DNA of 59,218 bases from an uncultured archaeon (GTDB lineage Archaea; Asgardarchaeota; Lokiarchaeia; Sigyniarchaeales; SOKP01). The position numbers were made by a program, and so were the translations under genes. The stretch's first letter is position 1, and every line of letters begins with the position of its first letter. The DNA lies in assembly GCA_964583985.1 (NCBI GenBank), contig CAZOYD010000017.1, positions 1 to 59,218 of the forward strand. The letters are read 5' to 3'. Shown here one piece after another: positions 1 to 59,218 of the stretch. The notes beneath the pieces are model-generated. The model worked only from the letters and a program-made list of their open reading frames with translations, did not search any database and had not been told where the DNA came from.

Positions 1-1269
1 TTTAATCTCTCCTTTAAGCTGGTTCACAGCATTACTAATTATGTTTGTCGCTATGAATGAGGGTTCATCTGTCGCTTTTTTTTTTAATATCTTGCTCTTT
101 AAGATCAACGCATCTAAATATAATTCATCGTTGACTTTTTCCCTTCCTTTTAATACAATATCTATAAAATGGAGCGCTAATTGAAAATTATCTTTTTCAA
201 ATAAGCTTATTGCATGATTCAAATACGTTCTAGCATCAGTTATTTGCAATAATTCAATTGCTATCTCATTTGATTTAGCTGGGAAGAGATCGGTAGGATT
301 ACCCGTATCATACCAGCCATGGTAAAGCCTATAAGTAGCATGTATTGCAAACCTATAACATCCATAAATGGGACTAAGTATGCGATGTTTTTTAAACTTG
401 TCAGGAAAAATATCCATCATCTCGTGATAAATTTGCTCAAACCACTTTCCTTCATTCAATCTTTTTACCACCCCATCATGAACAAAGTGTAGTGCTTCTG
501 AAGTTATTGATAACGCATCTTTAACATTTTCTCTTCCTTCTATGAATTTTCCGTGTCCAGGGATTAGAAATTTCGCGTCCTTTTCTAACATTTTTTCTAA
601 CGCTAATGCCCAGTCTAAGGGATATCGTTGCACCTTATATGGATTCCCGATATTGGGAAATGATGAAAGAAGTAAATCCCCTGTACAAATCACTTCCTTT
701 TCTGGAACCCAAAGCCAAATAGAATCATCAGTTTCACCCTTGTCATGATATAGATCGAAATCAATTCCCCCTAAATTAAATGAATATTTCGCTTCATTTC
801 CAACTAATAAAAATGATGGATCTAAAGAATACTCCGGAGAAATTGTTGAACCTTTCTTGTCTTTTGGTGCAATAGAAGCAAACTGCTGACTATTTATCCA
901 CTCATGATATTGATCTAACATCTTATATTTCTTGAATCTTCGTAAGATGTTTTCGTGACCGATGATCTTGGGTATTTCCCATCCCTTTTCTTCAATCTCT
1001 TTTAAAAAAGGTTCAAAACCAAAAGCATGATCGAAATGACCATGTGAGAATATAAGATACTTTATTTGTTTATTCGTTATATTTCTAACTTCATTAAAAG
1101 TTTTTTGAGCTAATTGTCGAATGGGAACATCGAATAAGACTAACCCCAATTCTGTTTCAAATAAAGCAGTATTTCCAAATCCAGGTAATATATGACATTT
1201 TCCATCTGCAAAGGTAACTGATGGATACATACCGAGCCAAAATTTCATGCCTTCTTTAGATCCACTCAC
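1..1269 (-). CDS. Alkyl sulfatase-like MBL-fold metallo-hydrolase (partial; 3' end runs off the window)
   Basis: Not in the ORF track. Manual translation from GTG 1269 (or ATG 1248) is open to position 1: MSGSKEGMKFWLGMYP...SHGHFDHAFG (HxHxDH), KGETDDSIWLWVPE, GDL, FPNIGNPYKVQRY, LIPGHG, YHGWYD. Confidence 0.85.
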   Translation of the reverse strand, partial: MSGSKEGMKFWLGMYPSVTFADGKCHILPGFGNTALFETELGLVLFDVPIRQLAQKTFNEVRNITNKQIKYLIFSHGHFDHAFGFEPFLKEIEEKGWEIPKIIGHENILRRFKKYKMLDQYHEWINSQQFASIAPKDKKGSTISPEYSLDPSFLLVGNEAKYSFNLGGIDFDLYHDKGETDDSIWLWVPEKEVICTGDLLLSSFPNIGNPYKVQRYPLDWALALEKMLEKDAKFLIPGHGKFIEGRENVKDALSITSEALHFVHDGVVKRLNEGKWFEQIYHEMMDIFPDKFKKHRILSPIYGCYRFAIHATYRLYHGWYDTGNPTDLFPAKSNEIAIELLQITDARTYLNHAISLFEKDNFQLALHFIDIVLKGREKVNDELYLDALILKSKILKKKATDEPSFIATNIISNAVNQLKGEIK

Positions 1270-1348
1270 TTTTAATCATTTTAAGCTTTTGTTTTCATTG
1301 ATTAGACATTAAATTAATTATCTTTTAAAAAATTGTGATGACAGTATT

Positions 1349-2251
1349 TTATAACCATTGAGCTCGTAAGGGTTTTCGAGGAGGAACTCTCTTATATTTT
1401 ACTTTAGGATATCCCATTGTCAATGAATACCCTACTTCATGATTCTTTGGAAGGTTGATCAATTGCTTAATTGTATCAGATTGGTTTGCATGGAATGTCA
1501 AATAGCCTAAAGAACAAGTACCTAATCCTAAAGTTTCAGCAGCTAACATGAGATGTGCCGCAGCTAACGCAGAATTCGTTGAAATACCTCCTATCGCTAA
1601 ATCACCATGAATTAAGATTAACTCACCTTCCCAACACCAAAAATCTACACCATTTTCAATAGTTTTTAATATCCTTTTAGTTTTAGGTAGATTTTCAATT
1701 GCGAGTTTAAATTCCTCATTAGACATGCGTGCTTTTACAATTTCTCTCCCTTTGAGATCTTCAAGAGTTTCAGCAAATCTTTTTACTTTTATGGTAATAA
1801 TGTTTGAAATTTTAGCCACAATCTCCTTATCTGTAATGATCGTATAATAAATATTTTCACTATTACTCCCCGTAGGTGAAAAGCGTGCTAAATCCAATAA
1901 TTTATCTATTAATTCCTTTGGGATTGCTTTCTCCTTAAATTGCCTTATTGACCTTCTTTTAAGAACAAGTTTATAAAAAGAATCGAAATCAGGAATATCT
2001 TCAGTTTTATATGTATCTTCTAAAGATTTTGTTTCATGGCTATCATAGCCTTTTAACTTAATTGCATCTACAGGACATACTGCAACACAATGACCGCATG
2101 AAATACACGCTTCCTCAAATTCATCACATACATTAAGCGTGTTTGAATCGATATAAAACAATCTTGCCACACAGTCATTAACACATGCGTTACATAATGT
2201 ACATCTATCAAGATCGACAGTGATTAAAGAATTATCAATTAAATTCTTCAT
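1349..2251 (-). CDS. Nitroreductase family protein with N-terminal 2x[4Fe-4S] ferredoxin domain
   Basis: CTLCNACVNDC and CISCGHCVAVCP; RRSIRQF, SPTGSN and LAAETLGLGTC nitroreductase motifs. Confidence 0.9.
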   Translation of the reverse strand: MKNLIDNSLITVDLDRCTLCNACVNDCVARLFYIDSNTLNVCDEFEEACISCGHCVAVCPVDAIKLKGYDSHETKSLEDTYKTEDIPDFDSFYKLVLKRRSIRQFKEKAIPKELIDKLLDLARFSPTGSNSENIYYTIITDKEIVAKISNIITIKVKRFAETLEDLKGREIVKARMSNEEFKLAIENLPKTKRILKTIENGVDFWCWEGELILIHGDLAIGGISTNSALAAAHLMLAAETLGLGTCSLGYLTFHANQSDTIKQLINLPKNHEVGYSLTMGYPKVKYKRVPPRKPLRAQWL

Positions 2252-3357
2252 TGTTTTTCTGCTCTTGCTAATTCTGCTTTTTTATCCATTATGGATAAAT
2301 ATGTTTCAATAGTGTTCTTTGGCGGTATGATTTCCTCTGCCTTTTTATAGAGTTTTATCGCTTCAGAGGTGCAAGTTGGTACACAAGCACCACATCCAAT
2401 GCATCGAGCTAAATTTACAACAGCGATAGCATCTTCAACATGAACGGCATTCATATTACATCGTTCTTCACAAATCCCGCATCCAATACACTCATCAGGA
2501 TCAACTTTTGCATAAAAATTTGTTGCAAAGAATTGAGCAGGTTCTTCGAGTTTATTTTGATGCGATAAAACCCCACAACAACATCCACAACAAGTGCATA
2601 TATTCATTGGACGTTGAGAGTTACCCGGTTGAAGAACTAAGCCATCTTCTTGTGCTTTTTCTAATATTTCAAGGGCTTCTTCCTTACTAATTTCTCTTCC
2701 AAGTCCTTTTTCAATATAAACTTTAGCAGCAGTTCTAAAAGAAAAACAAGATTCACGTAAATCTGTTTTCTTGCATGGTTCTCCAAGTAAATCAGTCCCT
2801 TTTCTGCAAATGCACTCCGCAACAGCGATTGGTCCTCCAATGGTTTCAATGACATTTTTTAAATCATCATATGAAGCAATCGTTTGTTCGTGATCAACAG
2901 TTTGCTCAATTGGTATGGTTCTGATCTGAGGGATACCAGTTCTATTATATTCATCTAAGAAACCTTCTTCAAAATAATCTTCAACATCTTTATAAAACTC
3001 AGGTGTTAACGTATTTAGCTGGTATTCATACATGCCTACTGCTAAAGGTGCAAGAGTGTAATATTTAACATCTTCGCCATTTTCATTTCTAATTCCACGA
3101 TTCAATAATCCTTTAAAATACATGTCATCTAACTTTTCTTCTAATTCTTCCATGGAATATTGCTTCAATTTCCGATGTATTTGTTTAATCTTATCAGGAT
3201 AAAAACCCAGAGTTAAGGCGATTTCGGCATGCTCTGGAGTGAATAAGTGCTTTAATATGCGTATTTCTACCCCAGAATCCGTTGCGGGATATCCAATTGG
3301 CATTTTATCAAGATGCCTAGCTAGTTGATTATAAACATTTTCCATAAATCTAACCAA
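2248..3357 (-). CDS. 4Fe-4S dicluster protein (N-terminal winged-helix-like region, Cys-rich core, C-terminal ferredoxin); start may be ATG 3345
   Basis: CICR, CTCCGCCC, CIGCGICEERC, CIGCGACVPTC; ATGA overlap with the downstream nitroreductase gene. Confidence 0.85.
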   Translation of the reverse strand: MVRFMENVYNQLARHLDKMPIGYPATDSGVEIRILKHLFTPEHAEIALTLGFYPDKIKQIHRKLKQYSMEELEEKLDDMYFKGLLNRGIRNENGEDVKYYTLAPLAVGMYEYQLNTLTPEFYKDVEDYFEEGFLDEYNRTGIPQIRTIPIEQTVDHEQTIASYDDLKNVIETIGGPIAVAECICRKGTDLLGEPCKKTDLRESCFSFRTAAKVYIEKGLGREISKEEALEILEKAQEDGLVLQPGNSQRPMNICTCCGCCCGVLSHQNKLEEPAQFFATNFYAKVDPDECIGCGICEERCNMNAVHVEDAIAVVNLARCIGCGACVPTCTSEAIKLYKKAEEIIPPKNTIETYLSIMDKKAELARAEKQ

Positions 3358-3423
3358 TTAATTCTCAAATATAAAAGATATTTTTATTATTGTAAACCAT
3401 ATGATAAGAAGGAATTAGGTAAA

Positions 3424-4098
3424 TTATTTTTCCCCAACTGCGATGTAATCGACGCTTTTTGATATGAAGCGTACCTTAAAGTTTAATTCAGTCATCCATT
3501 TCTCTAATTCTAAAGGATTTACCCAGTGATGGGAGCTTTTGTAATAATGTTTTGATCGTTCTTTACCCATCTTAAACCTCAAGAAATAAAAATAAATTTT
3601 CATCTTCCATTTCGGATAATTTGGATTTTTATCTGTTAAAATAAAAATTCCTTCGTTCTTTAGGATTCTATATACTTCACCCAGTGCTTTTTTTGGATCT
3701 TGAAAATCATGAAAAGCATTTAAGCAAGTAACAACTGAAATAGTACTAGATTCTACGGGAATCGATTCCGCCCTGCCTTGTTTAAATCCGATATTTTGAA
3801 CATCGTATTGTTCAACTTTAAGTTTAGCATATGATAACATCTTATCTGATGAGTCTATTCCAAGTAAAGAAGCATTAGGAATTTTTTTCTGAATCTCCAT
3901 TAGAAGAAACGCTGGACCACAGGCCAAATCAAGGATGATTGAATTTTCCTTTATTCCATATTTTATACATATTTTGGCTACTTTATTAGCAAAACGCTCA
4001 TACTTCGTCTTAATCTGTTTTTCCATTGATTCGACAAATTTTTCCGCATGATCATCTGTCCACTGATAATTTTTAATGGAATTCTCTCCTTCGTGCAA
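3424..4098 (-). CDS. Class I SAM-dependent methyltransferase (UbiE-like)
   Basis: ILDLACGPA motif I, GIDSS, GRAESIP, EVYRILKNEG. Confidence 0.88.
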   Translation of the reverse strand: MHEGENSIKNYQWTDDHAEKFVESMEKQIKTKYERFANKVAKICIKYGIKENSIILDLACGPAFLLMEIQKKIPNASLLGIDSSDKMLSYAKLKVEQYDVQNIGFKQGRAESIPVESSTISVVTCLNAFHDFQDPKKALGEVYRILKNEGIFILTDKNPNYPKWKMKIYFYFLRFKMGKERSKHYYKSSHHWVNPLELEKWMTELNFKVRFISKSVDYIAVGEK

Positions 4099-4181
4099 TG
4101 ATAATTACCTCAATGCTATTAAAATTAGAGTTGTTTTTCTAATTTTCCTTTATAATTTATTGAGCAATGATTTAATTTTAA

Positions 4182-4859
4182 TCATGCTTGTTTTTTGACG
4201 AATTCCCCATTCTCCAATTTCATAAAATAATCACAAATAATAGTTAAAGGGCATTCCTCACATTTTGGAGATCTTGGTATGCAGATTAATGCCGCCATAT
4301 CCAAAATAGCGTAATTTAATTCCTTGAAGTGTTTATCCGGCATTAAGAATTGCATTCTCTCAGCCAGTTTCTTATCTCTTGAAGGAGCATTTTTAACTGG
4401 AAAAGAAAAAATACGTTTCATAATTCTACCCACATTTGCATCAATAATCGCGATTTTATTATTAAATGCAAAGCATAGCACGGCATTAGCGATATAATCT
4501 CCAACACCTGGTAACTTCAAAAGATCTTCTTTATTTGATGGGACCACGTTTCCTGAATTGAGAATGATTTCTGAAGTTTTCTTTAAATCTCTAGCTCTTC
4601 TATTGAATAAACCTAAAGGCTGAAGTAAGTTAGCAAGGTCATCTTCGCTCAAGTTCACAATACTTTCAGGATTTGGATGACTTCCAATAAAACTTGGAAA
4701 GATATTTTCAACTTGAGAAGCATTGGTTTTTTGCAACATTAATTCTGCAACTAATACTTGAAATGGTGTTAATTTGAGAATTCTCCACGAAAATTCTCTC
4801 TTGTTATTTTTAAACCAATCAAGGATTAGTTTAATAAAAGTTTTATCCTTCGAATCCAT
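4182..4859 (-). CDS. HhH-GPD DNA glycosylase of the MutY/Mig (G:T mismatch) type with [4Fe-4S] cluster
   Basis: AELMLQKT, HhH LLKLPGVGDYIA, catalytic IDANV, CIPRSPKCEECPLTIIC (CX6CX2CX5C); no MutY C-terminal domain. Confidence 0.88.
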   Translation of the reverse strand: MDSKDKTFIKLILDWFKNNKREFSWRILKLTPFQVLVAELMLQKTNASQVENIFPSFIGSHPNPESIVNLSEDDLANLLQPLGLFNRRARDLKKTSEIILNSGNVVPSNKEDLLKLPGVGDYIANAVLCFAFNNKIAIIDANVGRIMKRIFSFPVKNAPSRDKKLAERMQFLMPDKHFKELNYAILDMAALICIPRSPKCEECPLTIICDYFMKLENGEFVKKQA

Positions 4860-4891
4860 TCTAATAAGAGGGTTTTATATGTAATATAACT

Positions 4892-5668
4892 TTATTTAAA
4901 TTTCACTTTTTCGTGTTGAAGATAACTCTTTTTTATTAGAAGGTCTATTTCGGAGTTTAGCCAACATAGTTCATCATAAGTAATGGAAGAATTGAATATT
5001 TCTTCTGCTTTGGTTTTAATTTTCTCTAAACTGGGCAAACTGAAGTTGATCTTTTGAATTTTTTCTGCAAGAAACCAACAAAGTTCATCATAGCTGAAAT
5101 TTTTAAGTGAAAAAAAGTAGGCTCCTTCCCGTGTTTGGTATTCAAAATCGAATTCTACTTCAGAACCAAGACGATTATAACTCTTTTTATCAAAGCTTTC
5201 CAAACTAGTTGCTTTTTCAGGTTTGAATTCTGTTTTTCTGTGTGCTCTAATTTGCTCCAACCACTTGGTGATAAGCGTTTCAGTTTTGCCCTCTTCCATT
5301 ACTTCAGGCATTTTTTGGATTTCTTGCTTTGGTTTTTGTATTGGACGTTCTAAGTGTAGTTCAGGACGCCTTTCAGTAGTTTTACCTGGGATTAATCCTT
5401 TCCTAAGATCATCCATCATGGCAAGAAAGGACCCAAATTCTCTTTTTTGTTTCATAATTAAAATGCGTGTTAAGATATCATCATCCCGTTCTATTTGTCT
5501 GGCAAATTCTGCAGCAAAATTTTTTTGTTTATCAGAGACTTTTAATCCAACCCAAATATATATTTCATTTTTAATGATATCATCGACTACATAAATTTCA
5601 TCATCATTAAACTCTAATTTATATAAATCTTCTAATTCCCCATCATCATTAATTCGATATAATTTCAT
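4892..5668 (-). CDS. Asgard gelsolin-domain protein with C-terminal repeated helical domain (1DGelX-like); start probably ATG 5668
   Basis: N-terminal KLYRIN...FNDDEIYVVDD...IYIWVG...AAEFARQI...KQKRE.GSFL matches the gelsolin repeat pattern; the C-terminus has two YDELCW repeats. Confidence 0.75.
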   Translation of the reverse strand: MKLYRINDDGELEDLYKLEFNDDEIYVVDDIIKNEIYIWVGLKVSDKQKNFAAEFARQIERDDDILTRILIMKQKREFGSFLAMMDDLRKGLIPGKTTERRPELHLERPIQKPKQEIQKMPEVMEEGKTETLITKWLEQIRAHRKTEFKPEKATSLESFDKKSYNRLGSEVEFDFEYQTREGAYFFSLKNFSYDELCWFLAEKIQKINFSLPSLEKIKTKAEEIFNSSITYDELCWLNSEIDLLIKKSYLQHEKVKFK

Positions 5669-5858
5669 GAGAATCTGATTCAAATAATTATCTAATATGG
5701 AATTAATTTCAATGAAGGCTTAAAAATCTTATTTGTTTGTCTGAAATTAATTTTTCGTAGTTTTTAAATTAAATTAATAAATTAATGATGTCTCACAGCT
5801 TCTAAATAAGATTTCATATGAACTATTATCATAATTTAAAAAGAGAGGAGTATTTCGT

Positions 5859-8012
5859 TTGATAATGCCATCTCAAAAAACAAAGATGAACGAGAAATTT
5901 ACTTTTGAATATTACGATGAAGATAATGATGATTATTTGGATGCCGAAGTCAGCGAAGTTATAGAAGAATATAATCCAGTCAATTTTGAGTTTGAACTAA
6001 ATGAAGAGCAATTGAATATCGTAAATAGCTTGAATGGACCAATGCTTGTAATTGCTGGAGCTGGATCTGGAAAGACTCGAACGATCGTGTATTCAGTGGC
6101 AAAATTATTAGTTTCAGGGATTAAACCAAGTGAAATTATGTTAGTGACTTTTACTAACAAGGCTGCAAATGAAATGATCGAGCGAGTCGAGCAGTTACTT
6201 GGAAAAAGACCGAAAGGGATATGGGCAGGAACCTTTCATTCCATTGCAAATAGGTTCTTAAGAAAGTATGCAAGATCATTAGGTTTGAAACCAAATTTTA
6301 CCATTATGGATGAAACTGATGCGAGAGGCTTAGTTAAATTATCTATGGATCAAGCAAACATAAAGGAATTGGATGAACGATTCCCTACTACAGCAATGGT
6401 AAAAAGTATCCTCTCCTACTCTATTAACTGCAATAAAACCATCAAGGAAGTTGTTGAATGGAAGTATCCTCAATTTGATAATGATAAGTTCATACTAAAA
6501 TTAAAAGAAGTCTTTAAGATCTATGCTAAAAAGAAAGCAGATGATAGTTTAGTGGATTTTGATGACATGCTAGTCTTCTGGAATCGATTATTAGAAGAAA
6601 AAAGTGTGGCTCAATTGATAGCACGTAGAATAAAATATGTTCTCGTGGATGAATATCAAGATACGAATTTCATTCAGGATGAAATCATAAAAAAAATCGT
6701 GCAACAGAATCTTGATAATAACGTGATGGCTGTCGGGGATGATGCACAAAGCATATATGCTTTTAGAGGCGCCAATTTTGAAAATATCATGAATTTTGAA
6801 AAAAATTATAAAGAATGTAAAAAGTATGCCATTACTTATAATTATCGTAGTATTCCCCAGATTTTGCACTTAGCCAATGATTCAATTAATCATAATAAAA
6901 AGCAATTTAAAAAACAAATGCGCCCCACTCGGGAAGATGGGATTAAACCATTTCAAGTAGATATTGAGGACGATAAATCTCAAGCTCGTTTTATTGCAAA
7001 CCAAGCATTAAAATTACGTTCAGAAGGATATGATCTTCATGATATGGCTATATTAATAAGAGCTGGACACCATTCAATGAAAATTGAACTTGAACTACAA
7101 AAAAAAAACATACCATATGAAGTCCGAGCAGGGGTTGCTTTTTTTGAAAAAGCTCACATAAAAGACGCTATCTCTTATTTAAGAATTTTTGAGAATCCTT
7201 ATGATGAAATTTCATGGGCACGTATTTTTTCAATGATACCTGGCATCGGGACCAAGTCAGGATCAAAAATTTTTACTGAAATTGTAAACTTAGAAGAGCC
7301 AATTAGTTCAATGGCAAATGAATCTTTTATTAGTGATAATTTAAAGGCATCTAGAATTTCCCAGCAAGGAAAGAAAAACTTGCTCGCACATGCTAATAAA
7401 CTTGTTAAACTTACTGAGGAAAAGGACCCATCGCAATTAATTCTGCATCTTATTAAGATCTTAGAAGGTTATATGAAAACTAAGTATGATAATTGGCAAG
7501 ATAGAATTGAGGATTTAAAGCAATTTAGTGTCTATGCTAAAAATTTTGATTCGACTAGAAAATTTTTAGAAAACTTGAGCTTGAATGGATCGAATATAGA
7601 ATCTAAAACTGTGATTGCTGGTAATCAGACTAACGAGGAAAAACCCCTTATAATTTCTACCATACATAGGGCTAAAGGTCTCGAATGGAGAGTTGTTTTC
7701 ATTCCCATGTTAATTCAAGATCAGTTTCCATCAAGCAAAGTTGTTGGTGATGCTGATGCTCTTGAAGAAGAAAGAAGGACATTTTATGTGGCCGTAACAC
7801 GAGCAAGAGATCAATTATATTTAATTTCCCCAGCAACAGTTCAGACTTTTAAAGGATATCAAACAACCAGAACTTCACAATTTATTTCGGAATTAAATCC
7901 TAAACATTATACTCAATCCGAAGTTAAATTTCGATCAAAAATAAATAAACCTTCTGAAAAACGAGAGTCTCTATTTAAATCTGCTAAGGATTTATATGAT
8001 GAAGGTAAATAA
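5859..8012 (+). CDS. uvrD: UvrD/PcrA-family ATP-dependent DNA helicase
   Basis: AGAGSGKT, TFTNKAA, GTFHS, DEYQD, GDDAQSIYAFRGA, NYRS, STIHRAKGLEW, EEERRTFYVAVTRA. Confidence 0.95.
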   Translation: MIMPSQKTKMNEKFTFEYYDEDNDDYLDAEVSEVIEEYNPVNFEFELNEEQLNIVNSLNGPMLVIAGAGSGKTRTIVYSVAKLLVSGIKPSEIMLVTFTNKAANEMIERVEQLLGKRPKGIWAGTFHSIANRFLRKYARSLGLKPNFTIMDETDARGLVKLSMDQANIKELDERFPTTAMVKSILSYSINCNKTIKEVVEWKYPQFDNDKFILKLKEVFKIYAKKKADDSLVDFDDMLVFWNRLLEEKSVAQLIARRIKYVLVDEYQDTNFIQDEIIKKIVQQNLDNNVMAVGDDAQSIYAFRGANFENIMNFEKNYKECKKYAITYNYRSIPQILHLANDSINHNKKQFKKQMRPTREDGIKPFQVDIEDDKSQARFIANQALKLRSEGYDLHDMAILIRAGHHSMKIELELQKKNIPYEVRAGVAFFEKAHIKDAISYLRIFENPYDEISWARIFSMIPGIGTKSGSKIFTEIVNLEEPISSMANESFISDNLKASRISQQGKKNLLAHANKLVKLTEEKDPSQLILHLIKILEGYMKTKYDNWQDRIEDLKQFSVYAKNFDSTRKFLENLSLNGSNIESKTVIAGNQTNEEKPLIISTIHRAKGLEWRVVFIPMLIQDQFPSSKVVGDADALEEERRTFYVAVTRARDQLYLISPATVQTFKGYQTTRTSQFISELNPKHYTQSEVKFRSKINKPSEKRESLFKSAKDLYDEGK

Positions 8013-8047
8013 CAGAAAAAAAATTAATCAATGAAATTTGAGAAAAA

Positions 8048-8506
8048 TTGTCTACTAAACAAATTGTAATAATTACCGGTTGTAGTGTAAAAAAACTTAA
8101 TATAAAAGCTCCAGCCCTAGAACTCTATCAAGGAGTAGTATTTAAAAAAGTGAAAGATTTGGCTACATCATTAGGGCTAGATTTAATGATTTTAAGTGCA
8201 AAATATGGGCTTATAGACGGATCTGAAATCCTAAGCCCTTACAACACAGTTATAAAAAAAAAGGAAGACATCTTAAAATTGCGGGAGAGAGTCATACCAC
8301 AGTTACTCCAAATAGAAAAAGTTTATTCCCTTATTATACTCATTATGGGAAAAAATTATCGTGCGGTGATTGCCCCTAGGTTTGGAGAAAAATATAAAAT
8401 GATACATGATTCTAGGGGTATTGGTGCCTTAACTTCAAGATTAAACAAATATATTAAAAGTTCCTTAGAAGTGTTTATGGGTGATTTAGAAGATTGCCGA
8501 ATTTGA
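8048..8506 (+). CDS. DUF6884-like (YaaA/DpdC-related) protein
   Basis: GCSVKK...PALELYQG..F...ILSAKYGLI....L.PYN is the recognisable DUF6884/YaaA-like signature; convergent with the dpdA-like gene. Confidence 0.7.
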   Translation: MSTKQIVIITGCSVKKLNIKAPALELYQGVVFKKVKDLATSLGLDLMILSAKYGLIDGSEILSPYNTVIKKKEDILKLRERVIPQLLQIEKVYSLIILIMGKNYRAVIAPRFGEKYKMIHDSRGIGALTSRLNKYIKSSLEVFMGDLEDCRI

Positions 8507-8511
8507 TACAT

Positions 8512-9702
8512 TTAAGAGGAGCGTACATCTTTTACCAAAGAGAAGTAGTTGTAGACATTATGAAATCCTCTTGACATGTTTCTCATTCTCCTTCTGAAAA
8601 CACATACATGAATTTGATATTTTACACAGAGATCACACTCACATTTTTTCCAAGGAGTGTCCATCAATAATTTTATTATTAGATCATCATTTAACTCATA
8701 GTTCTTATTGCGTAGTTTGTTATATTTTTTATAAAATTTTTTTAAAGATAATATGAAATCGTGATGACTCATTTCATAATTGGAGAAATCTTTAAGATCA
8801 TTGAAGATTTTTATATCTAGTTCTTGTTTTCCATATGTATTATTAGTTAAAGGTAATCGAATTGAAGTATAATACTTCATGCTTTTACTGCTTTTATGAT
8901 ATAGAAAGTATGATTTTTTTTCATCCGTCCAAGATTTTCTCATCACATTATTATCAAATTGCGTCACTCCTACATCGATGAACAATGGAAGATATTCTAT
9001 ATTTCCTCTTCCAAAGATATGAACATTCTGAAATTTTTTGAATTTCGGTTCCAATTGGATTAATAAGTTCTCCAGTGTTAGATCGTTTCTATCTTCTATT
9101 TTAGTCTTGTTTAACCCTACTAAACCACCAATACACAGATTTTTATAGCCAAGTTTAAATAAATAATCTACGATTTGTGAATATGACTGGATATCCCATC
9201 CTTGAGCTACCCCAAACAACTCAAAAGTATAATTATTTTCGCGATATAGTTCAATGCATTCCTTAGCATACTCTTTTGTTATTTTATACCTATTCTCTCG
9301 TTCAGAAACATCATTTTTATTAGTAATAATGTGATCAATCGAGCAACCCATATCAAATCCGTGATCCTGATAATAACTGAGGATTTCACGTGCTGTATAA
9401 GGAGGTTTTTCTTCATTTCGGTATTGAAAAGCACCACAATCTCCGAACAATTTGATATCCTTAGGAAGGGAAAATGCCATTTTTAAATTTTTATTATTTT
9501 TTAATAAATGGGAAAATCTACTCTGATTTATATCAAATTTCGATTTTGAAATTAATAGACCATCGAATGGGACGTTTTTAAAACATTCAAATATGAATAA
9601 TCTCCCCTTTTTTTCTTCCCAATCATCATCCCATGGATGCCATTCTTTAGGAATTTGGTCGAATTCAAATGGAAGAAAGAATAATAACTTGTTAGATGTC
9701 AT
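8512..9702 (-). CDS. dpdA: DpdA-like guanine transglycosylase (TGT family, DNA 7-deazaguanine insertion type)
   Basis: DGLLISK, GDCGAFQY..E..PPY, GFDMGCSIDHII, GVAQGW, IGGLV, HIFG, Zn motif PWKKCECDLC and RGFHN. These match DpdA rather than tRNA TGT. Confidence 0.8.
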   Translation of the reverse strand: MTSNKLLFFLPFEFDQIPKEWHPWDDDWEEKKGRLFIFECFKNVPFDGLLISKSKFDINQSRFSHLLKNNKNLKMAFSLPKDIKLFGDCGAFQYRNEEKPPYTAREILSYYQDHGFDMGCSIDHIITNKNDVSERENRYKITKEYAKECIELYRENNYTFELFGVAQGWDIQSYSQIVDYLFKLGYKNLCIGGLVGLNKTKIEDRNDLTLENLLIQLEPKFKKFQNVHIFGRGNIEYLPLFIDVGVTQFDNNVMRKSWTDEKKSYFLYHKSSKSMKYYTSIRLPLTNNTYGKQELDIKIFNDLKDFSNYEMSHHDFILSLKKFYKKYNKLRNKNYELNDDLIIKLLMDTPWKKCECDLCVKYQIHVCVFRRRMRNMSRGFHNVYNYFSLVKDVRSS

Positions 9703-9742
9703 CTTAAATTAAACTTTCCTCTCTTTTTTGATTTTACTTCTT

Positions 9743-10165
9743 TCAATTTAGAAAAGAATCTAAATTACCTTTACGATAAGCTGCAGCTTTTCTTAAAATC
9801 TCTTTACTATTATCAAAAGTTGCTTTTTTTAGTGCTTTTTCAATTGGAAGCCAAATATAATTCTTATGTTCAAAACTCAGAATTATTTTTCTTGTATTGG
9901 ATTCAATAAGGTAACAAGTTACACTTTTATGGATTTTTTCTCCCTTGAATTTAAAATTATATTCAAACTCCATTTTAAAATCGCCAATTATTTTAGCATC
10001 TCTAATTCCAGTTTCCTCCTCTAATTCTCTAAAGATTGTTTCTTGATCGGTTTCTCCCTTTTCTTTATGACCCTTTACAAATCCCCAATGACCTAATCCA
10101 TATTTTAACAATAAATATTGATTCTCATTGTATACAACAGCAGCAATGGAATGTTCTTTTTTCAT
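9743..10165 (-). CDS. NUDIX hydrolase (Ap4A hydrolase-like)
   Basis: HWGFVKGHKEKGETDQETIFRELEEETGI Nudix box; LSFEH. Confidence 0.9.
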   Translation of the reverse strand: MKKEHSIAAVVYNENQYLLLKYGLGHWGFVKGHKEKGETDQETIFRELEEETGIRDAKIIGDFKMEFEYNFKFKGEKIHKSVTCYLIESNTRKIILSFEHKNYIWLPIEKALKKATFDNSKEILRKAAAYRKGNLDSFLN

Positions 10166-10180
10166 TTTTCACTCATCACT

Positions 10181-11206
10181 TTAATGTTTAAAAACCTGTT
10201 TATACACTCTCACGAAATTTTCACCAAGTATTTTTTTAATGTCTTCTGGTGCATATCCTCTTTTTTCTAAAGTTAAGAATAAGTTAGGATAATCTGAGAC
10301 TTTCCAAAGCCCGGGGGGATAAATCATTTCAACGGGTTCCTTTTGGGTCTCTTTAGAGGAAGTGTCATATAATTCAACTTTATCCTCAACAACATAATCC
10401 AGAAAATCAGGTCCCAATCCAACATGATTGATTCCAATTAAATCAACAATAAAATCAACGTGATCAATTAATCTATCAATAGATGCATTTTTTGGATTAT
10501 TATCAATAAATTGCCCAACGAAATTAATGCCTATTACCCCATTTTTATTTCCTATTGCCTTAATTTGATCATCAGAGAGGTTTCTCATATTATTACAAAT
10601 CGTTTTTGCATTAGAATGGGAAGTGATGATCGGATTTTCAGAATATTTTAATGTATCCCAGAAAGTAGGCTCTGAAGCGTGAGAAAGATCTACTATCATG
10701 CCTAAATCATCCATTTCATGAATTAAACATTTTCCTAAATCTGTCAACCCTCTTGGGTTCTCTACTCCAAGACCATCAGCAAATAAGTTACGTTCATTAT
10801 GAGTTAATGTTATTAATCTCAATCCAAGTCTGAAAAAGTCCCGAAGTCGAGAAAAATCTGATCCGATTGCTCCTGCTCCTTCAAGTGCTAATAAAAAACC
10901 AACCTTATGTGAATTGCTAATCTTTTCAAAATCATCATTTTTTTTAATTAGTACAAATAAATTTTTATTATCTGATATTTCTTTAAGAACAACTTCTAGA
11001 GTTTGAAGGACAATTTGAGGATCTCTAGGATTTAAAGTGGGATAAAAATCAAAATCTCCTCCTATATTAAAAACTTCTAAATTAACTTGACCCTTTCTTA
11101 ATTGAGGTAGGTGAATGTCTCTCAACACATTATTTTGCCCTTTTTTTTGTTCATATAACAATTTCAGACCGAAGTCTGAATGACCATCTACGATTATCAA
11201 TTTCAT
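10181..11206 (-). CDS. Membrane dipeptidase (peptidase M19)
   Basis: DGHSD, LEGA, LTHNERN, DLSH, SHSN, RNLSD, HVGLGPDF, LGENFVRV. Confidence 0.92.
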   Translation of the reverse strand: MKLIIVDGHSDFGLKLLYEQKKGQNNVLRDIHLPQLRKGQVNLEVFNIGGDFDFYPTLNPRDPQIVLQTLEVVLKEISDNKNLFVLIKKNDDFEKISNSHKVGFLLALEGAGAIGSDFSRLRDFFRLGLRLITLTHNERNLFADGLGVENPRGLTDLGKCLIHEMDDLGMIVDLSHASEPTFWDTLKYSENPIITSHSNAKTICNNMRNLSDDQIKAIGNKNGVIGINFVGQFIDNNPKNASIDRLIDHVDFIVDLIGINHVGLGPDFLDYVVEDKVELYDTSSKETQKEPVEMIYPPGLWKVSDYPNLFLTLEKRGYAPEDIKKILGENFVRVYKQVFKH

Positions 11207-11235
11207 AAATCACAAATTTATTTTATAACATTCAA

Positions 11236-12285
11236 TTATTTCAAGATTTTCTTAAGAACAACTCCAATTTTTTCTATGCTATAATCAATATCTTCTTCAA
11301 CTATTCCAAAATGAGTGACAAACCTAATTTTCTGATTAATGTCATAAGCTAAAATTCCTTCACTCTGTAAAGATAAAATTATTTGTTCCATGGGTGCATT
11401 ATCAAGAAAATGTACCATCAAAATATTTGTTTCAGGTGATTGGACAGAAATAGAAAGATCAAGTGAACGTAAGCCATCTGCCAATCTTTTAGCATTGTCA
11501 TGATCCTCGCTCAATCGATTAATCCATTTATCTTCAAGTGCAACTAATCCAAAAGAAGCAATTATACCAGCTTGACGCATGCCACCTCCTAGCATCTTAC
11601 GAAATTTTCTTGCTCTATCAATAAAATCGTTTGAACCAGCAATCATGGAGCCTATAGGACAGGATAACCCTTTTGATAAACAAAACATCACGCTATCAAC
11701 ATTTTTCGTGAATTCTGTGATAGGAAGATGTGAAGCTACTGAGGCATTGAATATTCTCGCACCATCCATGTGAAATTTAAGATTATATCTTAGAGCAAAA
11801 TCCCTCATTTCATTTAATTCTTCGGGTCTGATTATTGTTCCCCCATGATAATTATGCGTATTCTCAACGCATAACAACCTACTTGGTGGTTCATGAATAT
11901 CTTTTAGATCTCGTATCATTGGGTTTAACTTTTTCAAAGAAGGAAACCCTCTCTCTGAAGGATAGGTTCTTATCATCAAACCACCTATTCTAGCAGCACT
12001 TCCAACTTCGTGACCGACTATATGACTATTTTCTTCAACTATTATCTCATCTCCAGGAGTTGTATGAGATAATAAACTTATCAAGTTTCCTTGAGTTCCC
12101 GAACTGACTAATAAAGCAGCTTCCTTTCTTAATTTTTTTGCTGCTTTCATTTCTAATTCATTAACAGTTGGATCTTCTTGCATTACATCATCCCCTAGCA
12201 TTGAATTATCCCATCCCTTTACAACCTCCCACATCTCGGGAGATGGTTTCGTTACCGTATCAGAACGTAGATCTACTATTCTCAT
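11236..12285 (-). CDS. ltaE: Low-specificity L-threonine aldolase
   Basis: DLRSDTVT, SGTQGN, ENTHN, HMDGARIFNA, CLSKGL (PLP Lys), GGGMRQAG. Confidence 0.93.
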   Translation of the reverse strand: MRIVDLRSDTVTKPSPEMWEVVKGWDNSMLGDDVMQEDPTVNELEMKAAKKLRKEAALLVSSGTQGNLISLLSHTTPGDEIIVEENSHIVGHEVGSAARIGGLMIRTYPSERGFPSLKKLNPMIRDLKDIHEPPSRLLCVENTHNYHGGTIIRPEELNEMRDFALRYNLKFHMDGARIFNASVASHLPITEFTKNVDSVMFCLSKGLSCPIGSMIAGSNDFIDRARKFRKMLGGGMRQAGIIASFGLVALEDKWINRLSEDHDNAKRLADGLRSLDLSISVQSPETNILMVHFLDNAPMEQIILSLQSEGILAYDINQKIRFVTHFGIVEEDIDYSIEKIGVVLKKILK

Positions 12286-12658
12286 GATAATATACCGAAT
12301 TATGTTATTCTTTTTTAATTGAATAAAGGCATAAAAAAATATAATATTACGTTATAGAAAAGTGAATGATAATAAAAGTCATTGATTTAAACTGTGTCCA
12401 ACCTAACTCAATGCTTTTTCACACATTAAAAATTTATTAACTATTATGATGTTATTTATTTAGAAGGTATTGTTTTTTATTTTATTGTAGAATTCTTAAA
12501 ATAAGGGATAAATAAAGGAATATAATGGTATAATTTCAGAGATTTTAATGAAACATATAAAAACAAACAATATATTTCATATTTGAGAGCAGTTTTCGAA
12601 AGAAGAAAATACAATTAAAAAATTAAAAACGATTAACTAAACAAAGGAGAATTTATAA

Positions 12659-13213
12659 TTGGATGGATCAATTGTATTTAAGGGAGCTCCCAAGAAGCAA
12701 AATTTCTTTAAGATATGCATAGTTGGTGACTCAGGAGTAGGTAAAACAACTATTTTGCATAGATATTTAAGTGGGAGGTTTAAATCGAAAGCTGAGATAA
12801 CTATCGGCTCAAATTTTTTTGTTAAGTATATTAAATTACCTGACGTCAAGGATCTAATAACCATGCAAGTGTGGGATTTAGCTGGTCAATTACACTTCAA
12901 ATGGGTCAGATTTGCATTCTATAAATCAGCAAAAGGTATTATTTATGCATTTGATTTGACTCGTAAGAACACCCTTGAAAACTTGGAAAAATGGAAAGAG
13001 GAAGTTGAGAGCCAAATAGGCAAATGTCCTAGCTTACTTGTCGGAAATAAGATAGATTTGGTTAATCCTCAAACAGAAATCATTTTAAAAGAAGATATTA
13101 AAAAATATTGTGGCATTCTTGGAACAAGTGCTTATTTTGAAACAAGCGCGAAGAAAGGAACAAACATAGATGATGTTTTTTTCCGAATTGCTACAGAAAT
13201 GTATAAAGAATAA
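12659..13213 (+). CDS. Rab/Ras-like small GTPase
   Basis: G1 GDSGVGKT, TIGSNF, G3 WDLAGQ, G4 NKID, G5 ETSAK. Confidence 0.92.
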   Translation: MDGSIVFKGAPKKQNFFKICIVGDSGVGKTTILHRYLSGRFKSKAEITIGSNFFVKYIKLPDVKDLITMQVWDLAGQLHFKWVRFAFYKSAKGIIYAFDLTRKNTLENLEKWKEEVESQIGKCPSLLVGNKIDLVNPQTEIILKEDIKKYCGILGTSAYFETSAKKGTNIDDVFFRIATEMYKE

Positions 13214-13242
13214 AATGGATATATGCAAAAAAGTGAAAAATA

Positions 13243-13800
13243 ATGACAGAATTAAATGAAAATCAACGTAAAAAAAAGGTTCTTCCCAGTCCAGGCACTT
13301 CGGTCTACGCCTTGATAGATGAAGATGAAGAGAAAAAGAAGAAAACTCTAAAGAAGTGGCGGTTGCTAAATAAAATATTGATAGTTCCCCTTTATCGAGC
13401 AAGACTTTTACCTTTATTGGGGTTCGGTAAGATTTTTTTAATGATCGAAACAAAAGGAAGGATAACCGGAAAAAAGAGAAGAACTCCCGTGGAGTATCAT
13501 CGTGTTGAAGATGTAATTACCATAATTTCAGCGAGAGGTCTTGATGCGGGATGGCTAAAAAATATTCAAACTAACCCTTCTGATGTCTATATCAGAAAAG
13601 GTTTTCGTGGTTTTAAACCTCGAGTAGAAATTATAAATTCTGAAAATAAAAAATTAGATTTTCTCTATTGGTATGTGAAAAATTGTGGGAAATCTGCTAA
13701 GATGTTATTTGGTTGGGATCCAAAAAATGATACTATTGAGTCAACTGATTTTTCTCGAATGGTAAAAGCAATGACTATTGTCCAAGCCCATGAAAATTAA
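13243..13800 (+). CDS. Deazaflavin (F420)-dependent nitroreductase family protein (DDN-like)
   Basis: LMIETKGRITGKKRRTPV and WLKNIQTNP motifs. Confidence 0.8.
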   Translation: MTELNENQRKKKVLPSPGTSVYALIDEDEEKKKKTLKKWRLLNKILIVPLYRARLLPLLGFGKIFLMIETKGRITGKKRRTPVEYHRVEDVITIISARGLDAGWLKNIQTNPSDVYIRKGFRGFKPRVEIINSENKKLDFLYWYVKNCGKSAKMLFGWDPKNDTIESTDFSRMVKAMTIVQAHEN

Positions 13801-13811
13801 AGAAAATCTTA

Positions 13812-14216
13812 TTATTTTTCTTCAGAAATCCTTGGATCTGAGACAATCTGAACTCTATTCCCCTCTGGATCCATTATATTAAAGTAGGATACCAAACCGG
13901 GAATATCTGTTATTTTGGTCGTATCCACGCCCTGTTCTTCAAGGTAATTTTTCGTTTCTTCAAGATTTTTGACTTGAATGGTAAAAGTACCAGAGTCCTC
14001 TTCTAATTTTTCGCCCTCTTCTATAGTATTTAAACCAAGATGAGGACTTTCCCCCGGAAGTTCAAATTCTGTCCATCCTACTTCTGAACTCACGTACCAG
14101 ATGTTTGTAAAGCCAAATAAATCCTCGTAGAATTTCTTGGCACGGTCGAGATCTTTTACTTTAATTTGGAATAACATCCGATCAAAAATTATCGGATTCT
14201 TCTTTTTCTTTGGCAT
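13812..14216 (-). CDS. VOC/glyoxalase family protein
   Basis: VKDLDRAKKFYEDLFGF ... DPEGNRVQI. Confidence 0.88.
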   Translation of the reverse strand: MPKKKKNPIIFDRMLFQIKVKDLDRAKKFYEDLFGFTNIWYVSSEVGWTEFELPGESPHLGLNTIEEGEKLEEDSGTFTIQVKNLEETKNYLEEQGVDTTKITDIPGLVSYFNIMDPEGNRVQIVSDPRISEEK

Positions 14217-14300
14217 AAGATCCTTAAAAATAGGAAGAAATATAAAATTTTATGCACACTTAAAAAATTAATAACACAGCAATTACTAACATTTTTATGA

Positions 14301-17474
<3,174 letters not shown>

Positions 17475-17477
17475 AGT

Positions 17478-18545
17478 CTATTGTTTTAATATGACCATTT
17501 CATGGAGTGCATTTCCTATTTCTTTGAATGAAGTTTCATTATATTTGAAATCAATCTCAAATTTAGAATTGAATCTAAAATATCCCGGATTCAATTTTAG
17601 AACATTTTTAGCCAAAAATCTTAAGATTGGATTAAATCCAGAAAGCATGTAATCAGAATCTATGATATTTTCAACTTCAAGTGTTATTCTGTTTTGATTA
17701 GGGAGCACAAATTCCAAATTTAAGGGATAATTATTTTTTGCCTTATCATCATATTGAAAATTACTTTCTTTCAATTTATATTCACCAGTACTGAGAATTA
17801 TTTTATCGTTTTTGGCAAGCATCAATACCGGTATTATGTAATTGTTCATTTTTTTATTGCTCTGAATGTAGGCATAAACAACCGTGAAATTTTCTGAATA
17901 AATACGACCCCAATGCCAATAGTTGATGATCTTAATCATGTTAAGAGTAACCCAATTGTGATCATGGTATCCCATCCCTTTCACTGAAATAGTTTCATTA
18001 TGGACTTTAATTGTTCCCTCAACTTTTGCTTTTGGTAAGGGAACTACCCATCCAAATTCTCCCAAATCACCAAATTTAGTGTATCCCTTTCCAGGCATCC
18101 ATCCTGGAACTTCAGCAATATATTTTAAATGAATACCAAATTCTCCTTCATCTAAAAAAATCTCATATGCGGGAAATACCTCATTTGAATGGTCAGCTTT
18201 TATGTAGTTCTTTCCGATTTGGACATCTGCTAATTCATCAGAAGCTTTAAGATCTGAATGTTGATATTCATAAACGTTTTGAATCTTCTCATCATCAGGT
18301 TTATAGATAGTAATTTCTACCCCAGTTTTCCCAGAAAGCTCGTGCTTCGCTCGAAAAAATGCAACTACCGTGTATCCATTATCAAGGCGAGCATCAAAAT
18401 ACCACCATTCACAATTTCCTCTTCTTTTCATATCTATATGTATTGCATCATATTCCGGCTTAAAGATCGTGATCTTTTCATCCTTTCTTCCCGGTCCCGA
18501 CCAAGCTTCAATAATTTCAAGCTTTTTATTTTTCTTATTTTCCAA
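17478..18545 (-). CDS. CrtC/AttH-like lipocalin-fold protein (hydratase/cyclase family)
   Basis: EWWYFDARLDNG, GYHDHNW and WHWGR motifs. Confidence 0.75.
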   Translation of the reverse strand: MENKKNKKLEIIEAWSGPGRKDEKITIFKPEYDAIHIDMKRRGNCEWWYFDARLDNGYTVVAFFRAKHELSGKTGVEITIYKPDDEKIQNVYEYQHSDLKASDELADVQIGKNYIKADHSNEVFPAYEIFLDEGEFGIHLKYIAEVPGWMPGKGYTKFGDLGEFGWVVPLPKAKVEGTIKVHNETISVKGMGYHDHNWVTLNMIKIINYWHWGRIYSENFTVVYAYIQSNKKMNNYIIPVLMLAKNDKIILSTGEYKLKESNFQYDDKAKNNYPLNLEFVLPNQNRITLEVENIIDSDYMLSGFNPILRFLAKNVLKLNPGYFRFNSKFEIDFKYNETSFKEIGNALHEMVILKQ

Positions 18546-18584
18546 ATTTCATGCACCTTTTACTTCAATATTTTATATTTAATC

Positions 18585-18992
18585 TCACTTCTTTAAAAAA
18601 TCAAAAATACTTAATAATGCTAATAATTTTAAAATCCCTCTCATTTTCACCTTTCCTAATATCCATTTTAAGCCTATACCAACGATTGAAATCCTGTTCA
18701 TGGCCAGCGCGAGAAAAATTTGAGAATCCATGGAAATAAATCCGTCCCAACCAATTAATTTCTTTTTCAAATTTGATTCTGGTTTATTTGGCACGCTCTC
18801 AACCTTCAATACTCCTTGATTAACGGATATCAAGGCAGCATGATCTAAATTTGAGGCATTTATCAAAAATTTTCTGTTTAATTTATTAAATTTTTCTTTA
18901 AATTCTGGATTCTCATTCAACGGCTCCATTATACTTTTAATTAATCCTGCAAATCCTCTTGCATTTGGATTCACCATGCTTTCATTATCCAT
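18585..18992 (-). CDS. SCP2-like sterol/lipid-binding protein
   Basis: Small protein ending ISMDSQIFLALAMNRI...WILGKVKMRG..KLL, the SCP2 C-terminal pattern. Confidence 0.6.
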   Translation of the reverse strand: MDNESMVNPNARGFAGLIKSIMEPLNENPEFKEKFNKLNRKFLINASNLDHAALISVNQGVLKVESVPNKPESNLKKKLIGWDGFISMDSQIFLALAMNRISIVGIGLKWILGKVKMRGILKLLALLSIFDFLKK

Positions 18993-19026
18993 TTATCTCA
19001 CTTGCTTATTAATTTAATAATATCTA

Positions 19027-20586
19027 TTATTTTGCTGTAATATAGAATCCCGAATCAGCAATTCCCTTTGGATCAAATGCCTTTTTTATTTTTCTTAACC
19101 ATTTATTATAATTCATCATTTCTGGACCGAACAAATCATGCATTCTATCCCCTTCAACAAAAAAAGGAGCTCCAAGGTGTTTAATCAGATCAAATTGATA
19201 ATTTTCTTCCATGTTTTCAGCCATACCCTTAACACTTTTCTCATCGGTTTGATCAAACATTGTAGGAGATTCGATATGGAAATAATGCCCCGATTCATAG
19301 GAGGTTATCCACACTCCCTCTCCAAAATCATTTCCGATTACGCCTCTTTTTATATATTTCTTTTTTAAGGGAATGCTCATCTTAGTTGTATTAACACATA
19401 CATTTGCTGTATCACACTGTCCTTTTGAGGATTGAAATCCTCCAGTTGCAATAAAACCATGAAGTCCTAAATTTGATCGCAAAGCTTCAGCGTAAAATAA
19501 AGAATTTGGAGTGTACTTACTTCCTATTACGTTTTCTAATTTAAAATCATCAATTACTTTACTCATCACCTTTTGTTTATAATCAAATTCTCTTTTTGTT
19601 CTAGCTGCAATGAGAACTACCAAGGGTACAAGCATTCCGGCTATTGGAATTTTATCCATTAATGATTCAATACTATTAGAAAAGATAGCTCCTAATCCAT
19701 ATCCAGAAAGATGACTGCAAATGAAAGAGATTTCCTCTTCTTCAATTTTCAAAAACACTTTTTCTAAGTAATTATAACTTTTACAGTCCATGACATATAA
19801 TTTCATATAATCGGGAATTTCAAATTCATAATTGGGTGAATTACCACTTAATTTGAAGTTGGTACTGCAAGGGTATGGAAAGAGCTTGAACGCAACTTTA
19901 GTAAATATGCCTATTCCTGATTTTGCTCCTGCCCATCCACGCATGATCCCTCTCAAACTTGGACCGGGACCATCTCCGATGTACCAATCTGGATTATTTT
20001 TCATTCCTGCAGATCCTAATCTTAAAATTTCTCCATCGGGTAAGACCCATTCGACCCCCAATACATTTCGAGCACTATGACCCGTGTGGGGAGAAGTAAA
20101 TCCCGGACCATTCATACTAGTAGCACTAGCTAAAGGCGAAACTTGAGGACCTGCTCCGGGCATGTGAACCGTTAGACCATACTTCATGGTTTCTGCTTGT
20201 AATTGTGCTCCACTTACATATGGTTCAACAACGGCATAAAGAGATCTATCATCAATTTTAATTATTTTATTCATTCTCCTTAAATCGATAATTACACAAT
20301 TTTCTGAAGAAGGTTGATTCCACGGGCCAAGTCCTGTAGATTGAGCTTTAAATTGAATGTTATATTCATTACAAATTCTAACAATTTGTTGTACTTCTTC
20401 CGTACTTGAAGGTAACAATACCGCTTTTGGAACTGAAGAGAAAGGGATCGGTTCTTTTTCCTCCATGCAATTAACAAATTCCATACACCAATTGTAAGAA
20501 TACGCATTTGTCATTACTTCGCCATCATCAACGTTTTCAGGACCGACTACTTTCTGAAATTTCTCTAATATGTGTTTTTGTAGTAT
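19027..20586 (-). CDS. FAD-binding oxidoreductase (GlcD/VAO family); probable non-canonical ATA start at 20586 (first ATG 20514)
   Basis: AVLLPSSTEEVQQIVRICN, STG, IDLRRMNKI, VEPYV, LGVEWVLPDGE, GIFTK, KKAFDPKG; open in-frame upstream extension LQKHILEKFQKVVGPENV. Confidence 0.85.
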   Translation of the reverse strand: MLQKHILEKFQKVVGPENVDDGEVMTNAYSYNWCMEFVNCMEEKEPIPFSSVPKAVLLPSSTEEVQQIVRICNEYNIQFKAQSTGLGPWNQPSSENCVIIDLRRMNKIIKIDDRSLYAVVEPYVSGAQLQAETMKYGLTVHMPGAGPQVSPLASATSMNGPGFTSPHTGHSARNVLGVEWVLPDGEILRLGSAGMKNNPDWYIGDGPGPSLRGIMRGWAGAKSGIGIFTKVAFKLFPYPCSTNFKLSGNSPNYEFEIPDYMKLYVMDCKSYNYLEKVFLKIEEEEISFICSHLSGYGLGAIFSNSIESLMDKIPIAGMLVPLVVLIAARTKREFDYKQKVMSKVIDDFKLENVIGSKYTPNSLFYAEALRSNLGLHGFIATGGFQSSKGQCDTANVCVNTTKMSIPLKKKYIKRGVIGNDFGEGVWITSYESGHYFHIESPTMFDQTDEKSVKGMAENMEENYQFDLIKHLGAPFFVEGDRMHDLFGPEMMNYNKWLRKIKKAFDPKGIADSGFYITAK

Positions 20587-20588
20587 GA

Positions 20589-21908
20589 TTAATCAACCTC
20601 AGATAGTATTTGTGCTAATTTTTCTGGATCTAAACCCATTGCCATTAAGAGCAACTCACTTATATCATAATACTTTAGATGGGATCCCCTCGAATTTATT
20701 CCATCTTGTAAATTTGTAGAACAAAATGGGCAAGCTGATATCATGACTTGAGCTCCAGTATCTTCCGCTTCTTCTATTCTTAGTTCTGCAGTTTTAAGTG
20801 CCATTTCTGGGAAAGCGGCTTTAACTCCACCACCCGCTCCACAGCAATATGCATATTCTCTAATTCTCTCCATTTCTACTAATTTTAGTCCGGGAATTTT
20901 TTTGAGAATGTTCCGGGGGGCATCGTAAATGCCGTTCTTTCCCGCTCTTTTAGGTTTAGGAGGGATGTCCATGGAGATTAAAGGTAATATCTGAACCGTG
21001 TCCCCTTCCCACTCTTCATACCTCTCAGCATTTCTTCCTAAATGGCACGGATCATGATAAGTCACTTTTATCGGAATTTCTTTTGTTAATTTTAATCTTC
21101 CAATTTCAAGTAACTTCTCAAAATATTCAACAGCGTGAACTACTTTAAAATTATAATTTCTGTACAAGGGATAATCAACCTTGAAAGTATCATAACAACC
21201 TGCGCAGCTGAATATAATCGTTTCTATTCCTTTTGATTCGATAACATCAAGGTTTCTATTTAATACTTGTTCGAACGTGTCAAGTTCCCCAGTTCTTAGA
21301 ATTGGGCTGCCACAACAATATTCCTCATCACGTAAAATATTAAATGAAATTCCCGCGGCATTTAATATCCTTGCTGTAGCAATTGCCATCTCTTTTCTCC
21401 TATAGGATGAGGTGCATCCAATATAATACAAAACCTTAGCCTTACTATCGATTTTAATATCTTCGGGGAACCAATCAGCTCTCTCCTCATGGGGTTCGTT
21501 ATAGGGATTATTAAACTCTCTAATTGATTGGATGTATTCTTCTTGTTTTGGCATTGGACCACACCCCGCCTTAACCAATTTTTCCCTTAACCTCATTATA
21601 ATCTCTAAAGGTTCTAATGTATTAAGAAATTTGCAGGCAATGGCACAATTACCGCATTCAGTGCATTTATACACGATATCACGTAATTCCTCAGAAGGAG
21701 TGATCCTACCCATCTCTAACGCTAACGCTAAGATTATCTTTCCTCCTCCACTATAAGGATGAAAATTATAAAGGTCAATCGCAGGGCATGCTGTTGCATA
21801 TTTCTTGCTCTTAATTTGCACTTGTGGTATCCACTTGCAAATTGAACACCTTAAACAGCGTTTTATCATCGTTTGATATGCTTCTTCATTTAACTGCATT
21901 ATTTTCAC
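20589..21908 (-). CDS. Fe-S oxidoreductase with CCG domains (GlcF/HdrD/GlpC-like)
   Basis: CLRCSIC, CTECGNCAIAC, YYIGC, EYCCG, YHDPCHLGR, CCGAGGG, SACPFC. Confidence 0.92.
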   Translation of the reverse strand: MKIMQLNEEAYQTMIKRCLRCSICKWIPQVQIKSKKYATACPAIDLYNFHPYSGGGKIILALALEMGRITPSEELRDIVYKCTECGNCAIACKFLNTLEPLEIIMRLREKLVKAGCGPMPKQEEYIQSIREFNNPYNEPHEERADWFPEDIKIDSKAKVLYYIGCTSSYRRKEMAIATARILNAAGISFNILRDEEYCCGSPILRTGELDTFEQVLNRNLDVIESKGIETIIFSCAGCYDTFKVDYPLYRNYNFKVVHAVEYFEKLLEIGRLKLTKEIPIKVTYHDPCHLGRNAERYEEWEGDTVQILPLISMDIPPKPKRAGKNGIYDAPRNILKKIPGLKLVEMERIREYAYCCGAGGGVKAAFPEMALKTAELRIEEAEDTGAQVMISACPFCSTNLQDGINSRGSHLKYYDISELLLMAMGLDPEKLAQILSEVD

Positions 21909-23381
21909 CTATTTTACATCAAAGCAGAGAACTCCTGGATTCAACACGTTTTTTGGATCAAAAATACTTTTTACTTTTCGTAATGCAATAGAAGTTTGTT
22001 GATCATGTCTTGAATATACTTCTTTTGCCCAAACACCATACGGTCGATTAAAAAACGCCCCGCTATCCATTAAATCGATACTAATTTCATTAAAATTTGC
22101 TTCAAGTTCCTTCGTTGCACCCTCATTCTTACTATCATAAAAAAAAACAAATTCACAATGGTAAGATGTGCCTTGATTAATTGGTTGAATATAAACCCCT
22201 AAATCTTCTTTATACTTCGATTTCACTTTCTTAATATAATTTGGGATACTTTCAAAATTACTGATAAAGAAAATATCTTGATAATTCCCCTTATATCTTG
22301 CTCGCCATGGTTCGGAAGTGCAATTATTTATACAATATAGGATATCATTTCGATCTAGTTTATCAGTGCTTTCAAGATGATCAAACTTAGCTTCTATCAT
22401 GAGATCACCTATATCGCCTTCGAGATAATTTAACTTATCAAGGGTTAAATTTCCTCTACCAGCTAAAATGTAAATTAAATTCCATTTCAAAAGTGATTTG
22501 TTCAAATCTTCTATTTCATCTTTTTGTTTTTTAACTAAGCAGGCCAAATTTAGATTATTTAAAATGAAAGTCTCATCACATAATCTATATTTCACGAGTT
22601 TTTGTTGAAAATCTAATAGTTCTTCGATGTTATCAGAATGATAATGGAAGACTTTTTGTTCTGAAGGTATTAATTCTAATTTCAAAGTAGCCCATGTTAC
22701 GACTCCTAAACTACCTTGAGCTCCTTGTATCACTCTATAAGGACTAAATTGAGTTGGTCCCATGGGATTCACTTGAGCTTGACCAGCTTTCTTTTGTTGA
22801 GAAATTGTTCCAGGTCCTGCTGCTGTTCCAGTTCTAAATAAATCACCTGTTCCAAATACCACTTCCGTGCATAATAAAGGATCAGACGTGTCCCAATGAT
22901 AACGTGGTATCATTATTGGTTCACGTTCAAGAACACTCGTGAGTGCTGATTTTGACCCGGTAGGATGCAAGGGGAGTGCTAACCTAACACCATGTTGTCT
23001 TAGTTTAGGAATGAGTTTTTCAAAGGTAACTCCCGGCTCGATCATGACCACTCGGTTCTTTCTATCAATAGATAGAATTTTATCAATGTTGGTCAAGTCC
23101 ATTATGATACAATTATCTTTTCGGGGCACTGTATCTCCATGGTATCTAAACTTTGAACTTGAACTTACTGGAATTATGGAAAATTCCATTTGGTTAGCAA
23201 GTTTTAGAATTTTGATGATTTCTTGAGTTTTTGATGGCCAAATTATTAATTTAGGACTGATCCCTTTGAGAAAACTCATATCGCTTGAATAGTGGCTTAA
23301 ATTTTGAGGATCATTTGATATATTTTTAGTTCCACAGATTTTTGCTAAAACGTGAGATAATTTGTCTTCAAAATATTTCAT
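21909..23381 (-). CDS. FAD-binding oxidoreductase (second, divergent GlcD/GlcE-like subunit)
   Basis: IIWPSKTQEI, IEPGVTF, EVVFGTGDLFRTG, GAQGSLGVVT, KSIFDPKNVLNPG. Confidence 0.85.
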   Translation of the reverse strand: MKYFEDKLSHVLAKICGTKNISNDPQNLSHYSSDMSFLKGISPKLIIWPSKTQEIIKILKLANQMEFSIIPVSSSSKFRYHGDTVPRKDNCIIMDLTNIDKILSIDRKNRVVMIEPGVTFEKLIPKLRQHGVRLALPLHPTGSKSALTSVLEREPIMIPRYHWDTSDPLLCTEVVFGTGDLFRTGTAAGPGTISQQKKAGQAQVNPMGPTQFSPYRVIQGAQGSLGVVTWATLKLELIPSEQKVFHYHSDNIEELLDFQQKLVKYRLCDETFILNNLNLACLVKKQKDEIEDLNKSLLKWNLIYILAGRGNLTLDKLNYLEGDIGDLMIEAKFDHLESTDKLDRNDILYCINNCTSEPWRARYKGNYQDIFFISNFESIPNYIKKVKSKYKEDLGVYIQPINQGTSYHCEFVFFYDSKNEGATKELEANFNEISIDLMDSGAFFNRPYGVWAKEVYSRHDQQTSIALRKVKSIFDPKNVLNPGVLCFDVK

Positions 23382-23532
23382 AAAATATCCCTATTTTAAT
23401 ATAAGATAACTACATTTTTTACTCAATAAAGATATTTTGTTAAATTTTATTATAAAGATATTCCATTTAAAAGAGAGATTTTTAAATCCTAACGCTTTTT
23501 AAATATAATAAATAATATAAAATGATGTTATT

Positions 23533-24426
23533 ATGAATATATTGCGTACGGATGATAAAAGATTTAAGGATCTCATTGATTTTCCTTATGAACCCCACTA
23601 TCAAGACGTTGAGGGTATAAGAATCCATTACATTGAAGAAGGACACAACGATTCAGAAGTAATATTATTAATGCACGGGGAACCCTCTTGGTCATTTCTA
23701 TATAGATACATGATACCAATATTAACGGATGCAGGATTTCGAGTAATCGCTCCAGATTTAGTTGGATTTGGGCGATCTGATAAACCAACCAATCAAACTG
23801 ATCATACATATCGAAAACACGTTGATTGGATGACAAAGTGGTTATTATTGCTAAATCTTAGGAACATAACTCTCTTTTGTCAAGATTGGGGATCTCTAAT
23901 TGGATTAAGAGTGGCCATAGAAAACAAAGATCGATTTAAAAGAATAGTATTATCGAATGGAGGATTACCTACGGGTCATCAGAAAATGAGCGAAGCATTT
24001 ACCAATTGGAGAAACTTTTCAAGAACTACTCCTGATTTTAGCATTCCGTTCATTATTCAAGGAGGTACAACTACTAAATTATCGAAAATAATTTTGAAAG
24101 GTTATGACGCTCCTTTTCCAGATGATACGTATAAAGCAGGAGCTCGAATCTTCCCCTCATTAGTTCCTATAAGTCCTGATGATCCAGAAAGTAAAGCAAA
24201 TACGGAGGCATTTGAACTGTTTAAAAAATGGGATAAGCCCTTTTTAACCGCTTTTTCAGATTCAGATCCCATAACTAAAGGAGGAGATAAAATATGGCAA
24301 GCACTAGTTCCAGGGGCTCAAAATCAAACTCACGTAATTATTAAAGGTGCTGGGCATTTCATTCAAGAAGATAAAGGTCCAGAAGTAGCAAAAACAATAA
24401 TGGATTTTATAAAAAAGAACCCCTAA
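23533..24426 (+). CDS. Haloalkane dehalogenase (alpha/beta hydrolase)
   Basis: HGEPSWSFLYR, APDLVGFGRSDKP, CQDWGSLIG (Asp nucleophile), YDAPFPD, GHFIQED. Confidence 0.92.
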   Translation: MNILRTDDKRFKDLIDFPYEPHYQDVEGIRIHYIEEGHNDSEVILLMHGEPSWSFLYRYMIPILTDAGFRVIAPDLVGFGRSDKPTNQTDHTYRKHVDWMTKWLLLLNLRNITLFCQDWGSLIGLRVAIENKDRFKRIVLSNGGLPTGHQKMSEAFTNWRNFSRTTPDFSIPFIIQGGTTTKLSKIILKGYDAPFPDDTYKAGARIFPSLVPISPDDPESKANTEAFELFKKWDKPFLTAFSDSDPITKGGDKIWQALVPGAQNQTHVIIKGAGHFIQEDKGPEVAKTIMDFIKKNP

Positions 24427-24506
24427 TCCTTTTTTTACAATAAGAAAAGGAAAATATTTGAAATAGGAGAAATTTACTATTTCATCAAATCATATTAAAA
24501 TGTCTG

Positions 24507-25766
24507 ATGAATATAAGTAATACTGGGAATATTAACTATCATGCATGGCCACTATTCATGATTTCATTCATCAGATTATTTTATATCTCGATATTTGAAA
24601 GGGCTTTACAGAATTATCTTTATTTTGCCATAAATATAAATACTGGCACATTAGGAATTATTTCATCAGCTGGATCCATAGCTTATATAATTGCTCCTCT
24701 TTTAGGTCAACAAATTACGAAAAAAGTGGGGATCCGTAATGCTCTCATCATTTCATCGATAGCAACTCCTTTATTAACGGGAGCTCAATTGGTTTTTTTT
24801 GAATCATGGTATTTAATAACTTGTAAAGTGATTTTGGGTTTAGTTACAGGGTTGGTTTGGCCAAATTGTTTCAACCTGCTTAATAGATGGCAAGTAATTA
24901 GCATGCCTAAGCGTTCAAAAAAAAATCTTAATTATTTTAATCTATCATGGAATTTAGGGTTTATCGGGGGGCTACTTACTGGATATTTATGGGCATTTCT
25001 ATGGGATGATTATATTGCGATGAAAATATCTTTCAGCATTTCATTTCTTCTAATCCCCTTTACTTTCCTTCTAAAAGAACCTAAAATAGGAGAAAAATCA
25101 GGGATGCTTTTCGATCAAGTAATAGAGAAGCTTCCTCCAGTAATGGTAGACCAAGATTCGAGAGTTAAAACAATGATGATGGCTTTTCCAATTACATTTT
25201 CGTGGATTGGATTAGTAATGTTATCTATTGCAAAATCTACCATAATATTCAATTACCCAATATTCATCAAAACTTTTGATACAAAATTATCCGATTTAAC
25301 CTACATTGTCCAAGCAGGAATCCAGTTAGGACAAGTATCGGGATTGATTTGGATTAATTCAATGAAACCATCTAAGAGAAAATTATCCTTACTCCTAAGT
25401 ATTTCAATAATTACACTGATTGCTTTTTCAATTCTTATTATTAGAGATATATTATTTATTACCATAATTAGTTTAGCTGCTGGGTTATTTTTTGGATTAA
25501 TACACGGGGTGGCTATGAAAATAATGCTTGATTATGGAACAGCGAAGAATACCACGAAATATTCGATGTTTAACGAGATTATAACGGGTATTGGATTTGG
25601 TTTAACTCCAATTTTTGCCGGGTATCTTGCTGAAATAAACATTTATTTGATATTTATATTTGTGGTGCTTTTTGGAGTAGTTATTTTGGCTTATCTCATG
25701 GCCCTATCAAGAAAAATCAAATGGGAGCAATTTAAACAAAATATATATAAGAATATAGGAGAATAA
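24507..25766 (+). CDS. MFS transporter
   Basis: About 12 hydrophobic helices; NLSWNLGFIGG and GIGFGLTPIFAGYL patterns. Confidence 0.75.
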   Translation: MNISNTGNINYHAWPLFMISFIRLFYISIFERALQNYLYFAININTGTLGIISSAGSIAYIIAPLLGQQITKKVGIRNALIISSIATPLLTGAQLVFFESWYLITCKVILGLVTGLVWPNCFNLLNRWQVISMPKRSKKNLNYFNLSWNLGFIGGLLTGYLWAFLWDDYIAMKISFSISFLLIPFTFLLKEPKIGEKSGMLFDQVIEKLPPVMVDQDSRVKTMMMAFPITFSWIGLVMLSIAKSTIIFNYPIFIKTFDTKLSDLTYIVQAGIQLGQVSGLIWINSMKPSKRKLSLLLSISIITLIAFSILIIRDILFITIISLAAGLFFGLIHGVAMKIMLDYGTAKNTTKYSMFNEIITGIGFGLTPIFAGYLAEINIYLIFIFVVLFGVVILAYLMALSRKIKWEQFKQNIYKNIGE

Positions 25767-25769
25767 ATA

Positions 25770-26294
25770 ATGGTTAATTATAAAGCCGTTATATTTTCGT
25801 TAATCCTTCCCGTAGGTGTCATTATTGTTATTCCTCTCTTAATTTACTTATTAACGGGGAGTAGTAATCACTATATTGCATTAAGTTCTAATATGTATTA
25901 TCTGATTCTGGGATTCTTTTTAGTCATAATCGGTTTATATTTATTGGTCATATGCATTTCAATTTTCTATAAAAAGGGTAAAGGAACCCTCATGCCATTA
26001 TCAAAAATGCATACTCAACATTTAGTGATTATTGGACCCTATAAGTACGTCAGAAATCCCATGATAATAGGCGTAATTCTAACCGTGTTTGGTGAAGCTT
26101 TCATTTTCGAATCCATAAGTACTTTTATTTGCGCTATCATTTTCTTCATTCTAAATCTCATTTATATTCCCTTAATCGAAGAAAAAGGGGTTCTGAAAAG
26201 ATTTGGTAAGGAATTTATCCAATATAAAAGAGAAGTAAATGGGTGGATTCCTAAATTCAAAGCTTATGATCCTTCAAAAACAAAAAAAATATGA
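25770..26294 (+). CDS. ICMT/PEMT-family membrane methyltransferase
   Basis: LVIIGPYKYVRNPM and EEKGVLKRFGKEFIQYKREVNGWIP. Confidence 0.87.
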   Translation: MVNYKAVIFSLILPVGVIIVIPLLIYLLTGSSNHYIALSSNMYYLILGFFLVIIGLYLLVICISIFYKKGKGTLMPLSKMHTQHLVIIGPYKYVRNPMIIGVILTVFGEAFIFESISTFICAIIFFILNLIYIPLIEEKGVLKRFGKEFIQYKREVNGWIPKFKAYDPSKTKKI

Positions 26295-26354
26295 TCATAA
26301 AATTCATATTTCTACCAAATATATTCATAATAGAAAAATTACGAGATAAATAAC

Positions 26355-27575
26355 ATGAAATATAGAAAAATGGGTTCTCTTGGATGGGAGGTATCAGCCC
26401 TCGGATTTGGTGCTATGAGATTACCAATAAATCAAGATACCAAGGAAGTAAATGAGAAAGAAGCAATTGAAATGATTCGCTATGCAATTGATAATGGAGT
26501 TAATTATGTAGACACGGCTTATCCTTACCATGATGGGAAAAGTGAGGTCATAGTAGGAATGGCATTAAAAGATGGATATCGCGAAAAAGTCACTCTCACA
26601 ACAAAACTTCCAGTATGGTTCGTTACAGACGCTAATGACGTTGATAAATTTTTAAGCGAACAAATTGATAGATTGGGAACCACTCCAGATATTTATTTAT
26701 TTCACGGATTAAATGAACCCCGCCTTGAAAAAATAAAACAATTAGGCTTGATAACGAAAATGGAAGATGCAAGAGCCAATGGGTTGTTTAAATACATAGG
26801 ATTTTCTTTTCATGATAGTATAGACGTGTTTAAAGAAATCATTGATTATCATAATTGGGATTGCTGCCAGATTCAGTTAAATTATACTGATGTGAATTAT
26901 CAAGCTGGATTGAAAGGACTGGAATATGCTGGGAAAAAAGGAATCGCTGTAATAATAATGGAACCCCTAAAAGGAGGAAAATTGACCGTTCCCGATAAAA
27001 AATTAGTTGATGTTCCTGAAATCAAAAAAGCATTAGACAATAGTGAAATCAAAAGATCAATGGCCGATTGGGGTTTACAATTCCTTTGGAATAGACCTGA
27101 AGTTTCGGTTGTGTTAAGTGGCATGAGTAATTTACAACAAGTCAAAGAAAATATTCAATCCGCGAATAATTCAGGAATTAACACATTATCAGACAAAGAA
27201 ATGAATGTAATTAGAAATTTACAGCAAGCATTTGAAAAATACAATCTCATTCCTTGTACAAGTTGTGGATATTGCATGCCTTGTCCTAATGGAGTCTCAA
27301 TTAAGAATATCCTCTATGTCATGAATGAAATTGGATATTGGGGAGAACAAGGAAAACAACGCATAGGTTTCTTCTACAACAGAATGGCAAAAACTCAAGA
27401 AACCTTGGAGGAATTGAAGTCTAAGGGGGCAGAAGCGGAAGGTTCAGCCCTTTTGTGCATTGAATGTGGAGAGTGTTTAGATAAATGTCCCCAACAAATA
27501 GACATTCCAAAATTTATGAAACAAGCAGTTGCCATATTCGATGAGGATAAGAAAGTATCCGAAGTTTTAGATTAA
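26355..27575 (+). CDS. Aldo/keto reductase with C-terminal Fe-S domain
   Basis: SALGFGAMRLP, DTAYPYH, IGFSFH, MEPLKGG, CTSCGYCMPCP, CIECGECLDKCPQ. Confidence 0.92.
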   Translation: MKYRKMGSLGWEVSALGFGAMRLPINQDTKEVNEKEAIEMIRYAIDNGVNYVDTAYPYHDGKSEVIVGMALKDGYREKVTLTTKLPVWFVTDANDVDKFLSEQIDRLGTTPDIYLFHGLNEPRLEKIKQLGLITKMEDARANGLFKYIGFSFHDSIDVFKEIIDYHNWDCCQIQLNYTDVNYQAGLKGLEYAGKKGIAVIIMEPLKGGKLTVPDKKLVDVPEIKKALDNSEIKRSMADWGLQFLWNRPEVSVVLSGMSNLQQVKENIQSANNSGINTLSDKEMNVIRNLQQAFEKYNLIPCTSCGYCMPCPNGVSIKNILYVMNEIGYWGEQGKQRIGFFYNRMAKTQETLEELKSKGAEAEGSALLCIECGECLDKCPQQIDIPKFMKQAVAIFDEDKKVSEVLD

Positions 27576-27666
27576 TCTTTTTTTTTATTATATAACATGT
27601 TCGGGTCAAGGTTTAAAATCAACTTGAAATTTAATTTAAACAAAAACCAATTTTGTTAAGAAAATC

Positions 27667-27984
27667 ATGAAAAAAACAGAAATTTCAAATTTAGATGAAA
27701 TGCTCGACTTCCAAGAAGGTTCAGTTGTTAGTAGAGCGCTAATAAATAAAGAAAGGGGCAATGTTACGTTATTTTCTTTTGATAAAGATGAAGGGTTAAG
27801 CGAACATTCTGCACCTTTCGATGCGCTAGTTTACATTTTTGATGGAAAAGCGAAAATTACCATTTCAAAAATAGACTATTTTCTTGAAAAGGGACAAATG
27901 ATTTTAATGCCTGCAAATGAACCGCATGGACTTAAAGCGATTGAGAAATTTAAAATGATGCTTATAATGATTAAATCTGATTAA
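27667..27984 (+). CDS. Cupin domain protein
   Basis: FSFDKDEGLSEHSAPFDA ... MPANEPHGLKA. Confidence 0.9.
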   Translation: MKKTEISNLDEMLDFQEGSVVSRALINKERGNVTLFSFDKDEGLSEHSAPFDALVYIFDGKAKITISKIDYFLEKGQMILMPANEPHGLKAIEKFKMMLIMIKSD

Positions 27985-28084
27985 ATTCTTTGGCAATTAT
28001 TCTCTCTTTTTTTAATTATTTAGGTTCTTTATCAAAATTGAAAAATACCCTAGTAAATAAAAAAAAAGGAAATTTAAAAATTTT

Positions 28085-29350
28085 TTAATAAACGGAATCT
28101 ATTCTGAAATAGATCGTATAACGGCAATCTCCCATATCATATCGATATCCAGACCAATACCATCCATTATTGATATAACCATGCCATGTAGAAGGACTCC
28201 ACCACCATTGGAAGGTAGGATAATCATCATCACCTGAAGTAGAATCATATTCAGAAGCTTGTACTCTAACTTTGCAATATGAGTCGTATGAAAATAGAGC
28301 ATAGTGATAATTATTCCAATCTAGTGCTTCGTGACTGCCCGCTGACTCCCAATTATCATTAGCATCATCAATCTTATCAAGATGATTATCATTTAAATCA
28401 CCGCCAGCAGCACAACTTGGAAAATAAGCTTCTCCAATCCAAAGCTTCAAGTACATCTCACCATCTCCCATAAGCCATCCTTCATGTTCATCGTCATAAT
28501 ACACTTCATCTATAAAAACAGTAAGTTTATAGAGGTCATTAGACGCATCAACAGCATAAGCACCTCCGGGGACACCATTACCATTTGGATCTGAATTCAT
28601 TTCCAAAGCGATTACTTGAGCATATTGTGACCAGTAGAGGTCTTCAGGGGATACTCCAATATTAAAAGGTGAAAAATCTCCATCGAGATCTATCCCTATT
28701 ACTGATTTATATGCTGCCCAAGCCAATTCTGAGCAATAATATCCATCGGGGGCGATCTCAGGATCGGCTGTATCAATATCAACTTGTTTTCCAAGCCAGT
28801 TCCAATCATATCCTTCATCATAACCAATCTTTGAAACCGCAAAATTTACAATTGCTGCTCTTTCAGATGAGGATAATAATGCACCACCCGGTTTTAATAC
28901 TCTCATTGCGACAACATTTCCTGCATGATCGTTGACTACGTTAGTGAATCTGGAAGTTCTTAGACCAGACCCATGATCATCCATCGTTGAATGAACAACC
29001 CATGTTTCTCCTGAAGGAACCCAAGTGCCTTCTTCAGTTGCCCATATTTGATGATATCCCGCTACTCCACCAACAATAACCGTGTGAGACCACTTACCAG
29101 GAATGAGATAATCAAAAAAAGTATCATCAGTACCTAATAGTATGATATCGCCTGGTAGAAGGTTTATAGGGCTCATATCATTTGTACCTGAGCTTGCAAA
29201 AGAAGAATTTAACTCCGAACCGGAGACTTTAATCTCGCTACTAGGTGCAATTACATTATTAGGATAAATCACTGATACTGACGCAAAAACCATGGTGAGA
29301 ATGTAGATACATAAAATAGAAATTTCTTTTTTAGACGTATTTTTCTCCAT
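28085..29350 (-). CDS. Secreted or membrane-anchored permuted papain-like (YiiX/YebB-like NlpC/P60) protein with acidic C-terminal beta domain
   Basis: N-terminal hydrophobic helix; LLPGDIIL, WSHT (His), YDW, YYCSELAWAAY (Cys), VSPEDL. Confidence 0.8.
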   Translation of the reverse strand: MEKNTSKKEISILCIYILTMVFASVSVIYPNNVIAPSSEIKVSGSELNSSFASSGTNDMSPINLLPGDIILLGTDDTFFDYLIPGKWSHTVIVGGVAGYHQIWATEEGTWVPSGETWVVHSTMDDHGSGLRTSRFTNVVNDHAGNVVAMRVLKPGGALLSSSERAAIVNFAVSKIGYDEGYDWNWLGKQVDIDTADPEIAPDGYYCSELAWAAYKSVIGIDLDGDFSPFNIGVSPEDLYWSQYAQVIALEMNSDPNGNGVPGGAYAVDASNDLYKLTVFIDEVYYDDEHEGWLMGDGEMYLKLWIGEAYFPSCAAGGDLNDNHLDKIDDANDNWESAGSHEALDWNNYHYALFSYDSYCKVRVQASEYDSTSGDDDYPTFQWWWSPSTWHGYINNGWYWSGYRYDMGDCRYTIYFRIDSVY

Positions 29351-29516
29351 TAAATATCACATTTTTTTAAAAAATTGGATTATTTAATGAAGGAGATGAC
29401 CTCATATTTAAAGATTGATCTTAGAGTGCTAATATTAATTGTATGAGATTTTATTAAAGTGGTTAGTTATAATTAGCTCGGAATTTATCACCTCTAGAAC
29501 ATATGATTATATACTC

Positions 29517-29589
29517 CGCATTAAAATAGGTGTATTTTAATTATGCCGAATAAAATATGATATATTTCAAAATTATCGAATTATTTACG
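29517..29589. promoter_or_regulatory. Three CGAA-N5-TTCG-like sites at 30-bp periodicity (putative Lrp-type operator array)
   Basis: CGCATTAAAATAG (29517), CGAATAAAATATG (29547), CGAATTATTTACG (29577); a further reverse site TGATTTTTATTCG at 29667-29679. Confidence 0.45.
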
Positions 29590-29684
29590 ATGAATTTAAA
29601 TAAAATAAATCTATATATTATAGCGTATATCAACTAAAATAGTTGAAATTTAGTTTTACTAAAAAATGATTTTTATTCGGTAAG

Positions 29685-29912
29685 GTGAAAAGATTGGTCA
29701 AGTGTCCAAAATGTGGTATGGAATATAGTTTAGGGACGAGAATTTACCATTTCTGTGAAGAACATTCAATCTGTCATGGTGTAATTTTTGGTGATGATCG
29801 GATTTGTAGATCTTGGAATTGTAATCCGATTGAAGATTTTAATCGACCTAATATTAAATTAACCCTAGATACCACTTATCATGATAAAAATATAGTTTTA
29901 GCTATTAAATAA
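29685..29912 (+). CDS. Small Cys/His-rich (zinc-finger-like) protein
   Basis: CPKC...HFC...CHG...CRSWNC; GTG start; T-rich tract downstream. Confidence 0.55.
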   Translation: MKRLVKCPKCGMEYSLGTRIYHFCEEHSICHGVIFGDDRICRSWNCNPIEDFNRPNIKLTLDTTYHDKNIVLAIK

Positions 29913-29953
29913 TATAATCTCTCTCTTTTTTGAGTCCTTTCTCTTACACAAAC

Positions 29954-30379
29954 TTAAATATTTGAAAGTCTCACTGTTTTAAAAAAGAAATCTGTAATAG
30001 ATTTCATAGTTTCATAAAATTGCTTGATTTCCAATGGTTTGTTTATATAACAGTTAGCGTGAAGATCATATGCTTTTTTTAAATCTTCCTCGTTAGCGGA
30101 TATTGTTAATATTACGATAGGAATTCTTCTGTACTCTTCGTGTTCTTTAATTTCTTTTAACACTTCCAAACCCGTCATTTTTGGCAAATTGAGATCCAAA
30201 AAGATAAGATCAGGACGATTTTTTTTTTCTAAAAAGTGTAATGTGTCTACTCCATTGTGGACTACATACACTTCAGTAAAAACATCATTTTTATTTAAAG
30301 CTTCTTTAGTAAGATTGATATCTGCGGAATTATCTTCCACAAGCAAAATTTTAAACTTCTTCTTAATATTCTCGGTCAT
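29954..30379 (-). CDS. Stand-alone response regulator receiver (Rcp1-like)
   Basis: LLVEDN, FLDLNLPKMTG (phospho-Asp), LTIS, ANCYINKP. Confidence 0.93.
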   Translation of the reverse strand: MTENIKKKFKILLVEDNSADINLTKEALNKNDVFTEVYVVHNGVDTLHFLEKKNRPDLIFLDLNLPKMTGLEVLKEIKEHEEYRRIPIVILTISANEEDLKKAYDLHANCYINKPLEIKQFYETMKSITDFFFKTVRLSNI

Positions 30380-30384
30380 AATAA

Positions 30385-31458
30385 TTAATTTCCCCTCTGA
30401 TGATTTTTAACCCTTTTAATCATAATTGTAAAAAAGAAAGTAGAACCTTTTCCAAGTTCAGATTCAACCCATATCTCTCCACCATATCTTTGAATAATTT
30501 TTTTGCATATAGGTAAACCAATCCCTGTTCCAGGATATTCTTCTTTGGTATGCAACCGATAAAAAATATGATAAAGACGATCATGATATTTGGGATCTAT
30601 TCCTATACCATTGTCTTTAATTGAAAACACCCATTTATTGTTTAAACGATTAACCCCTATATGAATCACAGGAGGTTCATTTCTACGAAATTTAATTGCA
30701 TTACTCAAAAAATTTTGAAATAATTGTAAGAATTGGATTCGATCAACCTTCAACGTAGGTAAGGGATCATAAGTAATAATAGCATCACTTTCTTTAATTG
30801 CTTCTTGTAAATTGAATATGGCATCTTTTAAAATTGGTTCAAGATTATGCCATTCTAAAGGTTTTGCATGAGTAATAATTCGAGAATAACTCAGTAGATC
30901 TTTTATTAGGATATTCATTCTTTTTGCCCCATCAGTTATAAAATAAATAAATTCCTTACCATCTTGGTCTAGTTTGTTATGATACTTTTCTTCCAAGAGT
31001 TGAGAAAAACTAACGATTGCTCTTAGAGGTTCTTGTAAATCGTGAGAAGTTACATATGCAAATTGCTGAAGATCCTCATTTGAACGCTTCAGATCTGTAA
31101 TAATTTCATTTAACTCTATTTCTTTTTTTAAAATCTTTTCAGATAGAACTGTTACAATGACTCCAACGATTATTATCGAAATCTTAATCGAAAGACCATT
31201 AATAGCATTTTCTCCTAAGAACGATACTCCTTGACTAATCTGGACAACTAACAAGAAACCAATTAGAATTATAGGCACGAATAAACCTTTTCTTTTCCAC
31301 CACAAACAAGATATAATTGTTGGAATATAGAGAAAATTTACGATAAAAAAATGATTCTTAAGAAATACCTCAAAATAGATAATCAGTATACATGAAATAA
31401 TGAATAATATTAAAATAGAAAGAAAGATTACACGTTCTTTTCGATTAGATAATGTCAT
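30385..31458 (-). CDS. Membrane-bound sensor histidine kinase (Cph1-like HisKA/HATPase)
   Basis: About 4 N-terminal TM helices; H-box SHDLQEPLR, N-box NFLSNAIKF, DNGIGI, GTGIGLPIC, ESELGKGSTF. Confidence 0.94.
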   Translation of the reverse strand: MTLSNRKERVIFLSILILFIISCILIIYFEVFLKNHFFIVNFLYIPTIISCLWWKRKGLFVPIILIGFLLVVQISQGVSFLGENAINGLSIKISIIIVGVIVTVLSEKILKKEIELNEIITDLKRSNEDLQQFAYVTSHDLQEPLRAIVSFSQLLEEKYHNKLDQDGKEFIYFITDGAKRMNILIKDLLSYSRIITHAKPLEWHNLEPILKDAIFNLQEAIKESDAIITYDPLPTLKVDRIQFLQLFQNFLSNAIKFRRNEPPVIHIGVNRLNNKWVFSIKDNGIGIDPKYHDRLYHIFYRLHTKEEYPGTGIGLPICKKIIQRYGGEIWVESELGKGSTFFFTIMIKRVKNHQRGN

Positions 31459-31557
31459 GGAGGTTTCTTTGAAGTGTTGTAAATTTAATATTCTTTCTCT
31501 TACATTATGAAAGTGAAATTACATATTTAAATTTCCTAGCAAGAAATTGAAAAAATT

Positions 31558-31601
31558 AAAATTTTATTCGTTTTCTACAATAAGAGTCCGAATTAAAATT
31601 T
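31558..31601. promoter_or_regulatory. Two CGAA-N5-like sites 31 bp apart in the divergent kinase / REC-Lrp promoter region
   Basis: AAAATTTTATTCG (31558-31570) and CGAATTAAAATTT (31589); GAGTCCGAAT (31584) is identical to 34048 upstream of gdhA. Confidence 0.45.
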
Positions 31602-31707
31602 ATGATTATTAGATTTCTTCATTAACCATTAATTTAAAATAATCTTTTAATGAATTAGTTACATATTAAAATGAAAATTATTCAATTTGTAAGAGTTGAG
31701 AACATAG

Positions 31708-32580
31708 TTGAAAATATTGTTAATTGAAGACAATCCCGCTGATATACGTCTTATTAAGGAACTATTGAAAAAAACCTCCTTAGGTCCTTTTGAAATTAAT
31801 ACTTGTACGCGACTTTCTGAAGGTTTAGATTATATTAAAAAGAAAAATATTGATGTGATATTGTTAGATCTAACCTTACCCGATAGTGATAAAGATTCTA
31901 CTCTATCTAGTATTTTAGGCTATACCTTAAAATATCCAATTATTATCCTAACTGGATACGATGATAAAGAGATCGCTCTAAATTCTTTAAATAGAGGAAT
32001 TCAAGATTATTTAGTGAAGGGAGAATTAAATGAAACTATATTAGCTCGCTCTATTCTATATGGAATTGAAAGGCATAAGATAAAAGTTCAAGATGATTTA
32101 AACAAAGTTGGGCTAGCTTCATTGGATAATAAAGACAAGATGATCCTCAATATTTTACAAGAGAATTATAAAATATCCTTTAAAGAAATAAGTAAAAGAA
32201 TCCATCTTGCAGCAAGTACAATTCATGCTCGTGTAAAAAATATGATTAGTGAAGGAATCATCGAAAAATTTGATACTCTTATTAATCCATATAAAGTTGG
32301 TTATGAAACTATAGCTTTTATTAGTCTATCAATCGATCCATCAAACATAAGTGAAATATCTAATAAACTGAAATATTTTGATGAAATTCAACTTATCGCA
32401 GGAATCGCGGGAGAGTTTAATCTCCTTTTACAAATCATAACTAAAAATGAGAAAGAATTATGGGAATTAATCAACAAAGAAATAAAACCGATTTTAGAGA
32501 CAAAGTCACAAATGAATGTATTTAGTATTATCGATGTTTTTAAAAGAACCTTAAAAATAAAATTAAAAATTGAAGATTAA
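31708..32580 (+). CDS. Response regulator: receiver domain fused to a full Lrp/AsnC transcription factor
   Basis: REC: LLIEDN, LLDLTLPD, LTG, DYLVKG. Lrp HTH: LDNKDKMILNILQENYKISFKEISKRIHLAASTIHARVKNMISEGII. RAM domain: INPYKVGY...IAGEFNLLL. Confidence 0.9.
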   Translation: MKILLIEDNPADIRLIKELLKKTSLGPFEINTCTRLSEGLDYIKKKNIDVILLDLTLPDSDKDSTLSSILGYTLKYPIIILTGYDDKEIALNSLNRGIQDYLVKGELNETILARSILYGIERHKIKVQDDLNKVGLASLDNKDKMILNILQENYKISFKEISKRIHLAASTIHARVKNMISEGIIEKFDTLINPYKVGYETIAFISLSIDPSNISEISNKLKYFDEIQLIAGIAGEFNLLLQIITKNEKELWELINKEIKPILETKSQMNVFSIIDVFKRTLKIKLKIED

Positions 32581-32585
32581 CTTAC

Positions 32586-33917
32586 CTATGGAAATATTCC
32601 CCTTAATTCAATAGCTCTTGCTAGTCTTGATATAGCAATAATGTAGGCCGCTGTTCTCAAGCTCACATTTCTTTTTATAGAAAGTTGGTACACTTCTTCA
32701 AAAGTATTAACCATGATACTCTCCAACTCACTATTTATCCGATCAAGCTTCCAAAAGTAACTATGAATGTCCTGAATATATTCGAAATAACTGACGCAAA
32801 CACCTCCAGCATTAGCTAATATATCTGGAACAACAATTATCCCTCTTTCTTTTAATATTTCATCAGCTTCAGGCGTAGTTGGTCCATTTGCTCCTTCTAA
32901 AACAATTTCACAGTTGATTTTATCAACATTTGAAAGACTTATTTGGTTCTCAATTGCGGCCGGTACCAAGATATCGCAATCTAAAGTTAGAAATTCATCA
33001 TTATGAACAAATATATAATCTTCTTCAGTGAAGTCTTTCAATAAACGGTTTTGATCTCTCCACTTAATTAATTTATTAATATCTAAACCATCTTTACTAT
33101 ATAAACCTCCGCTAATATCTGAAACAGCTAAAACTGTCGCTCCTTTTTCAAATAAAATCTGAGCAAATGTTCCTCCGACATTGCCAAATCCTTGAACAAC
33201 TATGGTAGCATTTGATAGCTCTAAATTCAATTTTTTGTATAAAGCATCAATCACAAAATACAATCCCATCCCTGTAGCACTTTCTCGCCCGACAGATCCC
33301 CCTATTTCTATTGGTTTACCAGTCACAACCCCCGGAATTGAACGTCCTTTTTGCATTGAATATACATCCATAATCCATGCCATAATCCTTTTATCTGTCC
33401 CCACATCTGGAGCAGGAATATCAATATCTGGACCAATTACGTTAATAATCTCGGCTGTATATCTTCTAGTTAACCTCTCAAGCTCTTTAAGTGATAATTT
33501 TCTAGGATCAACACAAACTCCCCCTTTTGCGCCCCCCAGAGGAAGATTAAGTAAACTATTTTTCCATGTCATCCACGTTGCAAGCGCTTTTACTTCATCC
33601 AAACAAACATCTGGTGAAAATCGAATTCCTCCTTTTCCTGGACCACGCACCGTGGAATGATGTACTCTGAATCCTTCAAAAACCTCAAGATCTCCATTAT
33701 CCATTACAACTGGAATGGATACTATAAGTGACCTTTCGACTTTTTTCAAATATTTAGTAATTCTCACATCTAAATTCATTTCTTTCGCTACTATATCAAT
33801 CTGCTTTTTTGCCATTTCATAGGGATTTCTGTTTTCCCTCTCTGGTTTCTTTAACTTTCTTGAATCCTTAATTTCATTCCTAATTACTATGGCTTCTTTA
33901 TAAATTTTTCTCCCCAC
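32586..33917 (-). CDS. gdhA: Glutamate dehydrogenase (Glu/Leu/Phe/Val dehydrogenase family)
   Basis: GPGKGGIRF, MTWK, GGAKGG, PAPDVGT, TGKPIEIGGS, QGFGNVG, EGANGP, PDILANAGGV. Confidence 0.95.
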   Translation of the reverse strand: MGRKIYKEAIVIRNEIKDSRKLKKPERENRNPYEMAKKQIDIVAKEMNLDVRITKYLKKVERSLIVSIPVVMDNGDLEVFEGFRVHHSTVRGPGKGGIRFSPDVCLDEVKALATWMTWKNSLLNLPLGGAKGGVCVDPRKLSLKELERLTRRYTAEIINVIGPDIDIPAPDVGTDKRIMAWIMDVYSMQKGRSIPGVVTGKPIEIGGSVGRESATGMGLYFVIDALYKKLNLELSNATIVVQGFGNVGGTFAQILFEKGATVLAVSDISGGLYSKDGLDINKLIKWRDQNRLLKDFTEEDYIFVHNDEFLTLDCDILVPAAIENQISLSNVDKINCEIVLEGANGPTTPEADEILKERGIIVVPDILANAGGVCVSYFEYIQDIHSYFWKLDRINSELESIMVNTFEEVYQLSIKRNVSLRTAAYIIAISRLARAIELRGIFP

Positions 33918-33931
33918 TCCTTGTTTTTTAA

Positions 33932-34065
33932 CGAATAAAATTCATTTCTATTTCTTCACATAAAATTAATTTTTTTGGTTAATTACATGTAAATAATCTC
34001 TTTTATCTATTATAAATCTACCGAACTAAATTCTGGGAAAATAGTGGGAGTCCGAATAAATTTCG
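33932..34065. promoter_or_regulatory. CGAA-N5-TTCN sites upstream of gdhA (putative Lrp-type operators)
   Basis: CGAATAAAATTCA (33932), CGAACTAAATTCT (34022) and CGAATAAATTTCG (34053; perfect inverted half-sites); the last two are 31 bp apart. Confidence 0.55.
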
Positions 34066-34365
34066 AGGTTTACATACTGAGTTATGCTTGAAATTATTAA
34101 AATATCTGTTTTGAGTTTCAGATTAAAAACTTCATAACTAATGTTTATAACCTCAATGCCATAATAACCATGTAATTTTCAAACAATATTCTTTTTTAAA
34201 AATTTAATTCGATCTTCTAGTAATAATAATTTTTTGGTTTAAAATAGTATTTATTTTTTCGTTCTGGCGATACAGATCCTTATCTGAACTCCAAAATCTT
34301 AATAATGTGTAATTTATGATAAGGTAATAAGTATAAGATACTGATATTAAAAATTCTAGATTGTC

Positions 34366-35727
34366 ATGGTATATTTCCAAGTTAGCCGAATAGGTTTTAA
34401 TTGCGGAAAAGAGAAAGAAGATTGTAGTTTTTATCCTGATAGCTGTAAAGAATGTGTGAAAACATATATTGCTAAAATAGGGTTCGATACAACTCAAAAT
34501 ATTAAAATATCAATGATGGATTCAGAAGAAAAAAGGATTCAGATGCAACAATCATTGATTTGGTACAAATTTATGGATGTTTTAAACATAAAATCGATGA
34601 TATTACAAACGAAAGATTCAGGACTGCTCATATTGAACTATCCAGTCTCAGGAACTAACCTTAATATTGATCTACTGATAGGTTTCATGCAAGCTAATAT
34701 TACCTTTTCAACTTCAAGATCATCAGAAACGAGAAATGACACTCAAAATTTCTATGAACTTCAATATGATACATTTAATTTGCTTATTAAAAATGGAAAT
34801 TTCATTAGAATCTGTTTAGTATTGGATGGAAAAGCTTCAGAAAGTTTCAAACTCAAAGTTTCTGAATTTTTAATTGAATATGAGAGAAAATATAATCAAA
34901 AGATTGAAAATCTCCTAAAATCTGGGATGCTTTATTTTGATGATACAATTGATTTTATCATCGAAAAATTCAACATCAAACTTGTTTTTCCAATGGTTTT
35001 AAGCCATATGATTTCACCGGGAGATTTAGAATTAATTAATAAAAATATCATTCAAAAGGCAGTGATTGATTATGCTAATGAACTTCTAAATGTTAAGAAA
35101 TTCTTCTTCATAAATAATCTCATTGATAAAGTGAAACCAATAGTTAATTCTCACTCATCAATAATATTATATGAAATTTACCAACTATTAGAAAGAAAAA
35201 TTATCATCCCTTCGAAAATTGAAAATATAGCAGTTGAAGTTAAAAAATTTCAAGAAACCCGTGCGAAGCGAATTGCCAATAACGAGTTAATATCATCCAT
35301 ACTTGCAAATGATGATGCTATAGACAATTTAAAAGAAAAAGCCCGAACTTTGGATGTCGAAGAAGCGAAACGACTTATGGAAAATTTTATCAAGAAAGGA
35401 GAAACCGCTGAAAAAGCTTTAGCTTATAAAGAAGCTCAAAAAGAATATGAAAAAGCACTATATTTGGCAACGGGGTTTAATTTTGAATTATCAATTGGAA
35501 GAATTTCATTCATTATACTCGAACTTGATAAAAAAATAAAAGCGCTAGAAATTGAATTTTGTTTAGAATACGGTGAAATAGCTGAAAAGAAGAAAGATTA
35601 TTTTAACGCAATTCAAAACTTTCAGGCCGCAATCGGAATTTTAGGTAATAATGGTGGTGCAATTGAGAATGCCTCACAGATAAAGAAATTAGAAAAACGA
35701 ATTTTATCATTGCAAAAACATCTCTAA
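34366..35727 (+). CDS. Asgard longin/roadblock-like domain protein with Cys-rich N-terminus and C-terminal helical (TPR/MIT-like) repeats
   Basis: C..C..CKEC at the N-terminus; IKSMILQTKDSGLLILNY...DLLIGFMQANITFS...YELQYDTFNLLIKNGNFIRICLVL longin-like pattern; AYKEAQKEYEKALYLA. Confidence 0.6.
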   Translation: MVYFQVSRIGFNCGKEKEDCSFYPDSCKECVKTYIAKIGFDTTQNIKISMMDSEEKRIQMQQSLIWYKFMDVLNIKSMILQTKDSGLLILNYPVSGTNLNIDLLIGFMQANITFSTSRSSETRNDTQNFYELQYDTFNLLIKNGNFIRICLVLDGKASESFKLKVSEFLIEYERKYNQKIENLLKSGMLYFDDTIDFIIEKFNIKLVFPMVLSHMISPGDLELINKNIIQKAVIDYANELLNVKKFFFINNLIDKVKPIVNSHSSIILYEIYQLLERKIIIPSKIENIAVEVKKFQETRAKRIANNELISSILANDDAIDNLKEKARTLDVEEAKRLMENFIKKGETAEKALAYKEAQKEYEKALYLATGFNFELSIGRISFIILELDKKIKALEIEFCLEYGEIAEKKKDYFNAIQNFQAAIGILGNNGGAIENASQIKKLEKRILSLQKHL

Positions 35728-35821
35728 TACCATTTTTCTTTTAAGCTTTTTTTCATCTCATAAGATATTCCAATTGGAATATCTTAAGGTTTGTTTCTAA
35801 GTTCTTGGAAATATTGCTCTT

Positions 35822-36568
35822 TTAATCTGCCTTCTTGAAAGCTAAAATTCCTCCAAATTGATCAAATCGATCTGCAGCAGGATTTTCGATTGAAATAGTC
35901 TTTGTTATAATTCCCTTGTTATTCGCGATTTGTATGAGGCGATGTATTCGATTTTTATAACTGTGTTTCTTAATGAAATTTTCCGTTACGATTAAGAAAT
36001 CTAACTTTTCTGTTGTGGATATATCTTTTTTACTCCTCCCATAAATGAAGGTTTCAATTTCTTCTAAATTATATAACAATAAAATGCTAGGATCACCGAT
36101 ATTGATAATTTTATTTAATTCTTTAACTAATTGATTTATTTCGTCAGTGGTAGTTTCAGAAATAATATTCATTGATTTCTCTTGAGATATTAAAAATCTA
36201 GCACTTTCTAATGAATTAGCGTTTCCCACAATCTCGCCAAAACTAACTCGATTATATCCCTTAGAACGAGTTAACCACTGGTGATGTTTATTAATGTGTT
36301 CTAAAAAGAGGGTTGAACTGTTATTTTTCTGTGGGCTTGCTAATAAAATGCTCTTTACACCATCTTTGACAACAACTCGAATAAGATTTACTAATTCTTG
36401 GAATGAATGATATCTTTGCTTATCATCTAAATATTTCCATTTTCGTTTTAATTTGATAGTTTTATAAAACCTTAAAGAATTACTATATACTTTCCACAAA
36501 TGAATTTCTTTTTCATCAAAACCAATTAGTAGTGCCAATAAAAAACCGCGTTTTGTTTTCTTTTTCAA
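35822..36568 (-). CDS. Pelota/eRF1-like protein containing only the middle and C-terminal domains
   Basis: LLIGFDEKEIHLW...VKSILLASP, then LIVTENF...IS.E.PAADRFDQFGGILAF, typical of eRF1_2/eRF1_3. Confidence 0.65.
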   Translation of the reverse strand: MKKKTKRGFLLALLIGFDEKEIHLWKVYSNSLRFYKTIKLKRKWKYLDDKQRYHSFQELVNLIRVVVKDGVKSILLASPQKNNSSTLFLEHINKHHQWLTRSKGYNRVSFGEIVGNANSLESARFLISQEKSMNIISETTTDEINQLVKELNKIINIGDPSILLLYNLEEIETFIYGRSKKDISTTEKLDFLIVTENFIKKHSYKNRIHRLIQIANNKGIITKTISIENPAADRFDQFGGILAFKKAD

Positions 36569-36714
36569 TCTTTTTTCATCTCATAAATAACTAATCTAGC
36601 ATCAATTTAGCAAATGCTCTTTCTTGTTTTACATTTTTTAAATATTATTCATAATTTTTAAAAAATTTCGTATCTTTTAGTAATATTAAAAATTAAAATT
36701 ATAAGATTGAAATT

Positions 36715-38454
36715 ATGACAATTCTACTGAATCCTAAAAAACGTGATCGGTATTATCCAGATAAAAATTCTGACGATATAATGATTAAAACTGTTGAATT
36801 TTTTGAAAATAAAGGTCGGGCTAAAATTAAAGAAGATGACCATAAGAATGTATGGTACTCTGATTTCCTTGAATTTCAAGGTAAAAATAAACTCTTTGCT
36901 CAACTTCTAACACCATCTCAATATGGAAAAAATGAGAACTATCGTTGGGACACCTGGCGAATTTGTGAATTCAATGAGATTCTCGGTTTTTATGGTCTAA
37001 GCTATTGGTATACATGGCAAGTTTCCATTTTAGGTTTAGGTCCCATATGGATGAGCAATAATGAGTTAGCAAAAAAGAAAGCAGCAAAATTACTTGAAGA
37101 AGGGGCAATTTTCGCATTTGGTCTTTCAGAAAAAGAACACGGTGCAGATATTTATGGTACTGAAATGGCTCTCACGCCTCAAGATGATGGTTCTTATAAA
37201 GCAAATGGAGAAAAATATTATATTGGTAATGGAAACGAAGCAGAAATGGTATCAAACTTTGGAAAATTCGCAGATAAGATCGGAAAAATCCCTGAATATG
37301 ATATGAAAAATAAAGAGCAATATGTCTTTTTTGTGGCAAACTATCGACATAAGAATTATGAATTGATTAAGAATGTATGCGAAAGTCAAAATTATGTGGC
37401 AAATTTTGCACTTCATGACTATCCCATAACTGAAGAAGACATCCTCTCCAAAGGTGAGGAAGCTTGGAATGCGTCACTGAATACTGTAAATGTTGGAAAG
37501 TATAATTTAGGTTGGGCATCGATAGGTATCTGTACACATGCTTTTTATGAGGCAATACATCATGCTGCTCATCGTAGATTATATAAAATGCATGTCACCG
37601 ATTTTCAGCATGTAAAGCAAGCTTTTGTGGATGCTTATACCCGTCTGGTCGCAATGAAATTATTTGGTTTGAGAACAGCAGATTACATGCGTGTTGCTTC
37701 AAATAAGGATCGACGCTACTTGCTCTATGCTCCCGTGATGAAAATGAAAACTACGACCCAGGGCGAGGAAGTTATTAATCTTTTGTGGGATGTTATTGCT
37801 GCTAAAGGATTTGAAAAAGACATGTACTTTGAAACTGCCGCAAAAGATATACGAGCATTACCCAAACTCGAAGGAACAGTCCACGTTAACATTGCTTTAA
37901 TTTTAAAATTTATGATGAGTTTTTTTATGAACCATAAAAATTTTGAAAGTGTTCCCCGACAAGATCAAGCTAAAAACGATGATTTTTTATTCAACCAAGG
38001 CCCAACAAAGGGTTTAGCACGAGTTAAACTTCATGATTGGAAACCTGCGTTTGAAAAATATAATCTACCAAATGTAAAAACCTTCTTAGAGCAAATTAAA
38101 CTGTTTAATTTACTTGGAACTAAAGCTACTCCAAGCGTTGAGCAACAAAATGATATGGATTTCATGTTATCTGGGATAGGAGAGATCTTTTCTTTAATAG
38201 TATATGCACACCTTATCATTGAAAATGCAGCAATTTATAAAATTGATGAAGATACAATAGATCAGATTTTTGATTTCTTAGTCAGAGATTTTTCCAAATA
38301 TGCATTGAACTTATATCATAAATCAAGTGCAACTCCCGAACAAATGGAATGGTGCTTAAAGATGATAAAAAAACCCAACGTTGATCATGAAAGATTTGGG
38401 AGCGTTTGGAATACAGTTTATTCCCTGAAGGATGCATATGAAATGAATGAATAA
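36715..38454 (+). CDS. Acyl-CoA dehydrogenase
   Basis: AFGLSEKEHGAD, NGEKYYIGN, AAKGFEKD, LPKLEGTVHVN. Confidence 0.92.
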   Translation: MTILLNPKKRDRYYPDKNSDDIMIKTVEFFENKGRAKIKEDDHKNVWYSDFLEFQGKNKLFAQLLTPSQYGKNENYRWDTWRICEFNEILGFYGLSYWYTWQVSILGLGPIWMSNNELAKKKAAKLLEEGAIFAFGLSEKEHGADIYGTEMALTPQDDGSYKANGEKYYIGNGNEAEMVSNFGKFADKIGKIPEYDMKNKEQYVFFVANYRHKNYELIKNVCESQNYVANFALHDYPITEEDILSKGEEAWNASLNTVNVGKYNLGWASIGICTHAFYEAIHHAAHRRLYKMHVTDFQHVKQAFVDAYTRLVAMKLFGLRTADYMRVASNKDRRYLLYAPVMKMKTTTQGEEVINLLWDVIAAKGFEKDMYFETAAKDIRALPKLEGTVHVNIALILKFMMSFFMNHKNFESVPRQDQAKNDDFLFNQGPTKGLARVKLHDWKPAFEKYNLPNVKTFLEQIKLFNLLGTKATPSVEQQNDMDFMLSGIGEIFSLIVYAHLIIENAAIYKIDEDTIDQIFDFLVRDFSKYALNLYHKSSATPEQMEWCLKMIKKPNVDHERFGSVWNTVYSLKDAYEMNE

Positions 38455-38478
38455 AAAATACAATTTTTCTATTTTTTT

Positions 38479-38715
38479 TCCGAGACTCCTCACAATTACA
38501 TCAATTTTCAAGATGCTGTTGCAATATCAGCTAATGGAGTTGCTGAATTAATTAATAATGATAAGCAAAACTACATTGTTTTATATTTAGAAAAACATCC
38601 TACTCTTTCTGAATTCATTGCTTCATCAAACTATGCTTTTATAAGAATTAAAGAACTCAAATATCAATTTGTAATCAAATTTCAAAACAACAAGATTCTC
38701 AAGTTTGAACTATAG
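38479..38715 (+). pseudogene. C-terminal remnant of a pyridoxamine 5'-phosphate oxidase-like (flavin split-barrel) gene
   Basis: Open frame without a start codon: ...NFQDAVAISANGVAELI...YIVLYLEKHPTLSEFIASSNYAFIRIKELKYQFVIKFQN...*. Confidence 0.55.
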
Positions 38716-38859
38716 GATAAATGTAAAAAAAAGAATTATGGCAATTATATAACTTATAATTATTCTATTGGAAGATATAAGTAGTTTTAAAAAATAGGAG
38801 ATGAAAAATTATAATTTTAATAGATTTTTTTTAAATATTTAAGCTGAACTATCATACTT

Positions 38860-39696
38860 ATGAATTCTATAAAAAATGAAGATGAATGGTTAATCCCAAA
38901 ATCAGAGATAACTTTTGACTATCTGAAAAAATTCAATCGAAATGCAATGTTCTTGCATCTAGTACAAGGGTTACTCATGGTACTCTTTGGATTTTTGCCA
39001 TTCTTGAGTTTTTCGGTAAATATTTATACTTTCTATTTGGAGTTTGACCTTGGGCCTCCACCTACCCTTTCTCCAAATCCTGAAGTGATCTTTGCTTTTA
39101 CAGCCTTAGGTGCATTTGTTGGAACATTCCTACTCTTATCTGCAATCGCGCACTTTCTAATCGCTTACCCTTTGAATAAAGTATATAATAGAGATCTAAA
39201 AAAAGGAATTAATAAGGTTCGATGGTTTGAATATGCTTTTTCAAGCTCAATAATGATTGTTCTAATTGCTTTATTCTTTGGAGTCTTAGATTTCTGGGCT
39301 TTATTCATGATCTTTATATCTAATGCGTTAATGAACATGTTTGGTCTGATGATGGAGCTCCAAAATGTATATACAAGAAAGTTGAAGGAAAAAGTTAGAT
39401 GGACTGCTTATTATCTTGGAGTAGTCGCTGGTGCAGTTCCTTGGATCGTTATTACAGCATATTTCATTAATACAGGAGTTAACGGTGGAGAAATTCCAGT
39501 TTTTGTATATTGGATTTATGTAATTGAACTGATATTCTTTAATACATTTGCAATCAATATGATTCTACAATATAAAGGCGTAGGTAAATGGAAAGACTAT
39601 CTATATGGTGAAAGAATGTATATTGTACTAAGCCTTGTCTCTAAATCATTTTTAGCATGGTTGGTTTTCGGAGGAGTATTTTCTCCTACAGGATAA
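38860..39696 (+). CDS. heR: Heliorhodopsin
   Basis: FN..AMFLHLVQG, SAIAHF, NKVRWFEYAFSSSIMI, N.FG.MME, F.INM.LQY, YLYGERMYIVLSLVSKSFLAW (retinal-binding Lys). Confidence 0.95.
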   Translation: MNSIKNEDEWLIPKSEITFDYLKKFNRNAMFLHLVQGLLMVLFGFLPFLSFSVNIYTFYLEFDLGPPPTLSPNPEVIFAFTALGAFVGTFLLLSAIAHFLIAYPLNKVYNRDLKKGINKVRWFEYAFSSSIMIVLIALFFGVLDFWALFMIFISNALMNMFGLMMELQNVYTRKLKEKVRWTAYYLGVVAGAVPWIVITAYFINTGVNGGEIPVFVYWIYVIELIFFNTFAINMILQYKGVGKWKDYLYGERMYIVLSLVSKSFLAWLVFGGVFSPTG

Positions 39697-39733
39697 TCAA
39701 CTTTTTTTATTTTTTTTTAACATTTTAATAGGG

Positions 39734-40759
39734 ATGGATAAATTGGATACTAATATTAAGAAATTCGATCATTTAGGAAAGGACCTTAAAATTTTCAAAA
39801 TTTTAAACGGAATGTGGCAAGTTTCAGGAGGTCATGGGCTAATTCAACCTCAAAAAGCAATTGAAAGCATGGATCTTCTCGTAAATAAGGGATTTATAAC
39901 TTGGGATTTAGCTGATCATTATGGTCCTGCTGAAGATTTTGTTAAAGTTTTTAGAAACAGACTTGAATCAAGAGGGAAAGATAAAGTTCTGGAAGATCTG
40001 AAATTTTTCACAAAATGGGTTCCAAGACCTCAAAATATAACTCGAAAAATTGTGGAAAGCGCTATTGATATTTCTAGGGATAGAATGGGAATGGAATCAT
40101 TGGATATGGTCCAATTCCACTGGTGGGATTATTCAGATAATAATTATATTAAAGCAATGGAATATCTTAATGAACTTCGGGAGGAGGGTATTATTAAGAA
40201 TTTGGGTCTGACTAATTTTGATACCGCTCATTTAGAAGAGTTTATTGATATGGGAATAAATATAGTTTCAAATCAAGTGCAATATTCGATTATAGATAAG
40301 CGTCCCGAAAAAATTATGGTTCAATTCTGTGCTAAGCATGATATTAAATTACTCGCATATGGAACTCTAGCGGGTGGCTTAATGAGTGAAAGATATATTA
40401 ACCAGCCTGAACCGAAACGAAGTCAACTATATACTGCATCACTACAAAAGTATAAAGGCATGATAGATCAATGGGGAAATTGGTCACTTTTTCAAGAATT
40501 ATTGAAAATATTAAAGGAAATAAGCAAAAAGCATAATGTGAGTATCGCGAATGTCGCCACAAGATATGTTCTTGAAAATCCAATTGTAGGAGGTGCAATT
40601 ATTGGAGTTAGATTAGGTATCTCTGAGCATGCTGAAGATAATTTAAAAGATTTCTCATTTTCATTAGATGAGGATGATTTAAATCAAATTGCCCGAGTAA
40701 CTGAAAAATCAACTGATCTCTTCAAAATAATTGGCGATTGTGGTGATGAATATAGATAA
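39734..40759 (+). CDS. Aldo/keto reductase
   Basis: NGMWQVSGGHG, WDLADHYGPAE, FTKWVP, QFHWW, GLTNFD, NQVQYS, AYGTLAGG, GDCGDEYR. Confidence 0.92.
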   Translation: MDKLDTNIKKFDHLGKDLKIFKILNGMWQVSGGHGLIQPQKAIESMDLLVNKGFITWDLADHYGPAEDFVKVFRNRLESRGKDKVLEDLKFFTKWVPRPQNITRKIVESAIDISRDRMGMESLDMVQFHWWDYSDNNYIKAMEYLNELREEGIIKNLGLTNFDTAHLEEFIDMGINIVSNQVQYSIIDKRPEKIMVQFCAKHDIKLLAYGTLAGGLMSERYINQPEPKRSQLYTASLQKYKGMIDQWGNWSLFQELLKILKEISKKHNVSIANVATRYVLENPIVGGAIIGVRLGISEHAEDNLKDFSFSLDEDDLNQIARVTEKSTDLFKIIGDCGDEYR

Positions 40760-41014
40760 AACCCTTATATTGATTACTTAATTTAAGCAATCTTAGAATT
40801 TGTAGGCTTAGGTCCCAAAATTTCTTTCCTAATACCTAATCTTATGATACTTTTTATAGTTTGGTGATTTTTAATTTTGAAATATAAACTCCTGTTCTAT
40901 CTGTCACATCAGGGCAATTAACGAAGTGAATAGAGGTGTAGAGGTGTTTTAATACCCGTTTTAAAAAATTTGGGACTAAAATCTTGATTCACTTGGAAAT
41001 ATAAAAAGATCAAT

Positions 41015-41280
41015 TTAACCAAGGGCAAGATCAATCTCTGCTTCTAGATGTATTTTTAGAGTATTAAATAATAGTGTTAATATCTTCTTGTTTTATTAGC
41101 AATGGAATTTCAGTACAACCCATTATAACTCCTTAAGCTCTTTTCGAAGTTAACAGAGCATAAGAACAATCTTGCGGAATTCCAACCACCTAATCTCTCT
41201 TTAACTAATATATTAATGAGCTTATAATATTCAATAGTACTTTCCCAACTCATTCCGCCAATCAATCCTAAAGTTTTCAT
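41015..41280 (-). pseudogene. Aspartate/glutamate racemase pseudogene (large internal deletion plus frameshifts)
   Basis: MKTLGLIGGMSWESTIEYYKLIN...LGGWNSA...SVNF joined out of frame to GVIMGCTEIPLLIKQED and, after another shift, LFNTLKIHLEAEIDLALG*. Confidence 0.85.
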
Positions 41281-41402
41281 TATCAACACAAATTATTATC
41301 TTATTCAATTTTAGTAATTTATTCAAATAATGGATTATAGATTATTTAAAAATAAAAATAACTTCCTTATAACCATAAAAAAATATAAAAAAAAATGATT
41401 TT

Positions 41403-42044
41403 ATGAAGCTTGACATTAAATTTGTAAAGATATGGAGCTTTTATAGTTTTTTGTTGATGATTAATCTCACCCTTAATATTTTCTTCTGGGATTTTTATTC
41501 TGGATCTGATACGCAAGGATTTGGAGTAATTGATCCGTATTTTGGAATGGGTATGTTTTATGTGTATATGATTGGGTTCTTTAATAGTTTGATCGTCATG
41601 TTAGCAAAATTCATTTATCCAAAGTTTGGAATGGGATTCTTTATTTGGATTCCTTATGCGGTTATTGGATTTTTTGTTGAAGCTTATTTCGAAATGGATG
41701 TATTAATAAATATTTGGGGCGTTATTGGTTATTGCTCGTTCGGTTTAGTAACAGGAATTTCTGCTGATATTAGTTTTTACCTTCTAAAAAATAAGACTAA
41801 GTTAGAGCAAGGCATTGTTTCCGGTATTACTGGAGTTATTATGAGCATTGTCTATTATTTATTAATCTTAATTGCATTAACTTTTTTTTATAAAACGGGG
41901 TCGGGCACAGGATCATTTTTAAACCCTGGCTCTTTTCTTGGAGTTGCTTATTTTGCTTTTCCTTGGATGATAATTAATTCCTTTTTTGGAGGGTTTTCAG
42001 CTTACTACTTGCATGTATATTTCACAAATTCACACAAAAAATGA
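41403..42044 (+). CDS. Integral membrane protein (about 6 TM; possibly ECF S-component-like)
   Basis: Hydrophobic Gly/Phe-rich helices; KFG.G and FGLVTGISAD patterns. Confidence 0.6.
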   Translation: MKLDIKFVKIWSFYSFLLMINLTLNIFFWDFYSGSDTQGFGVIDPYFGMGMFYVYMIGFFNSLIVMLAKFIYPKFGMGFFIWIPYAVIGFFVEAYFEMDVLINIWGVIGYCSFGLVTGISADISFYLLKNKTKLEQGIVSGITGVIMSIVYYLLILIALTFFYKTGSGTGSFLNPGSFLGVAYFAFPWMIINSFFGGFSAYYLHVYFTNSHKK

Positions 42045-42165
42045 TCATTTGAATTACTAACTTTATGATAAATAATCACAAGATTAATTAATATAACACG
42101 ATACAATTCCATTGGTTTTTATGATATAATTTAGATAATAATTATTTTATAATGAGAAAAACGCT

Positions 42166-42615
42166 ATGATGGATGATCAAATTAAAGAAAAAATCTTAAA
42201 AGTAGCAGCTGATTTGGATAATGATTTAGAAAAAATGAATATAGATACACTTCTTACCTATTTTTCTAAAGATTGCGAGATTGAAATGCTTGGGATAACC
42301 TTAACAGGAATATCAGGAGTAAGAAAATGGTTGAGCTGGTTTTTCAAGTCTTTTTCGACAATTAAATTTGAACCCATTATTATAATGGTTGAGGGAGATG
42401 TTTTCTTTGAAGAATTTTATATCCATGGAGTTACACAAAATAATAAGAAACTAACGGGTAAAATTGCTGAAATTCTTGTATATGAAAATTATAAAATTAA
42501 AAATCTAAGGCTCTATTTTGATAGATTAAACTTTGCAGACGCTTCGATTACAGGATTTTTAGAGAAAAAAATCGTAAATTTTATTAAAAATAAGTCTTTA
42601 AAAGACCTGAAATAA
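42166..42615 (+). CDS. NTF2/SnoaL-like protein
   Basis: LLTYFSKDC, G.SGVRKW, MVEGDVFFEE, KIKNLRLYFD. Confidence 0.85.
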   Translation: MMDDQIKEKILKVAADLDNDLEKMNIDTLLTYFSKDCEIEMLGITLTGISGVRKWLSWFFKSFSTIKFEPIIIMVEGDVFFEEFYIHGVTQNNKKLTGKIAEILVYENYKIKNLRLYFDRLNFADASITGFLEKKIVNFIKNKSLKDLK

Positions 42616-42635
42616 TTTTGGGTAAAAGACATTCA

Positions 42636-42684
42636 TTCAATGATGAATTAGAAGAGAAATTAGAAAAATATATTCATCATTGAA
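42636..42684. terminator. Perfect 13-bp inverted repeat between convergent genes (hairpin; possible terminator or stability element)
   Basis: TTCAATGATGAAT (42636-42648) and ATTCATCATTGAA (42672-42684), 23-nt loop. Confidence 0.5.
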
Positions 42685-42720
42685 ATTAAGAGATAAGAAA
42701 ATAAAATTTACTAAAAAAAC

Positions 42721-43857
42721 TTAGTGAGTTTTTCCTGCAGCTCTTTGTGTAAGTAAATCCATCTGACTTTTAACGGGTATGAATTCTCGAACCTTAACTA
42801 AAGCAATAGCCTCTTCGGAGCAATTAGATGCACATAAACCGCATCCTATGCAACGATCCAGGCGAATCTTGATTTCATTATCAGATAAATCTTCTTTATG
42901 GGGCCAATGATGATAAATTGCTCCCATTGGACAAATTTCTAGACATTTTTCACATAAAATGCATTGATCTTGCTGAACTCGGGGTTCAAAATTGGATTTA
43001 GTGATAGCATTATAGTTGTTAAGTTCTTTTACAGATTTTAAAAATCCGCAACAACATGAACAACAATTGCACACAAACGTAGCAGTATCTTGCATATTAA
43101 ACGTTTCATGAACTAAACCTTCCTTTTCTGCCTTTTCCATTACTTCCATCAGTTCATTCAAGGAAACTTCACGTCCAACTCCTTGTTCAATTACCATTTT
43201 TGCCAAGGTTCCTGTGGTAACACAAAAATTTTCATTTGTTTGTTTACAAGGCTCTCCAGCTAACTTTGCAGCATTTCTACAACTACATGGAACGACTGCA
43301 TATATCTTCGGATTAGCTTTTGCTAGATAGTCTTTTAAAATTTCAAAAGGTAAGATTTGATGTTTCAATTCCATTGAATTTTCTAATTCAATCACCTTTT
43401 CCGTGGGTTTTATTGTAGGAATAACGCGATAAATCGTATAATCGCTGGCACTTAATTCATAAGGAGAACCCAATTTAAATAATTCTAAATGTGCTTCTGC
43501 TGCCTTTTTCATTCTCTCGGGATCATCCCGATTAGTGGTGAAATATACTTCAAAACCGCCGGGTAAATAAGGTAACAGGACATATAGGGTACCTAATTTT
43601 ATCAATTTTCCTTTGTAATACATGTTTTCGAGTATCTCTGTTAAATCATCAATAGCTATATTGGATAACCTCGAAATCTTTTTCACGTTCATTGGAACAC
43701 TGACTTTGCTAAAGCTTGAAGTTAATATTTCTGCTTCTTGTTGAGTGAACATGTTTTTTAATAATTTCATAGTTACCTCATGTTTTGGTAAACCGATAAC
43801 ATTCTCGCCTTTACTCAACAATAGACGCAATTTCTCATATAAGTCTGATATAACCAT
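42721..43857 (-). CDS. 4Fe-4S dicluster protein (paralog of 2248..3357)
   Basis: CSCR, CNCCSCCC, CILCEKCLEICP, CIGCGLCASNC. Confidence 0.87.
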   Translation of the reverse strand: MVISDLYEKLRLLLSKGENVIGLPKHEVTMKLLKNMFTQQEAEILTSSFSKVSVPMNVKKISRLSNIAIDDLTEILENMYYKGKLIKLGTLYVLLPYLPGGFEVYFTTNRDDPERMKKAAEAHLELFKLGSPYELSASDYTIYRVIPTIKPTEKVIELENSMELKHQILPFEILKDYLAKANPKIYAVVPCSCRNAAKLAGEPCKQTNENFCVTTGTLAKMVIEQGVGREVSLNELMEVMEKAEKEGLVHETFNMQDTATFVCNCCSCCCGFLKSVKELNNYNAITKSNFEPRVQQDQCILCEKCLEICPMGAIYHHWPHKEDLSDNEIKIRLDRCIGCGLCASNCSEEAIALVKVREFIPVKSQMDLLTQRAAGKTH

Positions 43858-44019
43858 TTTTTAAGTCACTTTTAATTTTATCTAACTTTTACTGATCTCA
43901 ATTATTAGTTTCTTTTAATATGTCCAGAAAAACGCTTAATATCAATAAAAATGTTTAATTTTAATTATTAATCACATGATAATTCCTATTGGTACTTTCT
44001 TCCTTATCCGTTTTAAACC

Positions 44020-46458
44020 TCATTTCCCTTTTTCATATTCTTTCTTTATGAAATCAAGATTTTGTTGAGATGTGAGAAGCATTTGAGGATCTTCTATTTC
44101 TTTATAGATCGTTACAGATCTTTGTAAGAAATCAATGGATTTTTTATAGTCTCTTTTGAATTTATAATAAACCGTACCTAAGTTATTTAACGCTCTAGCA
44201 ATTCCAGGTTTTATCTTTAGCTCTTCCAATATATTGAGGGCTTCGGTATATTTTTTAATACATTCATCGTGCTGCCCCATATCTCCTAAAATTCCTCCAA
44301 TATTGAAGAGTTGTTTTGCTGCTTCATGCATATTTTGTAGCGATTTTGCAATTGCAAATGCTTTCTTGTATTCTTCAAGCGCTTTTTCAAACTCTCTTCT
44401 TGCTTCGTGAATTGATGCTCTATTTCCATAACGCACTGCTAAATGTGTTTTTTCTCCGATCTCCTCAGCAATTCCAATTGATTTATTGAATAACTCGTAA
44501 GCTTTATTATACTCCCTTTTCGCACGGTAAATCAATCCCATATTATTCAAGCTAGTCGCCTGACCCGATAAATCACCTAAATCTTGTCTTATTTTGTAGG
44601 TTTCATTATATATTTTCATCGCATCGTCATTTCTTCCAAGAGTAAAGTAAATCACTCCCATGGCATTACCTGCAAGTGACTTGATTCTTATCCTCTTAAT
44701 CTTATCTGCTGTTTGGTATGCTCGCTCTAAATATTTCAATGCCTCATCGTTATATCCCGCGAGGCTATATATATTACCAATTGTGTTTAAATTTGATGCC
44801 ATATCATCTAAATCTCCGAGTAATTCATCTATTTTAAGAGCTTCAGAAGCATTTTTCAAAGCAAGTTCTAAAAGTCCTTGTGAAGAGTAAATTCCTGCGA
44901 GATTATTATAACATAATGCCTTTCTTGATAAATCTCCCATTATTTCAGCTATTTCAAGAGCCTTTTTGATCTCTTTGATAGCATTTTGAAGATCCCCATT
45001 GGTATTATAAATTACTCCTAAACTATTTAGTAAAGAAAATTTCAACAAATTAGGAGTATTATCATTTATGATATTCGATGCCTCAATCGTATATTTTAAA
45101 GCATTTTTAAAATCAGCTTTTTTCCTGTATAATTCCCCGATATTGATAAGTACTCCAATTTTCTCATTTTCCTGATTTAATCTCTCAATTAGCTGTAATG
45201 CTTGATGCAATTTTTCGAATGCTTTGTCTATTTCACCTTTTGTGGAATAGAGTAATCCTAACGCATTTGTGAAATACATTTCGTTAATATCATTTCTTTC
45301 TTCTTTTGCAAGGGTTAAACCTGTTAATGCAGTTCTTTCAGCATATTGAATTTCACCTAATTCACTATAAATTTCATGAGCAAGCCTATACTTGGAGGAT
45401 GCTGCGGCATTAATATGATTTTTTTCCATGTACTCACTAAAACTGGGAATTTGTTTTGCAGGAGCTTCATTTAAAGTATCAAAATTCTCTTTAAAGATTG
45501 GAGCTAAGCGGTTTTTTACAAAATTAATCGTGTTCGTTTTTATTTTATACACTTCGATATTTCTCGTAATAGCAATTTCTAAAAGCATGTTATCTTGTTT
45601 CGAAAGATCTGAACTTGGCGCGAATTTTAAAGATTTTAATGGATTATAGATAAAAATTTCCTCAGTTTCGAGATTTTGATCATGTTCTATCCAAATCAAC
45701 CTTTTAATACTTGTTAATTCTCTTAACATGGGACCAATATCGAAATCATCGCTACCCGAGTATCCCATGATTACAAGATCTCGGTATTGCATCATAGAAT
45801 CAATTAATCTCTTCTTGTATGGCTCAATAGCAAAAGTCTTACCTTTTTCTCTCTCTTTTCCAAGAGCACTGATGGTAGTAATTAATGAATTCTTAGTATT
45901 TCTACCTTTAATGCAATCCCATTTTGAACCATGTATCTTGACTATCGGAAATTGACCTTTCACGTTTTTCTCATAATCTTCCTTGGTAATAATGATCATG
46001 ACTTTTTTATGATAAGGATGAGTTAAGGGATATGGTGCTAATTTATTTTTCAGCGCCATTTCAAGTAGAAAATCGAAATTTGTCGTTATGACATTACAAT
46101 ATCTCATTGTCATATTTGCTAAAAAGACATGGTTAACATTGGGTTCCTTGACCTCATCTAAATAGTCTAGAAATTTGAGATCTTTATCAAACAAGTTTTC
46201 TATTTTTTCGACAACTAATTCATATCTCAATGAATCTAATCCTAATAAACTGTTGGCTTCATATTTAGGTGCATAATATTTGAATAACTCACTTACAAAC
46301 ATCCTCGCAGATGGAACACAAGAAGGAGGATCCATTGAAATTCCAGCACCAACCAAGAAATTATAGATCCAGTTTTCATTGAATAGGGCGGATATCTTTT
46401 TCAGTTTTTCGGTATCTGGAATTTTTGATATAAAATCTACTGGGTTAGTTTCATTCAT
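44020..46458 (-). CDS. SIR2-like (SIR2_2) domain + tetratricopeptide repeat protein
   Basis: FLVGAGIS, ITTNFD, KIHGS, MGYSGSDDFD; roughly ten TPRs (e.g. ALCYNNLAGIY, ATSLNNMGLIY, ARALNNLGTVY). Confidence 0.9.
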   Translation of the reverse strand: MNETNPVDFISKIPDTEKLKKISALFNENWIYNFLVGAGISMDPPSCVPSARMFVSELFKYYAPKYEANSLLGLDSLRYELVVEKIENLFDKDLKFLDYLDEVKEPNVNHVFLANMTMRYCNVITTNFDFLLEMALKNKLAPYPLTHPYHKKVMIIITKEDYEKNVKGQFPIVKIHGSKWDCIKGRNTKNSLITTISALGKEREKGKTFAIEPYKKRLIDSMMQYRDLVIMGYSGSDDFDIGPMLRELTSIKRLIWIEHDQNLETEEIFIYNPLKSLKFAPSSDLSKQDNMLLEIAITRNIEVYKIKTNTINFVKNRLAPIFKENFDTLNEAPAKQIPSFSEYMEKNHINAAASSKYRLAHEIYSELGEIQYAERTALTGLTLAKEERNDINEMYFTNALGLLYSTKGEIDKAFEKLHQALQLIERLNQENEKIGVLINIGELYRKKADFKNALKYTIEASNIINDNTPNLLKFSLLNSLGVIYNTNGDLQNAIKEIKKALEIAEIMGDLSRKALCYNNLAGIYSSQGLLELALKNASEALKIDELLGDLDDMASNLNTIGNIYSLAGYNDEALKYLERAYQTADKIKRIRIKSLAGNAMGVIYFTLGRNDDAMKIYNETYKIRQDLGDLSGQATSLNNMGLIYRAKREYNKAYELFNKSIGIAEEIGEKTHLAVRYGNRASIHEARREFEKALEEYKKAFAIAKSLQNMHEAAKQLFNIGGILGDMGQHDECIKKYTEALNILEELKIKPGIARALNNLGTVYYKFKRDYKKSIDFLQRSVTIYKEIEDPQMLLTSQQNLDFIKKEYEKGK

Positions 46459-46651
46459 TATTTAGAATCTTTTTTGGTTTTTTTATGAAAAAAACGAATA
46501 CAATGTTAAAAAGTTAATTAATCTCTTTCTTTTTCGAGGTATTTGAAATTCCTCTTAAATAACATGACACTCATAATCCATTCTTCCAATTGGAAAAATT
46601 TTTTTAACTTATAACATTTGATTATTAATAAAATCATGTATCGAAAATATT

Positions 46652-47788
46652 ATGACTGTTAAGTCTAAATTGTTAGAACTAGCAAGTAAAAATGGTACTC
46701 CATTGCTTGTAATTGATCATGAAATAATTAGGAAGAACTATGATCTTTTTTGCTCGAGTCTTCCTCGAGTAAAACCTTATTATGCTATAAAGGCTAATCC
46801 AGAATCAGAAATTGTAAGAACCATGTATAACTTGGGCTCTAGTTTTGATGTAGCATCATGGGAAGAATTTATGATTGTTCAAAACGTAGTTGAAGGGAAT
46901 AGTAAGAGAAAGCGCCAATTTATGAATGAAAAGGTGATCTATGCGAATCCCGTAAAGCGAATTGATTCATTAAAAAGCCTTAACAATTACTTCTTGCAGA
47001 TGACGTTTGATAATGATATTGAAATCGAGAAAATAGCTAAATATTGCGAGAAAAGTCGCTTGATCCTTAGGATAGATGTCCCAAACACGGGTTCGGTTGT
47101 GGAATTATCAACGAAATTTGGAGCACCCCTTAATAAATGTATTGATCTGATAAAACATGCCAACAAGAGAAGCTTTAAGGTTGAAGGTCTAAGTTTTCAT
47201 GTGGGTAGCCAGTGCAGCAATTTTGAGAATTATGTCCATGCCTTTAAAATTGCCCATGATCTTTTCGAACAATCTAAAAAAATAGGAAATGAACTGTCTA
47301 TATTAGATATAGGAGGAGGATTTCCAGTACCTTATGATGATCAAGTACCTCCATTTGAAGAATTATCCAAGACGATTAACGATAATATTGATCAATATTT
47401 TGATAATCCCGAGATAAAAATCATTGCAGAGCCTGGGCGCTTTTTAGTAGCAACAAGCGCAACCTCGGTTGTAGAAATTAATGGCAAAGCATTAAGGAGT
47501 GATAAAACTTATTATTACGTAAATGACGGAGTGTACAATACATTTTCTGGATGTATCTTCGATCACATTCAGTATCATTTTAAAGCTTTTAAAGATGGAG
47601 AGCTAATGGAGAGTGCTGTTGTGGGGCCTACTTGTGATGCGTTAGATAAGATCTCTCTTGAAGAAAAACTACCTGATCTGAATGTAGAAGATCTACTTTA
47701 TTCTGAAAATGTGGGTGCTTATACAAATGCATCAGCTACCCATTTTAATGGATTTCCTCCCGCAAAAATACTCCACATCAACACTTAA
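46652..47788 (+). CDS. Ornithine (or lysine/ornithine) decarboxylase, fold-type III PLP enzyme
   Basis: PYYAIKAN, FDVAS, KFG, SFHVGSQ, LDIGGGF, EPGR, DGVY, GPTCDALD, GAYT. Confidence 0.9.
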   Translation: MTVKSKLLELASKNGTPLLVIDHEIIRKNYDLFCSSLPRVKPYYAIKANPESEIVRTMYNLGSSFDVASWEEFMIVQNVVEGNSKRKRQFMNEKVIYANPVKRIDSLKSLNNYFLQMTFDNDIEIEKIAKYCEKSRLILRIDVPNTGSVVELSTKFGAPLNKCIDLIKHANKRSFKVEGLSFHVGSQCSNFENYVHAFKIAHDLFEQSKKIGNELSILDIGGGFPVPYDDQVPPFEELSKTINDNIDQYFDNPEIKIIAEPGRFLVATSATSVVEINGKALRSDKTYYYVNDGVYNTFSGCIFDHIQYHFKAFKDGELMESAVVGPTCDALDKISLEEKLPDLNVEDLLYSENVGAYTNASATHFNGFPPAKILHINT

Positions 47789-47830
47789 TATCTTCAATAT
47801 AGCTTACTTAAATTACGAGGGATTTCTCCT

Positions 47831-49201
47831 ATGGATGTTCCTAATGATGATGAGAATCTTAAAAAGAAGACAATGCGACTTTCAATTGCAGAAGGTTCTG
47901 TTGGAATATTCAGTAGCATGCTTTCTGATAATTATATTGTACCCTTCGCTCTTAGCATTGAATCTTCACCATTTCAAATTGGAATTTTATCATCTCTTGG
48001 GAATTTACTCTCACCGGTAGGTCAAATTATTGGTTCACGTAGGATTGAGAAACACTCAAGAAAATCAACATTAATGGGTGGTGTTATAGGGATGGGTGCC
48101 ATTTGGCCTTTTTTCTTTTTGATTGCACTAATTTATTCCCTGGGATTATTACACACGATTCTTCCTTGGATTTTAATAGGTTCTTATTTACTTTACATGG
48201 TATTTTCAGGATTTATGAATCCGTCATGGTTTTCAGTGATGGGAGATGTTGTTCCCGAGAACTTCAGGGGAAGATATTTTGCCAAGCGCAACCTTATATC
48301 AAATGCTATTGCATTAAGTGGCACTTTGGGGTTATCTTATCTTTTGGATTGGTTTGATTTCCAAGGGAATATTTTTATTGGATTCACTCTTATTTTTATC
48401 TTTGGATTTTTAACACGTGGAGGGTCTATTTATCTTTTTACAAAGCATTATTATCCTCCATATTACGTTGAGGATGTAGATCACATAAAATTTAGCCAGA
48501 TAATTAAAGAACTCCCAAAGAGTAATTTTGGAAAATTTACTTTGTTTGTTTCCATGTTGACCTTAGGTCAATGGATTGCGGGTCCTTTTTTTTCGGTGTA
48601 CATGTTATCTGAGTTGCATTTCGATTATTCCATTTTTATTCTCATCAATGTATTTTCATCCCTTGTTGCATTATTCATCTTTCCAATATTGGGAAAATTA
48701 TCCGATAAACTTGGAAATGTAAGATTACTCCAAATTGGAGGAATAATCATCCCTCTATTACCTTTATTCTGGATCTTTTTTGATACACCATTAGGAATTC
48801 TTTTAGTACCTCAATTACTTGGTGGAATTGGGTGGACTTCATTTAATTTAGCAACATCAAATTTTATTTATGACAATATTTCTGGAAGAAAGAGAGGTAC
48901 ATATATTGCTTTCTATAGCTTTTTATTAGGCATAGCAATCTTAGTTGGAGGGATGACAGGAAGCGTTATAATCACATTTATCCCCATTACTTTTATGAAT
49001 CGGTATCATTTTCTCTTTTTAGTTTCAGGAATTTTTCGTATAATTGTAGTAATACTGATGTTACCCAAGATAAAAGAAGTTAGAGTAACATCTAAACCAA
49101 TATTAAATCTTAAAAATACGAGCGTTTATAAATGGCTCTATGATTTAACTTTAAGAAATGGAGATAAGATCTCAAAAAAAAATAAAAAAAACGATGAATA
49201 A
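47831..49201 (+). CDS. MFS transporter
   Basis: About 12 TM; W.SVMGDVVPENFRGRYFAKRN, GKLSDKLGN. Confidence 0.85.
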   Translation: MDVPNDDENLKKKTMRLSIAEGSVGIFSSMLSDNYIVPFALSIESSPFQIGILSSLGNLLSPVGQIIGSRRIEKHSRKSTLMGGVIGMGAIWPFFFLIALIYSLGLLHTILPWILIGSYLLYMVFSGFMNPSWFSVMGDVVPENFRGRYFAKRNLISNAIALSGTLGLSYLLDWFDFQGNIFIGFTLIFIFGFLTRGGSIYLFTKHYYPPYYVEDVDHIKFSQIIKELPKSNFGKFTLFVSMLTLGQWIAGPFFSVYMLSELHFDYSIFILINVFSSLVALFIFPILGKLSDKLGNVRLLQIGGIIIPLLPLFWIFFDTPLGILLVPQLLGGIGWTSFNLATSNFIYDNISGRKRGTYIAFYSFLLGIAILVGGMTGSVIITFIPITFMNRYHFLFLVSGIFRIIVVILMLPKIKEVRVTSKPILNLKNTSVYKWLYDLTLRNGDKISKKNKKNDE

Positions 49202-49285
49202 AGCTAAAGCATATTCTTCAAAAGAGTAAATACGAAAAATAGAAAACCAAGAAAATTAATTAGATGGATGTGAGATTTTATATGT

Positions 49286-50218
49286 TTATATTTTCTTTAA
49301 CACGAAGAATAATGCCCCTAACTCACCAATTATTGGTGTAAGTATTGGTACTTCTTCATATTTCTGGTTAAATATGCCAACAATTTCAAATCCAGCTGAT
49401 TTAGCAAATTCTTTGAACTCATCATAGATCCAAAGTCTAAGATCATGAGATTCTTCTATAAGAAGATTTTGTCCATTATCATTGACTTTCATTTTTAAAT
49501 CGACGTGCCGAATTCTTTTCTCTATATCATACCAGTTTATAACCCATTGTACCTCGAGGTCTATGCCATCTTTATTTACATACCATGTATCATCAATTTT
49601 TTTCTCGTTTCTTATGTCTTCACACTTGCAACTCAATTCAACAATATAAAGACCTCCATCATTCAAAGAATTGCTAGTATTCAGAAAATGGGATCTAATA
49701 TCCTCGTCTTTTCTTAAATATCCTAAACTATTTATACATATAAAAGCAGCATCAAATTTCTTGTCAAATTTCCCAGTTATCATATTATCAATAACAGCGT
49801 CAGCGATTTGACAAGAGATATTACTCTTTTGTAGTCTACTCTTAGCTAAATCGATCATAGCAGGGTTTAAATCATATCCTAAGATTGTATATCCATATTT
49901 AGGTATGTGTTCCAAGAACAAACCAGGCCCGCATGCTGGTTCTAACAATCGTTTAATATCATTATTACAATAACGCTTAAAACATTTACTGAAAAATTCT
50001 ATATCACTATCAGCATCTCTAGCAAATGCCAAATCATAATATCTCGATAAATTATAAAATTCATAGAGTTTTTCTTCATCAACATTTGAATCTGTTCTAC
50101 GAGATTCTAAAAAAGGACCTCCATCCACTATTTGAATGCTTTGGTTCATTAATTCATTACAAGGATTAGTGGAATCAATTACAGAACTATTTTTTAAAAA
50201 AATCATATTCTCCAACAT
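49286..50218 (-). CDS. Class I SAM-dependent methyltransferase (start uncertain)
   Basis: YYDLAF, LLEPACGPG, GYDLN, FDAAF, LNDGGLYI. Confidence 0.85.
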   Translation of the reverse strand: MLENMIFLKNSSVIDSTNPCNELMNQSIQIVDGGPFLESRRTDSNVDEEKLYEFYNLSRYYDLAFARDADSDIEFFSKCFKRYCNNDIKRLLEPACGPGLFLEHIPKYGYTILGYDLNPAMIDLAKSRLQKSNISCQIADAVIDNMITGKFDKKFDAAFICINSLGYLRKDEDIRSHFLNTSNSLNDGGLYIVELSCKCEDIRNEKKIDDTWYVNKDGIDLEVQWVINWYDIEKRIRHVDLKMKVNDNGQNLLIEESHDLRLWIYDEFKEFAKSAGFEIVGIFNQKYEEVPILTPIIGELGALFFVLKKI

Positions 50219-50581
50219 TTATAACACCTTACACTTAACATTTTATCTTAAATTGCTTCTATGCATAATTAATAGTAAAATTGCGAAGTAAAATCATATT
50301 TTATTTTTTTTTTCGGAAATCGTCTTAATTCTACGATCTCTTTAATTTAATCATTTGGTTCTAAGTATATTGTAAATGTAATCTGGTATTAAAGTTTTTC
50401 TATTGATTTCTAAAATTTAGAGTTTAATTTTCTAATGAAGATCATGTTAATTCAAAAATCTTGAAACATTAAACTAAAATCCAATTTCAAATAATAATTA
50501 CCTAAAGATAAATAATATGAGAGAAATAATAAGGAAAAATAGAATAAAATCTAAAATCTAGATTTGGAGAATTAGAATATT

Positions 50582-51031
50582 ATGAGTCAAACAGGATTTA
50601 GTTCTTTAAAAATTTATGTTGATGGCGCTTCTCGAGGTAATCCAGGTCCAGCAGCAAGTGCCTTCATCCTCGTGTATAAAAATAAAATTCTTCATGAGGG
50701 GTGCGATTTTATAGGAAAAGCAACCAATAACACAGCCGAATATAAAGCAATTATTAATGCATTAAAATTAGCTCAAGAATATTCTAAAGGACTAATAGAA
50801 CTATATTCTGATAGTAATTTAGCTATACAACAAATCAATCAGAAGTGGAGAATAAATCAACCACACTTGGAGAAATTATATAGAGAAGTACATAAATTTG
50901 CGGGTAAATATGAGAAGGTGGAATTTATTTACGTCAATCGAGATAATCAATTTATATCCATATGTGATCATTTATGCAATCAATGTCTTGATGCTGAAGG
51001 AATTAACTTTTTAAAGAAAAATTCACGGTGA
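50582..51031 (+). CDS. rnhA: Ribonuclease HI (archaeal-type)
   Basis: YVDGASRGNPGPA, TNNTAEY, SDS, CDHLCN. Confidence 0.92.
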   Translation: MSQTGFSSLKIYVDGASRGNPGPAASAFILVYKNKILHEGCDFIGKATNNTAEYKAIINALKLAQEYSKGLIELYSDSNLAIQQINQKWRINQPHLEKLYREVHKFAGKYEKVEFIYVNRDNQFISICDHLCNQCLDAEGINFLKKNSR

Positions 51032-51040
51032 AATGTTATT

Positions 51041-51880
51041 ATGGAATCATTATTAGGATTTTTAATGATCTTTGTCATTGGATGTTTAAGTTTAAGTGGA
51101 TTATTCTTGATTTCCTTGAAGGAAAAAACACTTGATAACATACTTTTTATCCTTGTAGCATTTGCGACGGGTTCAATTCTTGCTACGGCATTGTTTGATC
51201 TAATACCAGAATCCTTGCACCATCTTGAAGAACTTAATGCTGGTGGTGCTGGAATTACTAAAGAGTTCTTATTTATTAATGTTATTTTTGGATTCGTGAT
51301 TTTTTTCATATTAGAACGATTTATTTATTGGTTCCATGGGCACGCACATGAACATGAAAATAAATTAGTGTGTTATGATGAATTAAATGAAAGTTCAAGT
51401 AAGATCTTGGAGAAAGGGGGAAAAATTAAGAGTTTTGCACTCCTTAATTTAATTGGAGATGGTCTACATAATTTCTTAGATGGAATAATCATCATGGTTG
51501 CTTTTCTAAGTGATCCTGCAACGGGTGTTATAATCACGCTTGCTGTAGCATTTCACGAAATCCCCCAAGAAATTGGTGATTTCGGGATACTCATTTATGG
51601 TGGCTTTACAAAAAAGAAAGCTCTCATTTTCAACTTCCTCAGTGGCATGATTGCCCTAATTGGGGGAATAATTGCCCTAATTTTTTCTAATACTGTCGCT
51701 TTGTTCAACTTGTTCTTTTTGGCATTTAGTGGAGGAGGTTTTCTATACATAGCTAGTACTGAATTAATGCCAGAACTTATTAAGGAGAAAAATTTAAAGA
51801 AATCCATCATTCAAGTACTTATTTTCATTTGTGGCCTACTCCTAATCATAGTGTTAGTCACTCTTATGCCTCATGAATAA
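51041..51880 (+). CDS. ZIP family zinc/metal transporter
   Basis: LIPES, HGHAHEH loop, GDGLHNFLDG, HEIPQEIGDF, GGFLYIA. Confidence 0.93.
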   Translation: MESLLGFLMIFVIGCLSLSGLFLISLKEKTLDNILFILVAFATGSILATALFDLIPESLHHLEELNAGGAGITKEFLFINVIFGFVIFFILERFIYWFHGHAHEHENKLVCYDELNESSSKILEKGGKIKSFALLNLIGDGLHNFLDGIIIMVAFLSDPATGVIITLAVAFHEIPQEIGDFGILIYGGFTKKKALIFNFLSGMIALIGGIIALIFSNTVALFNLFFLAFSGGGFLYIASTELMPELIKEKNLKKSIIQVLIFICGLLLIIVLVTLMPHE

Positions 51881-51945
51881 GTAAGGTGACCATTATTTTT
51901 GTAGCTTAAATTCATTAATGAAAGTTGGATATAATATAATAGAGA

Positions 51946-52626
51946 GTGAAAATTATGACCGAGAAATATTTCTACTTTATAAAAGCTTTACCCTTGGAAG
52001 AAGTTTATGAACAAACATTAACATTTTGGCAAAATAATAAAGGAACCATTGTAGAAGAAAGGTTATCACCCGATAATTTAGTAAAGACATTAAAAATTCG
52101 CCGAGAAATGACATTGACATCAAATGGCGAGGATTACGTTCTTGATTTTTCCTATAACCATGGGGATTCTAAAACTTATATCAGAATTGAAGTTTCACTT
52201 GTACAAGGTTATGGAATTCAATGGTTAACGCCGAAAAAAATAATAAATAAATGGATTAGTGAATTGAAAATTACTCCTACTTATCTGGTTGGGAGGACGA
52301 ATGAAGAATTTTTTGATTTTGACAAAATTCCAGCAGCAAAACCACAAAAAATGGAAGAATTTAAACCTAAAATGTCACTCATAACTGATTCTTATCTATT
52401 AACATCCCCTCAACCTAAACCAGCGCCCCGGGTAGATAAAAATACCATCTCTCAACCTTCTGTAATGATCAAACCACCTGAATCATCAACCATGACTTCA
52501 AAAACGGTTCAAAAAAAAGAATCTGATCGATCTGATGAATTTGCTATGAAATTTTGCACCTTTTGCGGTACTCCCGGAAAAAAATCATTTCATTTTTGTG
52601 AAAATTGTGGAAGAAGGTTTGAATGA
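51946..52626 (+). CDS. Hypothetical protein with Pro-rich linker and C-terminal zinc ribbon
   Basis: FCTFCG...FCENCG at the C-terminus. Confidence 0.7.
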   Translation: MKIMTEKYFYFIKALPLEEVYEQTLTFWQNNKGTIVEERLSPDNLVKTLKIRREMTLTSNGEDYVLDFSYNHGDSKTYIRIEVSLVQGYGIQWLTPKKIINKWISELKITPTYLVGRTNEEFFDFDKIPAAKPQKMEEFKPKMSLITDSYLLTSPQPKPAPRVDKNTISQPSVMIKPPESSTMTSKTVQKKESDRSDEFAMKFCTFCGTPGKKSFHFCENCGRRFE

Positions 52627-52797
52627 GGGATAAGAGACTCCTCATAATCTTCAACATGGGATTCAAAAGCGAAGTTTTCTCCTTTTACCTTATTTATTTG
52701 AGGTTAAAATGAAATTAGTATTAAAAAGCTATACCAATTTATCTGAGATGGTACTAAAAGTCCCCTAAGTATATTAAAAAAAGTGATTTACATTGAA

Positions 52798-54555
52798 TTA
52801 TATAGGAATTAGAAGTTCTTCTTCTTTTCTCTCAGTTATTCTTTTCTTAAATTTCCGGTATAATTTTGAAAATTTTATCGGTTTTTCTTCATAATCAAGT
52901 TCGACTAAGGCCTGTTCTTGATATACCCTAACAATCTCGGTCGAAAGCTCTTGCCAATCCTTACAGATATTTAATGTTATTTCATCACTTCTTAAAAGAG
53001 TATCATGAGAAATAATCCTTGCAAACTTTTTTGCTAAAGGTTCTATTATACTTTTTTCAGCTCCCTCAAGCATGTCTTTGATAAAATCTTCCGCAGAATA
53101 CCATTCAGCGACTCTTTGTAGATCACGGTGAATTTGAGCCAGTAAGACATTTCTAGGACCTTCCCAAAGCTCCATTATCATGGAATCTCGATGTAATCGT
53201 GGTAATGCTATGAAATCCTCCATTATTCCATGACCCCCAAAGAAAGATATTGCCAATCGTATCAAAGCAGGAGCTTCATCAGCAACAGCAATCTTGCATA
53301 GCATTATAAGCTCACGTAATCTGAATCGTCGTTTTCTCTCCTCCATATCATCTAATTGTTGTAACTCCCTTATCCCACTAATTAAATTCTCGTTAAAATG
53401 AATAAATTCTGAATACAGTTTAAACGCACCTGCAGTTGTTCTCATGACCGCATGCTTTAAATCATTAATCTGATTCATCATTAATGGAAAAGAGGCAATG
53501 GGAACACCAAAAGCAGTTCTAAATTGAGCATATAATATTGCTTCCCTCGCAGCACGAAGTCCTCCTGCTGCCATGCCAAAAGAAATATGAAGTCTCGATA
53601 GAGAAAGTACAACTCCAACAACATCTGCTAATCCTTTCTCATAAGGTCCTACAGGATATGCGACAGTACCATTGTACGTTATTTCTGCTGTGGGGAGTTC
53701 AGCAGTACCTAGCTTCTGTTTGAGTCGATCAATAGTATATGAATTTCTAATTTCTTTTTCTTTATTTCCGGGGAGCCAAGCTGGAACAGCAAATGCTGCA
53801 ACTTTCGTAGATGATGGGATATTCTTAGGTTTTGCTGTGACGATGGCATAATCGGCTTGCATTGCAGAGCAGAAAAATTTTTGGCCGTACAAACGCCAAC
53901 AATTTGAAATTCCATCGAGACCTCCTGCCTCTTCATAAACAGCTTCTACTAAATTAGCTGGGACATCACTCCCTCCTTGAATTTCACTAATAAATTGAGA
54001 ACCTAAACTATAATCTCCATTGATGCCATCTCGAACGGCTGTTAGACACGATTTTGCTTCTGAACTTAATTCATCTTCATACTTTTGCATTAACCAGACC
54101 ATTCCATGAGTGCAAGCAACAGGACACATGACGCCAACCTCTCCCAACTCATATAGGAGAAACATCTTAGCAAATCTACTCCATGCGGTATTTCTTTTAG
54201 GATCGAATAAACCCAAGTTAAATATCTCTTTTTCAAGATGTTCGGTCTCAGCTGCTCTTTTAATTCTATCTATTCGATGATTATAAGCATCATAGTGTTG
54301 TATGATTGTACACCTCACTCGATTCTCAAGTCGAGTTGCTTCATCCGCTAAATCTCTCCAACGGTAAGAAACTTTATCCGACAATTCTTTAAGTTCAGCG
54401 TCAATTTTATCGAATTCTGAACCCGCATATTTTTTAAGTAATGCGTGAAAAAACTCATCATCTCTGTAGAAATTAAATTGACTTTTAACGAATAAATAAT
54501 CATCAAAAGAATATGGATTGTTCCTATCTCCTTCGGTATATTCTTGTGCACACAT
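52798..54555 (-). CDS. Acyl-CoA dehydrogenase, AidB-like
   Basis: CPVACT, QFISEIQGGSDV, LYGQKFFCSA, RLKQKLGT, RTAFG, GGHGIMED, WEGPRNV. Confidence 0.9.
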   Translation of the reverse strand: MCAQEYTEGDRNNPYSFDDYLFVKSQFNFYRDDEFFHALLKKYAGSEFDKIDAELKELSDKVSYRWRDLADEATRLENRVRCTIIQHYDAYNHRIDRIKRAAETEHLEKEIFNLGLFDPKRNTAWSRFAKMFLLYELGEVGVMCPVACTHGMVWLMQKYEDELSSEAKSCLTAVRDGINGDYSLGSQFISEIQGGSDVPANLVEAVYEEAGGLDGISNCWRLYGQKFFCSAMQADYAIVTAKPKNIPSSTKVAAFAVPAWLPGNKEKEIRNSYTIDRLKQKLGTAELPTAEITYNGTVAYPVGPYEKGLADVVGVVLSLSRLHISFGMAAGGLRAAREAILYAQFRTAFGVPIASFPLMMNQINDLKHAVMRTTAGAFKLYSEFIHFNENLISGIRELQQLDDMEERKRRFRLRELIMLCKIAVADEAPALIRLAISFFGGHGIMEDFIALPRLHRDSMIMELWEGPRNVLLAQIHRDLQRVAEWYSAEDFIKDMLEGAEKSIIEPLAKKFARIISHDTLLRSDEITLNICKDWQELSTEIVRVYQEQALVELDYEEKPIKFSKLYRKFKKRITERKEEELLIPI

Positions 54556-54789
54556 GCTTCTTTCACTACTCTTGTTTATATTATCTGAAAAAAAATAAGA
54601 AAATCTCTTTATTTAATATTCAAGAAGAACTAGTTTATATTTTTATATGAGAAAATAACACAGAATAAAAGAAATATTCCAGTAAATAAAGCCTTTATGT
54701 ACTGAATATGGTCATGTTATAAAAAGTATTAACTTAGAAAAGTGAAGAATAAAATCAATATAAAAAAGAAAATCATTTAAGATTTAAAT

Positions 54790-55698
54790 TTAGATAACAA
54801 CCACGGAATCAATAATCATTGATAAGATATAAATCAATAACGTTGCATGTAATAAAGGTAATGCCTTCAAACAGGATTTTGAATTCTTACACCTTATAAT
54901 AATTACGTTCGCGACTATTATTAATACCCATGCTATAGAAAATCCGATCAAGGCAAGTATTCCCATGTCTAATAACACAAATATCGCGGAAGTAATAAGA
55001 TGCATAACGGAAAAAATGGCAATCCATAGTTTATTACCCTTTATCCCGTATAATCCCGCTATAGTGTTCAAACCCTTAACTTTATCATTTTCTATATCAA
55101 CAATATCATTCGCACCAAGATGAACAAGCGCCCAAGGATATAGAAATAATATGTATAAAATTACCGTAAAATCAAATTGACCAACAATTAAATATCCTGC
55201 GATTGGAAACATGACAAGATCGGTTCTTCCTAATAATTGTGCAAATGGAAATCTTTGCTTTTTTTTCACGAGTTGATAAAAAACTTCCATTGAATAAGCA
55301 TATATCATTATGATATACACGTATATGAGATGTGGAAAGGGTAAAAGTGCGATCAAAATTGCCGTGATTATAACAAAAGCAAGGAAGACTAATATTGCTT
55401 GTTTTAGCGAGATTAATCCCGATGGAATCGGACGCTCATTAAACGGTCGCCAATAATTGGTTAAAATGTTGTCAGTATCTTTTTTATCCACATTATGATC
55501 AACAATATCATTTAATACCATTCCCGCTTCGAATCCAAATAGACCGATGAAGATTGCTAAAATTAGTAGTTGCCCCGAAAAGAAACCTTCATTCCTAAAC
55601 GCAAGCATGAGTCCCGAAACAAATAACAATGGCCATACGGGAGCAAAATGAGCTCTGGTTAAGTCAATATATGCTTTTATTTTCTCTTTAATTATCAT
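54790..55698 (-). CDS. UbiA-family prenyltransferase
   Basis: NDIVDHNVD, RPIPSG, NDIVDIEND..G..T; multiple TM helices. Confidence 0.9.
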   Translation of the reverse strand: MIIKEKIKAYIDLTRAHFAPVWPLLFVSGLMLAFRNEGFFSGQLLILAIFIGLFGFEAGMVLNDIVDHNVDKKDTDNILTNYWRPFNERPIPSGLISLKQAILVFLAFVIITAILIALLPFPHLIYVYIIMIYAYSMEVFYQLVKKKQRFPFAQLLGRTDLVMFPIAGYLIVGQFDFTVILYILFLYPWALVHLGANDIVDIENDKVKGLNTIAGLYGIKGNKLWIAIFSVMHLITSAIFVLLDMGILALIGFSIAWVLIIVANVIIIRCKNSKSCLKALPLLHATLLIYILSMIIDSVVVI

Positions 55699-55823
55699 AA
55701 TTATTAATTTTCACTATTAAAATTAAAGTATAAATAATTTCTCCGTTTATAAAGTAAATGGAGACCAATCATGCAGATAAGGAATTCTGAATAATTATCC
55801 ATATAATGTATCTCTCTATCGAG

Positions 55824-56630
55824 TTATTTCTTAACTGTTTCCATTAAAACCTTAATACTAATTTCTGGATGATGATATCTTTGAGTTTTTAAAGTTAGGG
55901 ATCCAAATTGTATCGCTTTTTCAGGACAATAATTAATACAAGCTAAACACTGCTGACATTTATGCTGCCATTCAGGTTTACCATCAACTAGAATAATGTT
56001 TTTAACTGGACAGATTTTTTCACAAATTCCGCAACTATTACAATTTTCATCAGTATAGAAATTTTTATCATTCTGATTGACACTTTCATGAAATTCTTGA
56101 TTAAATTTTGCTTTTCGATTTCTCTTATTTTCATTAGAGTCAATCCTAATACTATCAACTTGTCGTATTATAATTTTGACAATTTCTTCAATTTTTTTAT
56201 CTGCAATCTCAAAGAGTTCCGACTCTTTCTCTTTCGGATCAACATCATACCCAATAATATAGTTATTAGGCATTCTTATAAAAAATCCTGCATTTAATTT
56301 CTTTGATTTTTTAACCAGGATCTCCTCAATTTGAAATAGTGGTAAATCAGTTATATCTCCTGCACTTGTAACAATGGTGAAAAAGTACTCAGAATTACTA
56401 AAATCCATTTTATTTATGAAATCTTTTACTATCTTGGGCAATCCCGCATAATATAATGGAAAAACAAATCCAATTTTTTCACTATTAGATTTAATACTTT
56501 CCTCTTCCCAAATGCTTGCGATCGACACCAATTCACATTCCTTAAGTTTATCACATAAGAGTTGGGCAATTTTTAAGGAATTACCGGTCCCAGTAAAGTA
56601 ATATATTGTCGTGTTCATTTTCAAAACCAT
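55824..56630 (-). CDS. EFR1-family flavodoxin-ferredoxin fusion
   Basis: YYFTGTGNS, FVFPLY, MPNNY, CNSCGICEKICP, CQQCLACINYCP. Confidence 0.92.
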   Translation of the reverse strand: MVLKMNTTIYYFTGTGNSLKIAQLLCDKLKECELVSIASIWEEESIKSNSEKIGFVFPLYYAGLPKIVKDFINKMDFSNSEYFFTIVTSAGDITDLPLFQIEEILVKKSKKLNAGFFIRMPNNYIIGYDVDPKEKESELFEIADKKIEEIVKIIIRQVDSIRIDSNENKRNRKAKFNQEFHESVNQNDKNFYTDENCNSCGICEKICPVKNIILVDGKPEWQHKCQQCLACINYCPEKAIQFGSLTLKTQRYHHPEISIKVLMETVKK

Positions 56631-56638
56631 TTACAGTT

Positions 56639-57472
56639 TTAGGTATTAATTGAGTTTTTTGAAAGTCTTTTTACTCCATAGATTATACATGCTATTACCA
56701 CGATGAGGAGATTAATGATGAAAATTATCCATCTTCCTAAGTCAGTCACCCAGTAGGGAAAAATCATTGATGAGAAGTTTCCCATTGCGTGGAACATGAT
56801 CGCTAAAAACACGTTGATGTTTCCACCTTTATCTCTATTATTATTAAGTATCCATGTATAGAGGATGGACAGAACCATTTGCAATAATACAAACTCATAA
56901 ATTGGCATGTTTGACTGACTTTGCACACTTCCACTGATAAAGAATAACGGTAAATGCCAGAGTCCCCAAATCAACCCTAAAATTAGACTTGAATATAAAG
57001 CGTTATATCTTGACTGCAGGCGATCTAGAGCATATCCTCTCCACCCATATTCTTCTGTAAATGGACCTCCAATAAAGTAGAATAGAATGAAGTTTGGGAC
57101 CCACATGATTAATGGAGTGGCATACTGGAATCTATTCATGGGTTCAAAAATGCTCACAATAAACAACGCTATTCCTGAAGTAAAAATTGGTATAAATAAC
57201 GTAATAATCCAAATCTTCTTAAATTTAAAATTCCATCCACTTAAAAATAATCGCTTTACTTCTCCTTTTTCTCCTTTAATGGAACTTAACAGAAATGCAG
57301 CAATAAAGGGTCCAAAAATGGCAAGATTTCCCAGAATTTGTATTGGTCCCGGAGCAATTAATCCAGCCGAGACTAAAACGCTAGGTAACCATAGAAGCCA
57401 TGATATCAAAAATGATACAATAAAAAAAACTAATAAATTCTTCTTTTCTTCCTCAAAAATCATGAGAGTCAC
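56639..57472 (-). CDS. CPBP (type II CAAX/Abi) intramembrane metalloprotease
   Basis: EEYGWRGY, WGLWHLP, AIMFHAMGN. Confidence 0.92.
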   Translation of the reverse strand: MTLMIFEEEKKNLLVFFIVSFLISWLLWLPSVLVSAGLIAPGPIQILGNLAIFGPFIAAFLLSSIKGEKGEVKRLFLSGWNFKFKKIWIITLFIPIFTSGIALFIVSIFEPMNRFQYATPLIMWVPNFILFYFIGGPFTEEYGWRGYALDRLQSRYNALYSSLILGLIWGLWHLPLFFISGSVQSQSNMPIYEFVLLQMVLSILYTWILNNNRDKGGNINVFLAIMFHAMGNFSSMIFPYWVTDLGRWIIFIINLLIVVIACIIYGVKRLSKNSINT

Positions 57473-57496
57473 TCGGCTAAATAATATTTGGTAGAA

Positions 57497-58366
57497 TTAA
57501 AATTTTTCAAATAAGTTTACAGTGCGCTTGTATTGCATTATAAAATCATTAATTTTAGCTGCTAAACTTCTAACATTATTAGTTGTTATAATAAACCCTT
57601 TTTTATTGCCTAAATCATAGTATCCTAAATTTTTCTTAACTAAATCAATCTGATTTAAATCAACCCAATCAATGCTCGTATCTTTAATTGGGATAATTCC
57701 AAGATGATGCGTTAGTGCTAAGCTTAAGTTTTCAATGAAATAGGCTTCCTCTCTTGATTTTTTTGTGCAAAAAAGCAATAAAACATGTGAATCAACCAAT
57801 TTTTCAGTATCATCATGATATATTTCAAGAATTTCTTTATTACTTTTTAAAAGATTAATTAATTCTTCTATTCTATAAACTTGTCCAAATGCTGAAGGAA
57901 ATGCTGCATAGAGGATTAATGGTGCATTTCCTCTACAATATTCTAAAACTGAATTGACATCATAATTTTGAATTAATGCCCATTCATCTATCCAGTTATT
58001 ATTCTCAAGGTGTAAGATTTTCAAATTCCTTAATTTCCAAAAATTATTCGGAAGGCGTTCTAATCTGTTATGGCTCAGATCCAAACTTGTTAATGAATTA
58101 AGATCCCCTACCGATTCGGGAATTTTCACGATCCTATTGTTCTTTAATGTCAAGATTGTCAATGTTTTTATTGTAGAAATTGAATCCGGAAAGACATCCA
58201 AATCACATTTTGCCAAGCCTAATCCAATAATTTTTTTTGCCTTAATTTGAATTCCAAATGAATCTTCATTGATTTCATTCAAAATTGGAATAGTTTTCCC
58301 AATAGATAATTCCAACTTCTTTAAATAGTCTGGTTCATCTAAAATTAAGGTATCTTGGTCAGTCAT
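57497..58366 (-). CDS. Leucine-rich repeat protein with C-terminal TIR-like domain (start probably ATG 58366)
   Basis: LRRs LTILTLKNNRIVKIPESV, LTSLDLSHNRLERLP, LKILHLENN; the C-terminus ILYAAF...SHVLLLFCTKKS...LSLA...IIPI follows the TIR beta/alpha pattern. Confidence 0.75.
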   Translation of the reverse strand: MTDQDTLILDEPDYLKKLELSIGKTIPILNEINEDSFGIQIKAKKIIGLGLAKCDLDVFPDSISTIKTLTILTLKNNRIVKIPESVGDLNSLTSLDLSHNRLERLPNNFWKLRNLKILHLENNNWIDEWALIQNYDVNSVLEYCRGNAPLILYAAFPSAFGQVYRIEELINLLKSNKEILEIYHDDTEKLVDSHVLLLFCTKKSREEAYFIENLSLALTHHLGIIPIKDTSIDWVDLNQIDLVKKNLGYYDLGNKKGFIITTNNVRSLAAKINDFIMQYKRTVNLFEKF

Positions 58367-58520
58367 TCGAATTAAAACCTTTAAAATAAATAAGATCAAA
58401 AATAAATTATAATTTATTATTATAGATCCTGATCTATTAGTCGTACTCATTTTTCAAATATTTTAAATAATATTGCTTTTTATCAAGCTTAAGTATAATT
58501 TAGATTAATTAAGTTATTAC

Positions 58521-59039
58521 ATGACTTTATTTGATAAACTCGATAAGCACGAGTTAAAGGAACTTCTTGTCAAATGTTGGATGACCCATGATGGCGCGTG
58601 GTTTTATAACGTGGTAAAAGAATATGGAATCGATGCGGCAAACAAGCTCAATAAAGGTGCTATAAAGAATTTATCCGTTTTGGAAATGCAAAGAATTCGA
58701 AAAGCATTAGGAATGGAGAAAACGAAAATAAATTCTTTCGAACAACTTAAAAAATTCATCGATGATGGTTTTAGTATATTGAAGGGAGATTTCATGAAGT
58801 TCCAATACACTTTTCCCGAAGAAAACCGAATGCATTGGGAAATGGATACGTGTTTCGCATTTGAAGGAATGAAAATGATTGGAGTAAAGCAAGGTTATGA
58901 ATGTGGCGTCGTTTTCCGAGTATGTTGCTGGTTAGACGCATTAGGAATTAAATATGAATTAAAACCTAAAATTACTAAGTGTTTGTTATATTCTCAAAAA
59001 AAATGTGTGGGAGATATAATAGTTAGATTTGATGGATAA
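58521..59039 (+). CDS. DUF6125/V4R-like small-ligand-binding protein
   Basis: WMTHDGAWF..V...GID.A..LN; C.AFEGM, YEC and C-terminal C..C. Confidence 0.7.
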   Translation: MTLFDKLDKHELKELLVKCWMTHDGAWFYNVVKEYGIDAANKLNKGAIKNLSVLEMQRIRKALGMEKTKINSFEQLKKFIDDGFSILKGDFMKFQYTFPEENRMHWEMDTCFAFEGMKMIGVKQGYECGVVFRVCCWLDALGIKYELKPKITKCLLYSQKKCVGDIIVRFDG

Positions 59040-59053
59040 AAGTTATAGCTAAC

Positions 59054-59218
59054 CTATTGATTTGTTCCCAAAGGATCTTCTAATTGTCCACGAATTTCAA
59101 ATTTTCCTGCCCATTTTAATGTAAATGCTTTTCTACTTTCATAGGTCCAATCTTGAATTATATTGACAGGGATCATGAAGAAAGTAATTGCAAATGGAAT
59201 TAAAGGCCACGTTATGGC
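59054..59218 (-). CDS. C-terminal end of a probable membrane protein (partial)
   Basis: Open frame from the window edge: AITWPLIPFAITFFMIPVNIIQDWTYESRKAF...GTNQ*. Confidence 0.55.
   Translation of the reverse strand, partial: AITWPLIPFAITFFMIPVNIIQDWTYESRKAFTLKWAGKFEIRGQLEDPLGTNQ

Follow-up and report, generated by a model that had tools for sequence, protein, structure and literature searches.

Bacterial Dpd islands and viruses are the known sources of 7-deazaguanines in DNA, and the literature that we searched described no case of such DNA in a cellular archaeon, Asgard or other. The characterised cellular DpdA requires DpdB and ATP in vitro, and bacterial DpdC works independently of DpdA/B (PMC10164549). 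The DpdA1-DpdA4 proteins of phages and archaeal viruses, on the other hand, place 7-deazaguanines into DNA without DpdB, often from host preQ0 (PMC6884629; PMC10516641); these viral systems protect phage DNA and, as far as described, have no DUF6884 partner. Islands that combine DpdA with DUF6884 and have no DpdB are annotated, as on a plasmid of Natronococcus sp. CG52, in Paenibacillus pART37 and on metagenomic contigs (L080, L087-L089 and L208), yet they are undescribed in the literature searched.

The gene pair analysed here lies in a stretch of 59,218 nucleotides (the window) from an Asgard archaeon (Promethearchaeota), with close homologues in Promethearchaeota/Lokiarchaeota MAGs; the genome to which it belongs comprises 3.8 Mb in 138 contigs at 100% marker completeness. 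An initial annotation had described a TGT-family gene and a DUF6884/YaaA-like gene facing each other, and inspection of the sequence confirmed both open reading frames with their convergent stop codons 5 bases apart (Table 1), as well as the motifs it had listed (GDCGAFQY, EKPPY, GCSIDHII, QGW, PWKKCECDLC and RGFHN), all of which are present in the DpdA translation. A purine-rich GAGAGGAAAG was located in the right indel junction, on the minus strand ~10 nt upstream of the dpdA ATG, and dpdA might be co-transcribed with the NUDIX operon. A scan for sigma-70 promoters and terminators returned counts at shuffle level, sigma-70 models not being applicable to archaea.

Table 1. Coordinates of the gene pair and of its junctions within the window.
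Feature	Position	Strand	Description
dpdA	8512..9702	-	396 aa, ATG start; DpdA-family DNA-guanine transglycosylase (predicted)
DUF6884 gene	8048..8506	+	152 aa, TTG start; miniature DpdC homologue, by sequence and fold model
Spacer between convergent stop codons	8507..8511		5 bp, read directly from the sequence
Left indel junction	8013..8047		35 bp, uvrD stop to DUF6884 start
Right indel junction	9703..9742		40 bp, NUDIX stop to dpdA start

For both proteins the family matches lie well above chance level, and profile scores identify the TGT-family protein as a true DpdA rather than a tRNA TGT, in line with the first assignment. The open reading frame matched the NCBIfam DpdA model NF041059 with 251.2 bits (cut-off 200) over model positions 24-401 of 406 and the PADLOC DpdA model with 228.5 bits, whereas tRNA TGT models reached merely 36-49 bits, with the equivalog models TgtA at 36.5 (cut-off 350) and Tgt at 38.4 (cut-off 306.75); placement against arcTGT and bTGT thus favoured DpdA. 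The protein also matched the Salmonella DpdA structure 7UI4 at E 7e-44 and aligned with DpdA from end to end, stopping directly after the Zn subdomain, and no PUA or other tRNA-binding domain was found in it. Residue mapping through the alignment to 7UI4 equated D88, D123 and D250 with Salmonella D95, D130 and D256, and the predicted roles are those of general acid for D88, of base binding for D123 together with Q167, and of nucleophile for D250. The columns of these three aspartates and of the Zn ligands (C354/C356/C359/H381) were invariant in 29 relatives, and the base-binding His181 of Salmonella is replaced by Gln167, a Gln as in tRNA TGTs. Considering the genomic context of its relatives and the separate arcTGT of the host, the window DpdA is a candidate for placing preQ0 in DNA and not in tRNA.

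Sequence and fold model together mark the neighbouring 152-aa protein as a miniature DpdC homologue with a YaaA-like fold, as the DpdC-type label given to it at the outset had implied. The open reading frame matched Pfam DUF6884 (PF21818) with 66.8 bits (cut-off 30), and YaaA/DUF328 (PF03883) scored 17.3 bits, below the cut-off of 29.6. PADLOC returned a PDC-M57A match and a partial DpdC match (35.8 bits, residues 18-78 against model positions 50-111 of 312); the protein has half the length of bacterial DpdC (models of ~310 aa), the C-terminal half being missing. Its conserved residues are C12-x3-K16, Y27, S50-A51-x-x-G54, Y65 and Y104, and in an alignment of 21 sequences, made up of the window family plus three DpdC-position proteins from bacteria, C12, Y27, S50, Y65 and Y104 did not vary at all and K16, A51 and G54 hardly did. 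The DpdC-position gene of an Enterobacter dpd island likewise matched DUF6884, and bacterial DpdC carries this domain according to a preprint. The family is very large (10,453 clusters), and many of its members are unrelated to DpdA, four of them in the genus of the host. An AF2 model of the protein (pLDDT 94) had YaaA 5CAJ as its nearest fold (Z 9.3, 144 residues, rmsd 3.6), followed by an ArcS-type domain (2Q07, Z 8.1) carrying a P-C-x3-K-P-Y motif that matches the motif of the DUF6884 protein, and by a next match at Z 6.5; uracil-DNA-glycosylase folds were among the weaker Foldseek matches. Among PDB sequences, the best matches were to unrelated receiver domains at E 0.097 and were not meaningful. 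In profile-profile comparison the DUF6884 and ArcS C-domain motifs were in register, and the match was not significant either with one sequence (E 0.0022, 13% probability) or with a 30-sequence profile (E 0.034, 1.5% probability).

Gene linkage argues strongly for a functional connection between DpdA and the DUF6884 protein. A DUF6884-like gene was present in 20 of the 21 DpdA-bearing Asgard genomes, nearly always within ~4 kb of dpdA, and among the best 80 genome loci a DUF6884/DpdC-like open reading frame lay within 6 kb in 68, with 36 having a DUF6884-like gene but no DpdB within that distance; a locus of this kind without DpdB is thus common. The tail-to-tail or overlapping arrangement recurs in L034-L036 and L087-L089, in the sister clade of the window DpdA the two are fused as DpdA-DUF6884, and proteins fused the other way round exist too. 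Complex prediction for the two proteins, with alignments for both, scored 0.00, below the mark, and carries no weight either way; the fold of a fusion relative (P0016, modelled with 16 relatives; pLDDT 82, pTM 0.66) had well-modelled domains in a mutual arrangement of too low confidence for an interface to be read from it. The pair also occurs in the closest relatives (52-59% identity), where HerA-NurA and/or UvrD-PD-(D/E)xK modules lie next to it; HerA-NurA, UvrD-PDDEXK, PLD, DEAD helicases, BREX and methyltransferases make up the neighbourhood of the relatives. The stripped-down module first proposed holds as a two-gene pair without DpdB; judged by this comparison of loci, the pair is a reduced form of widespread DpdB-less DpdA+DUF6884 islands, which in the nearest relatives carry HerA-NurA or UvrD-PD-(D/E)xK, and no stand-alone Asgard invention.

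The window contains no dpdB, dpdD-K or que genes, as initially reported, and across the whole genome a single DpdA and no further dpd locus were found. The DpdB model NF041060 had no match in the host genome or in the 21 DpdA-bearing Asgard genomes, and none in the controls either, and Pfam DndB had no match in the host genome and did match its control. Further tblastn searches of the host genome with three DpdB and one DndB sequences, and, for the restriction genes, with Enterobacter DpdD and DpdK, gave no match. Profile and tblastn searches thus agree with the supposed lack of DpdB, and a canonical dpd island elsewhere in the genome was not found. No island-type NurA, PD-(D/E)xK or second TGT homologue was retrieved by tblastn of the genome, from which the HerA-NurA and UvrD-PD-(D/E)xK modules of the closest relatives are absent. 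Since these nuclease modules are missing here, we read the pair as an orphan derived from DpdB-less Dpd-like defence islands, and a self/non-self role would therefore need an unseen partner. Of the epigenetic or self/non-self mark suggested at first, we favour the orphan reading, epigenetic or protective, over the self/non-self part, for which no restriction partners were found. A BrxD-like ATPase match was observed elsewhere in the genome, on contig C58 (E 1e-13).

Judging by its arcTGT, ArcS, QueC, QueD and FolE2/MptA-type cyclohydrolase, the genome uses preQ0; the arcTGT is a bona fide one on contig C38 (467 bits), and the ArcS gene is ArcS-like. From the queCDE and folE set that the initial annotation had named, QueC, QueD and the FolE2-type enzyme were thus recovered and QueE was not: in the host genome, the QueE model TIGR03365 retrieved solely MoaA-like and glycyl-radical-activase-like proteins, and tblastn with three QueE sequences and the 254-aa radical-SAM candidates of the genus yielded a single decayed fragment and nothing else. 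The importers QueT and YhhQ were searched for and not found, so that the preQ0 supply is incompletely accounted for.

The pair forms a clean 1.7-kb indel between two housekeeping genes, uvrD and NUDIX. In G270, the nearest species without the pair, the gene order is gelsolin-uvrD-NUDIX-dipeptidase with uvrD and NUDIX 51 bp apart, and this empty site shows the two flanking genes to be older than the pair or independent of it. On either side of the insert, a search for direct and inverted repeats turned up no more than short AT-rich matches of low identity, and no target-site duplication. The flanking HhH-GPD glycosylase, UvrD and NUDIX were considered as parts of the module and rejected, as they are kept in relatives without the pair. 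Among the four syntenic species, where dS reached ~1, DpdA had a dN/dS of 0.10-0.18 and DUF6884 one of 0.14-0.26; these values are the same as for the flanking genes and indicate that both genes are under purifying selection.

In the reading that we favour, with moderate confidence, the pair is an orphan two-gene 7-deazaguanine DNA-modification module, which probably marks the host's own chromosome. Going by its family membership and conserved catalytic residues, DpdA would flip guanine out of double-stranded DNA, pass through a covalent intermediate between Asp250 and deoxyribose, Asp88 serving as acid/base, and then install preQ0 drawn from the archaeosine pool of the cell. It would do so without the DpdB ATPase, like phage DpdAs, and we extrapolate here from phages because the characterised cellular DpdA depends on DpdB and ATP. 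The DUF6884 protein would bind the modified site and hydrate the 7-cyano group of dPreQ0, giving the amide (dADG) in DNA, plausibly via a Cys12 thioimidate; we propose this step because the protein is homologous to DpdC and has the Cys-x3-Lys / Ser-Ala-x-x-Gly / Tyr core in common with it. The 1.7-kb unit between uvrD and the NUDIX gene may have arrived in its present form or have been trimmed to it, its origin presumably being DpdB-less Dpd-like restriction-modification islands. Such islands also encode nuclease/translocase parts (HerA-NurA, UvrD-PD-(D/E)xK), which this genome lacks; the mark would accordingly resemble the one left by an orphan methyltransferase, with an epigenetic or protective effect on the chromosome, and would not be half of a restriction system.

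Alternatively, the pair could still do the modifying in a functional self/non-self defence whose restriction partner is located elsewhere, is of an unrecognised type, or is the adjacent UvrD-like helicase. The nearest relatives always lie beside nuclease/helicase modules, in L088 and L089 a UvrD-type helicase adjoins the DUF6884 gene, the UvrD-family gene of the window ends 35 bp ahead of the DUF6884 start, and the BrxD-like match on C58 might be counted in as well. However, the UvrD of the window, of PcrA/UvrD type, is a housekeeping orthologue that occurs in 38 of the 41 genomes of the genus, where DpdA is confined to four, and is only 26-27% identical to the island helicases; together with the empty site and the negative tblastn searches for a PD-(D/E)xK partner, an island-type NurA, a second TGT, DpdD and DpdK, this makes a working defence unlikely. 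We also consider it rather improbable that DpdA inserts preQ0 while the DUF6884 protein serves as a DNA-binding/base-flipping accessory in place of DpdB, or as a lesion/abasic-site handler, leaving dPreQ0 or another derivative as the mark. In favour of such a role, the protein has no counterpart of the C-terminal half of DpdC, the curators of the Pfam family suggest that its members bind DNA and flip bases, with one cited as binding abasic/RNA-base lesions, and uracil-DNA-glycosylase folds are among the weaker fold matches of the protein; moreover, the DpdA fusions in both orders suggest physical cooperation, whereas bacterial DpdC acts independently. Yet the core residues common with DpdC-position proteins (Cys, Lys, Ser and three Tyr) look catalytic more than purely DNA-binding, and the second-best fold, the ArcS-type domain with its P-C-x3-K-P-Y motif, belongs to an enzyme acting on the preQ0 nitrile of tRNA.

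That same resemblance of the DUF6884 fold to the C-terminal domain of tRNA-acting ArcS, the TGT superfamily membership and the TGT-type Gln at the base-binding position of DpdA would be expected if the pair acted on RNA, tRNA or other, as an extra archaeosine-like pathway. This is highly unlikely in view of the 251 bits with the DpdA model against 36-38 for tRNA TGT models, a DpdA without tRNA-binding domain, a genome already equipped with arcTGT and ArcS, and relatives situated among DNA helicases, nucleases, DNA methyltransferases and BREX genes. Least credible to us is a decaying, functionless remnant of a lost defence island: although the restriction modules of the relatives are absent and QueE was not detected, both reading frames are intact, the catalytic residues are all conserved, and the dN/dS values across the four species (0.10-0.26, at dS up to ~1) equal those of the flanking housekeeping genes.

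Returning to the orphan modification module, we speculate, tentatively and with some doubt, that some Asgards carry a stable chromosomal dPreQ0/dADG mark laid down by a self-sufficient two-protein writer without an ATPase or restriction partner, and that mini-DUF6884 and ArcS share an ancestral nitrile-activating Cys-x3-Lys domain. If true, this would be the first cellular archaeal case of a 7-deazaguanine DNA mark, with an 'orphan' epigenetic use, and an unusual base in Asgard chromosomes would be of consequence to long-read sequencing, to work on chromatin and to studies of viruses and their hosts. With just two genes set apart in nature, the locus is a minimal system in which to ask whether a cellular DpdA works without DpdB, what the widespread DUF6884 domain does and whether the mark can serve beyond restriction. 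In addition, the comparative data outline DpdB-less Dpd-like islands with HerA-NurA or UvrD-PD-(D/E)xK that are not described by current defence-finder models.

Compared with DpdA/DpdB/DpdC of Salmonella enterica serovar Montevideo (7UI4; PMC10164549), the window has the same catalytic Asp triad and Zn site, its DUF6884 protein shares the core of DpdC, and the same reactions, leading from G via dPreQ0 to dADG, are expected. It differs in having no DpdB ATPase and no DpdD-K restriction genes, a DpdC homologue of half the size, a Gln replacing His181, convergent genes instead of one operon and an archaeal host, and its DpdA falls in a different clade from the DpdB-linked bDpdA. Unlike the viral DpdA genes, the one in the window sits on a chromosome between host genes and is inherited vertically, and its search against a phage collection gave a single weak match with 27% identity. 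The DpdB-less DpdA+DUF6884 islands, in which the DpdA-DUF6884 core is separate or fused, belong to the same larger DpdA clade as the window DpdA; beyond the core they have DEAD helicases, PLD, a small TGT paralogue as a second one, a BrxD-like ATPase, HerA-NurA, UvrD-PD-(D/E)xK, preQ0 genes or a YhhQ importer, whereas the window pair has no such neighbours. Insertion of preQ0 by a TGT-fold enzyme, followed by a Cys-x3-Lys enzyme that modifies the 7-cyano group, is likewise the scheme of arcTGT and ArcS, but their substrate is G15 of tRNA and ArcS transfers lysine, not water, and the host genome has genes for both of these enzymes at other sites. To call the mark of the pair regulatory would be pure conjecture, by analogy with orphan DNA methyltransferases such as Dam and CcrM, which are unrelated in chemistry and fold and resemble the pair in function only, as selected modification enzymes without a cognate restriction enzyme.

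Both convergent ORFs, separated by 5 bases between their stop codons, were read in the window exactly where the initial annotation had placed them, and every DpdA-style motif that it had quoted was present in the 396-aa translation. This protein matched the NCBIfam DpdA equivalog NF041059 with 251.2 bits (cut-off 200; model positions 24-401 of 406) and the PADLOC DpdA model with 228.5 bits, as against 36.5 bits for the archaeosine (cut-off 350) and 38.4 bits for the queuosine (cut-off 307) tRNA TGT equivalogs. The sole solved structure that it matched was Salmonella DpdA 7UI4 (E 7e-44), and this alignment placed the general acid D95, the base-binding D130 and the nucleophile D256 of the Salmonella enzyme (PMC10164549) at D88, D123 and D250, which together with the Zn ligands C354, C356, C359 and H381 showed no variation among 29 aligned relatives. 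His181 of Salmonella DpdA is replaced by Gln167, Gln being typical of tRNA TGTs. A PUA or other tRNA-binding extension is absent. Judged by its sequence, the 396-aa protein is a DpdA and not a tRNA TGT, in agreement with the initial annotation.

The 152-aa protein is a member of the Pfam family DUF6884 (66.8 bits, cut-off 30); its YaaA Pfam match was sub-threshold, and PADLOC returned a PDC-M57A match together with several DpdC models, the latter over residues 18-78 only. According to the Pfam paper, DUF6884 resembles YaaA and is marked by CxxxK and LSAxxG motifs, both of which were found in the window protein, and a preprint on dpd islands assigns the domain to DpdC; we checked directly that the gene in the DpdC position of an Enterobacter cloacae dpd island matches DUF6884. 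Among 21 aligned sequences, including three bacterial DpdC-position proteins, C12, Y27, S50, Y65 and Y104 were invariant and K16, A23, A51 and G54 nearly so, but the window protein has only about half the length of the bacterial ones, whose C-terminal half it lacks. An AlphaFold model that used 23 relatives was confident (pLDDT 94, pTM 0.88); when it was compared against 48,161 PDB representatives, E. coli YaaA came first (5CAJ; Z 9.3 over 144 residues) and AF0587 second (2Q07; Z 8.1 over 121 residues), ahead of a third match at Z 6.5, and Foldseek also placed YaaA and AF0587 at the top. The proposed DUF6884/YaaA-like identity was thus borne out by profile and fold, and the protein is a miniature DpdC homologue. 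The domain by itself need not mean deazaguanine chemistry, since the family is very large (10,453 clusters at 50% identity) and has members without DpdA, four genomes of the genus carrying other DUF6884 genes but no DpdA.

DpdA and DUF6884 are functionally linked. A DUF6884-like gene was present in 20 of the 21 DpdA-bearing Asgard genomes, nearly always adjacent to dpdA or no more than about 4 kb from it, and in one of them (G296, locus L041) a DpdC-like protein and DpdA share a single 795-aa frame. The L041 fusion is flanked on one side by genes of the FolE2 and QueC types and on the other by a UvrD and PD-(D/E)xK pair that is 37-40% identical to that of L080. The next homologues beyond the clade of the window DpdA (33-48% identical, ~490-590 aa) are all DpdA-DUF6884 fusions except one (P0018, 492 aa), and fusions in the opposite order exist in other DpdA relatives. 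In a maximum-likelihood tree, whose root hangs on one long branch and is not to be trusted, the window DpdA lies in a clade of 16 rows (SH-aLRT 100) with the fusion clade as sister (support 92), nested in a 36-row group (support 96) that includes other Asgard sequences; DpdB-adjacent bacterial DpdA genes fall elsewhere. Of the 80 top loci in species-representative genomes, 68 carried a DUF6884/DpdC-like ORF within 6 kb, 39 a DpdB/DndB-like ORF and 36 the former without the latter. The link between DpdA and DpdC/DUF6884 is thus the broader core, and forms without DpdB are frequent.

The window's own genome (3.8 Mb, 138 contigs, 100% marker completeness, 5% contamination) encodes one DpdA copy. 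The NCBIfam DpdB model matched neither this genome nor any of the 21 DpdA-bearing Asgard genomes, but it was silent in all control genomes, and its negative result therefore needs support. This came from Pfam DndB, which gave no match here while a control did score, and from tblastn with DpdB and DndB proteins (zero matches), so that the absence of DpdB described initially extends to the whole genome; tblastn with DpdD and DpdK likewise returned zero matches. Genes for a genuine arcTGT (467 bits) and an ArcS-like protein are present. Of the queCDE and folE genes that the initial annotation had named, a QueC domain was detected just under the cut-off of 150.3 bits (141.6 in the ORF scan, 144.5 in the genome search), divergently adjoined by a QueD-family gene scoring under the model cut-offs, and a FolE2/MptA-type GTP cyclohydrolase was also present, while QueE was not found by profile or tblastn searches, nor were the importers QueT and YhhQ. 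Three of the four steps to preQ0 are thus seen; the likeliest explanation for the missing one is an unrecognised QueE, since arcTGT and ArcS require preQ0, although a gap in the account remains. The N-terminal 250 residues of the QueC ORF resemble NAD-dependent SDR/epimerase-type reductases (OleD-like). The same genome also holds a decayed radical-SAM gene with in-frame stops, of which the last ~66 codons are recognisable; the corresponding gene (~254 aa) is intact in ~20 of 41 genus genomes and absent from all four DpdA-bearing species.

Locations of the features discussed (L007 and L009, loci of the window's own genome; other L numbers, loci in other genomes or metagenomic contigs; C numbers, own-genome contigs)
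Feature	Location	Strand	Remarks
DUF6884 ORF	window 8048-8506	+	152 aa, TTG start
dpdA ORF	window 8512-9702	-	396 aa, ATG start
HhH-GPD/EndoIII-type glycosylase with Fe-S motif	window 4182-4859	-	flanks locus
Gelsolin-repeat protein	window 4892-5683	-	flanks locus
Two small Ras-like GTPases	window 12659-13800	+	flank locus
QueC-bearing ORF	C2:47846-49400 (L009:7820-9367)	-	515 aa; QueC C-terminal, residues ~310-514
ArcS-like gene	C51 (L007:754-2859)	-	
Radical-SAM gene remnant	C59:19336-19533		
DpdC-like/DpdA fusion	L041:9178-11565		
Four-gene same-strand operon	L037:5053-10429		DUF6884-NurA-HerA-DpdA; another Promethearchaeota genus (G186)
Relative of the pair	L087		pair + NurA + HerA
Relative of the pair	L088		NurA-HerA-DpdA-DUF6884-UvrD-PD-(D/E)xK
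Relative of the pair	L089		pair + UvrD-PD-(D/E)xK + second small TGT
DUF6884 gene + 354-aa TGT	L206:5645-8793		
Second TGT-fold paralogue	L080:6875-7891; L082:10933-11967; L083:8212-9135; L089:7296-8237		

Across the phylum, 24 of 399 genomes carry DpdA at E <= 1e-20. Within the window's genus 4 of 41 genomes have it, and UvrD orthologues occur in 38 of these 41. The three other DpdA-bearing members of the genus are fully syntenic with the window over at least 10 kb, in the order HhH-GPD glycosylase, gelsolin-domain protein, UvrD, DUF6884, DpdA, NUDIX, dipeptidase, aldolase and small GTPase. The nearest DpdA-less species (73% identity in UvrD) has the gelsolin, UvrD, NUDIX and dipeptidase genes side by side, with the convergent uvrD and NUDIX stops 51 bp apart and no ORF between them; the window interval is 1,730 bp and holds exactly the two genes. 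No flanking repeats were found around the pair, which is a discrete unit under selection. Because the flanking DNA-metabolism genes are contiguous in the DpdA-less species, they are host genes outside the module, and the glycosylase, gelsolin and GTPase genes, which relatives keep whether or not they have the pair, are unrelated to it. Across the four species (dS up to ~1.0) pairwise dN/dS was 0.10-0.18 for DpdA and 0.14-0.26 for DUF6884, indistinguishable from UvrD, NUDIX and dipeptidase; this match to flanking host genes indicates that purifying selection maintains both genes and that they descend vertically from an ancestor shared by the four species.

DpdA proteins of the window clade (>50% identity) were found in Promethearchaeota only, the closest relatives outside the genus being 52-59% identical. 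The tail-to-tail layout is kept in L087, L088 and L089, and nuclease/motor modules accompany the pair in all of these and in L037, whose operon, with partners recurring in the metagenomic contigs L087 and L088, is a candidate for a Dpd-type restriction-modification system without DpdB. Larger islands harbour the more distant members and contain DEAD helicases, PLD, a second TGT, a BrxD-like ATPase, YhhQ or QueCDE, and the islands of relatives in general look like DpdB-less systems of this type. A second short TGT-fold paralogue (307-344 aa) recurs beside DpdA/DUF6884 in the larger islands, and in many cases an unannotated protein (~250-300 aa) and a BrxD-like or other P-loop ATPase come after it. 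At L206, a DUF6884 gene that shares 45% identity with that of the window lies, together with the TGT, in a BREX/methyltransferase island with three N6/N4 DNA methyltransferases, BrxL and PglZ. The window's own genome has no homologue of island-type NurA, PD-(D/E)xK or second TGT, and only weak housekeeping matches to HerA; with these missing, the window pair is most plausibly an orphan modification module.

By analogy with phage DpdAs, which work without an ATPase (PMC6884629, PMC10516641), the window DpdA would swap G for preQ0 in duplex DNA with no ATPase. The mini-DpdC may then form dADG by hydrating the nitrile, a reaction that Salmonella DpdC carries out without DpdA/B (PMC10164549). The second fold match of the mini-DpdC, 2Q07, has a homologue in the C-terminal half of the genome's own ArcS-like protein (E 2.4e-16). 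In that domain P-C-x3-K-P-Y and, after it, an S-P-L-G element are in register with C-x3-K and S-A-x-x-G of DUF6884. This match of fold and motif lends some support to nitrile-directed chemistry, and a common nitrile-activating domain in DUF6884 and ArcS is possible; as the profile-profile comparison of the two was not significant, their kinship is a lead only.

In the literature searched, DpdA was not found together with Asgard, HerA or NurA, and DUF6884 is hardly mentioned. Proteins of this sort in Lokiarchaeota/Promethearchaeota MAGs already bear the names 'DpdA' and 'DUF6884 domain-containing protein' from the NCBI pipeline. The DpdA subfamilies described in the literature searched are the bacterial bDpdA with DpdB and the viral DpdA1-4, and the window DpdA groups with Asgard and fusion DpdAs, apart from the DpdB-linked bacterial DpdA.

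Follow-up and report, generated by a model that had tools for sequence, protein, structure and literature searches.

A conserved cassette of Lokiarchaeia joins a histidine kinase, a receiver-Lrp/AsnC response regulator and a probable glutamate dehydrogenase

Lrp is the best-studied transcription-factor family of archaea. The known Lrp sites are imperfect inverted repeats of 13-17 bp with an AT-rich centre, and they cluster at intervals of two or three helical turns, the DNA being wrapped (PMC2995911). Autoregulation is common, and LrpA represses from a site that borders the TATA box downstream (PMC2995911). Two-component outputs acting on transcription are rare in archaea, and because response regulators rarely carry DNA-binding domains, the archaeal systems are thought to work mostly by protein-protein contacts (PMC5847659). 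Two-component outputs on archaeal transcription include LtrR (HTH-REC), FilR1 (wHTH-DUF1724-REC) and the Bat-type proteins (REC-...-HTH_10). The regulator described here is like them in this respect, but they come from methanogens and haloarchaea, have other DNA-binding domains or domain orders and contain no RAM domain. A receiver fused to an Lrp/AsnC protein (REC-Lrp) is not among the architectures named in those parts of the archaeal census (PMC5847659) and its supplementary files that were available to us, and no published description of the cassette was found in the literature.

The locus lies in a stretch of 59,218 nucleotides (the window) from an uncultured archaeon of the Lokiarchaeia. 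The cassette comprises a Zn-ribbon gene, a stand-alone receiver, a kinase with four transmembrane segments, REC-Lrp and a probable glutamate dehydrogenase (GDH), in an order kept in about 30 species, so that the linkage of REC-Lrp to kinase and GDH, proposed for checking across Lokiarchaeia, holds well beyond the window. Genes outside the cassette match in the closest relative only. The Zn-ribbon gene is a fifth member, absent from the preliminary description. In six loci the order is different, with kinase, receiver and REC-Lrp co-directional. REC-Lrp was identified in 55 of 134 genomes of one GTDB family of Lokiarchaeia, mostly as a single copy, and is so far confined to that family. The reading that we favour, with moderate confidence, is that one family of Lokiarchaeia carries a self-contained accessory cassette, in which the kinase would act through REC-Lrp and a set of palindromes on the expression of a GDH paralog.

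REC-Lrp (31708-32580, plus strand) has 290 amino acids and is identified by profiles, alignment and structure matches; it begins at a TTG start whose position is occupied by M in the homologs. It is formed by a receiver (1 to about 125), a linker (about 126-137), a wHTH (139-186) and a RAM domain (about 200-285). Residues 3-112 match Response_reg (PF00072, 61.2 bits, cut-off 30.2) and residues 139-179 match HTH_AsnC (PF13404, 45.8 bits, cut-off 27; PF13412, 55.4 bits). The RAM domain falls marginally below the Pfam cut-offs (PF01037, 23.2 against 25; PF22482, 24.2 against 24.4); precomputed PF01037 matches are present in homologs, and residues 138-283 align to positions 6-152 of the 153 in the NCBIfam AsnC model. 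The top fold matches are Pyrococcus PH0140, FL11 (PH1519) and LrpA, and a phmmer search against solved structures covered HTH and RAM in all three (E = 6.5e-27, 2.6e-20 and 3.6e-17, respectively). Conserved among the homologs are also G235 and the (S/T)G(D/E)xx motif around it in the RAM region. The claims of an intact receiver and of a complete Lrp/AsnC partner are borne out, the latter with a borderline Pfam score for RAM. Across 40 homologs the receiver residues D54, T82 and K104 never vary, and E7 and D8 are kept in 90% or more. The AF2 model (mean pLDDT 78.8; receiver mostly above 90) has three folded domains and a low-confidence linker at 128-136, with strands and helices alternating in residues 2-131 as in a (beta-alpha)5-type receiver fold and the strand-helix-strand-strand-helix-strand pattern of RAM in residues 201-273.

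A fold search with REC-Lrp returned Lrp/AsnC structures together with full-length response regulators, among them the bacterial FixJ, StyR, DesR and LiaR. Bacterial receivers share 40-47% identity with the receiver domain of REC-Lrp, and the arrangement of N-terminal receiver, linker and C-terminal HTH is that of the bacterial FixJ/NarL and OmpR types, which differ in having a simple HTH instead of an oligomerising, ligand-binding-type Lrp module; the promoters are archaeal (TATA/BRE). PH0140, FL11 and LrpA, in turn, have no N-terminal receiver and are known to respond to amino acids, whereas REC-Lrp carries a phospho-acceptor domain and has a kinase as neighbour. The best 120 homolog clusters listed are all near-full-length, with E < 1e-79 and the identical domain set. 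The family has one representative at 50% identity clustering of 1.84 billion proteins, its members being at least 50% identical in one tight group.

The cassette-linked GDH (32586-33917, minus strand, 443 aa, GTG start) contains ELFV_dehydrog (PF00208, 266 bits) and ELFV_dehydrog_N (PF02812, 189 bits). The preliminary description named it gdhA, but the best NCBIfam models, GdhA_Arch (510 bits, cut-off 750) and GdhB_Halo (508 bits, cut-off 620), stay below the equivalog cut-offs, and it is therefore better called a probable glutamate dehydrogenase. The gap of 5 nt that had been noted between the REC-Lrp and GDH genes is real, but it separates two stop codons: the genes are convergent, tail to tail, therefore they are not co-transcribed and their adjacency alone implies no co-regulation. 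The window's genome has four GDH paralogs including the linked one, and in the GDH tree a branch with an SH-aLRT support of 98% has all 26 cassette-linked copies on the same side; in five cassette-less genomes of the same genus, 99-100% complete, the best GDHs belong to sister clades of the linked GDH. A tie between the cassette and its own GDH paralog is supported at the sequence level by this separate clade and by phased sites of Lrp type common to the GDH and REC-Lrp promoters.

These sites are a new finding of this analysis. A 13-bp palindrome, yGAAT-N3-ATTCr, a candidate operator, is conserved at all four cassette promoters and is weakest on the kinase side. As in archaeal Lrp/AsnC systems (PMC2995911), the candidate sites are AT-centred and form clusters at a spacing of about three helical turns, and the one in the REC-Lrp promoter adjoins the TATA box. 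The array of the GDH promoter (33932-34065) comprises site 3 at 33932-33944, 15 nt before the GTG at 33917, site 2 at 34022-34034, which precedes the TATA box at 34010-34017 (ATTTATAA, minus strand) by 4 nt, and site 1 at 34053-34065. The array of the Zn-ribbon promoter (29547-29679) comprises sites 29547-29559, 29577-29589, which is 4-5 nt from a TATA-like TTTAAATA at 29595-29602, and 29667-29679, which ends 5 nt before the GTG start; this layout is the same across 23 aligned promoters. Spacing is 31 and 90 bp at GDH and 30 and 90 bp at the Zn-ribbon gene. The REC-Lrp promoter core (31661-31684, plus strand) contains a TATA-like element at 31661-31668 followed by the candidate operator TGAAAATTATTCA at 31672-31684, 23 nt before the TTG start. 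Nearly all other aligned loci have (T/C)GAATATTATTCA immediately 3' of the TATA-like TTTATATT, and a site matching at 9/10 or better is found within 200 bp upstream in 31 of 35 loci. With the TATA box on one side of this site and the predicted start of transcription on the other, negative autoregulation of REC-Lrp is suggested.

On the kinase side of the divergent intergenic region, an AT-rich stretch is flanked by two weaker operator-like sites, at 31558-31570 and at 31591-31603, with a spacing of 33 bp. The block TaAgAAtaTT.TcCaaTaTaaaaTaaATtTTA.CGAA.AAAAATat is conserved in 29 aligned regions, and since half-sites alone are well conserved the kinase promoter is the weakest of the four. The window's own REC-Lrp site scores 9/10 under the Y1/R13 rule and 7/10 against the strict consensus; this site and the kinase-side ones match more weakly than those of most relatives.

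Site density is 4.7-6.4 per kb in cassette promoters and 0.28 per kb in the rest of the 35 loci, figures that overstate independence, since the promoters used to define the motif also served for the count and the loci are related. That the genes beside GDH were simply inherited in this order, without bearing on regulation, and that the palindromes are chance or general promoter elements, is highly improbable. In favour of this reading, all carriers come from a single GTDB family, the DNA is AT-rich, and the expected BRE position is overlapped by one half-site region. Against it, the cassette is conserved and its outer flanks are not; in about 25 species the GDH promoter sites hold sequence and position amid diverging bases; a scan of the 3.8-Mb genome finds chains of three phased sites at the Zn-ribbon and GDH promoters and nowhere else; the other GDH paralogs have no sites; and the linked GDH forms a separate clade.

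The better-placed alternatives concern the partners of REC-Lrp, on the DNA and upstream. The Zn-ribbon protein (29685-29912, plus strand, 75 aa) has invariant C7, C10, H22, C24, H31 and C46, and its zinc-ribbon signals in Pfam are weak. In 10 loci, including the window, it is a separate protein of 58-84 aa, and in the other 13 of 23 it forms the N-terminus of a Zn-ribbon-Lrp of 197-198 aa. The recognition helix LAASTIHNRV is common to REC-Lrp, to this fused protein and to an unlinked stand-alone Lrp of the window's genome (contig C81), so that the latter two may own the operators or share them with REC-Lrp. It is possible, if unlikely, that they serve mainly these sister proteins, with REC-Lrp acting through mixed oligomers, competition or other targets: the fused protein is encoded under an array designed as the one at GDH, and 300-360 bp downstream of the gene for the C81 paralog there are two good sites. 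However, the best-conserved single site is that in the REC-Lrp promoter; the ten loci where the Zn-ribbon gene has no Lrp part, and where REC-Lrp is therefore the cassette's only Lrp, keep all the arrays; and no such array was found upstream of the GDH genes of the five cassette-less genomes, in a comparison that covered their GDH promoters. We infer that REC-Lrp is the protein on the candidate operators.

The kinase (30385-31458, minus strand, 357 aa) contains HisKA (44.4 bits) and HATPase_c (91.4 bits). Its hydropathy peaks lie between residues 6 and 111, as putative membrane segments; in the profile search residues 1-125 are without a Pfam domain, and no PAS or other known sensor domain was found. 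The motifs are the H-box SHDLQEP from 138, NAIKF at 253, DNGIGI at 282, FYRLH at 299 and GTGIGL at 310, so that the N, G1, F and G2 boxes are all present. Orthologs are 63-79% identical, membrane part included. The kinase gene ends 5 nt upstream of that of the CheY-like receiver (29954-30379, minus strand, 141 aa; Response_reg, 86.4 bits; E15, D16, D62, T92 and K114), which is conserved beside the kinase at 50-77% identity, and this gap points to a pair that is probably one operon. Coordinates and strands agree with a membrane kinase and stand-alone receiver divergent from REC-Lrp, as first described. The lone receiver and the H-box of the kinase (SHDLQEPLR) presumably resemble the pairs of kinase and Rcp1-like CheY of cyanobacteria, with the difference that the cassette kinase has a membrane bundle only and no photosensory or PAS/GAF domain.

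Kinase and lone receiver could also be a closed pair, in which case REC-Lrp would take its phosphate from some other kinase or from small phosphodonors, or would use its receiver only as a constitutive dimerisation module. We regard this as unlikely. The window's genome, with one copy of REC-Lrp, encodes at least 20 HisKA kinases and at least 21 receivers; the receiver nearest to that of REC-Lrp, at 53% identity against 40% for the neighbouring receiver, belongs to a REC-kinase hybrid of contig C41; cross-talk with other kinases is possible, and in most species the kinase is probably transcribed together with the lone receiver and not with REC-Lrp. On the other hand, a full-length kinase ortholog is present in 50 of the 55 REC-Lrp genomes and in only 3 others of the 134, kinase and REC-Lrp being jointly missing in most of the rest, and in at least two of the five exceptions the kinase gene is cut by a contig end. 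The three genes are adjacent in both gene orders, including the co-directional string; all phosphorylation residues of REC-Lrp are conserved; and the kinase promoter contains operator-like sites. A single unit of kinase, lone receiver and REC-Lrp is supported because of this adjacency in two gene orders and this co-occurrence.

In the mechanism that we propose for the cassette, a small membrane histidine kinase, whose transmembrane bundle would be the only sensor, is co-transcribed with a CheY-like receiver and would phosphorylate D54 of the divergently encoded REC-Lrp. As Lrp-type dimers or higher oligomers, REC-Lrp would bind the 13-bp palindromes, repressing its own gene from the site beside the TATA box. 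The arrays with spacing of about 30 bp would bracket the TATA box and leader of the dedicated GDH paralog and of the Zn-ribbon gene, and the two weaker sites of the kinase promoter may belong to the same circuit. Phosphorylation would alter the oligomerisation or DNA affinity of REC-Lrp and so set the expression of the GDH isoenzyme in an organism living on amino acids; the direction of this regulation is inferred, and the RAM domain may bind an amino-acid ligand. Integration of signals and a sink or relay role of the lone receiver, both put forward at first, would be speculative additions to this scheme, and the process controlled may be amino-acid catabolism rather than nitrogen metabolism.

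A more elaborate form is offered tentatively, as a possibility that we rate well below the simple one. Two sister Lrps would share one operator set under different inputs, a kinase-fed receiver in one and a Cys/His zinc ribbon, fused or separate, in the other, possibly as mixed oligomers; phosphorylation would be computed on wrapped promoter DNA together with a second cue (metal, redox or protein) and perhaps an amino acid, switching the GDH isoenzyme.

Asgard archaea are the closest known relatives of eukaryotes, and to our knowledge no signalling path in them has yet been traced from sensor to gene. GDH commonly connects amino acids with 2-oxoacids. A GDH target would fit their biology because of this link and because amino-acid degradation appears to sustain Asgard archaea, both cultured and uncultured (PMC7015854). 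It is plausible that an outside signal reaches amino-acid metabolism through the cassette, which offers a compact testable path of one kinase, one or two receivers, an Lrp regulator, operators predicted to the single base and a single enzyme target. It would show an Lrp protein, usually governed by ligands, put under phosphorylation control, and would add a class of response-regulator output. If two Lrps do share the operators, Asgard archaea would have their first defined route from a two-component system to transcription, with that new output class.

The four genes named in the preliminary description were all recovered as ORFs at the same positions. These comprise a stand-alone receiver (141 aa, 29954-30379, minus strand) and a HisKA/HATPase_c kinase (357 aa, 30385-31458, minus strand), both identified by domain match; REC-Lrp (290 aa, TTG start, 31708-32580, plus strand), in which the receiver spans residues 3-112 and the AsnC-type HTH 139-179; and a GDH (443 aa, 32586-33917, minus strand) with both ELFV dehydrogenase domains. 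The kinase has a full set of catalytic boxes and hydrophobic segments within residues 6-111, and its membrane part (residues 1-125) matched no Pfam family. Kinase and lone receiver lie on the same strand 5 nt apart, and 249 bp separate them from the divergently transcribed REC-Lrp gene. REC-Lrp and GDH are convergent, tail to tail, with stop codons 5 nt apart; the distance of 5 bp to gdhA was thus correctly read, although in this orientation it carries no regulatory weight by itself. The label gdhA is partly sustained, by the two ELFV domains, but the protein falls below the NCBIfam equivalog cut-offs and therefore its substrate is only probably glutamate. A 453-aa ORF without Pfam match (34366-35727, plus strand) adjoins the GDH promoter and is not kept beside the cassette in other species.

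The C-terminal half of REC-Lrp had been taken for a complete Lrp/AsnC protein, and this is borne out for both HTH and RAM domains: the NCBIfam AsnC model aligned almost end to end, and solved Lrp proteins matched across both domains (PH0140 6.5e-27, FL11 2.6e-20 and LrpA 3.6e-17). The RAM domain of this single protein lies slightly below the Pfam cut-offs. The receiver is likewise intact, as had been proposed, being D54, T82 and K104 invariant and E7 and D8 at least 90% conserved in an alignment of 40 members. Invariant in the same alignment are A168, S170, T171, H173, R175 and V176 of the recognition helix and G235 of the RAM domain. In the AF2 monomer three domains are folded and the linker (128-136) is of low confidence; a fold search gave Lrp/AsnC structures and bacterial response regulators of full length as top matches. 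The arrangement of the domains relative to each other is unreliable (pTM 0.48), so no mechanism is read from this model. The receiver has the motifs LPDSxG and GAQDYLVKGEL and shares 40-47% identity with those of numerous bacteria (Myxococcota, Planctomycetota, Cyanobacteria and Chloroflexota; loci L072-L109); there are hints that the signalling half of the fusion is of bacterial origin.

A search of 5.8 billion proteins identified at least 120 REC-Lrp clusters, nearly all near full length and all with E <1e-79, where the receiver and AsnC-type HTH families are present in all and the RAM families in nearly all. The named clusters carry the label "response regulator" or "winged helix-turn-helix transcriptional regulator" and come from Asgard (Promethearchaeota) MAGs, some members being already auto-annotated as "Lrp family regulator/CheY-like". 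Clustering at 50% identity (1.84 billion representatives) leaves a single full-length representative of the family. More remote fusions were sought among the best 150 of these representatives, covering scores down to about 112 bits, and the nine scanned candidates, suitable in length or in match extent, were REC-REC, REC-PAS, REC-HisKA or REC-GGDEF proteins. Two bacterial loci first picked as 28% full-length tblastn matches, L098 (Bryobacteraceae) and L110 (Myxococcota), are not REC-Lrp: the former encodes a REC-ParA-like protein, the latter a REC-kinase hybrid.

In a phylum sample of 300 genomes, matches at E 1e-40 or better were found solely in the GTDB family of the window, where 55 of the 134 genomes, from 5 of the 13 genera, have REC-Lrp. 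Several 100% complete genomes of this family lack it, and it is therefore an accessory gene. NCBI titles of the cassette MAGs (loci L031-L064) say Hod-, Thor-, Odin-, Hermodarchaeota or plain Promethearchaeota; they are unreliable at the phylum level, since most of these loci are contigs of genome-search hits, all from one GTDB family. The window's own genome contains one REC-Lrp copy; its receivers number about 21 and its HisKA kinases at least 20. A dense two-component gene cluster of this genome (C41:13500-29600, locus L118) comprises several receivers, hybrid kinases (819, 1256 and 1532 aa) and a REC-kinase hybrid of 387 aa; in the last of these lies the closest paralog (53%) of the REC-Lrp receiver.

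The window proteins were compared by tblastn with loci from two sources, the phylum search and one scan across 185,579 species genomes. The order Zn-ribbon gene, receiver, kinase, REC-Lrp and GDH is found in about 30 species (REC-Lrp identity 50-63%). Outside the cassette, neighbour genes match in the closest relative only. In another arrangement, identified in six loci, kinase, receiver and REC-Lrp are all co-directional. Of the 55 REC-Lrp genomes, 50 have a full-length kinase ortholog, membrane part included, and only three further genomes have one; in at least two of the remaining five the kinase is cut by a contig end. Since kinase and REC-Lrp are jointly present or absent inside single genera, these data argue for one functional unit, the kinship among genomes limiting their independence.

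Four GDH paralogs are present in the window's own genome. A quick maximum-likelihood tree, rooted at the midpoint, places all 26 cassette-linked GDHs to the same side of a branch (98% SH-aLRT), and they count as a clade if the root lies outside the group. In sister groups stand the other paralogs and the best-matching GDHs from five genomes of this genus that are 99-100% complete and lack the cassette. The linked GDH is a member of the cassette. The three further paralogs (C15:1103-3868 and C7:64883-66139) are 72%, 58% and 41% identical to the cassette copy. The copies of 72% and 41% form a divergent pair, found directly upstream of the cassette in loci L041, L042, L050 and L064.

Alignment of orthologous promoters yielded a conserved 13-bp palindrome, yGAAT-N3-ATTCr, as candidate operator. 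The exact form CGAA-N5-TTCG has 2 matches in the window against 0.5 expected, which alone is not significant, and the signal emerged only from the degenerate palindrome together with phasing and cross-species conservation. Three sites of the GDH promoter are fixed in position in about 25 species while the intervening bases vary: the first 4-5 nt upstream of a conserved TATA box (ATTTATAA), the second 30-31 bp farther upstream, with a fourth 30 bp above in some species, and the third 90 bp downstream, directly ahead of the start codon. The Zn-ribbon promoter has the same layout, and two weaker sites about 31-33 bp apart are found on the kinase side. In the REC-Lrp promoter, (T/C)GAATATTATTCA stands straight after a TATA-like TTTATATT in nearly all other aligned loci, the copy of the window being TGAAAATTATTCA (31672-31684); a protein bound here, next to TATA, would keep polymerase from being recruited.

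Site density is 4.7-6.4 per kb in cassette promoters against 0.28 per kb in the other 460 kb of 35 loci. The motif was derived from related promoters and then counted in them; more independent tests are the scan of the whole genome and the controls without the cassette. In the 3.8-Mb genome three-site phased chains occur only twice, at both promoters flanking the cassette, and no array was seen in the GDH promoters of the five cassette-less genomes. Archaeal Lrp sites are 13-17-bp imperfect palindromes with AT-rich centre, clustered at two or three helical turns, and archaeal Lrp proteins wrap DNA, regulate their own genes and repress from beside the TATA box (PMC2995911); site type and spacing in the cassette agree with this published behaviour.

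The window's genome contains 46 perfect yGAAT-N3-ATTCr sites, mostly within long ORFs, and the few intergenic ones adjoin either genes that match no family or the genes of a Ras-like GTPase and of an M20 peptidase. The latter has a perfect TGAATTTAATTCA 47 bp upstream (C56:22310), a single site compatible with chance. As single sites are indistinguishable from chance, no regulon is claimed outside the cassette. In a locus with the co-directional order (L063:9143-12036) REC-Lrp is followed by a phased three-site array. Next come an ORF of 96 aa, a universal stress protein and an acetyl-CoA hydrolase/transferase-GNAT fusion of 627 aa, and GDH is 3.7 kb further along. Because this array precedes other genes and GDH is further off, cassette targets may differ between sub-lineages.

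The first gene of the cassette (29685-29912, plus strand) encodes a 75-aa Cys/His zinc-ribbon protein with invariant C7, C10, H22, C24, H31, C46 and W44-N45 and no good Pfam match for the domain. It stands alone (58-84 aa) in 10 loci, window included, and forms the N-terminus of a 197-198-aa sister Lrp in 13 (e.g. L043:5456-6049). An unlinked stand-alone Lrp of 166 aa in the window's genome (C81:10018-10518, equal to L111:3019-3519) shares 44% identity with the Lrp half of REC-Lrp. Both paralogs have the recognition helix of REC-Lrp, and the candidate operators may therefore be common to several Lrp proteins. Two good operator-like sites 62 bp apart (C81:10815 and C81:10877) lie 300-360 bp downstream of the C81 Lrp, before a 631-aa leucine-rich-repeat protein. 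REC-Lrp is the most economical candidate for the binder, because it is the sole cassette Lrp in the 10 loci with stand-alone Zn-ribbon, where all arrays are kept, and because the best-conserved site lies in its own promoter. A complex prediction for the 75-aa protein and the Lrp part of REC-Lrp scored 0.00, which is no evidence either way.

A three-step reading, from kinase to REC-Lrp to promoter, is held here with moderate confidence. The kinase would sense a membrane-level cue and phosphorylate the lone receiver and D54 of REC-Lrp; at the phased sites, the oligomerisation of the Lrp part or its affinity for DNA would change on phosphorylation; and REC-Lrp would repress its own promoter and control the Zn-ribbon gene as well as the dedicated GDH. 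Site position does not tell whether GDH would be activated or repressed, since sites are found both directly upstream of TATA, as for an Lrp activator, and in the leader. As proposed in the preliminary description, the RAM domain might bind an amino acid and the lone receiver might serve as a phosphate sink or relay.

The archaeal two-component census stresses the rarity of DNA-binding response regulators, and the name REC-Lrp was not found in its text and available supplements (PMC5847659). Outputs are not treated in the Asgard sensor-kinase paper (PMC10343646), and no description of REC-Lrp, REC-AsnC or receiver-Lrp was found in literature searches. The architecture is visible in databases, yet undescribed and uncharacterised. 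As biological context, Asgard archaea appear to live as amino-acid degraders (PMC7015854). In comparison with known kinds, REC-Lrp is a response regulator whose output is new and at the same time an Lrp whose input is new.
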